Assembly: GCA_050179755.1 (NCBI GenBank)
Contig: JBFXEV010000001.1
Span: 137,994-201,993 of the forward strand
Length of the DNA: 64,000 bases
Direction: 5' to 3'
DNA from: Candidatus Babeliales bacterium
GTDB lineage: Bacteria > Babelota > Babeliae > Babelales > JBFXEV01
Shown: positions 1 through 64,000 of the stretch, piece by piece
Layout of the letters: every line of letters starts with the position of its first letter
Numbering within the stretch: position 1 is the first letter of the stretch
Notes under the pieces: generated by a model
Seen by the model: the letters and a program-made list of their open reading frames with translations, nothing else
What the model was told of the DNA's origin: nothing
Databases searched by the model: none
Translations under genes and position numbers: made by a program

Positions 1-1566
1 TTGTGCATCAATGTCATCTTCATAAGCAACAATAACAGTATCTATATCATCAAATAATGCTACGGCATACGGCGTACCAAAAATCGCTAGCACTACTTTT
101 TTGCCTTGTTTTTGCAAACGTTTTATAAAGTCTTGATTTGCTGGTGAAATGCCAAATCTTTTATGCATATATTTATTCATACCAAATAAACACACCACCA
201 CTGAATCAAATGCGGCAAGTTCATTTTCAATAGCAAAAATGTCTACGTTAGTTGCATCAGGCTTCAATGAAAAAGTAACCAACGAAGTATCATCGGCGTG
301 TTTATGAATCGCTACTTTTTGTTGCTCGATAAATAATGCTGCAGTTTTTGGTGAGTGTTTGAGAGGCAATAGTCCTTCTCTATCACGAACAAGAGTTATT
401 GCTTGGCTATAAAGTTGACCTTTTAAATAGTACGCTTCTTTGGTGTGAAATTGATCATGGCTTGGCACAGCCTGTTCCTGATATGCATCAAGACCCATTG
501 ATTGCTTCATGCGCAATATTTTATAAACACTTTCATTAAGGCGTTCTTCACTAATTATGCCAACGCGCACTGCTTGTAAAACCGCGTCAATAGCCTCAAT
601 TGGATCTTTACTATCGATGAGCAAATCATTACCTGCAAGAACTGCCATCACTGCAGCATCTCCCGAATTAAAATGATCGCTTACCCCTTGCATAGCAAGG
701 CCATCAGTAACGATAACGCCTTGATACCCAAGTTCTTTTTTAAGCAAATCAGTAACAGCTGCTTTACTTAAACTTGCAGGCATATTTTGCATATCGTCTA
801 GCACAGGAATATGTAAATGAGCTGTCATAATCATAGGAACGTTGTGTTCAATCATTTTTTGAAACGGATATAACTCACGCCCAATCAAAAGCTCCTTTGA
901 ATGGCGTAATACGGGCAATGCGTAATGAGAATCTACATCCGTATCTCCGTGCCCTGGAAAATGTTTGGCGCAGCTTAGTATTCCTGCATCATGCATACCT
1001 TGCATATAAAGAAGCGCACGTTCGGTGACTTCCTCTATATTACTTCCAAAAGAACGATCATGTATTACGGGATTTTTTGGATTAGAATTAACATCTACCA
1101 CTGGCGCAAAATTAATATGCACACCCAATAACTTACATTGACGGCCAATTTCTTTGCCAAGTTCGTATATAAGCTGTTTATTTTCTAGGGCACCAAGGGT
1201 CATATTATGAGGAAATCGGATTACCTGTTTAAGGCACTGCGATAAACCCCATTCAAAATCTTGTGAAATGAGTAATGCCGTATCTGCATGCCTTTGCAGT
1301 TCATTGATAAGCATGGCTTCTTGAACGGGCGAATGGCGTTCATCCAATTGTAATGTGCCACGAAGCAACAAAATGCCTCCCACTTGATAGTCACTGATCA
1401 GTTTAATCATGAGCTCATAATCACCAACTTTGCCCACTCTAAAGCTTGGCATAAAAACTTGTCCTACTTTTTGTTCTAAGCTCATGTTTGCAAGTTGATC
1501 ATCTGCCCAGTCAGCACGCATACATGCTGTTACAAGCAACATGGTCATGAATATTATTTTCTGCAT
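1..1566 (-). CDS. nagZ: GH3 beta-N-acetylhexosaminidase (NagZ-like), exported; 3' end runs off the window
   Basis: Not in ORF track. Manual translation from ATG at 1566 behind AAGGAG gives a signal-like N-terminus (MQKIIFMTMLLVTACMRA), NFAPVVD and the NagZ signature KHFPGHGDTDVDSH. Confidence 0.8.
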   Translation of the reverse strand, partial: MQKIIFMTMLLVTACMRADWADDQLANMSLEQKVGQVFMPSFRVGKVGDYELMIKLISDYQVGGILLLRGTLQLDERHSPVQEAMLINELQRHADTALLISQDFEWGLSQCLKQVIRFPHNMTLGALENKQLIYELGKEIGRQCKLLGVHINFAPVVDVNSNPKNPVIHDRSFGSNIEEVTERALLYMQGMHDAGILSCAKHFPGHGDTDVDSHYALPVLRHSKELLIGRELYPFQKMIEHNVPMIMTAHLHIPVLDDMQNMPASLSKAAVTDLLKKELGYQGVIVTDGLAMQGVSDHFNSGDAAVMAVLAGNDLLIDSKDPIEAIDAVLQAVRVGIISEERLNESVYKILRMKQSMGLDAYQEQAVPSHDQFHTKEAYYLKGQLYSQAITLVRDREGLLPLKHSPKTAALFIEQQKVAIHKHADDTSLVTFSLKPDATNVDIFAIENELAAFDSVVVCLFGMNKYMHKRFGISPANQDFIKRLQKQGKKVVLAIFGTPYAVALFDDIDTVIVAYEDDIDAQ

Positions 1567-1680
1567 AAAAACTCCTTGTGTTATAGGTTGTTGCAAAAAG
1601 AGTAACACTCATTTTATCAAAAGACGAGTCTTCTTGCGTTGCACGTTAGTGTTTTGGTACGATGAAAATAAGGAGCTGCA

Positions 1681-2880
1681 ATGAAGAAAAAAGTATTATT
1701 CTTACTGTTATTTACAAGCACTCTAGTAATTTCTTGTTTGTTGCTCAAAACACCTTCCTCGGATCCTTATGCTTCTTTTAGAAAATACCCAGACATTGCT
1801 GAATTTTTAGCAAAATGTGAACAAACGCAAAGTCCAGTGACAAGAAATTGCTCACCAAAAGAAATAAAAAAATACTCAGATTTAGCAAAGGAACTTTTCA
1901 ATTTTCAAGGTATTATGAGTCAATCAGATGGTCATCTACAACAAAATGCCTGTGTTGCATGGGATAATATCATGACTATTGTAGGTAATCCTGCATACAA
2001 AAAGGTTTTTGATAGTGCACTTGCTCACGAACGATATGTTGCTAATGAAAGCGCAGTCTTTTACCATGCACAACAAAACATCTATTATTGGTTAGAACTA
2101 CTTTATACCAAGTTATGGGAACGCAAATATAATCAACCGCTCAGCAATTATTTGTTTTTACGTTTTCCCGATGAACAAAATCAAGATACTATTGTAAAAG
2201 AATTACAGAATGGAGAACAAACAAGAAAACGGTGGCTTGTACAGGGCCGCCAAAAAAATCATACTGCTGAGGATATAAGCCCTATAGTACTTGGTACTAA
2301 CTATGCTCTCTTTGCCAATTCAAAAAACCATTTATGTAGCACGGTTCAATATTTTGTGCATAAGTTTAATGATTTTGATCCAAAAATAACAACTTCTGAT
2401 ATTTTGGCAAAATTCAGCACTCAAGATTTATATCATAGGTATAAGCCATTACTTGATGATATTGAGCATGAATTTAAGAAAGTTGTCCCTCAGAGCGTAT
2501 TATTACAGATCATGATTCCATTTCACTTACTTAAAGAGCATGTCTATCTTTCTACGCAAGGCAGTTGGAAAACAAGTATCTATATACACGATAAGGTAAC
2601 AGATGATGTCTATACTATACTACATACCTTAAAAACTGCCCCTGCAGCATTTCCAGAATCTGATACTCCTGTATTTAGAATAATAGTCACACCAGATTCA
2701 CTTCATATATTGCGTATACAGGGAGCCCACATTCTTATTTATGGCGCTTTTGATAAAGAAAAACTGCAACAGATAATTACTAAACTTGAACAGCTTATTG
2801 AGCGCATAGCTCAAGAAAATCCAGAGCTATTTGAAAACAAAGTTGACCATAAAATTTCTCACTCTTTTTTAGGAGAGTAA
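1681..2880 (+). CDS. Hypothetical protein with N-terminal signal/anchor
   Basis: 399-aa ORF, AAGGAG RBS, hydrophobic N-terminus, no family recognised. Confidence 0.7.
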   Translation: MKKKVLFLLLFTSTLVISCLLLKTPSSDPYASFRKYPDIAEFLAKCEQTQSPVTRNCSPKEIKKYSDLAKELFNFQGIMSQSDGHLQQNACVAWDNIMTIVGNPAYKKVFDSALAHERYVANESAVFYHAQQNIYYWLELLYTKLWERKYNQPLSNYLFLRFPDEQNQDTIVKELQNGEQTRKRWLVQGRQKNHTAEDISPIVLGTNYALFANSKNHLCSTVQYFVHKFNDFDPKITTSDILAKFSTQDLYHRYKPLLDDIEHEFKKVVPQSVLLQIMIPFHLLKEHVYLSTQGSWKTSIYIHDKVTDDVYTILHTLKTAPAAFPESDTPVFRIIVTPDSLHILRIQGAHILIYGAFDKEKLQQIITKLEQLIERIAQENPELFENKVDHKISHSFLGE

Positions 2881-3527
2881 GCATTAATATAACGCAGAAT
2901 AATAGTTTTTCCTAAAAGGCTTGTAATCAGTGCAGGATTAGCTTGAAAATACTTTTGCCATTCCAGAGAATCTTCTTTTACACAATCTAAAGGAATTTGG
3001 CCCTCATTATCTTGCATCAATAAAACGCGCACAAGGCCTGCTACATGCCATTTCATAAACAAGGAATACGTTTTACCTGGCAGAGAAATTTTACGCACTG
3101 TTTCAATCACCTGCCCGCGCGGCGTGCATAATAAAACAAATAAGGTACTTTTAGCTTGCGTGTCTGCTGCTGCAAGATGATGAAACACCGTTTTGCCACT
3201 TGCATCCCGTTCTTGCAGAGAAGCACCCCCTTGCAAACAATCTACTACACGTTTATCATTACCAGTTAAAACTGCTTGATAAAATGAAACTTCTTGCTCA
3301 TTTTCTGTTGGCCGCACTACAGAAATTGCCAAGCCTTGGGAAAGAGAATCGGCTACTTCACTAAGCTCTTCTACATCATCTTGCAGCAAAGCAGCAGCAC
3401 TTACCTGCTGTCCTGGTAATAAAGACGATTGCAAGCCAACTGAATCCATTGCATATACGTAACAGTTACCTAACCCCAAGAATATTAAAAAAAATACAGC
3501 ACATACAGCTACTCTTGAAAACTTCAT
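2859..3527 (-). CDS. Exported ankyrin-repeat protein
   Basis: Signal peptide ending VYA-MDS; ankyrin-like DASGKTVFHHLA and DNEGQIPLD. Confidence 0.7.
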   Translation of the reverse strand: MKFSRVAVCAVFFLIFLGLGNCYVYAMDSVGLQSSLLPGQQVSAAALLQDDVEELSEVADSLSQGLAISVVRPTENEQEVSFYQAVLTGNDKRVVDCLQGGASLQERDASGKTVFHHLAAADTQAKSTLFVLLCTPRGQVIETVRKISLPGKTYSLFMKWHVAGLVRVLLMQDNEGQIPLDCVKEDSLEWQKYFQANPALITSLLGKTIILRYINAYSPKKE

Positions 3528-3552
3528 AATAACGCTCCATTTTTACTATTTA

Positions 3553-4995
3553 TTACTGCTCCTTTACACACTCCAATAATTTTAAATACTTGGCATCTCT
3601 TAGTCGCTGATATGCATCACAAGATAAAGCACGATCTAACTTCATCCCAAAAATAGTATTGCCTTCATTTGTCTCAAGCGCACAGACTTCCCTTAACATT
3701 TTTGTATGGCGACCTATCAACGCTTCCACTATCTTCTGCTGCAAAATTTCTCCCTCATATTGCAATAGCTGTGCAAGTTGTTTAAAACTCAATTGAGTAA
3801 TCATTTCAGCAGTGCTTCGTGTCTTTTGATAGGTACCAAGCGGTAGAGCGCTCATATCGTGTGCAATATACTTTGCTAATAGGGCATGAACCACATTATG
3901 AGGTATTGCTATGTTATGATCTTTACGTAGCTGATACAACCCACAAAGAAACGCAAAGACTCTGCAAGAAACGTCCTTACATGTGATTCCGCCACATTCT
4001 TTTATAGTGCCCATTGGGCATGCAAGAAATTCAAAGAATTTCTCACGCAATATCTCATTTACTTCCCAATTGCGCAATGCAGTATTAAGTATAGAAAGTG
4101 GCGTTGCGTCTTGATCATCCAATATGGTAAGCTTTGCGCCATACAACATTAATTGTTGCCACCTTGCAAAACAGGGAATTTGCCCAACCCAATGCAATGG
4201 TGTAGTGTTTGCAAGATCCTGTACATTCAAACATTCAGTAAGCGTTTTTTCAGCTAATGATCGCTCACTGCGCCATGCCACATGTTTAAGTAATTGGGGC
4301 ATTACAACCTCAAATTTTTCCGAAATAATTGCCCAATGCATAGGAGTACCACCTTGAGTTTTAAAAAACAAATTTACGCCTTGTTTTAAAAATCTTTCTA
4401 TTTCTTGAACTTCTCCTGAACATAAAGCCGATGCAAATGGCGCATAGCAAATATCAAACATGCATGAAGCATTAATATGCTCAGGAAGCTGACCTCTTTG
4501 ATTTTGAATACCAACATTACTGCCACGATCAATAAGCAATCTTGCAACAGGTTTATGATGAAATGCTAGTGCTCGATGCAACGCAGTGCACCCTTCGTCA
4601 TCAAGCGCATCAATAAAGGCACCATGATCAAGAAGAAATGTGGCCACGCTAGATGTATTGTGCAATAGCGCGGTAATATGCAAAGCAGTAAGATCGTTAG
4701 CTGTCGCCGCATCCACTTGAGCTCCATAGTGCAATAAATGCGTAAGCAAATCAAAATTTTGCCTGCCTGTAGCATAATGAAAAGCTGTAGCCTTAAACTC
4801 ATCACGCGCATCAGGGTTTGCCTTTAGCAGAAGGCAAACTTTTGCACGCAATGTATTGCCTTCTTTTGCAGCCTCAATAAGGCCCCGCTCCAAAAATGTT
4901 AATGGCTTAGACGCTACACGATCTGATGATGAATCCATAGGAAGCATCGAACATGCTTTACATAAAGTTACCCATAGCAGTACTTTAAGCTTCAT
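3553..4995 (-). CDS. Exported ankyrin-repeat protein with helical C-terminal domain
   Basis: Multiple ankyrin repeats (TAFHYA, TALHIT, GCTALHRA, GGTPMHWA, TTPLHW). Confidence 0.85.
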   Translation of the reverse strand: MKLKVLLWVTLCKACSMLPMDSSSDRVASKPLTFLERGLIEAAKEGNTLRAKVCLLLKANPDARDEFKATAFHYATGRQNFDLLTHLLHYGAQVDAATANDLTALHITALLHNTSSVATFLLDHGAFIDALDDEGCTALHRALAFHHKPVARLLIDRGSNVGIQNQRGQLPEHINASCMFDICYAPFASALCSGEVQEIERFLKQGVNLFFKTQGGTPMHWAIISEKFEVVMPQLLKHVAWRSERSLAEKTLTECLNVQDLANTTPLHWVGQIPCFARWQQLMLYGAKLTILDDQDATPLSILNTALRNWEVNEILREKFFEFLACPMGTIKECGGITCKDVSCRVFAFLCGLYQLRKDHNIAIPHNVVHALLAKYIAHDMSALPLGTYQKTRSTAEMITQLSFKQLAQLLQYEGEILQQKIVEALIGRHTKMLREVCALETNEGNTIFGMKLDRALSCDAYQRLRDAKYLKLLECVKEQ

Positions 4996-5127
4996 GCTGA
5001 TTCCTTTTTAATCTCGGCTCTTTTCTATTACCAGATTACAAGAATTCACATAGAAATTGCAATGATGCAAGATCATATGCGCAAATAAAAGCTTTATAGA
5101 ATGTTTTTTGCTATTTGTTATGAAAAA

Positions 5128-6987
5128 TCAAAAGAGTTCTTTCACTGCTCTAACTATTGCTGCAGCATCAAGCTCTTCATAAGCAAAAAGCTCTTCCGGC
5201 GTTCCAGAGCGCGGCATATGATCGACTGCAAGGCTCTTTACCTGCACATTCTCATTAATTAATGCACTGGCAACAGCTTCACCCAGTCCGCCTGCTCTAT
5301 AATGATCTTCCACAGTCACCACACGTTTGCACGATTTTTTTACTACTCGCTCTATAACATCCTGCGCTAGTGGCTTAATAGAATAAGCATCAATAACTGC
5401 TACATGAATCTTTTGTGCATGCAAGATATCATAGGCTTTGAGCGCTTCAAAGAGCGTAATCCCTGCTGCTATGATACAAGCTTTATCACTACCTGATTGA
5501 CGTACTATATGACAACCACCCACACTAAATTGTTGATCATTATCATACATAACGGGTGTTGCAGCGCGCGTAGTACGCATATAACTAATGCCTGCAGTAT
5601 AATTTGCCATTAGTCCTAACATTTTATACGTACCCACAGCATCGGCCGGATATAAAATAATTGAATTAGGAATCGCACGCATCATTGCAATATCTTCCAG
5701 CCCCATTTGAGACGGGCCGTCTTCACCAATAGAAACTCCTGCATGAGAACCAACAATGCGTAATGGTGCCTGACCAATAGCAGCCATGCGAATTTGATCA
5801 TACGCTCTTGTTAAAAAGCAAGCAAACGTAGATATAAACGGAATTTTCCCACGAGATGCAAAACCAACACCCATAGAAACCATATTTTGTTCCGCAATAA
5901 AGCATTGTACAAATCGATCCGGAAACTGTTTTTCAAAAAGCTCTGCAAAGGTTGAATTTTTCACCTCAGCATCTAAGCTTATTACCATTTCAATCATTTT
6001 GCCAAGCTCAACAAGCCCTAAACCATACGCTTTACGCGTGGCAATGAGTTCCCCCTTTTTAAAATGAGGAATGAGCACCATAGGTTTATGTTGCTTGACC
6101 GGTTGTTCATCTTTTGGATATTGAGCCTTCCACGTATACGCAATCTGAGCATCTGCAATCTTGCCAAATCGATCATGTAGCTCTTGAAGCACACCAGGTA
6201 ATTCTTCTTTTGAAAAAGCTTTGCCATGATAGCCTTGCTTACCCTCAATAGACTTTATGCCATATCCTTTGATCGTTTTTGCAATAATAATGATAGGCTT
6301 TCCCGTAAGTTTTTTTGCTTGATCAAATGCTTTTGCAATATCAACAATATTATGACCATCAACCACTAAAGCATGCCACCCGAACGAGGCAAACATTGCT
6401 TGATAATGCTCAAGATGATAGCCTTCCATAGTTTCAGTGCTTTGCCCCAATTTATTAACATCCAAAATTGCAATAAGATTATCCAACTTATAATGAGCCG
6501 CAATCATTGCAGCCTCCCATACTGAACCTTCTGCAACTTCACTATCACCCATAAGCACGTAGGTTCTAAAACTACGCTTATCCATTTTGGCGCTTAAAGC
6601 AATGCCAGCCCCAATAGAAAGGCCCTGACCAAGAGATCCGGTTGCAGCCTCTGAATAACTAAACCGCGCTGTGGGATGCCCCTCAAGAACAGAATTAAAC
6701 TTACGCAAGCTCAGCAACTCTTTCTCGCTTAGAAGCCCTAATTCTTTATATATTGCATACAATAATGGAGCTGCATGACCTTTTGATAAAATAAAACGAT
6801 CGTTATTCGGATTTGCATGCGCTTCCGGATCAAATTGCATGGTATAAAAAAAGAGAACAGCTACCAAGTCAGCCGCTGAAAGACAAGTAGTAGGGTGACC
6901 AGAGCCAGCTTGCGTAGTAGAAAGAATAGACGAAACACGAGTATTATAAGCTGTACGTTCCAAAAAATCTTTTTGTGCAAAGTCCAT
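5128..6987 (-). CDS. tkt: Transketolase (short, ~620-aa type)
   Basis: GSGHPTT, DRFILSKGHAAP, TGSLGQG, ThDP motif GDSE..EG...N, IAEQNM, HAGVSIGEDGPSQM. Confidence 0.93.
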   Translation of the reverse strand: MDFAQKDFLERTAYNTRVSSILSTTQAGSGHPTTCLSAADLVAVLFFYTMQFDPEAHANPNNDRFILSKGHAAPLLYAIYKELGLLSEKELLSLRKFNSVLEGHPTARFSYSEAATGSLGQGLSIGAGIALSAKMDKRSFRTYVLMGDSEVAEGSVWEAAMIAAHYKLDNLIAILDVNKLGQSTETMEGYHLEHYQAMFASFGWHALVVDGHNIVDIAKAFDQAKKLTGKPIIIIAKTIKGYGIKSIEGKQGYHGKAFSKEELPGVLQELHDRFGKIADAQIAYTWKAQYPKDEQPVKQHKPMVLIPHFKKGELIATRKAYGLGLVELGKMIEMVISLDAEVKNSTFAELFEKQFPDRFVQCFIAEQNMVSMGVGFASRGKIPFISTFACFLTRAYDQIRMAAIGQAPLRIVGSHAGVSIGEDGPSQMGLEDIAMMRAIPNSIILYPADAVGTYKMLGLMANYTAGISYMRTTRAATPVMYDNDQQFSVGGCHIVRQSGSDKACIIAAGITLFEALKAYDILHAQKIHVAVIDAYSIKPLAQDVIERVVKKSCKRVVTVEDHYRAGGLGEAVASALINENVQVKSLAVDHMPRSGTPEELFAYEELDAAAIVRAVKELF

Positions 6988-7064
6988 TGAGTACTCTCCT
7001 TAGATATAATAATTATTCTAGATGTAGTCTACTAAGAATTTAAAAGGAGAGCGAGAGTTCAACA

Positions 7065-7094
7065 AAAAAGGGTTACCTTTCAGTAACCCTTTTT
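7065..7094 (-). terminator. Intrinsic terminator, probably bidirectional
   Basis: AAAAAGGGTTAC-CTTTCA-GTAACCCTTTTT just downstream of the 7126-9290 gene cluster. Confidence 0.8.
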
Positions 7095-7125
7095 ATCTTT
7101 ACGTTTAATTACTTAAACGAACTAT

Positions 7126-7356
7126 TTAAAAGAATGAAGCTCGTGAACGATTAGTTTGAGTTCTTCTTTGTGTTGCAGTTTGCTGTGTTGTAGTTCCTTT
7201 ACGCGGTTCAACTTGAGCCTGTCTTGCAGGAGTTGTTCGCTGTGCTGACCGAGTTGTTGTTGTTCGCGCAGTTGTGCTGCTTGTACGATCCATAGCTTGG
7301 AGGCCAAATGCAACCAATGCTACAAACACTGAAGTTAAGATTAATTTGATATTCAT
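7126..7356 (-). CDS. Small exported Thr/Arg/Gln-rich disordered protein
   Basis: AAGGAG RBS, signal peptide LQA-MDR, ends RASFF. Confidence 0.75.
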   Translation of the reverse strand: MNIKLILTSVFVALVAFGLQAMDRTSSTTARTTTTRSAQRTTPARQAQVEPRKGTTTQQTATQRRTQTNRSRASFF

Positions 7357-7488
7357 GATATCTCCTTTTGTTTATTGTACAATAACATTTTTATTCAATT
7401 TCCAATTTTATATCCCTTAAAAAATGCTCTTCCGGAACGTTGCGTTGCAGCAGGCTTGTTGCACGGCTGTTGTCTTGCTGACGCGGAT

Positions 7489-8208
7489 CTAAAATCTAAA
7501 TACAGCAGTTTTTTCAGGCGTTTGCGTTCTTGTTACTTCAGGCTGTGCAGTTTTTGCAGGCTGTGGCGCTGCTGTTGCTCGTGCTGGTGCAGATCTAAAC
7601 GCAGCAGCTTTTGCAGGCGTTTGCCTTGCTATTACACGCGGTGCAGCAGTAGCTGGTCTTGTTGCTGGTTGCGCAGGACGTTTAAAAGCAGCAGCTCGTG
7701 TAGTTGCAGGCTGTACTGTTGTAGGTCTTACGGTACTTGTAGTATGTGACCTTGCAATAGCTCTTTGCGCTGCAGACGAAGAAGCTGCAGAACGTTGAGC
7801 AGATGTTTGCGCTGTCATGGGTTGTACAATCGATGCAGTTGTAGCTGTTGAAAGCGGTCTAGCACCAACCATTGTAGGGCGCGATACTGCCGGTCGTGTT
7901 ATTGGTTGCGCAACGGGTCTTGCTGCCACAGTTGAAACTGGCGCTTGAGCTACCGGTCTTACAAACGTTGAAGTTGGAGCCTGTGTTACCATTGGCTGTG
8001 CAAACGTTGGTGCTGGAGCTGTAGTCATTGTTGGTTGTGTAATCGTTGATGAGGAAGTTTGTGTAATAATGGGCTGAGCTACCGTTGATGATGGCGCAGC
8101 ACCAATTGGCGCTTGTGGCGCGCTAAGTGCAGATGTCTGTGCTTGTAATTTTAATGACCCACAAAGTATACTAACCATCACTAAGTTCATTATTATTTGT
8201 TTTTTCAT
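7489..8208 (-). CDS. Exported Ala/Thr/Pro-rich disordered protein, probably C-terminally truncated by a 7-nt duplication
   Basis: AAGGAG RBS, signal peptide, PAT/QP repeats; the stop lies inside a tandem TTTAGAT-TTTAGAT repeat. Confidence 0.75.
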   Translation of the reverse strand: MKKQIIMNLVMVSILCGSLKLQAQTSALSAPQAPIGAAPSSTVAQPIITQTSSSTITQPTMTTAPAPTFAQPMVTQAPTSTFVRPVAQAPVSTVAARPVAQPITRPAVSRPTMVGARPLSTATTASIVQPMTAQTSAQRSAASSSAAQRAIARSHTTSTVRPTTVQPATTRAAAFKRPAQPATRPATAAPRVIARQTPAKAAAFRSAPARATAAPQPAKTAQPEVTRTQTPEKTAVFRF

Positions 8209-8228
8209 ATTATCTCCTTTTTAATTTT

Positions 8229-8777
8229 TTATTTATTGAAAAAACCTCTTGCGCGCTGTGCTGGTGCACTTTGCATTACATTTTGAGCTGCAGCTGGCGC
8301 AGTTGAGCCAGTTGTTTGCCCTAAACCTCTAAACGTATCTGCTGATGACATACCTTCAGATACTGTTGAAACACCCTGCTCGGGCAATGCCGCAGAAGCA
8401 CCCGGCGCTGTACTTATTGATGAAAACGCTTCTTGTGATTGTGCAAATGAGAATCTACTTTGCCTTGGTGTTGCTATAGTAGTTGTAGCTGGTGTTGCAG
8501 TGACCACACTTCTTGCACCTGACGGTTGTACTGGTAATCGCTCTGGTGCTCCTTGCACACGCCCCGCAGGCAATCTACCTGTTGGCAATGTGGCAGCAGT
8601 AGCTGCTGGACTTACAGTAGGTCGAGGAGCAGAAGTAAATTTGCTTACACTTGCAGGCCTAATTCCTTGAGTGCCACGTACCGCATCAAATTTTTGAAAC
8701 ATACCATACGCGCCCGTGGTATAACCACTTACACATGCAAGCATTATAAGTAATTGCTTTTTCATACTATTCTCCAT
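8229..8777 (-). CDS. Exported Ala/Thr/Ser/Pro-rich disordered protein (start may be 8765)
   Basis: Signal peptide AYG-MFQ, low complexity, ends RARGFFNK. Confidence 0.75.
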   Translation of the reverse strand: MENSMKKQLLIMLACVSGYTTGAYGMFQKFDAVRGTQGIRPASVSKFTSAPRPTVSPAATAATLPTGRLPAGRVQGAPERLPVQPSGARSVVTATPATTTIATPRQSRFSFAQSQEAFSSISTAPGASAALPEQGVSTVSEGMSSADTFRGLGQTTGSTAPAAAQNVMQSAPAQRARGFFNK

Positions 8778-8789
8778 TTTTCTAGTATC

Positions 8790-9290
8790 TTAAAAAAATT
8801 TACCGCCACCAAAACGACCTGTTACTGCTCGTGGTTCTGCTGATACAACTGCAGGAGCAGTTTGTACAGCAGGCAGTGGTGTAGCTTCAACTGATTGCGT
8901 AAGTTCAGGCGTTTCTGTAATAATTGGCGACACTTTCTCAAGTTCCATTATTTTTTCTTCTTCAAGTTTAAACAATGGTGTCTGCTCAGTTATTTTAGCT
9001 TCGATTTCTTCTTTCACTAATAAATCATCATCTAGCGGCATTTGATCCACTGGAATTACACATGCTTCAGGAAGGATTGTTTCTTCTGCAAGATCTGCCT
9101 CTCTCTCAATTTTTACTTCGCCTTCTTGCATTAATTGTCTAAGAGGACTCTCTGTTTGCACAAATTCAACTGCATCTATTGTTATTTCTCGTGGATCTTG
9201 TACTTGCTCGGGCTTAACTTTATGCACTACAATAGCGCCAATTAAACCTGCAAGGGCAATAGCCATTACTATTCTTCTTTTCATTTCCAT
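8790..9290 (-). CDS. Exported or anchored acidic low-complexity protein
   Basis: AAGGAG RBS, N-terminal hydrophobic helix, Glu/Pro-rich, ends RFGGGKFF. Confidence 0.75.
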   Translation of the reverse strand: MEMKRRIVMAIALAGLIGAIVVHKVKPEQVQDPREITIDAVEFVQTESPLRQLMQEGEVKIEREADLAEETILPEACVIPVDQMPLDDDLLVKEEIEAKITEQTPLFKLEEEKIMELEKVSPIITETPELTQSVEATPLPAVQTAPAVVSAEPRAVTGRFGGGKFF

Positions 9291-9539
9291 CTCCTTTGGT
9301 TTGGGGTTTTCTCTGTTACAAGAATTTTCATAGCTCCCCCCTCCCCTACTAGACTAAGACAGAGTAACTTAACCAGGTATAACCCTTTAGTTTAGGCCCT
9401 TCTATCATCTTTAGCATACAAAAAAACGGACCAAAAAAGCAATAGTTTTAAGAACAATTTTGAAGCTGGAATCATGATCTAGTCTTGCTTTAGAAAAGAA
9501 ACATATCGCCAAAAAATCGCAAACGTCTATACTAGAGGG

Positions 9540-10523
9540 ATGATTCATAGATTCTTAAGCTGGTTTTACCTTAAACTGCTCTCATTTATACATATTCAAT
9601 TATTCGTTTCAATTGTTTCTTTGCCAATATTAATATCGTGGGGACTTCCTGTTTCCACGCTCGCACCACTTGGCAACTTTATATTTGGTCCTTTTCTAAC
9701 ATTATTTTTGGGTATTTCGTGCATTATTTTTTTTACAGAACTTTGTTATATACCTAATGGCATCTTTATATGGTGTTTAGAACAGATTACTCAACTCTGG
9801 CTTTATTTATTATCCCATGCCAGCAGCACGTGGCTTTTAAGTTTTAAAACGCCATCACCTTGGTTTTTTGTAGCGTTACTTCTAGCAACGATTGCCATTG
9901 TTTATCACAAAAAGCTCCAATCCTTGCACACAAGCTCCTTCTGCTTTGCCTTCTTGCTCGGCATTGCATATCTTTATTTAGTCTTTTTAAATGTACCAAA
10001 ATATGCTATCGCACCAATTCCCTGCAACAATGCGCACATAACCATTATTAAAACACCAAAATCATTTTCTATTATCGATCCAGGCATTATTGGCAGGCGC
10101 ATTTCAGCTCCCTCTTGGATAGAATACTCTTTGCTTCCTACACTTCGATCACAGTACGGCATACAAACAATTGATAACATAGTACTTCTTGCACCGGGCA
10201 TAGTACTATTTGATGCAATCACAGAACTGATTCGTATTATGCCAATCAAAAATATCTATGTGCCGTTGTGGCAAGGTGAAAGTCCGCTAGGCCTTACTAG
10301 TGCTTACAAAAAAATGAAAGATGCCGCAACACGTCATGGCATTAAAATTCATCGCATAGGAAAAAAATCTCAAGAACTAATTCTTGATAATGAAAGTACC
10401 CTTTCTATTATGCCGCTCGACGCGCAGTGCACTTACCGTACAATAAAATATTCTGCCATTAAAATTATAGGGCAGTTGCCAGAAGATACTATTACGCTGT
10501 ATTCTAGTAAGTACATAACTTAA
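9540..10523 (+). CDS. ComEC-like membrane protein (partial competence domain plus degenerate MBL-like domain)
   Basis: TM helices with PVSTLAPLGNFIFGP (ComEC-like); C-terminal IIDPG...IDNIVLL without HxHxDH. Confidence 0.55.
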   Translation: MIHRFLSWFYLKLLSFIHIQLFVSIVSLPILISWGLPVSTLAPLGNFIFGPFLTLFLGISCIIFFTELCYIPNGIFIWCLEQITQLWLYLLSHASSTWLLSFKTPSPWFFVALLLATIAIVYHKKLQSLHTSSFCFAFLLGIAYLYLVFLNVPKYAIAPIPCNNAHITIIKTPKSFSIIDPGIIGRRISAPSWIEYSLLPTLRSQYGIQTIDNIVLLAPGIVLFDAITELIRIMPIKNIYVPLWQGESPLGLTSAYKKMKDAATRHGIKIHRIGKKSQELILDNESTLSIMPLDAQCTYRTIKYSAIKIIGQLPEDTITLYSSKYIT

Positions 10524-10536
10524 AAAGGATATTACC

Positions 10537-11097
10537 ATGGCTGGATCATTATCTGGTAAAAAAATAGTATTGGTGATCGCAAGTGAAGGTTATCACCCCG
10601 TAGAATATGGCGTAACAAAAGAGAACTTGCGCAAAGAAGGCGCTATAATTACTACCGCAAGTGATAAACCAGGCGGTGCAGTGGCAAAAGATAATTCCAC
10701 AACGCCAGTTGATATAACTCTTGATGCACTAGATGCCAAAAACTACGATGGAATCTTTTTTATTGGTGGCCCTGGCACACTCAAATGCCTTGATAATCCA
10801 ACAAGCTATCATATTATAAGCCAAGCCAAAAAACATAACGTGCCCTATGGCGCCATTTGTATTGCCACACGAATTCTTGCAAAAGCTTACGGCCTCCAAG
10901 ATAAACGCGCCACTGGCTGGAACGAAGATCTTGAACTTAACGTACTCTACCCAAGCTTTGGTGCTACCTTAGTAGAAAGACATCCGGTTATCATCGATGA
11001 ACGCGTGGTAACTGCGGTGGGCCCCGCAGCCGCAGATGAATTTGCAAAAGCAATACGTCAAGTTGTTATTGAAAAGGAATTATCTTCTGAAGAATAA
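10537..11097 (+). CDS. DJ-1/PfpI family protein
   Basis: EGYHPVE, YDGIFFIGGPG, AICIA nucleophile elbow, VTAVGP. Confidence 0.9.
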   Translation: MAGSLSGKKIVLVIASEGYHPVEYGVTKENLRKEGAIITTASDKPGGAVAKDNSTTPVDITLDALDAKNYDGIFFIGGPGTLKCLDNPTSYHIISQAKKHNVPYGAICIATRILAKAYGLQDKRATGWNEDLELNVLYPSFGATLVERHPVIIDERVVTAVGPAAADEFAKAIRQVVIEKELSSEE

Positions 11098-11129
11098 AAA
11101 GGGTTTTTAGTTCTCAAGAAAGGAACGCA

Positions 11130-11426
11130 ATGCCTACTGTTATAAGCATTAGAAAAATTAATCAAGCAAACACTAAACATGTGTATGAAGTCACAGCTGA
11201 GCAAGTAAAGCCATTTTACATCACCATTGATCCTGAACCACGGCACATTAGCTATTATACCGATAAAAAATTAAATAAGCTGGTCACTATCATTGATTTA
11301 AACGAAGAGAACAAATTACTCTTTAAAAGCATTCATAAGCATACTGCGCTACTAACACTTTGCTGCGCACGTAAAGCCATAAAAAATAATCTATTTCCAG
11401 AAGTTTTAGACTACTGTTCCGGATAA
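11130..11426 (+). CDS. Hypothetical protein
   Basis: 98-aa ORF with AAGGA RBS, co-oriented with neighbours. Confidence 0.6.
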   Translation: MPTVISIRKINQANTKHVYEVTAEQVKPFYITIDPEPRHISYYTDKKLNKLVTIIDLNEENKLLFKSIHKHTALLTLCCARKAIKNNLFPEVLDYCSG

Positions 11427-11433
11427 AAATACT

Positions 11434-11829
11434 ATGAAAATAAAAATATCTCGTATTCTCTGGATTGCTAGTATGCTAATTGTGAGCAACGTATGCTATA
11501 CAATGAATCAAGAACCAGTAGCCGCAGCTCCTCTTGGCGCACTCTTAAGAAATGGTGCTCGTGCTCGTCTAGATACAATAGTTTTCACCCACCTCAATGT
11601 AGTCCTAGCATTACGCGGCAATGATGGCAAAGGAGGCTTTGCCATCATTGAATTAGTGCAAAACTGCAGAAACGAAGCATCGCCTATCTCTCAAAAATCT
11701 GGGGAACATTTGCTACTTTATGGACTTGTTGATGCAACTCATAAACCATTACCAGAGCTCAAAGATATAATTGTATCAATGGCTATTGGTAACGGCTTAG
11801 AAATGAAAATTGTATCTCCTATCAAGTAA
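11434..11829 (+). CDS. Exported hypothetical protein
   Basis: Signal peptide CYT-MNQ. Confidence 0.65.
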   Translation: MKIKISRILWIASMLIVSNVCYTMNQEPVAAAPLGALLRNGARARLDTIVFTHLNVVLALRGNDGKGGFAIIELVQNCRNEASPISQKSGEHLLLYGLVDATHKPLPELKDIIVSMAIGNGLEMKIVSPIK

Positions 11830-11835
11830 AGCGCT

Positions 11836-11988
11836 ATGCCCGCAGGGCGTAGTATTGTGCGAATAAGACATGGCCTGCTTAATCAAAATCAAGTTCCTTA
11901 TGAAGAACAAAGAAATATCATACTTTCTATGATCCGCAAACAAAACGGTAAAATGCTTATAAGCACTTCTATCAAAACAGAAAACTAA
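11836..11988 (+). pseudogene. C-terminal remnant of a paralog of 11434-11829
   Basis: Manual translation HGLLNQNQVPYEEQRNIILSMIRKQNGKMLISTSIK aligns with YGLVDATHKPLPELKDIIVSMAIGNGLEMKIVSPIK; begins in a GC hairpin at 11834-11852. Confidence 0.55.
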
Positions 11989-12609
11989 TTAAACAATCAG
12001 CGCTGCTCGTGCAGGCACACCATCAATGCCAAGAACATTCAATGGCAAACAGCAAAGTTCATAATAACCAGGCGGCACATGCGCAAGCCGTAATCCTTCA
12101 ATAATTACCACATTACCTTCAAGCAACAAAATATGCGTTTCATGCTCTGGCTGGTTACGTTCAATGCCCAAATAATCAATACCAATGCAAGCAATTTTAA
12201 GATCAGCAAGATAACGTGCTGCATCTTTATGCACACATATAAATTGAGGGTCAAAAGGATCAGTGGGAGATCGCAGACTATTTTTTGTTTTTACAAGAAT
12301 GCGCTCACTAGCTTTTATCTCACACTGTTTAAGATCATTTTGTGTAATGCATTCTGTCACGTGAGTAAGATCAAGCACCCTGCACGGCCCTATGAGTGCT
12401 TCTAACGATAGTGTCTCGCTTGAGCCACCATTCATGACAAAGTGAGAAGGCGCATCAACATGCGTGCCGGTATGATTATGCATCGAGAGCATAGTTTCTC
12501 GCACACCATCACAATCAAATTGTTTTAAAGACTCGATTTTGACTGTTCTACGATCTTTATATTCGGTCATCTGTGGCGTAATTGGCCAACTTATATCGAT
12601 AATGTTCAT
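11989..12609 (-). CDS. Cyclase / kynurenine-formamidase family metal hydrolase
   Basis: HTGTHVDAPSHF, GIDYLG, H...L...IIEGL motifs. Confidence 0.9.
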   Translation of the reverse strand: MNIIDISWPITPQMTEYKDRRTVKIESLKQFDCDGVRETMLSMHNHTGTHVDAPSHFVMNGGSSETLSLEALIGPCRVLDLTHVTECITQNDLKQCEIKASERILVKTKNSLRSPTDPFDPQFICVHKDAARYLADLKIACIGIDYLGIERNQPEHETHILLLEGNVVIIEGLRLAHVPPGYYELCCLPLNVLGIDGVPARAALIV

Positions 12610-12639
12610 TACTCAATCTTCTTGATTGCGTGTCCACCA

Positions 12640-12666
12640 CCCGCCTTCGCTAAAGCTATGGCGTGG
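12640..12666. repeat. REP-like palindrome, family 1 (CCGCCTTCGCTAAAGCTATGGCG)
   Basis: GC-rich intergenic motif with related copies at ~30062, ~52826 and ~52895. Confidence 0.6.
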
Positions 12667-12670
12667 TTTA

Positions 12671-13573
12671 TTACTCTGATTTCTCAAACTTAACACTATG
12701 CCCTCCAAATTGATTGCGCAACATCGCAACCACTTTAGTCCCAAAATTACCACCAGTTTCTCTTGATTGCTTGCGAATGTCTAAAGCGTCTTCAATTAGT
12801 TTTACTGAAATATGTTGCTTATGTGCCTCTTGCACTGTCCATAATCCCATGCCACTTTCTGCAACTTCACCACTAATACCCTCAAGATTTTGATCTTCTT
12901 TAAAAATGTTTTCAATAAGTTCAAGCAAATATGATCTAATTACGCCACCATTGTTCCAAACTCTGCAAATTTTTGCAAGATCCAACTCTTTATACTCACC
13001 ATTTTTTAATAGATCAAAACCTTCACCATACGCTTGCATGAGTGCATACTCTATGCCATTATGCACCATTTTTACGTAATGCCCTGCACCAGATTCGCCC
13101 ATATACCCATAACCGTCTTTATGGGCAATCGCTTTAAAAAGTGGTTCATACAATTTAAACACCGATTCTTGACCACCAATCATAAGAGAAAAGCCAATCT
13201 CGCGCCCTTTAAGGCCGCCCGAAGTGCCGCAATCCAAAAAATGCATACCATGTTCTTGTAGTGATCGAGATCGGCACACCGTATCATGAAAATTACTATT
13301 ACCGCCATCAATAATAGTGTCGCCTTTGTGCATATCAGGTAACATTGATTCAATTACTTGATCAATCGGCGCACCAGCTGGAATCATTAACCACGTAACA
13401 CGCACGTGCTCAGGTAACTGACTTGCCGTTAGTACCGTGCGTGCGCCAAGTTGCTCAGCTTCTTTGCGCAATGTTTCATTTCTATCAAAAGCAACCACGT
13501 CATAACCTGCTTTTAAAACGCGCTCGGTAATTGCCATGCCCATTCTACCCAAACCTACAATACCCAATTTCAC
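12671..13573 (-). CDS. gnd: 6-phosphogluconate dehydrogenase, short (GntZ/YqeC) type
   Basis: GLGRMG, IDGGNS, DCGTSGG, GAGHYVKMVHNGIEY, RNQFGGH; GTG start overlaps the zwf stop. Confidence 0.93.
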   Translation of the reverse strand: MKLGIVGLGRMGMAITERVLKAGYDVVAFDRNETLRKEAEQLGARTVLTASQLPEHVRVTWLMIPAGAPIDQVIESMLPDMHKGDTIIDGGNSNFHDTVCRSRSLQEHGMHFLDCGTSGGLKGREIGFSLMIGGQESVFKLYEPLFKAIAHKDGYGYMGESGAGHYVKMVHNGIEYALMQAYGEGFDLLKNGEYKELDLAKICRVWNNGGVIRSYLLELIENIFKEDQNLEGISGEVAESGMGLWTVQEAHKQHISVKLIEDALDIRKQSRETGGNFGTKVVAMLRNQFGGHSVKFEKSE

Positions 13574-14964
13574 TGCAACCACCTCACATTATTTTGTTTT
13601 AAAAATGCTAACGCTTCTTTGGGGCCAGTACTGCCCTGCTCATATTCATAAACTGGCAAATTAAGTGCTTCCACGCATTCAATTATGCGCCAAGATTGTT
13701 CAATTTCATCAAAGCGCACTGATATTGCCTGATCGCCATTAAAAATTGATTCTAACAAAATTTCATAAGCTTCTGGCGTTTTTGAACCAAATTCCTCTAT
13801 ATGAGAAAATTTCATTTTCACCGGCACCACTCCCGGCGCGCGTCCTCGCGGTTTTACATTAAGATCAAGTGCAAATGATGCCTCTGGTTCCACACGAATA
13901 ACCAAACAATTGGAAGGACATTCTTTGCCCGCAATAAGCGGGCATACGATATCTTTAAACTTGATAGTAATAATCGTTATTTTTTCTTGCAATCGTTTGC
14001 CGCTCTCAATATAAAAAGGTACACCTTTCCACCGATTAGTATCTACAAACATACGCAATAACGCAAACGTAGCCGTTTTGGAATTGGGAGCTACTTCATT
14101 TTCAGTTTTATACCCTGCATATTGCCCGAGAACGCCCGTATCGCAACGCACTTTTTGAAGTACTTCTTCTTTTTTATCGCGAATATATTCGCCGGTTAAT
14201 TCAAAAGGACTTTCCATAGCAATAAGTGCAAGTAATTGAAGTATATGATTTTGCACTACGTCTTTTAATACGCCATAACTATCATAATATCTACCACGCC
14301 CTTCAAGACCAAGCGATTCACACAACCTAATCTGCACGCTGTCTACATATTTGGCATTCCAAAGCGGCTCAAAGATAATATTAGTAAAGCGCACTAATGC
14401 AATATTACTCACCAGCTCTTTGGTTAAATAATGGTCTATGCGAAATACTTGGCGCTCATTAAGATACTTGGCAATGCAAGCATTGATCTCTTGAGCTGAT
14501 TGCATACTTTTGCCAAACGGTTTTTCATATACCACTCTATGCCATACTTTGGCATCTGGCGCATCTTTAACAATTATTTTTGCGTTCCCTAAGCTATGTG
14601 TGATAGTACAAAAAAAATCGGCAGGCGTTGCCAAATATACCAGCCTATTACCAGAAAGACCGTGTTTTTTTTCAGAAAGCTCAACAAGCTGTTTCAGTTT
14701 TGCATAACCAGACGGCTCATTAAAATCTAATGATTGATAATAGGTATGATCCATTAGCTGCTGCCACAATTTTTGATCAAAGTTATCAATAAACTCCCGC
14801 GCTGCATCAAGCATTTTTGCTGGTGTAACATCAGAAGATGCCGCACCAACAAGCACAAAGTTGCTCAGCTTTTTATCTTCAAGCAATTTATATATGGCAG
14901 GAATTAATTTTCGCTTGGCTAAATCACCGGTAGCACCAAGCACCAACAGTGTACAATTATTCAT
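13570..14964 (-). CDS. zwf: Glucose-6-phosphate 1-dehydrogenase
   Basis: GATGDLAKRKL, EKPFG, RIDHYL.KE, DVVQNH. Confidence 0.95.
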   Translation of the reverse strand: MNNCTLLVLGATGDLAKRKLIPAIYKLLEDKKLSNFVLVGAASSDVTPAKMLDAAREFIDNFDQKLWQQLMDHTYYQSLDFNEPSGYAKLKQLVELSEKKHGLSGNRLVYLATPADFFCTITHSLGNAKIIVKDAPDAKVWHRVVYEKPFGKSMQSAQEINACIAKYLNERQVFRIDHYLTKELVSNIALVRFTNIIFEPLWNAKYVDSVQIRLCESLGLEGRGRYYDSYGVLKDVVQNHILQLLALIAMESPFELTGEYIRDKKEEVLQKVRCDTGVLGQYAGYKTENEVAPNSKTATFALLRMFVDTNRWKGVPFYIESGKRLQEKITIITIKFKDIVCPLIAGKECPSNCLVIRVEPEASFALDLNVKPRGRAPGVVPVKMKFSHIEEFGSKTPEAYEILLESIFNGDQAISVRFDEIEQSWRIIECVEALNLPVYEYEQGSTGPKEALAFLKQNNVRWLQ

Positions 14965-16276
14965 GAGCAAGAATCTTTCTTGTTTGTTCTTTATACAATT
15001 CTACATGTGGCTGATCAAAAGGATTGACATGTAGTAAAAAGCCAAGATACATCATTTCAATCATATACATTTCAAGCACTTGACCTACATAATACGCACT
15101 TAATTGCGGAATTACTAATTCCAGATATGGCCGCGCCTCTTTAGCATATGCTGCAAGCACGCCATCAAACATAGCTGCCATAAGTGTTGAAAACTTTTTA
15201 TTCTGAATATGCGGCACTAATTTCTCATATTCTGGCAATGCTGGCACACAAACTGCGTGTGCAGAATCGGTAGCACGTGCAAAAGTAATAAGTCTGTCTG
15301 ATGGACCTCCAAGATATAATTGCCCTACCGAATGCAAATCAGTAGTGCCACAAGATGCCGTTGGCGTGATGCCCACATGCACTTCTTTGCCACCATGCGT
15401 CGCTGTTTTGCCTAAGCTTTCCCCCATTAATTGGCGATACCATTGCGCTATGCCGTAGAGTGATTGCCCAAACACAAAAAAATCATGCTGCCTAATGCCC
15501 TGCTCGTAATACAGATATTTTATTATAGCGCTCAATGCCGCCTGATTTTCATGAACATTTTCTTGTGTTGCTGTATCAACCATATCGCGCGCACCGCGCA
15601 TGAGTGCAGCAGTATCAATGCCTAGTAAACCCAAGGGGAACAAGCCCACGCTTGAAAGCACTGAATATCTGCCTCCTACTTTTTCTGGAATTTCAAGGCA
15701 AGTAAATCCTTCTTGCTGTGCCACGTGCCATAATTTTGATTGATAATTTGTGGTGACTACAATAGATTTTTTATATTCAAAAGGATTAAACTTTTTAAGC
15801 AATTCTAGAAACAGCATAAAATTAGCTATAGTTTCTGTGGTAGTCCCGGACTTGGTTACTACATTCAAAATAATTTGTTCTTTGCATTGTAATGCATTTT
15901 TGACCAGTTCTTGCAAGGTATAGACATACTCACTATCAACCGATTCCAAGAAATATACTTTGAGTTCCGGACTTGTTTGATTATAGAGCACACCTTGCAA
16001 TGCTTGATGCACAGCGAGCGTACCTAAATTTGAGCCCCCAATGCCAATCACCACAAGTATTGTTGGTTTTAATGCTTTCTTTTCGTTGATAACGCGATGG
16101 ATAGCATCATAACGTTCTTGATCAGAAGGAAGGTTAATTGACGAATAATCAGTAGTATACTGCGTTGTACGCGCTGCTTGGATGCGCTTTATTTCTGGGT
16201 GAAGCTTTCTTGCTATACGCTCGATATCAGTTTCTTTAACACGCGAGCCTTTGATGTTAATTGAAAGTTGTTTCAT
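14957..16276 (-). CDS. pgi: Glucose-6-phosphate isomerase
   Basis: GIGGSNLG, KSGTTTET, VGGRYSV, QLMGESLGK, PFDQPHVELYK. Confidence 0.93.
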   Translation of the reverse strand: MKQLSINIKGSRVKETDIERIARKLHPEIKRIQAARTTQYTTDYSSINLPSDQERYDAIHRVINEKKALKPTILVVIGIGGSNLGTLAVHQALQGVLYNQTSPELKVYFLESVDSEYVYTLQELVKNALQCKEQIILNVVTKSGTTTETIANFMLFLELLKKFNPFEYKKSIVVTTNYQSKLWHVAQQEGFTCLEIPEKVGGRYSVLSSVGLFPLGLLGIDTAALMRGARDMVDTATQENVHENQAALSAIIKYLYYEQGIRQHDFFVFGQSLYGIAQWYRQLMGESLGKTATHGGKEVHVGITPTASCGTTDLHSVGQLYLGGPSDRLITFARATDSAHAVCVPALPEYEKLVPHIQNKKFSTLMAAMFDGVLAAYAKEARPYLELVIPQLSAYYVGQVLEMYMIEMMYLGFLLHVNPFDQPHVELYKEQTRKILAHE

Positions 16277-16496
16277 TAAAGACTAACTCCCTTTTAATGA
16301 TTATTACTATGAATGTATCCATTGTAGCACGTAATAACTTTAAAACGGAATAGGGATGTAAAATAAACCTAACTTTAAAATATTTATGGGAAATTGACAG
16401 AAAAGCATAAACAACCATTTGACATATACAAATTGCTCATTAGTTTAAGAGTTAAAACAGTATCAAGTAACCTGTTCAATATCTTAAGGAGAATAC

Positions 16497-18788
16497 ATGA
16501 GCAAATATTTCAAACCACAACACATATTACTCGGTCTTATTGCGTCTTTTGCATCAACCATCAAAAGCGAGCACGCATGCGCACCCTTAGTTTGTGCAAG
16601 TGTAGTAAAGGCAGGTAAAGTAATAACTGACCAACTGATTGTCACTAATCCTACCATTGATGGCTGTGCAGTGCATACAATCACTCAGGCTGATTTTTTG
16701 CAAAATGGCACCTTAAGTAAAACCCTAATAATAACTGAACCAGGCTACTATAAATTTTGTGAAAACATAGATTTTGTAGCGCTTACACAATTTGGTGCAG
16801 CGGTTATCATTGACACTGACGATATGGTTCTTGATTTGAATGGAAAGGTATTAAACCAAGCAAATAGTCCTACTATTAGTACTAGAACCTCACACAGAGT
16901 TCCTGGTGTTCCTAGTTCAATTACGGGCATTATAGTCAACACTGGTCATAATAATGTAACAATCCTAGGCAACTATGGAGCAGTAACTAACTTCTCACAA
17001 CGTGGCATTTACGTGCAAGGTGGCAATAATAATATAACTATTGGAAATGACACACAACTGCTTATTACCGGTTGCGGCCATGGCACCCCCGTGAGCTTTG
17101 TTGATCAGACTAATAGTGGCGAGCAAGCAGTATTACAAGCTGGCTTACAAGTAGGAGAAATGCAATTCTTAACACCGTTCGGCTTTGAACCATCAAATGG
17201 TTTACTTAAAGGGCTCTCAGTAAGAAATGTTATTTTATCCGAGAACAATGCAGGATGTGCATTGGGTGATGGTTCAAACTACTTCTTTAACGATTGCACT
17301 ATGTCATTCAATAGAGATACGCGACCAGTATGGCCAACTATCGGATATGGCTATTTTGGTTCAACTTTGGGAGCTGTCGTTTGCTACGGATTGGCTTATT
17401 TTTCTAATCCCGATGGTTTGGGAATTGAAACACTTCAATTTGATAACTGTGACTTCAACTCAAATGTAGCTGATGCATCGATTGATCCTGAAACTTTTTC
17501 TGCGTATTGCGATAGCTTTAACGTTGCCGTCAATTTTTCTAACTTAAAAATATCCAATTGCCGTTTTAATAATAACAATGCAAAATTACAGCAAAGAACG
17601 GATGTTACTCAATTCAATCAAACACGTGGTTGTGTAATCGGGGGTGGCACGGACATACTTCTGCAAGATTCAGAATTCTCAAACAACCTAGGTGGTGGCT
17701 TAGTTGATGGATTAAACATCAGCGGTAAAATTCCTGTAAATAGCACCGCACAAGTCATTTCTCAACCAAAATCATTCACTATTAGAAACTGCATATTCTC
17801 AAACAATAAAGCAAGCACCAATGGTGCCGTTATTGCAAATCCGGGAACTGCTGGATCAGGCAGCCAGGGAGCAATTGGCCAAAAAGCACTTGATGTCGTA
17901 GGTTGCGTTATCAGATTCCCTCATGGCCTTTCTATGATTGATTGTGTAATTGAAGATAACACTGCCGAAATTCTTTCTACAGAAACTGATTACTTAGTAT
18001 ATACTGATGGAATCTTACTATTTGCAGATAATAATTTCCCTGATAGCCCAACAAACAACGTGGAAATTCGTGGCGCTAAAATATCCCGTAACAGAAATAA
18101 TGGGGTACAAGGCACCTCCGCAGGGATAACTACATTAGATGGTCTTTGTGAAAATATTACTATCGTCGATTCGGTAATTACTGAAAACAGCTTCCCTAAT
18201 TATCAACCAAATTTCTTTGCGGCTGGTATTGATATTACTGGGATGACGCGAACACGCCCATCATTAGTATCAGTTATTAATTGTATTATTAATAATCATG
18301 CATCGGCAGGTATCTTCACCTCATTACAACAAACCAATATTCAAGGCAATACCATTTCATTTAATACGTGGGGTGTAATATTAGGCTCATTCCAAGAAGA
18401 AGATGGTGGACCTATCGGTTATCCAATCGGCTCAAGCGTTCTTAATAATACGTTTTTAGGTAATGGCACAGCAGTTGAGGATCAACCAAGCCAAGCACTA
18501 CCACCAGTATATAGCACCTCTCTTGTATCTAACAATCTAGCCTTTAATAATGAGCTAGGATACTTGGTGACCTATGAAGGCGATGTTTCTGTGCCAGTTG
18601 AATTTGGTACATTATCAGCATTTCCACCATACCCGCCATCAGTATTAGCTTCAAACATTGAAATTGTTCCAAATCCTGCAAACCAATTCATTAGTGCAAT
18701 TAGTTCACAAGATGCTTGTAAGGCTAAAAACGAAATTCAAGCATGCACTGGTACAAATAAAACCAAGAAAGCAAGAAGAAGCAAATAA
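16497..18788 (+). CDS. Exported right-handed parallel beta-helix protein
   Basis: AAGGAG RBS, signal peptide, IITEPGYY, VLDLNG, repeated I.NC.F..N turns. Confidence 0.75.
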   Translation: MSKYFKPQHILLGLIASFASTIKSEHACAPLVCASVVKAGKVITDQLIVTNPTIDGCAVHTITQADFLQNGTLSKTLIITEPGYYKFCENIDFVALTQFGAAVIIDTDDMVLDLNGKVLNQANSPTISTRTSHRVPGVPSSITGIIVNTGHNNVTILGNYGAVTNFSQRGIYVQGGNNNITIGNDTQLLITGCGHGTPVSFVDQTNSGEQAVLQAGLQVGEMQFLTPFGFEPSNGLLKGLSVRNVILSENNAGCALGDGSNYFFNDCTMSFNRDTRPVWPTIGYGYFGSTLGAVVCYGLAYFSNPDGLGIETLQFDNCDFNSNVADASIDPETFSAYCDSFNVAVNFSNLKISNCRFNNNNAKLQQRTDVTQFNQTRGCVIGGGTDILLQDSEFSNNLGGGLVDGLNISGKIPVNSTAQVISQPKSFTIRNCIFSNNKASTNGAVIANPGTAGSGSQGAIGQKALDVVGCVIRFPHGLSMIDCVIEDNTAEILSTETDYLVYTDGILLFADNNFPDSPTNNVEIRGAKISRNRNNGVQGTSAGITTLDGLCENITIVDSVITENSFPNYQPNFFAAGIDITGMTRTRPSLVSVINCIINNHASAGIFTSLQQTNIQGNTISFNTWGVILGSFQEEDGGPIGYPIGSSVLNNTFLGNGTAVEDQPSQALPPVYSTSLVSNNLAFNNELGYLVTYEGDVSVPVEFGTLSAFPPYPPSVLASNIEIVPNPANQFISAISSQDACKAKNEIQACTGTNKTKKARRSK

Positions 18789-18811
18789 TTTAATAACGTA
18801 ATAATGGCAAA

Positions 18812-18853
18812 AATGTGGTAGGTGGAGCGCAATCGCACTGCACCTACCACATT
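18812..18853. terminator. Long stem-loop after the beta-helix gene
   Basis: AATGTGGTAGGTG...CACCTACCACATT 13-bp inverted repeat; no clear U-tract. Confidence 0.5.
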
Positions 18854-18898
18854 AGCTACGCGATTCACACTGCCAATAGCATAAAGGGTCCTTAGGAA

Positions 18899-19146
18899 GT
18901 GAATAAGAATACGCAAGCAATACTCTTCTTGGCTGCAGTTTCTTTTTACGCACACAGCATGAATCAGCCTAATCATATAGAACCTCAAGCAGCTATCTAC
19001 AAAAAATGGTCAACCTCCAAACGAGTTACTCCACACGTATAAAATGTCCTAACGGTAACTATGTGATTGAGGAGACAGTAATCCTCTATATAAACCTATA
19101 CCGTGCTTGGCGAGCGGAAATTATACAAACTAGCAGAGCCAGGTAA
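18899..19146 (+). pseudogene. Probable remnant of an exported-protein gene
   Basis: GTG ORF MNKNTQAILFLAAVSFYAHS-MNQ stops at 19042; another frame stays open to 19146. Confidence 0.35.
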
Positions 19147-19194
19147 ATATTGGCTATTCATCAAGGAGATATGACTATTAGGGTGACTAAATAA

Positions 19195-19761
19195 TTATCT
19201 TACAAGCTCATGGCACGGGCAATCAACATTCACAAGATCAACGGCTTTTTGGCCAAACGCATTTTCCATGTGACGATCTGCACCGGCCTTTAATAATCTC
19301 TCCACCACCGCCTGTAATCCAAAATTAGCTGCAAGCATAAGCGCTGATTGGCCACCAATATTTTGCGCATTCACGTTGGCGCCTTTTTCAATTAAAAGGT
19401 AAACCATTTGTTCAACTTGTGCAGCATCTTGATTATTTGCATACGATAATATTGCAGCGATGAGTGGCGTCATTTTTTGACGATCAGCAGCATTAGGATC
19501 AGCTCCTTTTTCAAGAAGTAACACAAAAAGTTCTATATGTGATTGAAGTGCTGCATTAATGAGAGGGGTTTTGCCCCCTACATCAATGCTATTTACCCCA
19601 ACTCCTTGAGATAGAAGTTCTTCAATTTTCTGTACATCACCTTTAAAAGCAGCATGCACAATAGCCGACGACTCATTGATCATCAAATCGCTTCGCTCAT
19701 TAACAGCCCCTGCAGAAGCTGGGATAATAAACCCAAGTAGTACTCCATAATGCTTCTTCAT
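19195..19761 (-). CDS. Exported ankyrin-repeat protein
   Basis: AAGGAG RBS before MKKH; GKTPLINAA, MTPLIAA, GQSALMLAA. Confidence 0.9.
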   Translation of the reverse strand: MKKHYGVLLGFIIPASAGAVNERSDLMINESSAIVHAAFKGDVQKIEELLSQGVGVNSIDVGGKTPLINAALQSHIELFVLLLEKGADPNAADRQKMTPLIAAILSYANNQDAAQVEQMVYLLIEKGANVNAQNIGGQSALMLAANFGLQAVVERLLKAGADRHMENAFGQKAVDLVNVDCPCHELVR

Positions 19762-19943
19762 ATTCACTCCTTTATTTAATGCCAAGCTGAATTGTCATAA
19801 CAAAAAATAATGTAATAACACAACGCATCTTGCCATTTACATATTATCAAATAGTGAAGAGCTATAGCAATATTCCCACATTTTAGATACATTAAAAAGA
19901 GGCGAATGCCAATTTCATAAATTCCTTTTTCAGTCAAAAAATT

Positions 19944-21641
19944 ATGCGCCAAGGATTTTACTTGTTTAATTATTTCTTTTTCTTCTGTAGCATACTCTGC
20001 ACTACCACCAATCTATGGTGCATGCGAACCCAGCCATTTTTTAAAGTTGTTACAACTAATGATGGCAAAGAATATATGGCCCATCCTAAATTATTTGCAG
20101 CTTGTAACTCTGTTGTTCCTATCGACCCTACTGAACATATTTTTCCACTGAAAACGGTTTCAAGTACAGAATGGGAACCATTCGAGGCTTGTTTACAAGC
20201 ATTATTTAAAGAAGAAAGGACTATGCAACCTGCACAACAGCGCTCCTTAGGCGTGATTATAGGAGAGCAAGCTACCAATAAAAAAAGAGCTCGCGATATA
20301 CTTGCAGTAGCGCATTTATTTGGTCATGATCAACTTGTAGATGCCACCATGCAACTATGGGCAGATCGCAATTATGGCATGCCAGAGCAAATTTCTAGTG
20401 ATTCGCTACCGCATGAACTGGTCTACGATTTGCCAGCTGATGCACAAGAAGGGATAGCTCAAAAGGTACTTTATAGTACGCCTTTAGACCAAAAGTTACC
20501 AAAATGGGTAATAAAAATGAACATAAAACCGCGCACCATAAAACTTACACAGAGTTTATGGTCATGCGCAGCAAATAAACATTCTCAAGTTGCTGTAGGC
20601 TGCGTGGATGGTACAATTACCATTCTTGCTGATGAAACTGTTCAACGAAATTTTCCGGCGCATACCAAAGAAGTAAGCGATCTTCACTTTTGCCCCGATG
20701 GCAACTTTTTATTTTCTGCAGCGCAAGACAGCGTAATCAAAGTGTGGAATGCACAACAAGAATTTGCATTCGTTCGTGAATTTCAATTAAACAAACCGAC
20801 ACTTCCTTTTTCTATAGCGCTTAATACTCAAAATACGTTAATTGCAACACCACTTGACCAGGGTATACGCGTATTTGATGCCAACACCGATGATATTAAC
20901 TTTATACTAAATCCAAATAGTAAATCAGCCACCGTTATTTTTGACCAAACAGGTGCGCGCTTGATTGCAGATGCGCAACAAAGTACTATTGCAATTTTCA
21001 ATGTACAAACAGGAATACAGGAAGCAGCACTTGAAATCCAACAAAATATACCTCAGCGATTGCAATGTAATGCGCAAAATTCTTTGCTTGCAGCCGGTAT
21101 GAAATCTGGCCTTATATTTTTATGGAACCTTTCTGATTTTAGCTTACAAGCAACCTTTAATGCGCATGCAAATAAAATTTGGGCGATCGAATTTAGCCCT
21201 TGTAGTAGATTTTTATTCACGGCTTCTACAGATAAAACCGTTAAGATTTGGGATCTAGTCACCGTTAAATGTATAAAAACCTTTAACGTTAACACCGCCG
21301 TACATGATATGCGCCTTACCCCAGATTTAGAACTTATTATAGCGTGCAAAAACCGTGCCCTAAAATTCATTCCCATTAAAGACTTTCTTAAACAATATCA
21401 AAAACACTGCCATTATTTTAAAAACAAGACTACACTTGCACAGGCTCTTTTAATTCAAGAAGCTTTTACCAGAAAACAAGATAACCCGCTTGTGTTGACA
21501 CCCGAAGCTAGAGCAACATTAAGCACATTTGATCCAATTATTAAGGCTTTACTTCAAAAAGAATTACCATTCCAAAAAGCAACAAAGAAAAAAAGGAAAA
21601 CAGAAGATGAAAAAGATGCAGATTACGTTCCAGACAATTAA
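19944..21641 (+). CDS. Exported Skp1/BTB-like + WD40-repeat protein
   Basis: Signal peptide; ILAVAHLFGHDQL (Skp1-like); WD40 repeats AH...IKVWN, AH...TVKIWD; basic tail KKKRK. Confidence 0.8.
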   Translation: MRQGFYLFNYFFFFCSILCTTTNLWCMRTQPFFKVVTTNDGKEYMAHPKLFAACNSVVPIDPTEHIFPLKTVSSTEWEPFEACLQALFKEERTMQPAQQRSLGVIIGEQATNKKRARDILAVAHLFGHDQLVDATMQLWADRNYGMPEQISSDSLPHELVYDLPADAQEGIAQKVLYSTPLDQKLPKWVIKMNIKPRTIKLTQSLWSCAANKHSQVAVGCVDGTITILADETVQRNFPAHTKEVSDLHFCPDGNFLFSAAQDSVIKVWNAQQEFAFVREFQLNKPTLPFSIALNTQNTLIATPLDQGIRVFDANTDDINFILNPNSKSATVIFDQTGARLIADAQQSTIAIFNVQTGIQEAALEIQQNIPQRLQCNAQNSLLAAGMKSGLIFLWNLSDFSLQATFNAHANKIWAIEFSPCSRFLFTASTDKTVKIWDLVTVKCIKTFNVNTAVHDMRLTPDLELIIACKNRALKFIPIKDFLKQYQKHCHYFKNKTTLAQALLIQEAFTRKQDNPLVLTPEARATLSTFDPIIKALLQKELPFQKATKKKRKTEDEKDADYVPDN

Positions 21642-23376
21642 ACAAAATCTACTGGGCATACTATTCATCATTTCTTGCACAACAATGCCCTTGCACCAAG
21701 TTGATGGCACAATCACATGCTTTAGTAACGGCAAGCCAGTTTCACACCTTAAAACCACGTTGCAAACAGGACAACAACAAGTCATTGTAAAAACTAAAAT
21801 ATTAATGCCTTGTCTTGCACTAGCAGTACATATTGAAGAAGGGCAGGAGGTCATTCCATTACCCAACATACCACCATTTGAGCTTCTTCATGTAGCAGCA
21901 TGCCTGCAAGCGCATTATGAACTTATGCACGCTCGTTCAAAAGAAGAATATCAAGGAAAACGCCAACAACTTGATGCACAGCTTAATTCAGAAGAAAAAG
22001 TTCACACAGCGCTTATGGCAGCAAATTATTTAGATCATAAAGATCTGCGTGCTCGATGCGCATCCCTTTGGGCCACTAAAAATTACTCGCGCTCATTTAT
22101 GCAAGCTACGCCTGACGAAGTTGAATTTGAAATTGCACAGCGAAAACTTGAACAAACATCACTCCATGACGATATTGCCTATTGGATGGCTCAAAAAACT
22201 TGGATCAACCCCACAAGGACACTTAATCATAAGAACCGGTCAGTTTGGTCACTGGCTTCCAATAGCTCTGGCACGCAAGTTGCCGTTGGCGATTACTTGG
22301 GAAAAATTAGAGTATATGAGCAGGATCAAAAAGAACCTAGTATTAGCATACAAGCACATGCTACTGCCATCACTGATATAGCATTTAACGAAGATGATAC
22401 TTTGGTAGCCACTTGTGCAAGAGATGGCTCACTTCGTTTTTGGGATATTGAAACTAAAGCACAAAAATCGCAACTTGACAGCGACCATCCGCTTGCCCCC
22501 TATGCCTTTAAAACGCATTACAACACAGAGCAAATTGCCTATGATGAAGGATCTAACATTATAGTCGTAAACCCCGCCAATGACACAGAAAAAGTACTTG
22601 AAGGCCATAGTGATTATATTTGCTCTCTTGCTTTTAATAGTGAAGGCACCATGCTTGCATCAGGGGGGGAAGACTGCTCCATAAAACTCTGGGATCTTTC
22701 CACTGGTGCGTGCATGGCAACATTAATTTCTCATACAGAATCGGTGGCTTGCGTACAATTTAGCCCTGATGACAGTTTACTTGCAGCAGGATCTATGGAT
22801 GCTAGTATTTCTCTCTATGATGTTTCAACGCAAGAATTAGTTACAAAACTTGAAGGCCATAAGAACAAAGTTTGGTCGGTAATTATTTCAAACGATAATC
22901 AATTTTTATATTCTGCCTCAGTTGATGGCTCGATTAAAATCTGGCATTTGCCTACTGCGCGCTTGATTAAAAATTTAGTGACTTTTCCACGTACCCAGCT
23001 GCATGCAATGGTTTTGCAACCCAATGGCAGATTAGTTACTGCAGCATTAAATGGAGATATACAATTTTGGGATATCCCTACAATAATCCATCCCATACAA
23101 GCGCTGCAAAAGTATATGCAAAGCGACAGAAGTTTTGATCAAGCCCAATTGATTGTTGATGCTTATGATGCACCTCAAAAAGAGCCTCTTGATTGTTCAA
23201 CAAAGCGTGAACGAGCAAGAGCTTTTGAAACACTTAGACCTGAAATGCAAGACTTACTTATACACAACTTGCATGTAAAGCCCCCAAAGAAAAGAGTAAA
23301 ATCAAGAAAGAAAGGTTCACAAAATAGTTCATCACGCAAACGCGCTACCGCTGATGCAATTGAGCCATTCAAGTAA
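21607..23376 (+). CDS. Exported Skp1-like + WD40-repeat protein
   Basis: IPLPNI...LMAANYLD (Skp1 hallmark); canonical GH...WD repeats; basic tail PPKKRVKSRKK. Confidence 0.85.
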   Translation: MKKMQITFQTIKQNLLGILFIISCTTMPLHQVDGTITCFSNGKPVSHLKTTLQTGQQQVIVKTKILMPCLALAVHIEEGQEVIPLPNIPPFELLHVAACLQAHYELMHARSKEEYQGKRQQLDAQLNSEEKVHTALMAANYLDHKDLRARCASLWATKNYSRSFMQATPDEVEFEIAQRKLEQTSLHDDIAYWMAQKTWINPTRTLNHKNRSVWSLASNSSGTQVAVGDYLGKIRVYEQDQKEPSISIQAHATAITDIAFNEDDTLVATCARDGSLRFWDIETKAQKSQLDSDHPLAPYAFKTHYNTEQIAYDEGSNIIVVNPANDTEKVLEGHSDYICSLAFNSEGTMLASGGEDCSIKLWDLSTGACMATLISHTESVACVQFSPDDSLLAAGSMDASISLYDVSTQELVTKLEGHKNKVWSVIISNDNQFLYSASVDGSIKIWHLPTARLIKNLVTFPRTQLHAMVLQPNGRLVTAALNGDIQFWDIPTIIHPIQALQKYMQSDRSFDQAQLIVDAYDAPQKEPLDCSTKRERARAFETLRPEMQDLLIHNLHVKPPKKRVKSRKKGSQNSSSRKRATADAIEPFK

Positions 23377-24204
23377 TTCTTTGTAACCAAATTTTAAAGC
23401 CCACATATACGCTGTGTGGCCTAAGTTATTTGGCACATCAATCAATTCACTGAATGCCTGTTTATTATTTGTTGCCTCATAGACGTCGTTAAGTAGAGTA
23501 AGTATATATCGTTCTTTATGTTCTAATTGCATATCATAAGGCAATGCACATGAATACATAATAAGGCCATGCACAATCGTATTACCCAGCTGATCACGTA
23601 AACTAAACAATTGTTCTTCTTGCATGTATTTGAGTAGATTACTCACCATGCTGAAACTACCATTCCTTAAATTGCGCCACAGGTTGTGAGGATCTTTAAG
23701 CATTTCATACGTTTCCCATTCATATCCAAGTAATATTTGGCGAAAGGCTTTATCTTCTACGTAATCTCGTGCAGTTTTACCATATATATCTTTTATGCGT
23801 GGATCGGCACCAAACATATAGAGATATGCAGCAATATCCTGATATCCTTTTTGTACTGCATGAGTAAACACTGTTTGCCAATGAACATCTCGGCTAGTAA
23901 CGTAATACTTATCAAAATCTACTTTCTTTAAAATCGTATCAATTGTTTGTTCAATACCTTCTTTTTTTTCTTTTGGAGTATGTGTAGCATCAAGGGTATC
24001 AGCATGGTGCACTGCTGCAATTAACAATGTATATTCATGTTCATCTTTTGCTTTTTTTACATCATAATATTTTGATGCGTTAATAAGTTCACATGCCTCT
24101 TTGTAATGCCCTTCTTGAAAAAGCGTAAACGCCGTATGTACTTCTATTTTTGGGTTCATTATACCAAGGGATACTAAAAGGGAAATTAATAATTCATGCA
24201 ACAT
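23332..24204 (-). CDS. Exported ankyrin-repeat protein
   Basis: AAGGAG RBS; GADPRIKDIYGKTARD, DQLGNTIVH, NNLGHTAYMWA. Confidence 0.8.
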   Translation of the reverse strand: MLHELLISLLVSLGIMNPKIEVHTAFTLFQEGHYKEACELINASKYYDVKKAKDEHEYTLLIAAVHHADTLDATHTPKEKKEGIEQTIDTILKKVDFDKYYVTSRDVHWQTVFTHAVQKGYQDIAAYLYMFGADPRIKDIYGKTARDYVEDKAFRQILLGYEWETYEMLKDPHNLWRNLRNGSFSMVSNLLKYMQEEQLFSLRDQLGNTIVHGLIMYSCALPYDMQLEHKERYILTLLNDVYEATNNKQAFSELIDVPNNLGHTAYMWALKFGYKELLEWLNCISGSAFA

Positions 24205-24319
24205 TTTTTAACTCCTTATTATCGTTATTTACACTCTTATTTTAACAAATGAAGGTTTTATTGGACAATAATTAAATTATGTTTGATTGTTTTATGTTTT
24301 GATGCCAACAACGGTTACG

Positions 24320-24778
24320 TAGAAGTGCACCCGTTCATATACAATAGTTTATTGCTGGGCCACTACGCGTGGCAGCGCGCCCATCTTTTGGGTTGCCAAA
24401 AGATGGCGGAGAAAAACAAACTAGGAGGCATGCTATCCTCCTAGTTACCTCCCATAAGGTCTTTGCCGATTACTACTGTTATATTCTCTCTTGTTACTTT
24501 TTTCTTTGGATGTTCATTGTCAATATAACTTCCTAATTATTTGTGAGCCAGTTGACATCCATCCACCCACACAGAAATATGCATAGAAATTAAAATTAAG
24601 CGACGGCGAGATTTAACCAAGATGATTTAATAATCTAGTTGATAAGGTATGGGGAGCAGCGAGGGATAGCATGCCCTCGCTTGCTTTTTGCACCCTTTTT
24701 GGCACCAAAAAGGCGTGCGCCCGCCGCGGCGTAAGCGGCACCAGCGAAAAACAATTGTACAGATAAAGACTTTTTCTA
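24320..24778. mobile_element. MITE-like structured non-coding element, copy A
   Basis: Ends TAGAA...TTCTA; inverted three-hairpin modules start at 24355 (+) and 24744 (-); right ~200 nt homologous to 53055-53253. Confidence 0.65.
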
Positions 24779-24951
24779 AATACAGAATAAAACAGAATGC
24801 TTCTATGCCCTTCTTATGCTGATCGATACCGCCCAAAACAAACACTAAGAGCATAAGTGTCCAGGTTGTTCAAATCTATTTCACCATTATACCATTGCCC
24901 CTAAAACACTGATTCCTATATACTAAAAGTAAAGGGGAAAAGGAGATTATA

Positions 24952-25986
24952 ATGGCACAAAATTCTATAAAAAATATCATTATTGGCATAATCGCTCTCA
25001 ATCTCGTTGTAATCATCCACGAATTTGGCCATTTTGCAGCATGCAAACTTTTTGGCGTAAAAGTAAACACCTTTTCTATAGGCTTTCCACCAGTTATTGC
25101 TTCCACAAAAATAGGCGACACAACATATCAACTTGGCGCATTGCCCCTAGGCGGTTTTGTATCCCCTGATCCTCAAGGTGTACAAAAACTGCCATATATA
25201 AAGAAAATGATCATGGTACTTGCAGGTATTTTTATGAACTTTTTACTTGCATTCCTTATTTTATTTGCTCTCGCCCGCAGAACTAATCGAAAACCAATTC
25301 CCGTCATTGACACCGTGCTTCCGGATTCACCAGCAGCTCATGCTGGCCTGCAACCTGGCGATCGCTTTATAGCGATTAATAGCATTCCCTTTGATCAAGA
25401 AAACATAACTGAGCTATTGCAAACCATCTATAATTCAGGTGGTAAGCAAGTAACTTTTATTATTGAGCGTGATGGCAGAGAACTTACTGTTCCCGTACAT
25501 ATTACTAATCATAATCCATTGCTTGGTGATGGAGTTGGTACAGTTGGTGTATCGTTCCAGACTGAAAAAGTGCCTACTCCCACGCTCTGGGAATCAATCA
25601 CCCATACAAGAAAAAGTTTTTCTGCCCTCTTTGCAAGCATGGGGCCTACAGTTGCAAAAATGTTGCGTTCTAAAGGGAAAAACAATGGCGGCGTTATAGG
25701 GCCAATTGGTATTATGTCGTTACTTGGCAAAAGCTTGAGTTACGGACTTGCTACCTTTTTATATTTTATGGCAATCATAAGCTTTAATATAGGCGCTTTT
25801 AACCTGCTCCCCATCCCATTTCTTGATGGCGGAGTTGCAGCACAATATACCTTAGAAGCGCTCACCGGCACTCATCTGCCTCCAGCCATTGTAACGATTA
25901 TCTATATTATTTTTATAATGTTACTCGTTTTCATGATGATCCGTTTGACTGTCGGAGACGTGCGGCAATTACGCAGAAAAAGTTAG
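24952..25986 (+). CDS. rseP: RseP-like M50 intramembrane metalloprotease with PDZ domain
   Basis: HEFGH, FSIGF, PLGGFV, SPAAHAGLQPGD, NLLPIPFLDGG. Confidence 0.9.
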   Translation: MAQNSIKNIIIGIIALNLVVIIHEFGHFAACKLFGVKVNTFSIGFPPVIASTKIGDTTYQLGALPLGGFVSPDPQGVQKLPYIKKMIMVLAGIFMNFLLAFLILFALARRTNRKPIPVIDTVLPDSPAAHAGLQPGDRFIAINSIPFDQENITELLQTIYNSGGKQVTFIIERDGRELTVPVHITNHNPLLGDGVGTVGVSFQTEKVPTPTLWESITHTRKSFSALFASMGPTVAKMLRSKGKNNGGVIGPIGIMSLLGKSLSYGLATFLYFMAIISFNIGAFNLLPIPFLDGGVAAQYTLEALTGTHLPPAIVTIIYIIFIMLLVFMMIRLTVGDVRQLRRKS

Positions 25987-26065
25987 CCCTGTTGCACGGG
26001 ACTTAAAGCTCCACTACACTTTTAGGTAAAAGAGCTTTTTAACCTTCACCTCAGTAAAGGATTTT

Positions 26066-26560
26066 ATGAAGAAACTTGCCATTGCTCTATTATTTTGCGT
26101 ATGCCCACCCCTGTATAGCGCGTCTAACATTATTCCCTTGGAAAAATTAATGTTCTATTCCATAGTTGCTGATAATGCCAAAGAAAAACTAGCGCACGAA
26201 TATCCGGAATATACTGCTTGGCTTTCTGATACTAACGCTCTTTTGCTCCTTAACTTTATTACTACAACAGATAAGCCTGTGATTATTAAATTCGGTGCTG
26301 ACTGGTGCATGCCCTGCAAGAGCCTTGCACCCATTGTGCACGAAGCCGCTTTTGAATGCAGTAATGACGTCCTTATTATTGACATTAATATTGATGATGC
26401 GCCTACGATCCGCCAAATGTTTGATATTCAAACTATCCCTACCTTAATTTATTTTAAAAATGGCAAACAAAAGGATCGCACCCACTCTGTTAGTAAAGCA
26501 ACCCTACTTACTAAAATCAAACATTTAATTGACCTAAAAAGTCCTTTATTTACCCCGTAA
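26066..26560 (+). CDS. Exported thioredoxin-family protein
   Basis: Signal peptide; ADWCMPCK, IPTL. Confidence 0.85.
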   Translation: MKKLAIALLFCVCPPLYSASNIIPLEKLMFYSIVADNAKEKLAHEYPEYTAWLSDTNALLLLNFITTTDKPVIIKFGADWCMPCKSLAPIVHEAAFECSNDVLIIDINIDDAPTIRQMFDIQTIPTLIYFKNGKQKDRTHSVSKATLLTKIKHLIDLKSPLFTP

Positions 26561-26677
26561 AAATAGAAGACTTGTCCTGTATTAAAGCATTATTTCCGAC
26601 GCAAGATTTGCCCAGATAACAATAAAAAGGTATAGTAAAAAGTAGATAGTAACGTAGTAAAAAAGTAGGAATATCTA

Positions 26678-27187
26678 ATGAATAAAAATAGTATTTTTGC
26701 CCTTACCATGCTGGCAGCTACTTGGGGCTTAACATTAAATGTATGTGCAGGGCAAGCGGCTAACGTACAAGACATCAAACAATTAAGCGATGCTGGCATT
26801 CAGCCGCAAGACCTTAAAGTATATTTGCAAAAAAATGCACCCGATTTAGTAAAATTTGTGGGCACAACGCCTAGTAAGCTTGAAGTACAATTATTTACCA
26901 CTATTGCGCAATCAAAAAAGCCTGTAGTAGTTAAATTCTATATAAATGGATGTGGCCCCTGCAAGCAAATGGGTAGAATAGTGGAACAAGTTGCAAAAGA
27001 ACTTGGTGAAAGCATATTGGTAATTAATATAGAATCAACCGAAGCTACCCGCAATCTTATGCGCGTTTTGAATGCAAATGGAGTTCCTACGCTTGTTTTC
27101 TTTAAAGATGGCAAAAAAGTAGATCAATTTACCGGCACGCTCAGCGCACAAGAATTAACAGGTAAGCTTAAAAAGTTAGTGAACTAA
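26678..27187 (+). CDS. Exported thioredoxin-family protein
   Basis: Signal peptide; GCGPCK, VPTLVFFKDG. Confidence 0.85.
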   Translation: MNKNSIFALTMLAATWGLTLNVCAGQAANVQDIKQLSDAGIQPQDLKVYLQKNAPDLVKFVGTTPSKLEVQLFTTIAQSKKPVVVKFYINGCGPCKQMGRIVEQVAKELGESILVINIESTEATRNLMRVLNANGVPTLVFFKDGKKVDQFTGTLSAQELTGKLKKLVN

Positions 27188-27193
27188 ACTTTT

Positions 27194-27733
27194 ATGATAC
27201 ATCCCTGGCATACGCTCTCTCACGGCAAAGATGCACCTAAAATAGTTAATAGCATTATAGAAATTGCGCGTGAATCAAAAGCAAAATATGAACTAGATAA
27301 AGAAACGGGTTTCTTGCGCCTTGACCGTGTATTGCACACAGACTTGCGCTACCCGTTTCATTACGGTTTTATTCCTCAAACATATTGTGAAGATAAAGAC
27401 CCTCTTGATGTCATTGTGTTATGCTCTGAACCATTACTGCCTTTAAGCATAGTAGAAACCACGGTAGTAGGCGCTATTCACATGATAGATGGTGGTGAAC
27501 TAGATTATAAAATCATTGGCATTGCAACGCATGACCCATATGTGCAACGCATAAAGGATTTAAGCGATATTAACGCTGAACGCCTTGCCACCTTTAAATT
27601 CTTTTTTGAGCATTACAAGCAACAAGAAGCCAAAGAAGTTGTTATCAAAGGTTTTTTTAATAAAGAAGAAGCGCAACAGTTAGTACTTGATAGCATTCAA
27701 ATGTATAAAGATAAATTTCCCGCGCAACATTAA
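27194..27733 (+). CDS. ppa: Soluble family I inorganic pyrophosphatase
   Basis: KYELDK, LDRVL, YGFIPQT, DKDPLDV, MIDGGELDYKI. Confidence 0.93.
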   Translation: MIHPWHTLSHGKDAPKIVNSIIEIARESKAKYELDKETGFLRLDRVLHTDLRYPFHYGFIPQTYCEDKDPLDVIVLCSEPLLPLSIVETTVVGAIHMIDGGELDYKIIGIATHDPYVQRIKDLSDINAERLATFKFFFEHYKQQEAKEVVIKGFFNKEEAQQLVLDSIQMYKDKFPAQH

Positions 27734-27753
27734 TTCAACACCTAGGAATATAC

Positions 27754-28278
27754 ATGAAGAAAATACTAACCTGTCTTGCCCTTATTGCAACGCTTAACGT
27801 ACACAATGTATACAGCATGCAGGAAGAAGTTTCTGAATCTACTTTAGCTTTAGCCCAGGCACTCTATACAAAACCATCTGAATCATTCGAACTTATCCAC
27901 GCATTTGTTGCAGCGCGTAGAAGCAATATAGATCACGCAGATGCTTCTACCGGCAATACGTGGTTACATGTAGAAATTATAAATCTTTGTTGGGGGCAGG
28001 CACCCGCTCGTCTTATTACTATCGCAGCACTTCTTGCACATGGTGCTGATCGCACGAGGCAAAACAGCGAAGAATTAACGCCAGCAGCATGTGCCAACGA
28101 TGCACTTTATGAAAGTACATTAGGTACAAGTTCTGTGTTTACCGCTCACGCGCAGGCTGCACTTGATTTACTGCAAGAAGAAAAACCCACTAAGCAAACA
28201 CTCATTAATTTAGCCAAAAAGCACAAACTTACCACATTAATGCCATTGTTAACAGGTCAACATTCTAACTTTGTATAG
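27754..28278 (+). CDS. Exported degenerate ankyrin-repeat protein
   Basis: Signal VYS-MQE; TGNTWLH, LLAHGAD...NSEELTP. Confidence 0.7.
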   Translation: MKKILTCLALIATLNVHNVYSMQEEVSESTLALAQALYTKPSESFELIHAFVAARRSNIDHADASTGNTWLHVEIINLCWGQAPARLITIAALLAHGADRTRQNSEELTPAACANDALYESTLGTSSVFTAHAQAALDLLQEEKPTKQTLINLAKKHKLTTLMPLLTGQHSNFV

Positions 28279-28283
28279 TGACT

Positions 28284-28540
28284 ATGCAATATCTTAATAC
28301 TATTTTACTCTCTGTTATTGCTAGTACCTTTAATTGCAGAGCAATGGATAATGATAATAATAATATTCTCCGCTCTCACCCAAATCTACGCATGCTGCTG
28401 AACGCTGATTATCAAACGACTTGAGAGAATCTCGAGCATTGTTAGATGGCATAGAGAGAGAACGCTTATTAGATGCATTAGGAAGAACTCCACATTCGCC
28501 ACGCGAATCTTATGCAGCTATTGCCATATTTAATACAATA
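28284..28540 (+). pseudogene. Probable frameshifted remnant of an exported-protein gene
   Basis: MQYLNTILLSVIASTFNCRA-MDN stops at 28424; another frame continues with ankyrin-like DALGRTPH. Confidence 0.4.
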
Positions 28541-28541
28541 G

Positions 28542-29894
28542 TTACGCTTTACCTTCCAAATGTTTAATAAGGGTCGCAATTATTGGATTATTCAAACGAT
28601 CAGCATTGCCTCCAGAATCAGTAATAATATATTGGGTTTTGCCTTGTTGCTTATTAAGCACGAGCGAAATCCAATGTTCCTCACCCTGAGGGTAGCCGGG
28701 AATTCCTGCCATAAGGCCGACCACAAAACCATGCACAAATGTATCAGCGCGTGCGTACCGATCAGCAATTTCACGAATTTTTTCATTTTCTCCAAATCCG
28801 CGAGGATCATCGAGCAATGGCACATTCTCAATAATGGTAATTCCATCAAAAGTTACTGGCATTGCATAAAGTAACCCGCCCGCCTTTTGCTCAACGTCTA
28901 TTATTTGCTGTATTTGGTTTTCTTTAATCCAATCACCGTAATAATCTACTTGATTCATTACATTACTTATATTATACGATAATGCTGCACTAATCTGGGC
29001 AATGCCCTTATACTTTACCGGCTTGTTATCTACCGGAACATGCGTACCAAATTCTATTGTATCTTTCAACCGAGGCAAATACTGCGCAATAGCTTCATCT
29101 GATCTTACATATTCATTAAAATTAAAGTGTTCAAGACCCTCAATATCCCCGGAAATAGTCTGTTTGGAATTCTTAATAGCATCTATAAGTTCCCTTTTTG
29201 TGACAGGCTTTTTATAAAATCTATCATGTTCGGGAAAATCTGATGGCGCTTGCATGGTATTTGCCTGTATCTCAGTCATAATCTTTTGCATTAAATCTGG
29301 GCTAAATTTGTTTGTGAGAACACTTTGATAAAAACCTCGCATTTTTTCGCGAAACCTATCTTGCAACCCTTGATTTAATTGTTGTGCTGCCCGCGGCAAA
29401 GATGGCAGGTTTTCTTTATCTCTTGGATCATACAATAATTGCAATAACCTTTCATCGACTACCCATTTAATGACTCGTCGATACATACTTTGCAAAACTA
29501 GAACCCGCCAACGCCCCAACGGATTTTGTTTACTAAATAATTCTTGCGCAAGAGAAAGGCTCGTCAAATCGGCTAACGCTGCTTTGCCAAATATAATTCG
29601 AGGAATAAAAATTGCATTTTTGAGAGCCTGATAACCGCAACTTGCTCCACCACCATATTCTGGCCCTGCAAACTGATTAAGAACTGGCAATTGAACAATT
29701 TCTTGACCCCATACAATACTTTTTTGAGGACTATCAAAAAAATGCTGTGCTCGCGCTTGTCCACTAGTTTTTAAGTGTTGCTCAAGGCTATAAAGTGAGC
29801 GTGATAAATTTTGTAATTGTTCAGAAATTTGCGCACAAACGGTGTAAGGCACTATTAAGAATAAACTCAATGTGCTGATAAAAATTACTTGCAT
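28542..29894 (-). CDS. Exported papain-fold cysteine-protease-like protein (Cys-His-Asp); paralog of 60792-62117
   Basis: NQ...ASCGYQALKNA, EHWISLV...ITDSG, conserved in both paralogs. Confidence 0.65.
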   Translation of the reverse strand: MQVIFISTLSLFLIVPYTVCAQISEQLQNLSRSLYSLEQHLKTSGQARAQHFFDSPQKSIVWGQEIVQLPVLNQFAGPEYGGGASCGYQALKNAIFIPRIIFGKAALADLTSLSLAQELFSKQNPLGRWRVLVLQSMYRRVIKWVVDERLLQLLYDPRDKENLPSLPRAAQQLNQGLQDRFREKMRGFYQSVLTNKFSPDLMQKIMTEIQANTMQAPSDFPEHDRFYKKPVTKRELIDAIKNSKQTISGDIEGLEHFNFNEYVRSDEAIAQYLPRLKDTIEFGTHVPVDNKPVKYKGIAQISAALSYNISNVMNQVDYYGDWIKENQIQQIIDVEQKAGGLLYAMPVTFDGITIIENVPLLDDPRGFGENEKIREIADRYARADTFVHGFVVGLMAGIPGYPQGEEHWISLVLNKQQGKTQYIITDSGGNADRLNNPIIATLIKHLEGKA

Positions 29895-30010
29895 ACACTT
29901 CCTTAAAAATATTAAGTTACCATTAACTTTAACATTATAACAAATAGTATCAACGAATAACTATTTCTTTTCCGCAACAGATATTTTTTCACTAGTATAT
30001 TCCTAACAAC

Positions 30011-30037
30011 AAAAGGGGCGCTTTGTGCGCCCCTTTT
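30011..30037 (-). terminator. Intrinsic terminator downstream of nrdB
   Basis: AAAAGGGGCGC-TTTGT-GCGCCCCTTTT. Confidence 0.8.
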
Positions 30038-30061
30038 GCTTTTTAATCGCAGTCCAGTGAA

Positions 30062-30091
30062 CCCGCCCTCTACGCCAAGGCTACGCCGGGC
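30062..30091. repeat. REP-like palindrome, family 1
   Basis: CCCGCCCTCTACGCCAAGGCTACGCCGGGC; core is nearly the reverse complement of 52895-52919. Confidence 0.55.
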
Positions 30092-30127
30092 TTGAATTGA
30101 TAAACACTGAGGGCGCTATCTTTTCTA

Positions 30128-31135
30128 TCAATCCCAATCTAATGAGCCAGCAGTTTGATACTCAGTCACCCGAGTTTCAAAGAAATTCTTTTCTTTATTC
30201 AAATCAGTTGATTGAGACATCCAAGGAAATGGATTTTCTTTAAAATACAATTTAGGTAATCCAATGCGTTCTAATCTACGATCAGTCACATGTTCTACAT
30301 AATCACAAAATTGATCTGCATTAATACCCAAAAGACCTTCTGGGCACGCGTCATGTGCATATCGAGATTCAAGTATTACTGCTTTTTTAATAAGCTCTAC
30401 TACTTCCTCCTGAAATTGCTCAGTCCACACTTCTGGATTTTCAGCTTTAATCGCATTGATTAAATCGCAACCAAATGCCAAATGAATACTTTCATCGCGC
30501 ATGATATATTCAAATTGCTCACCAGTACCCACCATTTTACCTTGGCGCTTTAATGCAAGCATCATGGCAAAACCTGCATAAAAGAAAATACCTTCCATAA
30601 TTACATAAAACCCAATAAGGTCATGCAAAAATTTCTGCGTGTTTTCAACACCTTGCGTGGTAAATCCAGGCTCAAAAATAGATTTGGTTAATTCAATAAC
30701 AAATGAATCCTTTTGTGCAATAGAAGGAATCGTATTATACATATTATAAATTTCATCTGGATCAAGACCCAAACTATCGCAACAATAAATAAACGTATCA
30801 GTGTGCACAGCTTCTTCAAATGCCTGCCGCAATAAGTATTGGCGGCATTCTGGGTTGGTTACATGCTGATAGACTGCAAGCACTAGGTTATTTGCAGTCA
30901 GAGATTCTGCGGTTGCAAAGAAGCCCAAATTCCACAAAATAAGTCTACGTTCTTTATCACTGAGCGCATCTTTTGAACGCCATTGCTCAATGTCCATTTG
31001 CATAGATACTTCTTCGGGCGTCCAGTTGTTTGCAATGCCATTTTTATAATGTTCACGCGCCCATAAATAGGTCATAGGCAATATTTTATTGGGATCAACT
31101 TGAGAATTGTTTATAATGCTTTTTCGTTTTTGCAT
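30128..31135 (-). CDS. nrdB: Ribonucleotide reductase small subunit, class Ic (R2c) type
   Basis: WTPEEV, FFATAES, EEAVHTDTF, EGIFFY, RDESIH, NFFETRVTEY. Confidence 0.93.
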   Translation of the reverse strand: MQKRKSIINNSQVDPNKILPMTYLWAREHYKNGIANNWTPEEVSMQMDIEQWRSKDALSDKERRLILWNLGFFATAESLTANNLVLAVYQHVTNPECRQYLLRQAFEEAVHTDTFIYCCDSLGLDPDEIYNMYNTIPSIAQKDSFVIELTKSIFEPGFTTQGVENTQKFLHDLIGFYVIMEGIFFYAGFAMMLALKRQGKMVGTGEQFEYIMRDESIHLAFGCDLINAIKAENPEVWTEQFQEEVVELIKKAVILESRYAHDACPEGLLGINADQFCDYVEHVTDRRLERIGLPKLYFKENPFPWMSQSTDLNKEKNFFETRVTEYQTAGSLDWD

Positions 31136-31163
31136 TGTCTTTCCTTATCGGAATTTTCACCTT

Positions 31164-31280
31164 CCCTTCGATACAATTCGCTTCGCGAACACTCAGGGCG
31201 AGCGGTGAAAAAATAATTTATTTTAAACCGCTCATACTGAGTGTTTTTTCGACAGAAAAAATGTATCGAAGTATAAAGCG
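31164..31280. repeat. Inverted pair of REP-like units, family 2, between nrdA and nrdB
   Basis: CCCTTCGATACA..CACTCAGGGCGAGCGG and CCGCTCATACTGAGTG..TGTATCGAAG; related pair at 48013-48092. Confidence 0.7.
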
Positions 31281-31289
31281 TATTTTGCG

Positions 31290-33785
31290 CTATTGGCAAC
31301 TTTCACAGCTTAAATCATCAGGATTACATGCAGCACCTTTTTGCATAGCTACTGGTGCTACAACTTCATCTTTCTCTACCGTACCAAAATCACGTTTTTG
31401 CGTAAAGCCATATTTACTTGCATCCAGCGTAGATTTCTCAATTTGGGATGCACCAAGTGTACGTAGATAATACGTGGTTTTTAAGCCGCATTTCCATGCT
31501 GTTGTATAAATCTCATCAAGCTTTTTGCCAGAAACACCTTTCATAAACACGTTATGTGATTGACTTTGGTCTATCCATTTACCACGCGCTGCAGTGATTT
31601 TAATCAAATGTACTGGGTCAAGTTCAAATGATCCTTTGTAAAGATCTTTAATATGCTGCGGAATACGTGCAATGTTTTGCAATTCACCATCATGGAATTT
31701 AATATCCTCAAGCATATGTTGATCCCAAAGCCCAAGCTTTTTCAAATCGCGAAGTAAGAATCTATTAATAATCGTAAATTCACCGGCAATATTTGATTTT
31801 ACATACAAGTTTCGGTACGCAGGTTCAATACACGGGTATGATCCTGCAATATTAGAAATGGTTGCGGTTGGTGCAATAGAAAGAACATTTGAATTGCGCA
31901 TACCATGTTGTTTTACAAATGCACGCACTGGTGCCCAATCTAACCTGCTTGTACGAGAAACATCAATCTTCATACCACGTTCTTGCTCAAGAAGTGCAAT
32001 AGTATCAAGAGGGAACAAATTGCGATCCCATTTTGATCCTTTGTACGATGAATAGGTGCCACGCTCACGAGCAAGATCAGCTGATGCCATAATTGCATGA
32101 TACAATATCATTTCACCAATTTGATCTGCCATTTCAATTGCTGCATCAGAATCAAATGGTATTCCCATTTCAAACAATACGTCTTGGAATCCCATCTGCC
32201 CTAAACCAATAGGTCTGTGCCGTTCGTTTGACGTTTTAGCTTCTACTGTTGGATAAAAGTTTAAATCAATCACATTATCAAGCATGCGCACTGCAGTTTT
32301 TAGCGTTTTTGCCATGAGTTGCTGATCAATTTGGCCCTGTGCGGTCATATGGCGCGCTAAATTAATAGAACCTAGGTTACATACTGCCGTTTCATCAGCT
32401 GACGTATTAAGCGTAATTTCAGTACATAAATTAGAACAATGTACCACGCCAGCATGATCTTGCGGCGATCTAACATTGCACGGATCTTTAAAAGTTATCC
32501 AGGGATGCCCCGTTTCAAACAATCGAGAAAGCATTTTACGCCAAAGTGCGCGTGCAGAGGTTGTGCGAAATAGCTTAATTTTGCCTTCTTGCGCTTTTTG
32601 TTCAAAAGCCACATATTTCTCTTCAAATGCACGGCCATAAACATCATGCAAACCTGGCACTTCATCCGGAGAAAAAAGCGTCCATTCTTTATCTTCTTGT
32701 ACCCGCTTCATAAACAAATCAGGGATCCAATTTGCAGTATTCATGTCGTGCGTGCGGCGGCGTTCATCGCCGGTATTTTTACGTAAATCCAAAAAGTCTT
32801 CAATGTCATAGTGCCATGTTTCTAAATATGCACACGTACCACCACGCCTGATTGCACTTTTAGTAATACCAGAAACAACATCATTTGCTATTTTAAGAAA
32901 CGGGATAACTCCTTGGCTGCTTGCATGAATACTTTTAATCCAGGATCCTGTGCCACGAATATTAGTCCAGTCGTTACCAATGCCGCCTGCCCATTTTGAT
33001 AATTGAGCATTATCACCCACTACTTTAAAAATATGATGCAAATCATCATGCACCGTGCTTAAATAGCAAGAACTTAATTGGGGAATTAAATACCCTGAAT
33101 GAAACAAGGTAGGCGTAGAAGAAACATAGCGTAAATTTGAAAAAAGCTCATAAAATTCTAAAGCTCGTTTTTCTTTTTCTTGCTCATTTAAAGCAAGCCC
33201 CATTGCAACACGCATCCAAAATGTTTGTGGCAATTCCACACGTTCGCCGCTTATTTTCATAAAATAACGATCATAAAGCGTATGAAGGCCTAAATAGCAA
33301 AAAAGTCTATCATTTTCAAGACGCAATGCCTGTGCAAGTACATTAAGATCAAACTCAAGCATACGTGCATCAAGCACCTTTTCTTGCACGCCACGTTCAA
33401 TACTGGTTATAAACGTTGCTTGATATAAATGAGGCACATTTGCTGCAGTGCATGAAATACCAAATACTTCTTTATAGAGTTTTTTAAGCAAAAGCTGCGC
33501 TGCAACTTCATCATACGCGGTATCGCGCTCAATAAATGAAACTGCCGCCAATACTAACGCTTTTTCTACATCAGATGTTGGCACTTGATCATAAATGTTT
33601 TTTAATACTTCTGAAACAAGTAAATCAATGTCAATAGAAACATTACGCTCGCGAGCAGCCCGTTCAAGTGAAGTTCTAATTTTCTCTTCTTCAAGTGATG
33701 TTATCTGCAAATTTCGCTTTATCACTCGAACATGCGAAAGTGACATAGTTGCGTGATTGCCTTGTTCATTATGTTGTATAATCAT
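31290..33785 (-). CDS. nrdA: Ribonucleotide reductase large subunit with N-terminal ATP cone
   Basis: VIKRN ATP cone, TPTLF, LSSCYL, SNLCTEI, IAPTATIS, KTTYYLR, C-terminal CESCQ. Confidence 0.96.
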   Translation of the reverse strand: MIIQHNEQGNHATMSLSHVRVIKRNLQITSLEEEKIRTSLERAARERNVSIDIDLLVSEVLKNIYDQVPTSDVEKALVLAAVSFIERDTAYDEVAAQLLLKKLYKEVFGISCTAANVPHLYQATFITSIERGVQEKVLDARMLEFDLNVLAQALRLENDRLFCYLGLHTLYDRYFMKISGERVELPQTFWMRVAMGLALNEQEKEKRALEFYELFSNLRYVSSTPTLFHSGYLIPQLSSCYLSTVHDDLHHIFKVVGDNAQLSKWAGGIGNDWTNIRGTGSWIKSIHASSQGVIPFLKIANDVVSGITKSAIRRGGTCAYLETWHYDIEDFLDLRKNTGDERRRTHDMNTANWIPDLFMKRVQEDKEWTLFSPDEVPGLHDVYGRAFEEKYVAFEQKAQEGKIKLFRTTSARALWRKMLSRLFETGHPWITFKDPCNVRSPQDHAGVVHCSNLCTEITLNTSADETAVCNLGSINLARHMTAQGQIDQQLMAKTLKTAVRMLDNVIDLNFYPTVEAKTSNERHRPIGLGQMGFQDVLFEMGIPFDSDAAIEMADQIGEMILYHAIMASADLARERGTYSSYKGSKWDRNLFPLDTIALLEQERGMKIDVSRTSRLDWAPVRAFVKQHGMRNSNVLSIAPTATISNIAGSYPCIEPAYRNLYVKSNIAGEFTIINRFLLRDLKKLGLWDQHMLEDIKFHDGELQNIARIPQHIKDLYKGSFELDPVHLIKITAARGKWIDQSQSHNVFMKGVSGKKLDEIYTTAWKCGLKTTYYLRTLGASQIEKSTLDASKYGFTQKRDFGTVEKDEVVAPVAMQKGAACNPDDLSCESCQ

Positions 33786-34324
33786 TAACTATCCTTTTTG
33801 TTTAAACACCTTTAACGGTTTTCCCTCTACTTCATCTACAACCTTAGTGCAACAAATTCTTTTTGTACTAATAAAACTTTCCCACACCATGTTATAAACA
33901 TAGAGTTAGACGATTTCAGTTAGTCTCTCCATTTTTAAATAACAGGCCCATGCAATTCTTGGGCATGTTTTGCTATGCAACAGAGCTTCTATATGAGTTT
34001 TTTGAGTAATGCACTGCTTCCTCAATCTCCATTAGACAACCCAACCACAATTTTTAAAAAAACTTTTTTTCTTTCTATAAGAAATACACATCTCCTTTCT
34101 TATACATCTACCTTATCACCACCGAACGCCTTAAGCAAATAGTTTTTTATAATTTTTTTTGTAAAACACATTCTTCAATTTTTTGCAAATTCAATACTTC
34201 TCACATTTTCTAATTGTATCACTTTTTGCCTCGTCCAAAAAATAAACTCTTGACGTATACCCACTTTTTTTGATTTGCTAAGGGTAGCGAAATTAATAGT
34301 AACCTCAACCATAAGGAGACGTTT

Positions 34325-35449
34325 ATGAAACGTTCTTATCACTTACTTGTTACGTTGGTAACACTTAGTTATTCATTATCAGCAGTTGCTGGTTGCCCGT
34401 GCGCGCGTGAAAAACGTGCAATGCGCGCAAAACGAACTGCTGTTCAGCCAATGGCACCAGTAACTTCTGTTTCTCAATCAGTTGGCAATATAGTTTCTGA
34501 TCTTACACAGGGCAATGTAGTTGGAGCAACCGGTCAAGCAATTAGAACAGCACCTGATGCTACAGCATCTGTAGTACAACCCAGTATGCCAAAAACAGAA
34601 AAAAGGCTAATGGAAGTTGAAGCGGCGCCTATGCCTAAGAAAATGAAAACTGAAGCTCCAGCACCAGCACCACAAGTCATGGAAAATAATAGAATTGATC
34701 TCTCGAAACAGTCTGATTTTGATGCACTTATAACCAAACATCCACACGTTATCGCAGTGTTTACTACAACTTGGTGCGGCCCCTGCAAAAATTTAAAACC
34801 AGTTCTTGATGAAATACGTACAAGTAACAAAGATGTAATGTTTGTGTATGTTGATGGTGATGAGTATCCAGGGCTTGTTAGCAAATATGCAAGCGTGGGA
34901 TTCCCTACGCTCAAATTGTTTAAAAATGGCAAAGAAGTTGCTCAAGCAATTGGTGGACAATCAAAAGATGAAATACAAAGCTTAATCAATCAACATTTTA
35001 AAGGTGGCGTGCCAACATTTGTAATGGGTGATGCTACTGAATCAATAGAACAAGTGGCAGCTCCCGCACCACAACCTATTAAAATGCCTGCACCTGCTCC
35101 AGCACCAATGCAAGAATCCATGACAGCAAACAAAATAGTCCTTGTAAAAGACTCAGATTTTGATGGTCATTTAAGAAAAAACAAAAACGTTATTGGCATC
35201 TTTACTACCACATGGTGCGGGCCATGTAAAACGCTTAAACCAGTACTTGAAGAACTTGTAGGATCAAATGCAAACGTAACGTTTGTCTACGTTGATGGTG
35301 ATAGATTCCCAAGTCTTGTAAAAAAATATGCAAGCATTGGATTCCCAACACTTAAATTCTTTAAGAATGGTAAAGAAGTTGCACAGACTGTTGGTGGCAG
35401 ATCACGCGATGAATTGCAAAGCATGATTAACCAACATTATAGAGGATAA
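34325..35449 (+). CDS. Exported tandem two-domain thioredoxin with Pro/Ala-rich linkers
   Basis: AAGGAG RBS, signal peptide, two near-duplicate domains each with TTWCGPCK and GFPTLK. Confidence 0.88.
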   Translation: MKRSYHLLVTLVTLSYSLSAVAGCPCAREKRAMRAKRTAVQPMAPVTSVSQSVGNIVSDLTQGNVVGATGQAIRTAPDATASVVQPSMPKTEKRLMEVEAAPMPKKMKTEAPAPAPQVMENNRIDLSKQSDFDALITKHPHVIAVFTTTWCGPCKNLKPVLDEIRTSNKDVMFVYVDGDEYPGLVSKYASVGFPTLKLFKNGKEVAQAIGGQSKDEIQSLINQHFKGGVPTFVMGDATESIEQVAAPAPQPIKMPAPAPAPMQESMTANKIVLVKDSDFDGHLRKNKNVIGIFTTTWCGPCKTLKPVLEELVGSNANVTFVYVDGDRFPSLVKKYASIGFPTLKFFKNGKEVAQTVGGRSRDELQSMINQHYRG

Positions 35450-36673
35450 TTATAGAAGCCAATGCGGAGCCGGTTCATATAAAATGAATGGCTTCGCTTT
35501 AATGTAAAAGGCTTGTGTATCGCGCTTAAGCGCCTGCACAAGCCTTTTTTTATCTATCTTGCCTTCAATATATTCACGAATAATTGGTGAGCCCATTGCC
35601 CTATCAAAATTTCCAAATGATAATTGCACGCCTTCTTTTTTAAAAAATTCAAGAACAGCAAGAAGTGCATGAATTGTAGAAACTTTATTGGGATCTTCAA
35701 TTTTCAAATCTAACCCCACAAAGTAATCTTGTCTGCGTTTGCTGTAATACGTATGCCAACAACTTACAATATGCAGATCTTTTAACACGGTGCGCAAAGC
35801 ATCAAATTTTTTAACATCAAACTTTAATTTTTTGGGTATACCAATCACGGTGAATTCTTCTGTTGCCCCATCAACATTAAGAGGCCATACTTCTCCTATA
35901 AGGCCCAAAAATGAATATCCTCTGAGTGATTTAAGTGTGGTAATTTTAGGAGAAAGAGGAGCTAATAATGTAGTAAAAATCATGTCTCTGCGATAATCTG
36001 CCATTTTAACCACGGTCAACAACACTGTGTCTTGAAAATAATACTTATTAAAAAATGTTGCCAGCTCACCAAACGTCATGCCATGGCGCACTGGAATCGG
36101 GGCAATGCCAATAAACGATTTTAATGCCGGTTCCACAAGCGGCGCTTCCATTACGCCGCCTAACGGATTTGGCCGATCTAGAATTATAACCGGTTTTCCA
36201 AATTGACTTGCAACTTCTAATAACTTATACATAGTAGAAACATAGGTATAATGACGCATACCAGCATCTTGCATATCAAATATGAACACATCAATTGCAT
36301 CAAGAAGTGCAGTATCAACTTGCTTGCCTTGTGTTGTGTGATCACCACCCTGACTATACACACTTACAATGGGCAAACCAGTTTTGGCATCTTTGGCATC
36401 ATGCACGGTTTTACCTCGTTCTACCATGCCTTCAATACCATGCTCTGGTGCAAACAAATGTGTAATATTTAAACCTTTATTCAAAAGTAGATCTATATTG
36501 CGATTGCCTTGTTGATCTTTACCGGTTTGGTTTGTCACCAAGCCAATACGTTTGCCTTTAAGTGATGTAATGAGTTCATTTGAAATATTTTCAAGGCCAA
36601 GTTTATACTGAGCAAATAAAGAAAATGAAGAACACAATAACAAAAATAAATATATTGAATGAAGCACATACAT
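35450..36673 (-). CDS. DUF1343 / NamZ-like exo-beta-N-acetylmuramidase
   Basis: GLVTNQTG, FAPEHG, DMQDAGMRHYTY, LDRPNPLGG, RHGMTFGELA. Confidence 0.88.
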   Translation of the reverse strand: MYVLHSIYLFLLLCSSFSLFAQYKLGLENISNELITSLKGKRIGLVTNQTGKDQQGNRNIDLLLNKGLNITHLFAPEHGIEGMVERGKTVHDAKDAKTGLPIVSVYSQGGDHTTQGKQVDTALLDAIDVFIFDMQDAGMRHYTYVSTMYKLLEVASQFGKPVIILDRPNPLGGVMEAPLVEPALKSFIGIAPIPVRHGMTFGELATFFNKYYFQDTVLLTVVKMADYRRDMIFTTLLAPLSPKITTLKSLRGYSFLGLIGEVWPLNVDGATEEFTVIGIPKKLKFDVKKFDALRTVLKDLHIVSCWHTYYSKRRQDYFVGLDLKIEDPNKVSTIHALLAVLEFFKKEGVQLSFGNFDRAMGSPIIREYIEGKIDKKRLVQALKRDTQAFYIKAKPFILYEPAPHWLL

Positions 36674-36712
36674 AACAAACCTCTATGCAAGTTCTTATTT
36701 TGCAATAATTAA

Positions 36713-37024
36713 TTATTCTGCTGCAGCAGACTCTTGCGTTTGCTCGGTTGTACCAGAAGCTAGAGCTTCGCTTATTTCTGTTTTAGGCTCTTCTGCTTCC
36801 ACAGTAGGCTTAGAAGATATATCTTCAACTGCTTGGTTTTCTTTACCATTCTGCGCGGTTGCATCTTTAGACTTTTCGGAACTCATTTGTTGAGATCTCC
36901 TGGTAGGTATTAATTTAAGGCCTGCCCATTTACCCCCGCGCACCCCACCAGAACTTTCTTGCATCGCGTACACAGCACAAAAAACAAATGCTGCTGACAA
37001 TAAAAACACAATCTTTTTATTCAT
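36713..37024 (-). CDS. Small exported acidic disordered protein
   Basis: GGAG RBS, signal VYA-MQE. Confidence 0.65.
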   Translation of the reverse strand: MNKKIVFLLSAAFVFCAVYAMQESSGGVRGGKWAGLKLIPTRRSQQMSSEKSKDATAQNGKENQAVEDISSKPTVEAEEPKTEISEALASGTTEQTQESAAAE

Positions 37025-37145
37025 AATTTCTCCACTACTTTATTGTTGACTATTATTGAACAGCTTTAAAAAAAGCTATAAATAAAGCTTTAATCAACAT
37101 TGAGCATAAGTTAAATGAGCATAAAGATGCAATGGTTACTAAAAA

Positions 37146-37177
37146 ATATGCCTCAGTTTTTTAGAGCTGAGGCATAT
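37146..37177 (-). terminator. Intrinsic terminator after the 37213-40272 gene
   Basis: ATATGCCTCAG...CTGAGGCATAT followed by a T-run on the minus strand. Confidence 0.7.
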
Positions 37178-37212
37178 GTTATATTACAAAAAAATAAGTA
37201 CTTACTCACTCA

Positions 37213-40200
37213 TCACGCACAACCAAATTTTTTCTTAATGCTCAGCGGTATTTCATTAGTATCATAATTGCCTTCAAAAAAATATGCTTGATCTGTTGCA
37301 TGCGGTTCCACAATCACCAGCGACTCACCATTAACTTCACGAACAGTGAGCAAACTAGAAAATCCTATTTGCGATGCAGTCTGAAAATGAGTTAATCTTC
37401 CGCAAGCATCGCGTTGTGCATAGAAAACTTGCCCTTCACGATTAAGTGTTGGAGTGCCATTTTTTACAACAAAATTATTTTCCAGGAATAATGTTACATA
37501 TGGTGGAACTGGCAATTGTACCGTTCTTTGATTTTGTCCCCAGCCTGGGTGCAATGGCACGCCATTATCTTGAATCAAATCTAAGTTCGCGCGGCCTGTA
37601 ACTGGATCTGCTAATCCTGTTCCTGCATTAGATCCCGTTACCATTATCTCAAGACCATCTTTAAACGCTTGAGCAATAAAGATTTGACGATCATCTGCAT
37701 TATTTAAATCAAGACCTGTTGATGCCAAAATGTTATCATACCATTGATAATACACGGGATTGCCTAAATCGGGGCCAATCTGCAATACACGCAATATTAA
37801 TGAATAACAAAAATATGCATTTGCAGATATTGCTACTGGTAATACTCGTGATTGATCAGGCGTTTCTTGTGACCAATCGCCGGTAGGTTCAGTTATAAAA
37901 AGTAAGAACGCGTAATTCAGCCCTGTTACTTCCCGTAAGATCGGATCGGGGATTCCTTGCTCAAACATGTTTCTGCCAAGCATAGAAATCCATAATTGTG
38001 AAAGAACCCATCGGCCATCCCAATTTAATCCTTCCATGCGATCTGCTTGATCAACATTTGGAATTGATCGACCATCATATGGCTCACTTAGAAGTTTTAT
38101 TCCGCGTTCAATTTCATGAGGGGACAAACCAATGTCTAGGCCCTTTGCCTGCAATGCCGTAAGACATGTTTCTCTCATAGTATTTGGGAACATATCTGAA
38201 GCATAATTTTGAAATTCTGCTTGCACAATACGGCGACCATCTCGTTGTAAATTTAGTTGACTCCAAAGATCTTGTATGTCTTGAAATACTAATTTACCTT
38301 GCTCATCGAGTTTCTGATTAATATCATAAAAGATAGATCCTACGCGATCATATTCAAAACTGGAACCAAAATTAGTCTGATCATCATTAGACCAAATTCC
38401 ATTCCACGCAGCAATAAAACCACAGGATGGATTTTGGAAATATCGTGAACCATCCGCACGATATTCTGCATTAGTGGGAACTGGCAAGGTTCTTGGAAAG
38501 ACTAAACTTTCAAAAAACTTAGTTTCTGTTGCATCTTGCGGGTATAATCGATTAAAGTCAGGAGTTGTAATCGTATTATAAAAACCACCGCTAATAGAAT
38601 AAATATTATTCTTATTATCAAAACCACCATACATGAAAACAAATGGATTTGAATTCCAATTTACGGCAAATTCTTTGATCCTATTAAAAGGGAGCATGCC
38701 AAAATAGTTTGCAAAACCCTTAAGATATGCACCAATATCAGTTAACCAATCAAATGGTTGGCGAATAATGGTCACAAACTCAGGATTTTCATCATCAAAC
38801 AAACGAAAATCAAATTCTAAACCATGTCGTTGATCATTACCTTGATAAATTTTGGTGAAAAAGAATGTAATACTCCCGTCTGGTTCTCGCACATAAATGG
38901 TCGATTGCTCTTTGCCACCTGGTACATTTTCTGTGCCAGTCTCTTCATCATAAATAAGAATAAGATTTGCAGCATCTTCAAACGCCGCATCGCGAGCTGC
39001 AACTGAAGTTACTTCTGGGGATAAAAATATTTCACAACCAGATTTTGATCTAACATAGGTAGTAATTAAAGCTGGTGAATAACTAGATGCTTCAGGTGTA
39101 AAAAATGAAGTAGCTCTCCATACAGCACCGAGTGTAAAATTATCAATATCCCCGTCAAAACCATATGCTGTTTGCGAATTGCCAAACATCATAGCCGATC
39201 CATCTTTTGTTAAACTTGAACCGACTACTAGCCAATCTGACATAATTCTTCTATCTAGCAGCTTTCTTCTGTCATTTGCAAATTTGGCAACAACTTGTTT
39301 AGCAAAGTTTTGACGTTGCTCCTCAGACAGCGAACTTTCTGTGTGGTGCTTTCGAGCTTTCGTATCAACTTTTTTTGATGCACTATTTTTCAAAAAATTA
39401 TTTTCACAATACAGCCCTGATCTATCGCCTTCTTTTACCGTAAACCTAAAATTGTAACTTGTATCACCATTACAATCATTAATCAGATTAAAAGCGTCAA
39501 TACCACCTGATGGATCTACACTGGTCGAATCAACATTAGGTAAATACGCATTAAATATTTGATCAAAAGGAGCCACAGATGATCCAAAAATATCATTAGA
39601 GCCTTGCAATGCTTTGACAAAAACAGCACGATTAAAAAGTCCATATGCCACGTTAATATCAGCAGTAACGTCTTGCCAAAACCAGTTTAATATGCCAATA
39701 CCTTCTATAAAATCTGCTGGTAATGGCTCAAGCCCATTTTGTACTTTGATAATATAATCTATATAAGCCTGGTGACGACCATCAAGAAAATCAAGCATTG
39801 CAACCGGAAAATCAGTGCCTTGTTGACTCTCTATTTGCCCCTCTATCTGAGCATTAGTATAAGTAATACGCCGCGCATGCACGTCAAAAAATAAATCAGC
39901 GCCCACAATATACTCTGCTGTTCTTCCGGCAGCAGAAAGATAGGCAAATACTAGTGGCGCAAAGTTAACTTTAACATCGGGCTCGGCTGTCATATATCCA
40001 ATTTGATACCAATAAGAGCCAACGCCGTGCTCTGGTCCCTGATTTGGCGTACCGATCACTATAGGCCGACCAAATTGATCATACTCAACGTGCAGCGGCA
40101 CGTTCACATCAACTGAGGGCAATGCGCAATTATTTTTATTCTTTTTACAACATAATTTATTGCTAGTCCCTGCACGTGTAACATCAAATGCTTGCGCATC

Positions 40201-40272
40201 TGCATGTACAATAAATAAACTAAAAAATAAACTATATAACACGTTGATACTTAATAATTTGAAATGTTTCAT
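37213..40272 (-). CDS. Divergent exported penicillin-acylase-like (Ntn hydrolase, S45) protein
   Basis: YDQFGRP (cf. RDxxGvPH), SDWLVVGSSLTKDGSAMMFGN (cf. SNxWvvg...TxsG.a.l.gn), DNKNNI, NPSCGFIAAWN. Confidence 0.6.
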   Translation of the reverse strand: MKHFKLLSINVLYSLFFSLFIVHADAQAFDVTRAGTSNKLCCKKNKNNCALPSVDVNVPLHVEYDQFGRPIVIGTPNQGPEHGVGSYWYQIGYMTAEPDVKVNFAPLVFAYLSAAGRTAEYIVGADLFFDVHARRITYTNAQIEGQIESQQGTDFPVAMLDFLDGRHQAYIDYIIKVQNGLEPLPADFIEGIGILNWFWQDVTADINVAYGLFNRAVFVKALQGSNDIFGSSVAPFDQIFNAYLPNVDSTSVDPSGGIDAFNLINDCNGDTSYNFRFTVKEGDRSGLYCENNFLKNSASKKVDTKARKHHTESSLSEEQRQNFAKQVVAKFANDRRKLLDRRIMSDWLVVGSSLTKDGSAMMFGNSQTAYGFDGDIDNFTLGAVWRATSFFTPEASSYSPALITTYVRSKSGCEIFLSPEVTSVAARDAAFEDAANLILIYDEETGTENVPGGKEQSTIYVREPDGSITFFFTKIYQGNDQRHGLEFDFRLFDDENPEFVTIIRQPFDWLTDIGAYLKGFANYFGMLPFNRIKEFAVNWNSNPFVFMYGGFDNKNNIYSISGGFYNTITTPDFNRLYPQDATETKFFESLVFPRTLPVPTNAEYRADGSRYFQNPSCGFIAAWNGIWSNDDQTNFGSSFEYDRVGSIFYDINQKLDEQGKLVFQDIQDLWSQLNLQRDGRRIVQAEFQNYASDMFPNTMRETCLTALQAKGLDIGLSPHEIERGIKLLSEPYDGRSIPNVDQADRMEGLNWDGRWVLSQLWISMLGRNMFEQGIPDPILREVTGLNYAFLLFITEPTGDWSQETPDQSRVLPVAISANAYFCYSLILRVLQIGPDLGNPVYYQWYDNILASTGLDLNNADDRQIFIAQAFKDGLEIMVTGSNAGTGLADPVTGRANLDLIQDNGVPLHPGWGQNQRTVQLPVPPYVTLFLENNFVVKNGTPTLNREGQVFYAQRDACGRLTHFQTASQIGFSSLLTVREVNGESLVIVEPHATDQAYFFEGNYDTNEIPLSIKKKFGCA

Positions 40273-40304
40273 TGAAAACCCTCTTTGAATTTAAAAATTA
40301 ATAT

Positions 40305-41498
40305 TTAGGCTGCCATAAATGCTTCTAAAAAGCCAAGCCATTTGGTCCATTCTGACCATAACAGCTTTTCATATGAATATTCAATACGGTATAATGGCAA
40401 ATAGATCGTTAAGCCTTTGGCATCACGGTATTTTTGGCTTACCGAATTTGCAATCACGGCTTTAGAAATAAGTGGCAATGTAGAACGAATTAAATCTTGC
40501 AAATATATTCTGCTTTTTATGTCTAAATTAATAGTATTAATATTAGTAAACACCGTATTTAGCCATTGATACAAATCAATATATGATTCACCACCAAATG
40601 GCAAACATACACCTTTCTGTAATGTAGTTACCAATCCTTCACGAATGATCGCTTTATCTCTTTTCTTTAGTTCTTTACTATAAAATTGACTAAACAAATT
40701 TAATTTATTTACTACTGCATCAAGTTGTTTCAAATCAATCGCTGAAAGTGTGTACTCTTGATTTGTTTTTTTATAGCACTCTGCATACGCTTTGACCATA
40801 TGCTTTGCCAAATCAATTGGCTGGGGAGCACCTGATTTAAATGGCGCCAGCGTCAATGCATATTGATAACCATGCCCAGGAATAGTATCTTCTGACGCCA
40901 CATAATAATCTGCATAGCGGGCAAACGTATAAGCAACTTCTAATGAGCCCATTAAGCATGCATCACAAGCCACAAGATCAATTTTTTTGCCACCACGGAA
41001 TTTATCACAAATCCAGCCAAATGCTGCAAAGCAATCACGATCAGTCAAATAATGGTGGGTAGTATCATCAAAACAAATACCTTTTATTGCACTTGGCCTT
41101 CTGTTGAGCGGTCCGCTACCATGATCCCACAATACTACCGCAAAATGCTCTGATGGATAATCAGTATGCGCCCATTCCAAAGCTTCAATAAACGTTGCAA
41201 CATCACCACTGTCTTTTACTGTCACATCTCCAATAGGCACTAAGTTATCTTTTTCAACATAGTATTTAATGGTTTTCTTTTCTTCATTTTCTCGTTTGAC
41301 AGTAGTATATGCAATAATGTTTACATATTCATTAGAGCCAATTTCCATCATTTCTTTAAGATCAAGATCTGCATATTTTGCTAAGTTATTATCTCCTGCA
41401 ATATACACAAGAAAGGTCCAGGGCTTGTTATCAGCACAGATTAATGATGCCACAAAAAATAAATATATATTTACAAAACTGAATATTCTTTGGTTCAT
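40305..41498 (-). CDS. Clostripain-family (C11) cysteine peptidase, exported
   Basis: WTFLVYIAGDNNL, WDHGSG (His), DACLMG (Cys), ASE. Confidence 0.9.
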   Translation of the reverse strand: MNQRIFSFVNIYLFFVASLICADNKPWTFLVYIAGDNNLAKYADLDLKEMMEIGSNEYVNIIAYTTVKRENEEKKTIKYYVEKDNLVPIGDVTVKDSGDVATFIEALEWAHTDYPSEHFAVVLWDHGSGPLNRRPSAIKGICFDDTTHHYLTDRDCFAAFGWICDKFRGGKKIDLVACDACLMGSLEVAYTFARYADYYVASEDTIPGHGYQYALTLAPFKSGAPQPIDLAKHMVKAYAECYKKTNQEYTLSAIDLKQLDAVVNKLNLFSQFYSKELKKRDKAIIREGLVTTLQKGVCLPFGGESYIDLYQWLNTVFTNINTINLDIKSRIYLQDLIRSTLPLISKAVIANSVSQKYRDAKGLTIYLPLYRIEYSYEKLLWSEWTKWLGFLEAFMAA

Positions 41499-41565
41499 GC
41501 CTGCTCCTTAAGAATTAAGGCTTAAGAAATTTGCTATGCTTTCTAAAATTTCTATAATTACAATC

Positions 41566-42777
41566 TTACTTCTTCAAATATGCTTGCAAGAAACTTGTCC
41601 ACTGAGCAGCACCGGTCCACAATAAATTCTTGTAAGAAGAGTCCATTACGGTACGCGGAAAATAAATAGTCATACCATATGATTTGGCATAATTTTTACT
41701 ATTACAACGAGCAAGCACTGCTTTGGTAATAAGTGGTAATGTTGCAGTAATTAAGTCTTTCAAGGTTTTAGTATCTTGCGTACTTAATTTCATAGTCACT
41801 ATATTATTTTGTATATTACTAAGCCATTGATATAAATCAATATAATCCATGGTACCATAATGTATGGTTGCCGCTGGTGCAATGAGTGCGGCCAATGCTT
41901 GTTTAAGATTAGTTTTGTTAGGAGTTTTTAATTGCGAGATAAAGAATTGCGCTATCTTATTAAGATTAGTCACCACTGCATCAAGTTGTTTTAAATCAAG
42001 TGCAGACAGTGTATAATCCCAACCAGATGTTTTATAAGCATCGTCATACGCCTTTACCATGCTTTTTGCAAAATCAACAGGTTTTGGATTTCCATTTTTA
42101 AGAGGTGCAAGCGCACGTGCATATTGATAACCATAACCAGGAATATTTTCTTCTGATGCAACAAAATAATCAACATACGTGCGGAACGTATGGGCAACTT
42201 CAAGTGATGCCATTAAGCACGCATCGCATGCTACAATATCAATCTTCTTGCCATTGCGATACGTATTATTTACGTACTTAAATACGTCGCAACAATCACG
42301 ATCAGTCAAAAAATGGTGCGTTGTATCATCCCAACATATACCTTTCCAACCTTGCGGGCTTCTGCCAGGATTCAAAGTTCCACTACCATGATCCCATAAA
42401 ACCACCGCTATGCGATCAGACGGATAATTAACTACCGCCCATTCCAGTGCTTTTTTAAAGGTTGCAACAGAACCACTATCTTCTACCGTGGTAGAGCCAA
42501 TCTTTTTTAATGATCCTGGAAGAACTTCATACCGATTTGTTTGTTTTGGTTTGCCTACTTGTTTTTCTGTAGTGTAAGCAATGATATGCGCATTTGCATT
42601 GGAGCCAACTTTCATCATCTCGCCCAAATCAAGCGTCACAAATTGTGCAAGGTTATTATCGCCAGCAATATAAACAAAGAATGTCCATGGTTTTTTGGGG
42701 GCCTTGGCTGCCTTACAAGGCAGCCAAGCCATTGATACTAAACTAAGTGCTACTATTACTATTCTTCTTTTATTCAT
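41566..42777 (-). CDS. Clostripain-family (C11) cysteine peptidase, exported
   Basis: WTFFVYIAGDNNL, WDHGSG, DACLMA, ASEE; tandem paralog of the previous gene. Confidence 0.9.
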   Translation of the reverse strand: MNKRRIVIVALSLVSMAWLPCKAAKAPKKPWTFFVYIAGDNNLAQFVTLDLGEMMKVGSNANAHIIAYTTEKQVGKPKQTNRYEVLPGSLKKIGSTTVEDSGSVATFKKALEWAVVNYPSDRIAVVLWDHGSGTLNPGRSPQGWKGICWDDTTHHFLTDRDCCDVFKYVNNTYRNGKKIDIVACDACLMASLEVAHTFRTYVDYFVASEENIPGYGYQYARALAPLKNGNPKPVDFAKSMVKAYDDAYKTSGWDYTLSALDLKQLDAVVTNLNKIAQFFISQLKTPNKTNLKQALAALIAPAATIHYGTMDYIDLYQWLSNIQNNIVTMKLSTQDTKTLKDLITATLPLITKAVLARCNSKNYAKSYGMTIYFPRTVMDSSYKNLLWTGAAQWTSFLQAYLKK

Positions 42778-42790
42778 ACTCTTACTCCCT

Positions 42791-44767
42791 TTAGAGTGAA
42801 ATGAGTAATAATGATACGATTGACATTAACTTAATTAAAATATTAAGCGCAGGTCCTGAGGTGTCTTTAAAGGGATCGCCCACCGTGTCGCCAATCACAG
42901 CCGCGCGATGCGCATCTGATCCTTTGCCACCAACATTACCCGCTTCAATATATTTCTTTGCATTATCCCAAGCGCCACCGCCATTAGACATCATAAGCGC
43001 AAGCAATACGCCAACAACGGTTGCACCAACAAGTAAACCGCCAAGAGCTTCTACGCCCATGGTATATTTTACTATAACTGGCACAATCACGGTGAGCACA
43101 CCAGGCAATACCATTTCACGCAATGAAGCTTTAGTAGCAATAGCAATGCAGCGTTCATAATCAGGTTGAGCAGTACCTGCCATAAGTCCTGGTATTTCTT
43201 TAAACTGACGGCGAACTTCCATAACCATTTTAAGAGCAGCATCACCAACTGACCTCATAGTGAGTGCAGAGACAATAAATGGCATAATGCCGCCAAGAAA
43301 CAATCCACCAAGCACAAAAGGATCTAAAACATTAAGCGCAATCAAATGTGCGCCTTGTGCATACGCAGAAAACAATGCAAGCGCTGTCAGTAATGCAGAA
43401 CCAATTGCAAAGCCTTTACCAATAGCTGCGGTAGTATTACCCAACGCATCAAGTTTATCAGTAATCGCACGCACGTCTTTACCAAAACCCGACATTTCTG
43501 CAATACCGCCTGCGTTATCTGCAATCGGCCCATATGCATCAACACTCATGGTAATACCTACTGTTGCAAGCATAGAAACTGCAGCAAGTGCAATGCCATA
43601 GAGCCCACCACCATAGGTAAATGAAACAAGCACAGAAATTACCAAAACTATAATAGGAAGTGCTGTTGACTCCATGCCAAGCGACAATCCATAAATCAAG
43701 TTCGTTGCAGCACCAGATTGCGAACTGTGTGCCAACTTTACAACTGGCGTGCTGCCAGTGTAATACTCTGTAATTGACCCAATAAGCATGCCCGTAACAC
43801 AACCCACCACTATTGCAGTGAATAGTGTGAAATCTAATGAGGCATATTTTAAATATACGGCAGAAGCTGCCAAAAATACTGCTATTGCCACGTATGTAGC
43901 ATTTCTAAGCATTGCAGCAGGATTAACTTTAAAAAAGAAGTTTGAAGCAAGACCAGCAGCAGAACTAAAAAGCCCCATAATGGAAAGCATTAATGGCAAC
44001 GTTACATAACCAAGCGTGCTATATGCAGGTGAAGTTATTGCAAGAATAATGGTTGATACCATAGCACCAACATATGATTCAAAAATATCAGCACCCATTC
44101 CAGCAGTATCGCCAACACAATCACCCACGTTATCAGCAATAACTGCTGGATTTCGAGGATCGTCTTCTGGAATGCCTGCTTCTAGTTTACCCACCAAGTC
44201 TGCACCAACGTCTGCTGATTTAGTATAAATACCACCGCCCACGCGCGCAAAAAAAGCAACCAAACTTGCCCCAAAACCAAAACTAGTAAGGAGTGAAATA
44301 AAATCTGGATGTTCAATAAATAAGTAAACAACTGCACCAACACCTAGTAAACCAAATGTTGCCACTGCAAAACCCATTACACCACCGCCAAAAAAGGCAG
44401 TTAAAAATGCTTGGTGTTCACCTTGTTGCTTTGCAGCCATAGTGGTGCGCACGTTTGCAATAGTTGCTGCGCGCATGCCCACATAACCAGTTATTGCAGA
44501 AAGCAATGAACCTGCAATAAACACTAATGCATTCACCGGCGCTGCAAAATATGCAAGCGCAAGCGCTAGTACGCCCACAACAATAGCAATAATTCTGTAT
44601 TCTTCACGCAAAAAGGTCATTGCACCCTTTTGAATGGCATCGGCAATTGACTGCGCTTTGGCATCGTCAACTTTGATACTTCTAATACGTGTGAACAAGC
44701 CATATACAATGGCTAACCCAAACAGTACGGCAATCTTGCCTAATAATGTTACCGCTAATAACGTCAT
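42791..44767 (-). CDS. hppA: Membrane-bound pyrophosphatase, K+-dependent type
   Basis: [54 protein letters not shown]. Confidence 0.95.
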
Positions 44768-44883
44768 ATAATGAAACTCCTACAGTAAAAATTATATTTT
44801 CTGGTTACATATTACTTCAAGAGAAAATTATTGTAAACCATAGTTCAGTATACAAAAAAAGCGATTCTGCCATACTTTATTCT

Positions 44884-45624
44884 ATGGAAACACCTCAATT
44901 ATCAGGCTTTTTATTCATTAATAAGCCCAAAGACATAACATCATTTGAGTGCATCAGAAAACTACAAAAAATAGTGGGCTATAAAAAAGGCATTGGCCAT
45001 ACTGGCACGTTAGATCCTTTTGCCACAGGTCTTTTGATTATTGCATTTGGCCGCAGCGCCACAAAACATAGTGATAAATTCTTAAGACTAGATAAAACAT
45101 ATGTTGCTAAAGGCAAGTTAGGCCAGCTTACTGATACATTAGATTATACAGGCACGGTGATTGTTCAAGCTGATGCTTCTGCAATTCATCAATTTGATAT
45201 AGAATCTGCCATTCAACAACTTGGCATCCAGTACACGCAAACACCACCAATCTATGCAGCTCTTAAGCATCAAGGAAAACCTCTTTATCAACTGGCTCGT
45301 AATGAAGAACTTACGGCCCAAGAACTTGCACAAATTGCTGAACAAAAACAAAGAACGGTGAACTTATATAAACTTGAACTTATTGACTGGCAGCCACCTT
45401 TCTTTACGCTAAAAGCGCATGTCTCTCACGGCACGTATATTCGATCGCTCGTCAATGATATTGCACAACGCGCAGGCTCATGCGCTACCACGTATGAACT
45501 TGAAAGAACCAATATTGGTCCATTTTCACTAGATAATGCAATAACTCTTAATGAGATTACAACACTTGATGATATTAAAAAACATCTCATTTCAATTAAA
45601 AATATGCTCGACTATCTGTGTTAG
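44884..45624 (+). CDS. truB: tRNA pseudouridine(55) synthase (short form)
   Basis: INKP, GHTGTLDPFATG, QTPPIYAALK, SHGTYIRSL; start moved to the ATG at 44884. Confidence 0.93.
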   Translation: METPQLSGFLFINKPKDITSFECIRKLQKIVGYKKGIGHTGTLDPFATGLLIIAFGRSATKHSDKFLRLDKTYVAKGKLGQLTDTLDYTGTVIVQADASAIHQFDIESAIQQLGIQYTQTPPIYAALKHQGKPLYQLARNEELTAQELAQIAEQKQRTVNLYKLELIDWQPPFFTLKAHVSHGTYIRSLVNDIAQRAGSCATTYELERTNIGPFSLDNAITLNEITTLDDIKKHLISIKNMLDYLC

Positions 45625-45712
45625 TTAATGCTGCTATAGGCCGTTTTAATGTTTTGCTGCAGATTGAATTTCAGCTTTTACGCGTTGCGATCTTGGTTTC
45701 TAAGGTTTTGTT

Positions 45713-46564
45713 TTAAACATCGTGCTTAATGTCAAACTTCATTCGCTCAATATATACCCAATCTAATAACGTTATCTTGGCAGGGCAATTGCCACAATGT
45801 TCGCCATTTTTACAATCAAACCATTTTTCACAAAAAACATCTGCCACAGTCCTACCAGTGCCATCTTTTTGCTGTAATATTTCACGCAGTTTAGTAATTA
45901 TTTGATCAAATTTTGTTTGAGCATCTGCTTTTTTCTTTACATCTTCTTCGCAAACAACTTGGTATAATCCTCCTTGCGCAAGGCATATGCTGCGCACTAA
46001 TTGCCTAAGTACTACTTTACCATCCGGTACCTGACTTCTTGGATAACTATGTTTAGCATCGGTAATTCTATCAGCGCATAGATGAAATAAAGTTTTTTTA
46101 TTTGCTTTAAGAGTGACTGCAAAATCAGCTCCATGACTTAGCAACAAATCCACTGATTGCCATGCATGCTTTAATTGTTGTTGGCAACGCTCATCACTAT
46201 CAGCCTTTATGTATAGTGCTTGAGCCACTGCTACATACAATGGAGATTTCCCCGTGTATGTATCAACCACATTCACTGCAGCCTTTGCTTGGAGCAAGGC
46301 ATTTGCAACCACAACAGATCCTTGTTTTATTGCTATCATTAAAGGAGCTTCACCCGGAAACTTCCGATTTGATTTATTAGCAGCGTTAACGTCAACGCCG
46401 GATTTATCAATTACATTTTGTAATAACAAGATGTCCCCTGTTGTTACCGCGTGCATAAAACGCAACTGATTGCCTACTGCTTCCTTATTCATAGCAACTA
46501 TTGCGTTTGCGGCAACAGCTATCAATAAAAAAAAGAAAATGTGCAATTTTTTAGAGTCTTGCAA
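45713..46564 (-). CDS. Exported ankyrin-repeat protein with Cys/His-rich C-terminus
   Basis: Signal IVA-MNK; GEAPLMIA, GKSPLYVA; start uncertain (TTG overlapping the murE end). Confidence 0.75.
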   Translation of the reverse strand: MQDSKKLHIFFFLLIAVAANAIVAMNKEAVGNQLRFMHAVTTGDILLLQNVIDKSGVDVNAANKSNRKFPGEAPLMIAIKQGSVVVANALLQAKAAVNVVDTYTGKSPLYVAVAQALYIKADSDERCQQQLKHAWQSVDLLLSHGADFAVTLKANKKTLFHLCADRITDAKHSYPRSQVPDGKVVLRQLVRSICLAQGGLYQVVCEEDVKKKADAQTKFDQIITKLREILQQKDGTGRTVADVFCEKWFDCKNGEHCGNCPAKITLLDWVYIERMKFDIKHDV

Positions 46565-47981
46565 TAATCTCGCGCTCAATGAATTTATATTTAACGCCTT
46601 TAATTTCTTGATACTCATCAGATCCCTTTGCAAGCAAAGCAATAATTGAATTTTTTTGACTTATGGAATAAGCATATTTAATTGCTTCTTCACGATCCAG
46701 CACCGTATGCACTTTATGCATTAAATCTGGCGCTATACCTCGTTTAATATCTTCAATAATATGTTCTGGTTCTTCACTCCTTGGATTATCAGTGGTAAGC
46801 ACGATTGAATCTGCATATTTTGCAGCAATTCCACCCAAGATTGGCCGCTTAATAGTATCACGATTGCCACCGATGCCAAACACTACAATGAGATCTTTAG
46901 TATGTGCACACAAAGTTGAAAGCACTGCCTCAAATGATGATGGCGTATGTGCATGATCAATAATACACTGTGCACCATTGGGCAGCCCATATGTTTGCAT
47001 GCGCCCTTTAACTCCCGGAAAATTTTCTAAGCTACTCTGCAAAATTTCAGGCGCAATGCCTAAAGATTTGCATAAGGCAAAGCTCATACCAATATTATAA
47101 GCATTAAAAGTTCCCACGAGCTTGGGGCAACGCACTGCATGATCATTAATCAATAATGATAAACCCTCTGCCATAGAACTATGTTGCACACTTACGTTGT
47201 AATCAACGTCATTATTAATACCCACCGTCAAAACATTTTTTTTAGCATTAACATCTAAATGCTGCGGGATATCTGTTACTCTTGCATCATCACCATTTAG
47301 CACAATTGGTGCATCAACACTCAACTGTTCTAATATTTTACATTTTGCTGCAAAATACTCATCTTGTGTTGCATAAAATTCTGCATGCTCTTGCGAAAAG
47401 TTAGTAAAAATAACGCCAGCAAATTGTATGCCATGCACCCGAGAAAGTGAAAGCGCTTGCGCAGAAACTTCCATAACTACATGTGTTACACGTTCACGCA
47501 CGCATTCGCTCAAGAAAACATGTAAATAATCTGCATGTGGTGTAGTAAGAGATTGCGGCAAAATATGCTCACCAATTTGATTATGCACGGTGCCGAGTAA
47601 CGCAGTTTTATAGCCAGCCGCTTCTAGCATTGCACGCACAATAAAGCTTGTGGTGGTTTTACCTTTGGTGCCCGTAATGCCAATGATATGCAATTGATCT
47701 GCCTGATTATCATTGTGTAGTGCTGCTAGCTGTGCAAAACGCTCACGAATATTTTCTGCATATTCAAGCTGCACGTTGTGTGCATTGAGAAATGCCACTA
47801 AATCTTGCTCAACTAGGGTATCACAAGGTGCAACAATGTGGGTTGCACCCTTTTTTACTGCATCTGGTATAAATTGTACGCCATGAGTTTTAGCTCCTGG
47901 CAACGCTACAAATATGGTGCCCTGCCCCACGTTATCGGTGTGGCAGGCAACCGGATATATTTTTGGAAATTGGTAGTTCAT
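46551..47981 (-). CDS. murE: UDP-MurNAc-tripeptide ligase
   Basis: ITGTKGKTTT, LTTP, MEVS, FTNFSQEH, DHAHTP, GGNRD, DNPR; the ORF-track 5' extension runs into a REP. Confidence 0.93.
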   Translation of the reverse strand: MNYQFPKIYPVACHTDNVGQGTIFVALPGAKTHGVQFIPDAVKKGATHIVAPCDTLVEQDLVAFLNAHNVQLEYAENIRERFAQLAALHNDNQADQLHIIGITGTKGKTTTSFIVRAMLEAAGYKTALLGTVHNQIGEHILPQSLTTPHADYLHVFLSECVRERVTHVVMEVSAQALSLSRVHGIQFAGVIFTNFSQEHAEFYATQDEYFAAKCKILEQLSVDAPIVLNGDDARVTDIPQHLDVNAKKNVLTVGINNDVDYNVSVQHSSMAEGLSLLINDHAVRCPKLVGTFNAYNIGMSFALCKSLGIAPEILQSSLENFPGVKGRMQTYGLPNGAQCIIDHAHTPSSFEAVLSTLCAHTKDLIVVFGIGGNRDTIKRPILGGIAAKYADSIVLTTDNPRSEEPEHIIEDIKRGIAPDLMHKVHTVLDREEAIKYAYSISQKNSIIALLAKGSDEYQEIKGVKYKFIEREIIARL

Positions 47982-48012
47982 GATCTTATTCAATGAGTTC
48001 CGCTCACAAGAA

Positions 48013-48092
48013 CCCTTCGACAAGATCAGGCTGAGCGGCTAAGTACATTTGTAATCGACCGCTCGTCATGTGCTTGTCGAAAAATACGAGCG
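48013..48092. repeat. Inverted pair of REP-like units, family 2
   Basis: CCCTTCGACAAGATCAGGCTGAGCGG ... CCGCTCGTCATGTGCTTGTCGAA. Confidence 0.7.
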
Positions 48093-48095
48093 ATC

Positions 48096-49442
48096 TTATA
48101 CGCCATTGCCTTTGGCAATATATTGCGCCAAACCTTTTCTAATTACTGGCAATAACCATAATATTCCCCACAAGTTGGCAGCAAGCAAGCCCGCATTCAC
48201 CAAATCAGTTGAATTCCATACTACATCCACTTTGGCCATTGCGCCTAAAAATGTAACCGCACAGTAAAGTAGCGTAAATACGTTCATGAATTTGCCACCG
48301 GTCAAAAAGATCCAACACGCGCGAGAAATATATGCATAAGCCACCAGCACGCCCATGCCAAACGTGATTGCAAGAAATGTTACCATCCAGCCGCCTGCCG
48401 TACCAAACACGGTTCTATAAGCTGCAATAGTCAAACACAAACCAGTCTCGCCGCTATTCCATACGCCACTAGCTACAATCATCCATGCAATAGAAAAGCA
48501 CACTAAATTTGCACTAATAAACGCAGAAAGCATAGACATAATACCATTTTCCACGGGACGTTCAGAGCTAGAACCGCCAAACAAAATACCTGCTGTGCCA
48601 AGACCAGCTTCAGAAGCGTTTGCACCGCGTGCAATACCAAAGCGCATAGCGTTTTGTATGGTTAAACCTAATGCAGCACCACCGATCGCTGCAGGGTTAA
48701 ATGCACCCTCCCAAATAGTATGCAATGCAGGAATTAATGATTTATAATGATACAAAATTACTAAAATGCACGTGCTAAAAAAAAGACCTACTTTTAAAGG
48801 AACAATTTTATCTGATACGGCAACAATGCGCTTTGCGCCACCAAACATTACATACATAATAAAGGCAAGCAATATACATGCAATGACCAGTTTTGGCATA
48901 AACGGCATTATAGTAATAAGCCCTTCGCGCATAGAATTTGCTTGCATTGCATTGCCACTTACCAAAGCCAGCATGAAGCATAAGAACGCATAAAAATGGG
49001 GCAAAAAAGATCCACCAGGTACGCGAGATAAATAGATCATTGGGCCGCCAAGAGCATCACCGCCAGCGCTATGCGTTGCAAAAAGAGAGCTCAAATAAAC
49101 TTCAGCATATCGCAATGCCATGCCCAAAAAACCAAGAATCACCAACCAAACAGCAACGCCAGGGCCACCTGCATACACTGCTGTTGCAACGCCTGCGATA
49201 CTTCCGTTGCCCACGCTTGCGCTTAATGCATTTAAAAATGCTTGGAACGGCGTCATGTCTTCTTTGGTCTCTGTTTTAGAAGTTTTGGGGAAGAATACAA
49301 GACTCCACATCGTAATGAAATAACGGAATTGCACAAAAAAGAGTGCAACGGTACAAACTATCGCTGCGCCCACAATAAAAATGAGTAACGGCCAGCCCCA
49401 TGCAATGTTATTTAATTGTACTACGATATCATTGAGACTCAT
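48096..49442 (-). CDS. Alanine/glycine:cation symporter (AGCS) family transporter
   Basis: TPFQA, VGNGSIAGVA, GGPG, GGPMIY, SEAGLGT. Confidence 0.9.
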   Translation of the reverse strand: MSLNDIVVQLNNIAWGWPLLIFIVGAAIVCTVALFFVQFRYFITMWSLVFFPKTSKTETKEDMTPFQAFLNALSASVGNGSIAGVATAVYAGGPGVAVWLVILGFLGMALRYAEVYLSSLFATHSAGGDALGGPMIYLSRVPGGSFLPHFYAFLCFMLALVSGNAMQANSMREGLITIMPFMPKLVIACILLAFIMYVMFGGAKRIVAVSDKIVPLKVGLFFSTCILVILYHYKSLIPALHTIWEGAFNPAAIGGAALGLTIQNAMRFGIARGANASEAGLGTAGILFGGSSSERPVENGIMSMLSAFISANLVCFSIAWMIVASGVWNSGETGLCLTIAAYRTVFGTAGGWMVTFLAITFGMGVLVAYAYISRACWIFLTGGKFMNVFTLLYCAVTFLGAMAKVDVVWNSTDLVNAGLLAANLWGILWLLPVIRKGLAQYIAKGNGV

Positions 49443-49516
49443 ATCTGCCCTTTCGTGGCATTTTAGGTTAAAATATATCTTACATAGCATACCAGAATTT
49501 TAGAAAAGAGACCCTC

Positions 49517-49936
49517 ATGAAACTATTAGGATTAGATATTGGCGACCAATGGACAGGCATTGCCATCTCCGATGACCTTCATATTATCGCATCACCCCAT
49601 CACACAGTTGCAAGCAAATATTTGGAGTCAACACTCACCAAACTTTTTGGAACCGAGAAAATACAAACAGTGGTTGTTGGTTATCCTATTACCATGAAAG
49701 GAACCGAGAGCGACCAAACGCGCAAGGTGGTGGCACATAAAGAAGAACTTGCTCAACTCTTTCCCTTTATTGAATGGGTGCTGTGGGATGAACGCCTTTC
49801 AAGCAAACAAGCAAATGCTATAAAGCACGCAAAAACCAAAGAAGAAAAATTGAAGCAGCATTCTATGGCTGCAGCATTAATTTTAAAATCATATTTAGAT
49901 CATTTGGCCTATAAAAAGGATTTGGCAGGATCTTAA
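49517..49936 (+). CDS. ruvX: YqgF/RuvX family RNase H-fold nuclease
   Basis: LGLDIG...GIAISD, VVGYP, WDERLSS, AAALIL. Confidence 0.9.
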   Translation: MKLLGLDIGDQWTGIAISDDLHIIASPHHTVASKYLESTLTKLFGTEKIQTVVVGYPITMKGTESDQTRKVVAHKEELAQLFPFIEWVLWDERLSSKQANAIKHAKTKEEKLKQHSMAAALILKSYLDHLAYKKDLAGS

Positions 49937-49947
49937 ATTTTAGGCAG

Positions 49948-49977
49948 TTGACAATCGATAGCTCCCTCAGGTAAGGT
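49948..49977 (+). promoter_or_regulatory. Putative sigma70 promoter
   Basis: TTGACA-N18-TAAGGT upstream of the 50011 small ORF. Confidence 0.45.
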
Positions 49978-50010
49978 AGAAGTAAGAGGAAAAGCAGTAA
50001 AGGAGGGAGC

Positions 50011-50190
50011 ATGAAGTGTAAAAAATGCTCAGGATTAATGGTATTGCAATCATTCTTTGATCATTTTATGAACTTTGATGGTTGGAAATGCTTAAACTGT
50101 GGCAAAATCATCCCCAAAAAAGAGAAATCAATTGAAGCCGATGCTTTTAGCATCTTTTACCAGCAGCAAAAATGTAAGAACAAAAAGTAG
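50011..50190 (+). CDS. 59-aa zinc-ribbon-like small protein (below the ORF-track cutoff)
   Basis: AAGGAGG RBS; MKCKKCSGLMVLQSFFDHFMNFDGWKCLNCGKII... with two CxxC motifs. Confidence 0.75.
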   Translation: MKCKKCSGLMVLQSFFDHFMNFDGWKCLNCGKIIPKKEKSIEADAFSIFYQQQKCKNKK

Positions 50191-50196
50191 CTTCAC

Positions 50197-50877
50197 ATGA
50201 TCTCATTCATTATTAGCACTGATTACACGCACACAACGATTGCTCTTTGTAAAGAGAAGCGCATTATTGCCCAAATTCAAGAAGAGAATAAAAACACCAG
50301 CAAGTATATGCTTATGCATATGCAAGCACTTCTTAAGGAGCATGGCAGTAAGCTGAGCGATGTAACTTTTATTGGGATCAATCAAGGCCCCGGGCCGTTT
50401 ACTACTTTGCGGGTAACGCTTGCCACCATTAATGGTATTGCCTTTGCAAGCACTATTCCATTAGTAGGCATTGACGGCATTAAAGCACTGGTAGAAGAAA
50501 ATAAGGATACAAACTATCCATATACAGTTGCTTTGCTCAATGCTTTTAATGATGAAGCATATTATGCCATACAGATACCTGACACTGACTTAAACATTGG
50601 CTATAAAAAAATTGACGCGTTTTTGCAAGAACTTAAAAATGAATTTTCTGATGTTAAGTTTCGTTTGATTGGTTCTGGTGTGAACACCTTTAAAGAACAA
50701 ATCACAAAAATACTTGGCAGGCAAGCACTAATTCCTGACTCTGTACCTTTGGCACCATCACTTGAATTTTTGGCACAAAGAGCCGTGAGCCTCTATAATG
50801 CGCAAGACGTGCACCATAAACTCTTACCACTCTATTTAAAAATAATGAATTATAAAACATCAATTACTATTCACTAA
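50197..50877 (+). CDS. tsaB: tRNA t6A biosynthesis protein TsaB
   Basis: GPGPFTTLRV...NGIA, C-terminal PLYLK. Confidence 0.88.
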   Translation: MISFIISTDYTHTTIALCKEKRIIAQIQEENKNTSKYMLMHMQALLKEHGSKLSDVTFIGINQGPGPFTTLRVTLATINGIAFASTIPLVGIDGIKALVEENKDTNYPYTVALLNAFNDEAYYAIQIPDTDLNIGYKKIDAFLQELKNEFSDVKFRLIGSGVNTFKEQITKILGRQALIPDSVPLAPSLEFLAQRAVSLYNAQDVHHKLLPLYLKIMNYKTSITIH

Positions 50878-51643
50878 TTTCTTTTTTTTCAGCAGATTTC
50901 TTTTTTTCTTGTAATACCAAACTATATATTTTAGATATCGTAGATTCTTCAATGTTGCTCAGAGGACAATGTTTTCCATGTTTTGATGGCGGGCATGATT
51001 TAAAACAGATCAGATCAAAACATGTTTGGCCCCATTTATTTCTTTTGATGACAGCCTCCCATACTCTACTCTGAAAAGCCTTAGCTTCTGTTTCTGGTAT
51101 GAGTGCTTCTTGCTGCTCAGCAGTTACATTTTTAAGCGGTCCTTGCGTAGAAAAAATAGCAAAGATAAGTTCTGATAAAATGTGTAAGCCTATAGCAAGT
51201 CCACTGGGGCCTTGAGGAACAACTCTAAAACATTTATGAAAAACAGTATCTCCTACTGCAGAATCTGTTTGCAATGAAAAATCTGCATCCCGTGCTAGTA
51301 GTAGACGAGCAACTTCCATGCGCTTTTCTATTTCTGGATACCATTTGTTATGTGACGTTAATGTTATCTTTCTTATTGCCCATTGAAGCGGTGGTAACCC
51401 AAAAGTGCCAAATTGATCTACTAAGGCGCCAGCTTCTAAAAGTGTCTGTACTGCTTCTTTATGGTCTAATGCCAATACTAAAGCAGTATGGTCATGTCCA
51501 TTTTTATAGTTTATATCCACATTACCTAGAAATGGCTTAATTAATGCAACATCACCTGTTTTTGCAGTGTCTAAAAAAGCTCTCTCCATACTATGTGCCA
51601 AATTACTTACTGCCAACAATAATAACAAGCATATCATGATCAA
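50867..51643 (-). CDS. Exported ankyrin-repeat protein with Cys/His-rich C-terminus
   Basis: Signal AHS-MER; HTALVLA, LLEAGA, PPLQWA, GDTVFH. Confidence 0.78.
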   Translation of the reverse strand: MIMICLLLLLAVSNLAHSMERAFLDTAKTGDVALIKPFLGNVDINYKNGHDHTALVLALDHKEAVQTLLEAGALVDQFGTFGLPPLQWAIRKITLTSHNKWYPEIEKRMEVARLLLARDADFSLQTDSAVGDTVFHKCFRVVPQGPSGLAIGLHILSELIFAIFSTQGPLKNVTAEQQEALIPETEAKAFQSRVWEAVIKRNKWGQTCFDLICFKSCPPSKHGKHCPLSNIEESTISKIYSLVLQEKKKSAEKKEISE

Positions 51644-51649
51644 AATCCC

Positions 51650-51859
51650 TTATTGATTATCTTTATTCATTATATGTGCACTATTTGCAACATCATAAAC
51701 ACGTTTCAATCGTTCTTCATCACAAAAGTTTACACATTTTTCGTGCGATAAGCCCTGGAGCATGATCTTTTTGGCAAATTGCTTTTGCAAGCACGTTATT
51801 ATTCATGCCCTGAGCACTAAAAGAAAGCAACACCAAAAACAAAAAAATACATATTGCAA
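51650..51859 (-). pseudogene. Probable deleted and frameshifted remnant of an exported ankyrin paralog
   Basis: GGGAG RBS, signal remnant LFLVLLSFSAQG-MNN, then ICQKDHAP/GLSHEKCVNFCDEERLKRVY in shifted frames, resembling the neighbour's C-terminus. Confidence 0.35.
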
Positions 51860-51924
51860 AACTCCCTAATGCGAGTAAACTATATTCTTTTAAAAAATAC
51901 TTACACAATCTTTTAGGAGGCCTT

Positions 51925-52677
51925 ATGAACCGTATACTTTTAGCACTAGCCTGCTCCCTTTCAATGGTTGGTTTAAGTTTAGCAAAGATTATTGAAAGCG
52001 ATACAGTTCTTGAAATTAAAAATTACTTAACCGCCGACTATGAACACACATTAGTTATCTTTGACATTGATAACACCCTTGCAGCACCAAAGCTAGAAAT
52101 TGGCAGCGATCAATGGGTTGATCATTTAGTGCGTGAAAAAATGAAACAAGGCCTTGATATGCAGCAAGCTTTTAATGCCGTGCTGCCCACCTATTTTCAT
52201 GTACAATTTAAAATTGCCATGCATCCTGTAGAAGATCTTACCCCACTCTTTATTAAAGAAATGCAAACACAGGGCGTTTCGGTAATTGCAATTACTGCAC
52301 GCTCTATTTATGTGGCTAGCCGCACGCTTGATCAACTTGATGATATAAATGTTAAGCTTGGTGTTCAAGGATATACAAATGAATTACATTTAAATATGCC
52401 TATTCCCTGCATATATATGCATGGTGTTATATTCTCTGGTAATAATGATAAGGGATTAGTACTTATTGAGCTTCTAAAAAACATCGATTACCTTCCAACT
52501 AAAATTATCTTTATTGATGATAAACTTAAAAATTTAACAGCAGTTGAATATGCTGCACAAAAATGTGGTATTGAGTTTATTGGTATTCGTTATACTCGTT
52601 GTGATGAACGAGTGGCAAATTTTAATCCGGTTAAAGCGCAAGAGCAGTTTGAGATGTTGCAACAGATTACTGGATAA
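51925..52677 (+). CDS. DUF2608-like exported HAD-superfamily protein
   Basis: AGGAGG RBS; VIFDIDNTL, ITAR, KG, IIFIDD. Confidence 0.8.
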   Translation: MNRILLALACSLSMVGLSLAKIIESDTVLEIKNYLTADYEHTLVIFDIDNTLAAPKLEIGSDQWVDHLVREKMKQGLDMQQAFNAVLPTYFHVQFKIAMHPVEDLTPLFIKEMQTQGVSVIAITARSIYVASRTLDQLDDINVKLGVQGYTNELHLNMPIPCIYMHGVIFSGNNDKGLVLIELLKNIDYLPTKIIFIDDKLKNLTAVEYAAQKCGIEFIGIRYTRCDERVANFNPVKAQEQFEMLQQITG

Positions 52678-52719
52678 TGATTTTACGTTAATAGATTGAA
52701 ATGATTCTTTAAGTTTTAG

Positions 52720-53287
52720 TAGAAGTTCGACTATAAAATCTACATTCTTTACCCCTGGTGCCGCTACGCGCGGCGACGCATGCCTTTTTCATGCGAAAAA
52801 GGACGCAAAAAGCATCAGCATGCTTCCGCCTACGCTAATCCAGGCCTTCATGGCTTGGCTAGCTTTGGCGGACAGGGCTGAACTGGCTGCCTGACCGCCG
52901 TAGCCTTGGCGAAGGCTGGTTCGCTGAAGACAAAACTACTGCACGCCTATTCAGGCGCAGTAGTGCTACAGCTCCATCAGACTTTTTTATTTTATCCACC
53001 TGAACTTACTATCACAGCTTATTCCTGTAAATAAGTTAAGCTTATAAATTAATGGTGAGCCAGTTGATATCCATCCACCTACACAACAATACACATAGAA
53101 GAATAACAATATGCGACGGCTAGAATTAACCCTGTGGATATTATAAGCTGGATGATAAGGTATGGGGAGCGCGAGGGATAGCATGCCCTCGCTGGTTTTT
53201 GCACCCTTTTTGCCACCAAAAAGGCGTGCGCCTGCCGCGCGTAGCGGCACCAGAGATAATGCACGTATAATATCAGTGGAACTTCTA
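52720..53287. mobile_element. MITE-like structured non-coding element, copy B, with nested REP-like insertions
   Basis: Outer IR TAGAAGTTC/GAACTTCTA; perfect 20-bp inner IR CTGGTGCCGCTACGCGCGGC (52755-52774 / 53234-53253); homologous to copy A. Confidence 0.7.
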
Positions 53288-53302
53288 AATATACATTATG
53301 TC

Positions 53303-54037
53303 TTATATCATTGACCGGATCATGCCTAGTCCAACAACAAAAGCCTGCTTTGCCCGCAACACCGTAGGCGTCAATTTACAAAAAACAACACCCTTTTTTC
53401 GCAAGACATCCTTTTCATTAATAGAAAGATCTGCCTCCGGGCCAATAATAAGAGTGATGGCTTTACTATTTTTCTTCTTTTTTAATTCTGAAATCACTTC
53501 ATAAGCGGATTTACCATCCGCATCAAAAAAGATCACGTCACCAGAAAGTTGTTTTATAACTTCATCAAATGTAATAGGCGCATGCAATCGTGGCATTGCA
53601 AACTGCTTTGATTGTTCACATGCTGCAATCATTATAGCATGAAGCCTCTCAAACTCTTTTGTTCCTGCCCATGCCCGGTGCACTTTTTCTGTAAACATTA
53701 ATTGAACTGAATTTGCACCAAGTTCAATAGCTGCATAAAGAACTTCTTCCAAAGCGTCACGCTTAAGTACTGGCACAATACAATTAACTTCTGGTAAAAG
53801 TTGCCGGACAATTTCAACATTTTGCACCGTAACTACACAGTGCTTTTTATCAAGAATAGTAATTACTACCTCAATGACAAATACGCCATCAAACAAAGTA
53901 AATGTTTCGCCAACGTTCAAACGCAATACTTTGTTAATTCGTTGCAATAAGGCCGCATCTGTTAGAACAATCTGTTTTTGATCTTTTATTAGCTGCTTAT
54001 AATAGAATGCAAACTCATGCTTAGCCGATGTGCTCAT
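53303..54037 (-). CDS. rsmE: 16S rRNA m3U1498 methyltransferase
   Basis: VLRL, ELGA, AACEQS, IIGPE, VLRA SPOUT motifs. Confidence 0.88.
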   Translation of the reverse strand: MSTSAKHEFAFYYKQLIKDQKQIVLTDAALLQRINKVLRLNVGETFTLFDGVFVIEVVITILDKKHCVVTVQNVEIVRQLLPEVNCIVPVLKRDALEEVLYAAIELGANSVQLMFTEKVHRAWAGTKEFERLHAIMIAACEQSKQFAMPRLHAPITFDEVIKQLSGDVIFFDADGKSAYEVISELKKKKNSKAITLIIGPEADLSINEKDVLRKKGVVFCKLTPTVLRAKQAFVVGLGMIRSMI

Positions 54038-54389
54038 TAAGTACCCATGATTTAAATCTTACTACATTAGTACGAACACGTGCCCACATATTTTCAATAT
54101 AACTGCGCATTGCAAGATACCCAATAAGCATTTTAAGACCAAATTGCCGCATGAGAATAGTCGCTTGTGAAGGAGGCGTTGGTTTTTCGGCGAATTCTTC
54201 TAAAGCTTCAATTTCTTCTTCTTCCGCATCGTGCTTATGTATTTCTAATTGTTCATCATCATCTACTTCTAGAATATCTGTGAATTCAAAATCTGATGAC
54301 TCGCCATCAATGATCAGATTTTCATTGTCTGCATACATCGCAATAAAAAAGTTTAGGCAAATGAAATGAAATAAAAATTTTTTATTCAT
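54021..54389 (-). CDS. Exported acidic hypothetical protein
   Basis: GGAG RBS before MNKKF; signal peptide; overlaps the rsmE start. Confidence 0.6.
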   Translation of the reverse strand: MNKKFLFHFICLNFFIAMYADNENLIIDGESSDFEFTDILEVDDDEQLEIHKHDAEEEEIEALEEFAEKPTPPSQATILMRQFGLKMLIGYLAMRSYIENMWARVRTNVVRFKSWVLNEHIG

Positions 54390-54473
54390 ATGAACTCCAC
54401 ATAAAAGATTTATCTTTACAATATTATAAATAAAAATTAGCATATCAAATTCAAAAAAATTGACGAGAAATAA

Positions 54474-54501
54474 TTGACAATCACTTTTCTCTTGATATGA
54501 T
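54474..54501 (+). promoter_or_regulatory. Putative sigma70 promoter for the OMP gene
   Basis: TTGACA-N16-TATGAT with extended -10 TG. Confidence 0.55.
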
Positions 54502-54578
54502 GCTACTATACCATATATACTGATAATAGAAAAACGTAGAACATTAATAAGCATATTTTCTTAACAGAAAGGAATCGT

Positions 54579-55460
54579 ATGAAACATCTTTGCAGAGCGT
54601 TGTCTCTTGCTACACTTTTCTGTGCATCACTTGCACAGGCAAACCACTTTGACAATAACAATTTGTCATTGAATGTTGGTCCAACATTCAACTATGCGCG
54701 GTTTAGATTCTTCCAACAAGATGGTGATACTATCACAAGATTACCTGGAAATACTACTGGCTATATGGCTGGTATTCATGCCGATTTGACATATCAAGCA
54801 TGTTGCGGTGTATTTGCACGTCTTCGTTTTGATGGCAGATGGAATGCAGGTAATTTTAACCGTAATTTCTTATTTGGTACTGAAACGTTCTTTAGAAGCG
54901 ACCGTTTCAAAGTAAGAGACTATCGTCCAGAATTTAACATTGGTTACACATTTGCATTTGGCGATTGCTGTGATTTCTCAGTAACTCCATATACTGGTGT
55001 GGGCCTTATCCAATTGCAAGTAAACAGAAGATTCCCTGATACTACAGGAGTAATTGATCCAGCAATAGCACGTGACACTCGTCGCAGAGACGTATACGTA
55101 CCAGTTGGTGTGCAACTTGATTGGGCGCGTAGCGAATGTTTTGGCATTGGTTTAAATGCTGAGTATCGTATTGGTGTGTGGAATCGTTTTGAAAGAAACT
55201 TCTTTAATACCGCGACAACAAGACAACGCATCAGAACTCGCAGAGCAGATAGCTTCTTAGTTGAAGTTCCATTAACATGGCAAAAAGAAACATGCCATTG
55301 CTTTGACTGGCAGTTCCGCGTAGTTCCTTACTTTGATTGGACTCGTTGGGGCGGATTGCGCCGTGATGAACCAGTCGTTACGCCACCTTTAACTACAGCT
55401 GACGCACGTCTTCGTATGTGGTATGTAGGTTTACACATCGACTTTGGTGTTAACTTCTAA
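54579..55460 (+). CDS. Cysteine-containing outer-membrane beta-barrel protein
   Basis: Signal AQA, alternating amphipathic strands (IGYTF, VTPYTGVG), terminal LHIDFGVNF. Confidence 0.8.
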   Translation: MKHLCRALSLATLFCASLAQANHFDNNNLSLNVGPTFNYARFRFFQQDGDTITRLPGNTTGYMAGIHADLTYQACCGVFARLRFDGRWNAGNFNRNFLFGTETFFRSDRFKVRDYRPEFNIGYTFAFGDCCDFSVTPYTGVGLIQLQVNRRFPDTTGVIDPAIARDTRRRDVYVPVGVQLDWARSECFGIGLNAEYRIGVWNRFERNFFNTATTRQRIRTRRADSFLVEVPLTWQKETCHCFDWQFRVVPYFDWTRWGGLRRDEPVVTPPLTTADARLRMWYVGLHIDFGVNF

Positions 55461-55513
55461 ACTGTAAATAAATATAAAGCACAGTCCAAACCCTGCGCTT
55501 TAATAAAATCCGT

Positions 55514-55547
55514 AAAAGCCACTCAGAATATTCTGAGTGGCTTTTTT
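55514..55547 (+). terminator. Intrinsic terminator
   Basis: AAAAGCCACTCAGAATATTCTGAGTGGCTTTTTT. Confidence 0.88.
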
Positions 55548-55589
55548 AATTTTATACCTAACGCTCACCCACTCAGAAAAAGGAACATT

Positions 55590-57101
55590 ATGCACGCACC
55601 TACCATGCTAGTAATTTTAGATGGCTTTGGATGGAGTACCAACACCGCGCATAACGCAATCGCCACAGCACATACGCCACATCTTGATTATTTGCTTGCA
55701 CATTATCCGCACACGCTACTTAAAGCATCAGGCACCGCTGTAGGCTTACCTCATGATACCATTGGTAATTCAGAAGTTGGTCATGAAACTATTGGCGCAG
55801 GGCGCATTATACCTCAAGCATTCGCTCGCATACATACCGCAGTTGAAAATGGAAGTTTAAAAAAAAATCCGGTAATACAGCAACAATTTTTGGCACTTGC
55901 ACGTTCAGGCCACGCATTACATTTTGCAGGATTGCTTTCTGATGCTGGCGTGCATAGCCATATTGAACATCTGTTTGCACTTCTTACTTGTGCAAAAGAA
56001 TATGAAATAAAAAAAGTATATATTCATGGCTTTCTCGATGGGCGTGACGTTGCACCAGAAACTGCTTCTTATTATCTTACTGAACTGCAAGCATATTGTG
56101 ATCAATTAAAAATTGGCACGCTTGCAAGCATTATTGGCAGATTCTATCCCATGGACCGTGACCACAATTGGGATCGCACTGAAATTGCCTATGATCTTAT
56201 GACAGAATCTCAGCACAGTGATTATCACACGTGGCAACAAGCACTCAACGCCTATTATCACAATAATATCACCGATGAGTTTATACCACCCACACAACTT
56301 GACGCCCAAGGCATACTAAAAGATGGAGACGGTCTTCTCTTTTTTAATTTTCGGCCAGATCGTGCGCGCCAATTACATGCGTGCTTTGCGTATCCACAAT
56401 CAGTACCATTTCCAACACGTAATCTACATCTTGCGTTTTGCAGTACCATGACTTCTTATGATAGGCAGATGCCAAAGCAGAGCGTGTTATTCCCTAAAGA
56501 ACCAATCCCGCATACGCTTAAAGAAGTTTTAAGCACGCATAATAAAACAGTATTTTCTATTGCAGAAACAGAAAAATATGCGCATATCACCTACTTTTTT
56601 GGTGGTGGTTCAGAGCATGCGTTCCCCCATGAAACACAAATACTCATACCATCCATCCCAGCAAAAAATTATATAGAGCTTGCGTGCATGTCAGCCCCTG
56701 AGATAACCAAAACAGTTATAGATTCACTCACAACTAGTCCACAAGACTTTTATCTTATCAATTATGCAAATGCGGATATGGTTGGCCATTCAGGAGATTT
56801 TCAAGCAACTGTCAAAGCCATTGAATGTCTTGATGAACAATTAGGAATACTTTATGATACGGTTGTTACTAAATTAAACGGCACCCTCTATATTACTGGG
56901 GATCATGGCAAAGCAGAAAATATGTATGATGAAAAAGCGCAACAACCAAAAACTGCACATACTAATAATCCTGTACCTTTTATAATGGCACAACAAAAAT
57001 TAAAAGGGCAAGTTCATACACTTGCCCTTACGCAATTAAAAGATATTGCACCGTTTATACTTAAGAACCTGGGATTACCTATTCCTCTTGAAATGGAATA
57101 A
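55590..57101 (+). CDS. gpmI: 2,3-bisphosphoglycerate-independent phosphoglycerate mutase
   Basis: ILDGFG, GNSEVGH, DGRD, NFRPDRA, AETEKYAH, DMVGHSG, GDHG. Confidence 0.96.
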   Translation: MHAPTMLVILDGFGWSTNTAHNAIATAHTPHLDYLLAHYPHTLLKASGTAVGLPHDTIGNSEVGHETIGAGRIIPQAFARIHTAVENGSLKKNPVIQQQFLALARSGHALHFAGLLSDAGVHSHIEHLFALLTCAKEYEIKKVYIHGFLDGRDVAPETASYYLTELQAYCDQLKIGTLASIIGRFYPMDRDHNWDRTEIAYDLMTESQHSDYHTWQQALNAYYHNNITDEFIPPTQLDAQGILKDGDGLLFFNFRPDRARQLHACFAYPQSVPFPTRNLHLAFCSTMTSYDRQMPKQSVLFPKEPIPHTLKEVLSTHNKTVFSIAETEKYAHITYFFGGGSEHAFPHETQILIPSIPAKNYIELACMSAPEITKTVIDSLTTSPQDFYLINYANADMVGHSGDFQATVKAIECLDEQLGILYDTVVTKLNGTLYITGDHGKAENMYDEKAQQPKTAHTNNPVPFIMAQQKLKGQVHTLALTQLKDIAPFILKNLGLPIPLEME

Positions 57102-57948
57102 GAGCTACATGATGATCATAATATTCTGCGAGTTTTTTATACACATATACGTTTGCAAGAAGCACAAAGGGTATCATAAGCGCTACGCAAAAAAGTGCAC
57201 ATAACGCCAAAAACGTGGGAACAATTGCTGCGATATACCATCCTTGACTCACTGCAGTAACTGCAGCTGCTAGATTTAATATGGCAATAAAACTAAATAT
57301 GACAGGTATTAATCCCAAAAGTATTTCAAAAATAATGATACGCAGCACTGACCCGCGCGTTATCTCGTAACTGCGCACCAAAGAAGCAATGGCAGTGCTT
57401 TTTGTATCAACAATTGGGTAAGGGTAAAACCCCAATCGCGCGTTGAGAATTATCCAAAGAATGAACAAAACAATAGACATTATAAAGCTAACCATCGTCA
57501 AAGTCGCACCCGTTATTCCAACAATTACACCAATAAGCGCAAGCGGAAGAGCGCATACCAAAATAAGTAGCAGTAGGCAAAGGGAAAAAAGAATAAAAGC
57601 AAAAAGATAGGTAAGTACTAAATTGAATGAAGAAAATAAACGCATAACTTCGCTTGTGTTGCGTTCGTAAATATCAAATAGCACCCGCAGAAGGCCAAGG
57701 CGGATCATGCCAATCGTACAAAGCGTCACCGCCAACATATACCCAAAAGTAAGCACTAGAGGAATAACAGAAAGATAACTGTTTTGAGTCATCTTAAGAA
57801 ATAAACCAAGTGGCACAAAGCCTAAAGAAAGCACAAGTTCCACTATAAATACAACAATCGCAACTTTGAGCAATAAAAAAAGATGCTCAATAGATTTGCT
57901 CCAGCCAAATTTAAAGGCCTCACGAATAGAAAATGCTTTACCTAACAT
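57079..57948 (-). CDS. Integral membrane protein (DUF975/GPDPase-membrane-like)
   Basis: AAGGAG RBS before MLGKAFSIREAFKFGW; multiple TM helices; AIASLVRSYEITRG. Confidence 0.7.
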   Translation of the reverse strand: MLGKAFSIREAFKFGWSKSIEHLFLLLKVAIVVFIVELVLSLGFVPLGLFLKMTQNSYLSVIPLVLTFGYMLAVTLCTIGMIRLGLLRVLFDIYERNTSEVMRLFSSFNLVLTYLFAFILFSLCLLLLILVCALPLALIGVIVGITGATLTMVSFIMSIVLFILWIILNARLGFYPYPIVDTKSTAIASLVRSYEITRGSVLRIIIFEILLGLIPVIFSFIAILNLAAAVTAVSQGWYIAAIVPTFLALCALFCVALMIPFVLLANVYVYKKLAEYYDHHVALIPFQEE

Positions 57949-58116
57949 AGACACTCCTTTTGAATAACATACCGCTTTATAACTACTTGTAGTATACCAA
58001 ATGGGAAAATCAAAGCGCAATGACCCAAAACGCTGCCATAGAGATTTGCCAACAATGAAATTGCGCTTTAAACTCTTAAAGGTGAAACTCTCATAGATTT
58101 GAAAGGAACATGCCCC

Positions 58117-59322
58117 ATGAAAGATTCTAATCCGCAAGCCTGTTGGTTTAAACTTTCCGTTCTCTTTTTTTTTGCGCTATCTAAACCACTACAGGCAAGA
58201 ACACTTTTGATGATAGAAGGCAATACGGGCGCTGGCAAAACAACACTTTCTCGACTTATTGAACGTGAATTACATGCACATATTATTGAAGAGCCCATTG
58301 AAAAATGGCGCAAAGTTGGTGATACGGGCAACTTGCTCGATCTTCACTTAAATCAACGTAATCGTTGGGGCTACACATTCCAAACATATGCGTGCTCTAC
58401 ATTTATGCAAGCATGTTTAGAAGCAGATCAAACAATAGAACTTCATGTTTCAGATAGATCTGCCTATTCGGGTATATACTGTTTTTCGCGCATGATGATG
58501 GAAGAAGGTTCACTCACTCCGCTTGAATGGTATATTTATAAAGAACGTTTTGAATGGCTTACTGATTTACTCCCATGCAAAGCAGATGGTTTTATTTATT
58601 TACGCACAACGCCAGCCAATTGCATGGAACGAGCAAATACTCGCCATAGACCAGAAGAGTCGGCATTAACTATGGATTTCTTTGAACCGCTTCATCGCTT
58701 TCATGAGGAATGGCTTATTGATAAAAAAAATGTTGCCCCAAACTTAAAAGATATACCAGTATTAGTGCTTGATGGCAATCTTGATTTTAAATGTGATCCT
58801 TCAATACAAAAACAATTTATTGAGCAAATAAAAATTTTTATACAAGAAGTTAACACTTATAAACACGCAAACATTACCACACCACCAGAACAAATACCAT
58901 TTGGAACAAATATGATAGATCATACCTCTTTTGCTGTACATAATTATGCACAAAGCCTCACGTTTTATGATGCAACGCTTGATTGCCTTGGTTATGAACG
59001 TATATTCACTATAGACATGGAGCACGTTCAAACAGCAGGTTACGGTACTAATGGAAAACCTTCATTTTGGATAAGCCCTATGGGCAAAGAGAATGAAGAA
59101 ATTGGCAAAGCGCGCGGCGTGCATGTTGCCTTTTTGGCGCATTCAGTCGAAGAAGTGCAAGATTGGTATGCAAAATGTTTAGAACTGGGCGGCACTGATA
59201 ATGGCAAACCAGGACCACGGCCTGAATATCACCCCGGTTATTATGGTGCATTTATTGTTGATCCTAATGGCTGGCGCATTGAAGCATGCCTGCATGATTA
59301 TAATCCCTCAACTAGTCGCTAA
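58117..59322 (+). CDS. Deoxynucleoside kinase fused to a VOC (glyoxalase-like) domain
   Basis: IEGNTGAGKTT, EPIEKW, DRS, IYLRT, RHRPEE; from 58912 MIDH...HVAF...DPNGWRIE. Confidence 0.85.
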   Translation: MKDSNPQACWFKLSVLFFFALSKPLQARTLLMIEGNTGAGKTTLSRLIERELHAHIIEEPIEKWRKVGDTGNLLDLHLNQRNRWGYTFQTYACSTFMQACLEADQTIELHVSDRSAYSGIYCFSRMMMEEGSLTPLEWYIYKERFEWLTDLLPCKADGFIYLRTTPANCMERANTRHRPEESALTMDFFEPLHRFHEEWLIDKKNVAPNLKDIPVLVLDGNLDFKCDPSIQKQFIEQIKIFIQEVNTYKHANITTPPEQIPFGTNMIDHTSFAVHNYAQSLTFYDATLDCLGYERIFTIDMEHVQTAGYGTNGKPSFWISPMGKENEEIGKARGVHVAFLAHSVEEVQDWYAKCLELGGTDNGKPGPRPEYHPGYYGAFIVDPNGWRIEACLHDYNPSTSR

Positions 59323-59610
59323 GCTCCGCGCCGCAGCGCCACAGCGCATGTTTTTATCCTGCCCGTGAAATTATTGGAATAAAATCGCTTCCATTTGCAC
59401 AATTACAAATATAAAATAAATCATTAATTATAATAAGAAATAGACGTTTTTATAAAATATAGTTATTCTAGATAGAGTCATACAACGCCTTGAAAAGTAA
59501 AGAATTATTAACTAATTCCAGCTATTAATGCAGAGAAGTGACAATTAGAGTGAAAGAGGCATGAATCGTGTCATCTTTAATTTTTTTATCTATTACAGAG
59601 AAGGTTTTTC

Positions 59611-60144
59611 ATGAAACAAAAACTCCTTATACTGATCGCATCAACTGTTATGACACTTTCATCAGTTAATGCTGAACCTATTCTTAATCCACAAAGAAAA
59701 GCTGAAGTAACAGAAGTATTTCAAAACCTCAATACGAATGCTCCAGATGAAGCAAAACAATATTATAAGCTTTGGTATACTAATTTTCTGACTATGTCAG
59801 ATCTTTACATCCAATATGCAGATTTAGTAATACAAGATCCTGAGCAAGCAAATAATGAATTGAAAATTAAGTTATTTAACGACATGGCATCAATTTCACT
59901 AAATTTCCAATCTAAAATCCTAGAAATATGCTTGGAGGATGGAAAACGCAACCGCGTTGAGCATTTTGATAAATCTACTAAAGGTAGACGTTTACATGAA
60001 ATTACGGGTTGTTTAGATTACGTATTGGAAAGCCAATTAGCAACAATATGTGATAAGAATTGTCCTCTCCGTTTAGAAGAAAGACGTGCTGCCGTAATTG
60101 AATTAAAGAATCACATGCTAAGCCTTAAAAACTTAGTAGAATAG
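59611..60144 (+). CDS. Exported helical hypothetical protein
   Basis: Signal VNA-EP, 177 aa. Confidence 0.65.
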   Translation: MKQKLLILIASTVMTLSSVNAEPILNPQRKAEVTEVFQNLNTNAPDEAKQYYKLWYTNFLTMSDLYIQYADLVIQDPEQANNELKIKLFNDMASISLNFQSKILEICLEDGKRNRVEHFDKSTKGRRLHEITGCLDYVLESQLATICDKNCPLRLEERRAAVIELKNHMLSLKNLVE

Positions 60145-60183
60145 TTCCTAATTTATACAACTCATTTATTTTTAAAAAATTGT

Positions 60184-60214
60184 AAGGGCAGGGAATAAAT
60201 CACCTGCCCTTTTT
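60184..60214. terminator. Terminator between convergent genes
   Basis: AAGGGCAGG...CCTGCCCTTTTT. Confidence 0.75.
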
Positions 60215-60264
60215 CATACAAACTTATTAACTGCTTCGCCATGAGCGCATTAATTAAAGGCCTC

Positions 60265-60780
60265 TTAATTCATGGTAAGAGCTTGTTTTAGTTCGCGCTT
60301 AAACTTATATTGGCCATTATCAAAAACCTCTAGTGAGGCTTGTTCACCCTTTCTAAGATTCACTGGAGCTTGATACCATCCACTGTTTATATGACGCCAC
60401 TTAAAAGTTTGAATGCCAGAATGCTCTACGGTAAAAGTAACTGATTGGGGATCCCAATACGATTGATACGGCGCAATAGACGTTTTTGTCTTAGCATTTT
60501 TGCTATTTACCGTATCTGGATCTGTATAACTTTCCAATACCATACAGCGGGCCATATTGTATACCTTAAGTGAAGATTTAGACGCTTTGTCAAGCCAATA
60601 CACCGCTGCAACAAAGCTGGCACAAAACGCAATAGTAACTAGCACCGATTCATCATCTTTTGCCATGTTCCATGCATAATCAAGTATGCCTTGACCACGA
60701 GCATGAGACTCCATGCTTTTAGCTGGCAATGCAATGCTTGTTAAAAACACTATCATGCTAAGTTTTTTAATCATCTTCAT
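60265..60780 (-). CDS. Exported hypothetical protein
   Basis: AAGGA RBS, signal PAKS-MES, second hydrophobic segment. Confidence 0.65.
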   Translation of the reverse strand: MKMIKKLSMIVFLTSIALPAKSMESHARGQGILDYAWNMAKDDESVLVTIAFCASFVAAVYWLDKASKSSLKVYNMARCMVLESYTDPDTVNSKNAKTKTSIAPYQSYWDPQSVTFTVEHSGIQTFKWRHINSGWYQAPVNLRKGEQASLEVFDNGQYKFKRELKQALTMN

Positions 60781-60791
60781 AAGCGTTCCTT

Positions 60792-62117
60792 TTACTTAAT
60801 TTTAATACTAGTAAGATGCTTAATCAATGTCCAAATAATGCCATCTTTAATGCGAGAAGCATTAGCTCCAGAATCGGCAACACTATATTCAATAATGCCA
60901 TGATGCTTATGCACCACAAGCGTGATCCAATGCCGGCTTCCAGAAACCGATCCGGGCTTGCCGCTCATAAGACCAACCACAAAAGCGTGTATAAAATCAT
61001 CTACTTTTGCAAGACGCTCAGCTATCTCGATAATTTCTTTATATTCTCCTTCACCTTGATTCAAGAGCGGCACGTTATCAATAATAGTTATGCCATCAAA
61101 ATGAACTGGTAAATCTGCAAGCAATCCACCAACTTGCTGTTCATGCTTAAGTAAAAGGCCAATTTCATTTTCATTGACCCAATCACCTTGTGCATCAAAC
61201 TTGTTATCAGGATGTGCTGCATTATACTGTTGAAGCGCTTCAGCTTTTGAAATTTCAAATATATGTTCAGCATTTATTGTATTTTCGGGCACATATAATG
61301 CAAGCGCCTCATCACTTTTTGCATAGGCCACAAAATCAAAATTCTCGAGCCCTTCAATATCACCTTTCATAATTCGCTGAGACTTTTTGACTGCGTCAAT
61401 AAACAGAGCACGCGTGATAGTAATTTTTGTGCTCGCTTCTAAAGGTTGGCCCTCAAGTGCAGAGAATAATGCTGCCACTAATTGCGGGCTTAGCTCAGTT
61501 GCTAGCACGCCTTGGTAAAAGCCACGAATTTTTGTTTTAAAACGGTCTTGTAATTTCTGATCAAGATGTTGCGCCTCAAGTGGAACTTCTACATGCTGCA
61601 CGTCATTATAAGAAATTAACAATGCATACAATTTTTGATCAATATGCCATTTGATCGCACGGCGATACGTATTTTCTAGCACTAATTTACGCCAACCGCC
61701 TTTAGGGTCTTTTTTATTAAATAACTGCTGTACAATAGAAAGATCAGTAAGCTGCGGTTGCCCTGCTTTGCCAGACAGCATGCGGCATATATAGATAGCA
61801 TTTTTTAAAGATTGATAACCACAACTTGCATCGCCACCATGATCAGCAGATCCATATTGATTAAGTACGTGCAATTGCTTAATAGTGGGCCCCCAAATGG
61901 AACCGTACACTGCACGATTAGTGCGCATTTGCTTGGCCGCATACACACCTGCTCCTGCAAGTGCGCCTACTGCAAGCAATGCACCAGAATGTTCTTTTGC
62001 AAAGTTTAATGCGCGATCAAAATAATTCTGATCGCCATCCCCTGAATCCATAGCATGAGCTGGGAATGCTATGCACCATAGAGATATAAACAAGATAATG
62101 TGTTTAACTATATTCAT
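60792..62117 (-). CDS. Exported papain-fold cysteine-protease-like protein (Cys-His-Asp); paralog of 28542-29894
   Basis: Signal AHA-MDS; NQ...ASCGYQSLKNA, RHWITLV...VADSG. Confidence 0.65.
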   Translation of the reverse strand: MNIVKHIILFISLWCIAFPAHAMDSGDGDQNYFDRALNFAKEHSGALLAVGALAGAGVYAAKQMRTNRAVYGSIWGPTIKQLHVLNQYGSADHGGDASCGYQSLKNAIYICRMLSGKAGQPQLTDLSIVQQLFNKKDPKGGWRKLVLENTYRRAIKWHIDQKLYALLISYNDVQHVEVPLEAQHLDQKLQDRFKTKIRGFYQGVLATELSPQLVAALFSALEGQPLEASTKITITRALFIDAVKKSQRIMKGDIEGLENFDFVAYAKSDEALALYVPENTINAEHIFEISKAEALQQYNAAHPDNKFDAQGDWVNENEIGLLLKHEQQVGGLLADLPVHFDGITIIDNVPLLNQGEGEYKEIIEIAERLAKVDDFIHAFVVGLMSGKPGSVSGSRHWITLVVHKHHGIIEYSVADSGANASRIKDGIIWTLIKHLTSIKIK

Positions 62118-63202
62118 TTTCGTACCTCTGTCTCATCATCTTCTAACTCATCACAGAAAGCATCTAGCTCTGCATCGCTTAACTTGCAAATTGCTTTAAT
62201 AACATTACGCGTAATTACGGGGCGATACTGCTCAATTTTTTTAGGATCAACCAGATCGCGTATTTCATCTTTTGCTTGAATTTGTATTTTACGATCTTGC
62301 AATAACGCATCTATGCTGCTCAATCGAGCATCTATTACCTTTTGAATCTCTTGCTGTAGTGACTGCATTGCGTTTGTATCTTCTTGTGCTACTTCAAGTA
62401 AATTTGCGCAAACTACTTTGGTCATCTTAAAATGATTAAGTGAACAAAACAAGGACTGTTCAAGCATGCATTGAACTGCCTGCGCATTACCCTTTTTTAC
62501 TGCTACATACAATGCTGTTTGGCCACTTGAATTCGTTAGATCAATTCGAGCGCCCCGCTCTAGAAGTTGGGGCAGCAATGCACTATGCCCTTCTTCCAAA
62601 AGCATATGTATCGCTGTATCACCATCATTAGTTTGCGCATTGAGGTCTACATGTGCTTTGCAAAACAACTGCACCACGTCGGCAGCACCAGTTCGCGCTG
62701 CCCAGTGCAACGGCGTGCAACCATCTGCATCTTTTACATACTGCCTTTGTACATTTTCAAAAATAATTTTTGCTAAGTTTGCACGATTAAAAAGAGCTGC
62801 AAAATGCAATTGCGTAAACCCATGAAAATCCTCGGGTTGCAAATGTGCGCAATCGGCAAGAATAAATGTATCAATTTTTGCATCATCTTCCACATAAGAA
62901 CTTGCAAGATCAGACTCTTTTATAAGAGCTACCAGTTCACTTTTAACGTAGTCTACGGTAAGTAATTTTTTGCTCTCTAAAGCTTGTGTAACTCGCGATT
63001 GTCTTTGAGCATTGCGCTCATGCACTGCTACCTGTGGAGTATGTTTTATTGATGGCTTAAACACAGAACTAACAGCCCTGCTAATCCTCATTTTTAAGCG
63101 ACCAAATAAACCCTTATCACCGTTGCCTGAATCCATAGCGCGGGCAGGGAAAACAATACAAAATAAGAATAAAATAAGGGTGATTTTCTTAAAAATATTC
63201 AT
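62114..63202 (-). CDS. Exported ankyrin-repeat protein
   Basis: Signal ARA-MDS; GFTQLHFAA, GCTPLHWAA, GDTAIH, GQTALYVA. Confidence 0.88.
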   Translation of the reverse strand: MNIFKKITLILFLFCIVFPARAMDSGNGDKGLFGRLKMRISRAVSSVFKPSIKHTPQVAVHERNAQRQSRVTQALESKKLLTVDYVKSELVALIKESDLASSYVEDDAKIDTFILADCAHLQPEDFHGFTQLHFAALFNRANLAKIIFENVQRQYVKDADGCTPLHWAARTGAADVVQLFCKAHVDLNAQTNDGDTAIHMLLEEGHSALLPQLLERGARIDLTNSSGQTALYVAVKKGNAQAVQCMLEQSLFCSLNHFKMTKVVCANLLEVAQEDTNAMQSLQQEIQKVIDARLSSIDALLQDRKIQIQAKDEIRDLVDPKKIEQYRPVITRNVIKAICKLSDAELDAFCDELEDDETEVRK

Positions 63203-63221
63203 TTTTGAAACGCCCTTATCA

Positions 63222-64000
63222 CTAATTATTGCTGTTATTAATTGACGATATTGGTTCTATACCCATTAATGCTGCTCGCACATTTTGCTCAACAGCTTCG
63301 CGGTAAAGCTCATCAACATTCTCCGCTTTCATAAAATCAAATGTTCGCGCAACGCCAGGAATTCCATGAACATGCCTCCAAAATGCTGCCCCTAGATCAA
63401 ATTCAATATCCGGATTTTCAGTAAGAAATTGTCTTAGCATATTAAGTCTATAATCAACAATAACGGGAACCAACTTGGCCAATACTCTTGGCCTTGTAGC
63501 AACAGGAATATTTACGCATAATTCCTGAAACCATTCAAATGGGCACATTGCCACCAATTGCTCTAATGATGATTCACTCTGAACGTATGCTAATTGACAC
63601 ACATTTGAAATATCTTCTGGCAAGAATGAAAGAATTTTGCATATAACGTTATCTGGCAAGTCAATTATTTTTAATACTTGGTATGCTGCATCAAATCGAG
63701 CCCCAGCCTCCAATGAACCATTGCTTGCGGGAGTAAAAGATGCGTTTTCTAATAAAACTTTAATTAGTTGGCAGTGCTTGTCAGTTGGAGGTGGCAAAAC
63801 AATGTAGATCATACTCTCAATATTTGATCTATTAATTTTATACCCGCAATTAAAAAAGAAATCCATTACCTTAACATCTCTCTTTTCTAGTGCCCGCACA
63901 AGAGCCCATTGAGCTTCTCTAGAATCAATGTCAATCTCACCATCTCTCATAATTTGTTTGGCAAGATCAAAATTGTGTACTTTTAATGCATTGGCAAAAA
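63222..64000 (-). CDS. Ankyrin-like protein with F-box-like motif; 5' end outside the window
   Basis: Frame stays open upstream of 63950 to the window edge; LPDNVICKILSFLP matches the F-box pattern LPxEixxxIlsxL. Confidence 0.65.
   Translation of the reverse strand, partial: FANALKVHNFDLAKQIMRDGEIDIDSREAQWALVRALEKRDVKVMDFFFNCGYKINRSNIESMIYIVLPPPTDKHCQLIKVLLENASFTPASNGSLEAGARFDAAYQVLKIIDLPDNVICKILSFLPEDISNVCQLAYVQSESSLEQLVAMCPFEWFQELCVNIPVATRPRVLAKLVPVIVDYRLNMLRQFLTENPDIEFDLGAAFWRHVHGIPGVARTFDFMKAENVDELYREAVEQNVRAALMGIEPISSINNSNN

What the first reader, a model, noticed from the sequence alone, without database searches (positions are those of the whole stretch)
28542..29894. Two secreted paralogous Cys-His-Asp proteases: candidate deubiquitinase/deSUMOylase effectors (partner at 60792-62117)
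Seen: both paralogs conserve LNQ-x10-CGYQxLKNA near the N-terminus and HWIxLV-x13-DSG near the C-terminus, separated by a ~300-aa insertion. Established: Q..C then HW..(D/N)S is the Josephin/papain (CA clan) order; CE-clan ULP-type proteases carry similar motifs in the order H-D-C. Inference: an uncharacterised family of ubiquitin or Ubl proteases with a large specificity insertion, complementing the E3-like proteins in this window.
Basis: partly seen in the sequence, partly recalled or inferred. Interest (0 to 1): 0.72.

Follow-up and report, generated by a model that had tools for sequence, protein, structure and literature searches.

The report
Circularly permuted Ulp1-like cysteine proteases
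Two related genes in this amoeba-parasite-type bacterial genome encode probably exported cysteine proteases built like a rearranged SUMO/ubiquitin-removing enzyme, a family first noticed in 2015, never tested at the bench, and common across the phylum.

Summary
ORFs 28542-29894(-) (450 aa) and 60792-62117(-) (441 aa) are paralogs (46% identity, E 2e-118). Both carry the stated motifs, but the first spacer is x11, not x10. Across 91 relatives Cys86, His407 and Ser427 are invariant, Asp426 is always D or N, and Trp408 is present in 85.

These are very likely Gly-Gly-directed Ub/Ubl-type cysteine peptidases, but the Josephin/CA-clan assignment is not supported. The better reading is a circularly permuted Ulp1-like (clan CE, C48) domain. 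The Gln...Cys helix that ends a normal CE enzyme comes first here. The 'GxWLxxxEI' helix and the His-Trp and Asp-Ser strands come last.

- Three relatives pass Pfam's C48 cut-off over the His/Asp part.
- CE enzymes are the top sequence-profile and Foldseek matches.
- The family profile hits a Babela massiliensis protein that Pagnier et al. 2015 described as a 'circularly permuted homolog of Ulp1' fused to an AAA ATPase.

The window's proteins are stand-alone forms. The '~300-aa insertion' is a discrete module of about 175 aa at the permutation junction (short-form relatives have 11-27 aa there). The family occurs in 110 of 261 genomes of the phylum. Activity, substrate and delivery into the host are untested.

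The parts
28542..29894 (-). Gene for P0001, 450 aa: stand-alone, circularly permuted Ulp1-like cysteine peptidase (long form)
   Evidence: ORF and translation. AF2 model pLDDT 88.1, pTM 0.82. Family profile search finds 432 representatives.
29826..29894 (-). Signal-peptide-like hydrophobic N-terminus of P0001 (residues 1-23, ...VCA|QIS)
   Evidence: Kyte-Doolittle 19-mer maximum 2.18 over residues 1-23. By inspection only; no predictor was run.
29637..29681 (-). LNQ-x11-C: Gln74 (putative oxyanion-hole Gln) to Cys86 (nucleophile) at the start of helix 86-101
   Evidence: Coordinates. Cys86 91/91, Gln74 89/91. Helix 86-101 in the model.
28938..29504 (-). Residues 131-319: mostly helical insertion module at the permutation junction
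   Evidence: Linker-length distribution. Helices 128-151, 175-211 and others, plus a small hairpin 284-295. No Pfam or PDB match.
28926..28937 (-). GDWI (residues 320-323), start of the 'GxWLxxxEI' helix; counterpart of the C48 'WLND..I' motif
   Evidence: G320 84/91, W322 66/91, L323 74/91, E327 78/91. Aligned to SENP8 'SWLNDHII' by HMMER and to 'GGWINDEII' by hhalign.
28611..28676 (-). His407-Trp408 ... Asp426-Ser427 on two adjacent strands (408-416, 419-425)
   Evidence: Coordinates, conservation, strands. Aligned to CidB 'RHWVTLV...YYADSLG'.
60792..62117 (-). Gene for P0002, 441 aa: paralog with Cys99 (61821-61823), His396 (60930-60932) and Asp415 (60873-60875)
   Evidence: A 59%-identical ortholog sits in the same gene order in a Babeliales MAG (L003).
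62114..63202 (-). Ankyrin-repeat gene (362 aa) whose stop overlaps the P0002 start by 4 nt; a conserved gene pair
   Evidence: Pfam Ank_2 E 6e-35. The same overlapping pair occurs in L003, neighbour 45% identical.
60265..60780 (-). 171-aa ORF just downstream of P0002: signal-like N-terminus, hydrophobic segment 44-64, and a small C-terminal domain that is fused to the peptidase in two metagenomic relatives
   Evidence: Residues 63-171 are 49% identical (E 4e-30) to residues 468-574 of P0003. Hydropathy.
29926..30038 (-). Terminator-like hairpin (30010-30038) after the upstream RNR-beta gene, and a promoter-like site (29953-29926) ahead of P0001: probably its own transcription unit
   Evidence: Consensus scan. 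These are pattern matches only.

Best explanation
Each gene encodes a probably Sec-exported cysteine peptidase of about 50 kDa. Its catalytic core is a circularly permuted Ulp1/adenain-type (clan CE, C48-like) domain. The segment that ends a canonical CE enzyme, the oxyanion Gln and the nucleophilic Cys at the start of the central helix (Q74...C86), comes first here. The segment that begins a canonical CE enzyme comes last: the Trp-bearing 'GxWLxxxEI' helix, then the strands with His407-Trp408 and Asp426-Ser427. The two halves are joined by a mostly helical module of about 175-190 aa, inserted at the junction of the permutation. By analogy with CE enzymes (Ulp1/SENP, NEDP1, ChlaDUB, SseL, RickCE, CidB), the Cys86 thiolate, activated by His407 and oriented by Asp426, would cleave the (iso)peptide bond after the Gly-Gly tail of a host ubiquitin or ubiquitin-like modifier. 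Trp408 and Trp322 would restrict access to a Gly-Gly tail, and the helical module may form the modifier-binding surface. Shown here: the paralogy, the invariant triad, the papain-type fold, the CE-like sequence signals in permuted order, homology to the published Babela family, and the wide distribution in the phylum. Inferred: catalytic activity, Ub/Ubl substrate, the roles of the two Trp residues and of the insertion, and export into the host.
For: - Triad and motif conservation in 91 sequences.
- High-confidence models: full length pLDDT 88.1; 222-aa short-form relative pLDDT 92.8, pTM 0.89.
- All non-helical structural matches are papain-fold peptidases, mostly DUB/Ubl proteases.
- CE signals from Pfam: PF02902 passes its 20.7-bit cut-off over the His/Asp region in relatives P0153 (26.1 bits) and P0154 (28.6 bits), 2 of 50 scanned. 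It also passes in L020 (28.1 bits), which the family HMM claims at E 5e-15. PF02902 is the family matched by most A2 members, 4 of 91 at E<=1.
- CE signals from PDB sequence profiles: CidB Ulp domain E 0.012 with the A2 profile. With the core profile the top two of four hits are CidB (E 0.095) and SENP8 (E 0.15). In each, the profile's C-terminal part aligns to the chain's N-terminal part and the profile's Cys motif aligns to the chain's C-terminal Cys motif.
- CE signals from Foldseek: the highest-probability hits are NopD 0.96, NEDP1 0.84 and CidB 0.87.
- CE chains align only model residues ~80-220, at lower rmsd (3.0-3.6 A) and higher identity (13-16%).
- The family profile hits P0127 at E 1.8e-17. 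[quoted passage not shown] Ulp1' (passages). Its supplement shows HHpred hits to PF02902 in permuted order: query 280-391 to template 2-135, probability 89.4; query 28-62 to template 148-182, probability 75.1.
- The own genome has no ubiquitin-family gene. The neighbouring genes encode ankyrin and WD40 proteins.
Against: - P0001 and P0002 themselves get no PF02902 hit, even at E<=1 or E<=10. The CE link is transitive, through the family.
- My own profile-profile test against an 8-sequence C48 alignment was not significant: E 0.11, only HW..DS aligned. A 4-sequence version gave P 0.0044.
- The core HMM scored only 3 of 11 canonical C48 sequences above the 95th percentile of 550 shuffles, and found no second Q-C domain there.
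- The PDB profile E-values (0.012-0.15) are borderline. The second, permuted HMMER domains score only about 2 bits.
- The best whole-domain structural Z-scores go to CA-order enzymes: M48 7.1, VTD 7.0, BpJOS 6.8, against 5.0-5.6 for CE chains. None reaches Z 8.
- Triad geometry could not be measured because no coordinates are returned.
- Nothing here shows activity, substrate or secretion.
Confidence: 0.65

Rival explanations
1. One reading: a divergent Josephin-type or other CA-clan DUB (Josephin, VTD/herpes-tegument-like, OTU or USP) in the native papain order, unrelated to clan CE. The predicted function would still be Ub/Ubl deconjugation, possibly in the 'clippase' mode of the bacterial Josephins.
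For: The order Gln-Cys...His-Asp is the CA order. The best full-domain structural matches of the core model are M48 (Z 7.1, 156 aligned, rmsd 4.2), VTD 8add (Z 7.0), BpJOS (Z 6.8, 140 aligned), an OTU (Z 6.0) and PcJOS/PaJOS (Z 6.0). For the full-length model BpJOS is top at Z 5.8. Bacterial Josephins exist in amoeba-associated Chlamydiae (preprint sections read).
Against: No Josephin or tegument-family Pfam hit for P0001 or P0002 at E<=1. PF02099 has no match in the genome at E<=10. PF02099 is not among the 25 families listed for the 91 members; the other 59 of 84 families were not shown. No Josephin, VTD, OTU or USP chain appears in the PDB profile searches at E<=10, whereas CE chains lead them. 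All Z-scores are below 8 and within about 1.5 of the partial CE alignments. The aligner is sequence-order dependent, so it favours CA-order folds. The 'GxWLxxxEI' helix has a C48 counterpart. No Josephin counterpart was seen, though none was specifically looked for.
Confidence: 0.12
2. A CE-fold enzyme with a different chemistry or substrate. It could be a YopJ/ChlaDUB-like acetyltransferase, or a Gly-Gly/Gly-X processing protease acting on bacterial or host proteins other than Ub/Ubl. Examples of the latter are adenain or poxvirus I7L-type processing, C39-type double-glycine leader cleavage, and RavZ-type Atg8 delipidation.
For: Weak Foldseek and VIA matches of the models include AvrA, HopZ1a and Lem17 (YopJ family), MPXV I7L, RavZ, ATG4, UfSP and the PCAT/ComA C39 domains. 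An Atlas structure row names a YopJ-family cluster at TM 0.23. The three proteins encoded by the run of genes at 60265-63202 share a conserved leader after the signal peptide.
Against: The acidic triad residue is Asp/Asn, not the Glu I recall for YopJ enzymes. All these matches are weaker than, or tied with, the DUB/Ulp matches. The conserved His-Trp gatekeeper motif and the second Trp point to a Gly-Gly tail. Nothing ties the genes to an ABC exporter or a polyprotein.
Confidence: 0.13
3. The proteins act inside the bacterium's own envelope (periplasm or membrane), for example in protein maturation or turnover, and never meet host ubiquitin.
For: Only a Sec-type N-terminus is visible. P0002 and many relatives carry a second hydrophobic segment after it. 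No dedicated effector secretion signal was identified.
Against: The family is expanded (up to 7 or more matches per genome) in a phylum known only as intracellular parasites of protists. It sits next to, or is fused with, eukaryote-type domains: ankyrin, pentapeptide repeats and CDC48-like AAA. The closest functional analogs are host-directed effectors.
Confidence: 0.1

Closest known systems
Circularly permuted Ulp1-like peptidase domain of Babela massiliensis (Pagnier et al. 2015, Biol Direct 10:13; e.g. CDK30456.1 / Babela_gene_562)
   Same: The same domain family by profile (E 1.8e-17, match over profile 82-441, which includes the insertion). The same order...CGYHAL... at the N-terminus, GEWLxxEEI, then HWxTxV...DS at the C-terminus. 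Signal-peptide-like N-termini. The same phylum.
   Different: The Babela proteins are fused to an AAA+ ATPase, partly repeated and partly inactivated, and were reported as unique to that species. The window's proteins are stand-alone and have an intact triad. One is paired with an ankyrin gene, and in relatives it is fused to a small extra domain. Pairwise BLAST similarity is marginal (E 0.006).
Canonical clan CE / Peptidase_C48 enzymes (Ulp1, SENPs, NEDP1/SENP8, CidB, NopD, XopD, RickCE, OtDUB, ChlaDUB, SseL)
   Same: WL..EI helix, His-Trp strand, x-Asp-Ser strand and Gln...[DS]-Cys-Gly helix motifs. The top PDB profile and Foldseek matches are CE enzymes. The structural fit covers about 105-117 residues at rmsd 3.0-3.6 A.
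   Different: The linear order is Q-C...W...H-D instead of W...H-D...Q-C. The Gln-to-Cys spacing is 12 residues rather than about 6 (5 in some short-form relatives). There is a large helical module at the junction. The Pfam model does not match the window's proteins.
Bacterial Josephin-like DUBs/clippases (BpJOS, PcJOS, PaJOS, SnJOS1/2; Hermanns et al., bioRxiv 10.1101/2024.07.24.604956)
   Same: Papain order Gln-Cys...His-Trp...Asp/Asn. A comparable whole-domain structural score (Z 6.0-6.8). Effectors of bacteria that live inside eukaryotic cells.
   Different: No sequence-level match in any search here. The C48-type WL..EI helix was not found matched in them.
Viral tegument-like DUBs (M48 USP, VTD family; Nat Commun 2022, PMC9741609, search listing only)
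   Same: The highest structural Z-scores of the core model (7.1 and 7.0, 153-156 residues aligned).
   Different: No sequence match. Z is below 8 with rmsd 4.2-4.3 A and 7-9% identity. As I recall it, the tegument DUB triad places Asp two residues before His, unlike the His-x18-Asp here. That is recalled, not tested.

Membership tests
Circularly permuted Ulp1-like peptidase family (Babela type) | Detectable homology to the Babela massiliensis permuted Ulp1-like domain | tested here: met
   The A1 profile hits P0127 at E 1.8e-17 over profile 82-441. P0127 is CDK30456.1 / Babela_gene_562.
Circularly permuted Ulp1-like peptidase family (Babela type) | Motif order: Gln...Cys helix first, then the WL..EI helix, His-Trp strand and Asp-Ser strand last | tested here: met
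   P0001 has Q74, C86, W322, H407 and D426; P0002 has C99, H396 and D415.
Circularly permuted Ulp1-like peptidase family (Babela type) | Fusion to an AAA+ ATPase | tested here: not met
   P0001 and P0002 end 24-26 residues after the Asp and have no Pfam AAA hit. Six of 50 relatives scanned do carry AAA.
Clan CE / Peptidase_C48 (canonical Ulp1 family) | Match to Pfam PF02902 at its gathering score | tested here: not met
   No hit for P0001 or P0002 at E<=1 or in the genome at E<=10. Relatives P0153, P0154 and L020 do pass, but only over the His/Asp part.
Clan CE / Peptidase_C48 (canonical Ulp1 family) | Linear order His - Asp - Gln - Cys | tested here: not met
   The order is Gln - Cys - His - Asp. 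Canonical Dependentiae C48 proteins show H-D-Q-C.
Clan CE / Peptidase_C48 (canonical Ulp1 family) | His-aromatic, Asp/Asn on the next strand, Gln and Cys-Gly motif, Trp-containing N-terminal helix | tested here: met
   H407 91/91, W408 85/91, D/N426 91/91, Q74 89/91, C86-G87 91/88 of 91, W322 66/91.
Clan CE / Peptidase_C48 (canonical Ulp1 family) | Structural superposition on CE catalytic domains | tested here: inconclusive
   Partial only: Z 5.0-5.6, 105-117 residues, rmsd 3.0-3.6 A, covering model 80-220. Foldseek probability 0.84-0.96 but E about 0.01-0.09. No permutation-aware aligner was available.
Clan CE / Peptidase_C48 (canonical Ulp1 family) | Hydrolysis of Ub/SUMO/NEDD8 conjugates | not testable with these tools
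   Needs biochemistry.
Josephin (MJD, PF02099) | Match to the Pfam Josephin model | tested here: not met
   No hit at E<=1 for either protein, and none in the genome at E<=10.
Josephin (MJD, PF02099) | Order Gln, Cys, His-Trp, Asn/Asp | tested here: met
   The feature is shared with several papain-fold families, so it is not diagnostic.
Josephin (MJD, PF02099) | Structural similarity to Josephin domains | tested here: inconclusive
   BpJOS Z 6.8 (140 aligned, rmsd 4.0), PcJOS and PaJOS Z 6.0, human Josephins Z 4.9. These are tied with other papain-fold DUBs and all are below Z 8.
Viral tegument-like DUB (VTD / herpes UL36 USP) | Structural similarity standing clear of other papain-fold families | tested here: inconclusive
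   Z 7.1 and 7.0, within about 1 of Josephin and OTU, at 7-9% identity. The Pfam scan reported no family at E<=1 apart from one weak, sub-threshold and evidently unrelated match per protein (Vps4_C for P0001, TrbC for P0002).

The most novel reading that the evidence does not exclude
The family is a phylum-wide, biochemically untouched class of Ub/Ubl proteases in which the adenain (CE) fold has been re-permuted back to the papain order. The helical module at the junction would be a new modifier-binding (S1) domain. That could give an unusual specificity, for example a protist-specific Ubl or a particular chain type, or an unusual cleavage register like the bacterial 'clippases'. It would also be a natural test case for how the CA and CE folds interconvert.
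Probability: 0.2. Interest if true: 0.75.

Novelty: new member of a known kind. Interest (0 to 1): 0.5.

Why it matters
Dependentiae are known only as intracellular parasites of protists, and how they handle the host ubiquitin system is unstudied at the bench. This peptidase family has no Pfam model and no solved structure. In my literature searches it appears only in the 2015 Babela genome paper, where it was thought unique to one species and tied to an AAA ATPase. Here it turns out to be present in 110 of 261 genomes of the phylum, often in several copies. It occurs in short and long forms and as stand-alone exported proteins. If active on ubiquitin or a Ubl, it would add a further structural class to the bacterial DUB repertoire and provide a natural circular permutant of the CE fold for mechanistic and evolutionary work.

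Tried and rejected
- Josephin membership: no sequence support. PF02099 was not among the 25 of 84 families listed. No Josephin, VTD, OTU or USP chain appeared in the PDB profile searches at E<=10.
- Direct profile-profile proof of the CE link was inconclusive. hhalign of A3 against an 8-sequence C48 alignment gave E 0.11. A 4-sequence version gave P 0.0044 for HW..DS and 0.16 for GEWL. The core HMM against 11 canonical C48 sequences was only weakly above shuffles. The C48 alignments were shallow because a homolog search from a Dependentiae C48 domain returned only 7 proteins.
- The A3 HMM does not detect the canonical C48 proteins L018, L019 and L025.
- Foldseek gave no hit at E<=0.001 for either model. 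No VIA match reached Z 8.
- The Atlas search gave only sub-0.9 leads: a RickCE_cat/C48 cluster at 0.79, ElaD at 0.76, and unnamed Nucleocytoviricota clusters at 0.78-0.80.
- Viral contigs: 43 pattern matches, none confirmed. An earlier attempt with A5 failed for lack of a conserved stretch.
- Ubiquitin as a docking partner: the genome has no ubiquitin-family gene. The Ub-like domains found in 13 of 261 related genomes lack a Gly-Gly end where inspected. No enzyme-ubiquitin complex was therefore predicted.
- Complex prediction of P0002 (70-441) with the neighbouring ankyrin protein (75-362) returned no verdict, score 0.01 against a mark of 0.32. This is evidence neither for nor against binding.
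- The small domain of ORF 60265-60780 was found in only 2 of 261 genomes, G000 and G121, and in G121 it is not next to the peptidase. A general partnership is therefore not claimed.
- GC content of both genes equals the window average, so there is no sign of recent transfer.
- Earlier findings of this scan: three look-ups, nothing returned.
Full report
**Observation**

The two ORFs are as described. ORF 28542-29894(-) encodes 450 aa (P0001) and ORF 60792-62117(-) encodes 441 aa (P0002). They align at 46% identity over 386 residues, E 2e-118.

The motifs are present:
- P0001: LNQ-x11-CGYQALKNA with Cys86, and HWISLV-x13-DSG with His407 and Asp426.
- P0002: the same pattern with Cys99, His396 and Asp415.

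The first spacer is therefore 11 residues, not 10. Neither protein matches any Pfam family at a meaningful level or any PDB chain by sequence.

**Family and conservation**

A word-indexed search found only 10 relatives. An exhaustive profile search found 432 representative clusters at E<=0.001 and 230 at E<=1e-10.

In an alignment of 91 of them:

| Position | Conservation |
|---|---|
| Cys86, His407, Ser427 | invariant (91/91) |
| Asp426 | D in 79, N in 12 |
| Trp408 | 85/91 |
| Gln74 | 89/91 |
| Gln68 | 86/91 |
| Gly87-Tyr88 | 88 and 85 of 91 |

A further conserved block, G320-[DE]-W322-L-x3-E327-I, opens a helix ahead of the His/Asp strands. This is the conservation pattern of an active Cys-His-Asp/Asn peptidase. 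The aromatic residue after the catalytic His is the 'gatekeeper' that Hermanns et al. 2020 found enriched in DUBs and Gly-Gly-cleaving Ubl proteases (passages read).

**Fold**

AlphaFold2 with the 91-sequence alignment gave a confident model of P0001: pLDDT 88.1, pTM 0.82. Because the long middle region weakens structure searches, I also modelled a 222-aa short-form relative (P0124) with a 78-sequence alignment: pLDDT 92.8, pTM 0.89.

Every non-trivial structural match is a papain-fold cysteine peptidase, most of them DUBs or Ubl proteases. None stands out: no Z reaches 8 and no Foldseek E reaches 0.001.

- Enzymes in the papain (CA) order align over the whole core: M48 Z 7.1, VTD 7.0, BpJOS 6.8, an OTU 6.0, PcJOS/PaJOS 6.0.
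- Clan-CE enzymes align only model residues ~80-220, but with lower rmsd (3.0-3.6 A) and higher identity (13-16%). These include CidB, OtDUB, NopD, XopD, RickCE, poxvirus I7L, SENP2, NEDP1 and RavZ.
- Foldseek, which also uses sequence, ranks CE enzymes highest by probability: NopD 0.96, NEDP1 0.84, CidB 0.87.

**Which family**

The sequence signals all point to clan CE, and they do so in permuted order.

- Pfam Peptidase_C48 passes its gathering score over the His/Asp region in relatives P0153 (26.1 bits) and P0154 (28.6 bits). These are 2 of 50 scanned; 42 of the 50 had no family at all, and 6 carried an AAA ATPase.
- It also passes in a Dependentiae locus (L020, 28.1 bits) that the family HMM claims.
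- It is the family matched by most of the 91 aligned members, 4 at E<=1.
- The family profile's best meaningful PDB hit is the CidB Ulp domain, E 0.012.
- With a core-only profile the top two of four hits are CidB and SENP8. In each, the profile's C-terminal block (eWL...HW...DS) aligns to the chain's N-terminal part, and the profile's N-terminal Q...ASCGY block aligns to the chain's C-terminal Q...CG motif. Those second alignments are individually insignificant.
- Motif by motif, 'GDWIKENQI', 'EHWISLV...YIITDSG' and 'VLNQ...ASCGYQAL' correspond to 'GGWINDEII', 'THWALAV...IYYDSL' and 'PSQENNSTDCGVFCI' of a canonical C48 protein from the same phylum.

My own profile-profile tests against shallow C48 alignments were not significant. 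P0001 and P0002 themselves do not hit the C48 model. The link is therefore transitive. No Josephin signal appeared in any sequence search.

**Literature**

Pagnier et al. [quoted passage not shown] These carry atypical signal peptides, and the authors considered them unique to that bacterium at the time. Their supplement shows HHpred hits to PF02902 in permuted order: query 280-391 to template 2-135, probability 89.4; query 28-62 to template 148-182, probability 75.1.

[quoted passage not shown] It does not list this family in the passages I saw. Searches for 'circularly permuted' + 'Ulp1', 'circular permutation' + 'CE clan' + 'deubiquitinase', and 'Dependentiae' + 'ubiquitin' + 'ankyrin' found no other description. 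A 2023 classification of papain-like peptidases does not mention Babela.

**The insertion**

The stretch between R130 and G320 is 189 aa in P0001. Across the 78 relatives of alignment A3 it is bimodal: 23 have 11-27 aa, 4 have 47-59 aa and 51 have 121-223 aa.

It lies exactly where the old C-terminal segment (Cys helix plus the 'WR' helix) is joined to the old N-terminal segment (the WL..EI helix). The model shows it as mostly helical with one small hairpin. It has no match in Pfam or PDB. A role in modifier binding is an inference only.

**Context and distribution**

The genome is a single 1,525,295-bp contig with only these two copies. The family profile matches 110 of 261 genomes of the phylum (81 of 189 high-quality genomes, 74 of 145 genera), with up to 7 or more matches per genome. 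The C48 model matches 7 of 261, and three of those matches are in fact permuted-family members.

P0002 is part of a conserved pair with an ankyrin-repeat gene whose stop overlaps its start. The same pair occurs in a Babeliales MAG, at 59% and 45% identity. The 171-aa ORF just downstream has a C-terminal domain that is fused to the peptidase in two metagenomic relatives (49% identity, E 4e-30), but this domain is rare.

P0001 has its own promoter-like site and follows a terminator hairpin. Both genes have the window's GC content. The genome has no ubiquitin-family gene. Both proteins begin with hydrophobic, signal-peptide-like segments.

**Verdict**

The functional guess, a Ub/Ubl-type cysteine protease that is probably exported, is reasonable but untested. 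The clan assignment should change from Josephin/CA to a circularly permuted Ulp1-like (CE) domain. That kind of domain is already in print for Babela; the window's two proteins are new, stand-alone members of it. What this work adds is that the family is widespread in the phylum, comes in short and long forms, and is missing from Pfam. Triad geometry, activity, substrate and host delivery remain open.

Noticed in passing
window 60265-63202 (-), and L003 445-5125: The ankyrin protein, P0002 and the 171-aa ORF all start with near-identical leaders: a signal-like segment (MNIFKKI.LIL..FCI.FPA.A) followed by M[DE]S.[DN]G[DH].. and F/L. In P0002 and the 171-aa ORF a second hydrophobic segment follows. 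The same leader recurs on three consecutive genes of the Babeliales MAG locus. It may be a shared sorting or anchoring module.
   Followed up: partly
window 19944-23376 (+): Two tandem paralogous WD40 proteins (26% identity, E 3e-41), each with an N-terminal region of about 200 aa that has no Pfam or PDB sequence match. Only the WD40 repeats are supported.
   Followed up: partly
P0003 (574 aa) and P0004 (514 aa), metagenomic relatives; window 60265-60780: Gene fusion/fission: the small C-terminal domain of the window's 171-aa ORF is the C-terminal extension of the peptidase in two relatives. A second copy lies elsewhere in the same genome (G000:C1:1192536-1192817).
   Followed up: partly
L026 (G232:C9:20222-23434): Two adjacent genes of a related genome encode signal-peptide-bearing proteins with a strong ubiquitin domain (PF00240, 96-97 bits). 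The domain ends ...LHLVLR[IW] without a Gly-Gly tail. Ubiquitin-family matches occur in 13 of 261 genomes of the phylum.
   Followed up: partly
relatives P0101, P0110, P0127, P0142, P0153, P0154; P0022: Other architectures of the family: the peptidase domain sits N-terminal to, or (in P0154) between, AAA+ ATPase modules. One relative combines ankyrin repeats, the peptidase and pentapeptide repeats.
   Followed up: partly
window 26066-27187 (+) and 34325-35449 (+): Several signal-peptide-bearing proteins with thioredoxin-type CxxC motifs (WCMPCK, GCGPCK and twice WCGPCK), seen by eye in the ORF translations. The last protein looks like an internal duplication.
   Followed up: no
window 30010-30038: A 12-bp GC-rich hairpin flanked by A and T runs lies between the ribonucleotide-reductase beta gene and P0001. 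It looks like a bidirectional intrinsic terminator.
   Followed up: no
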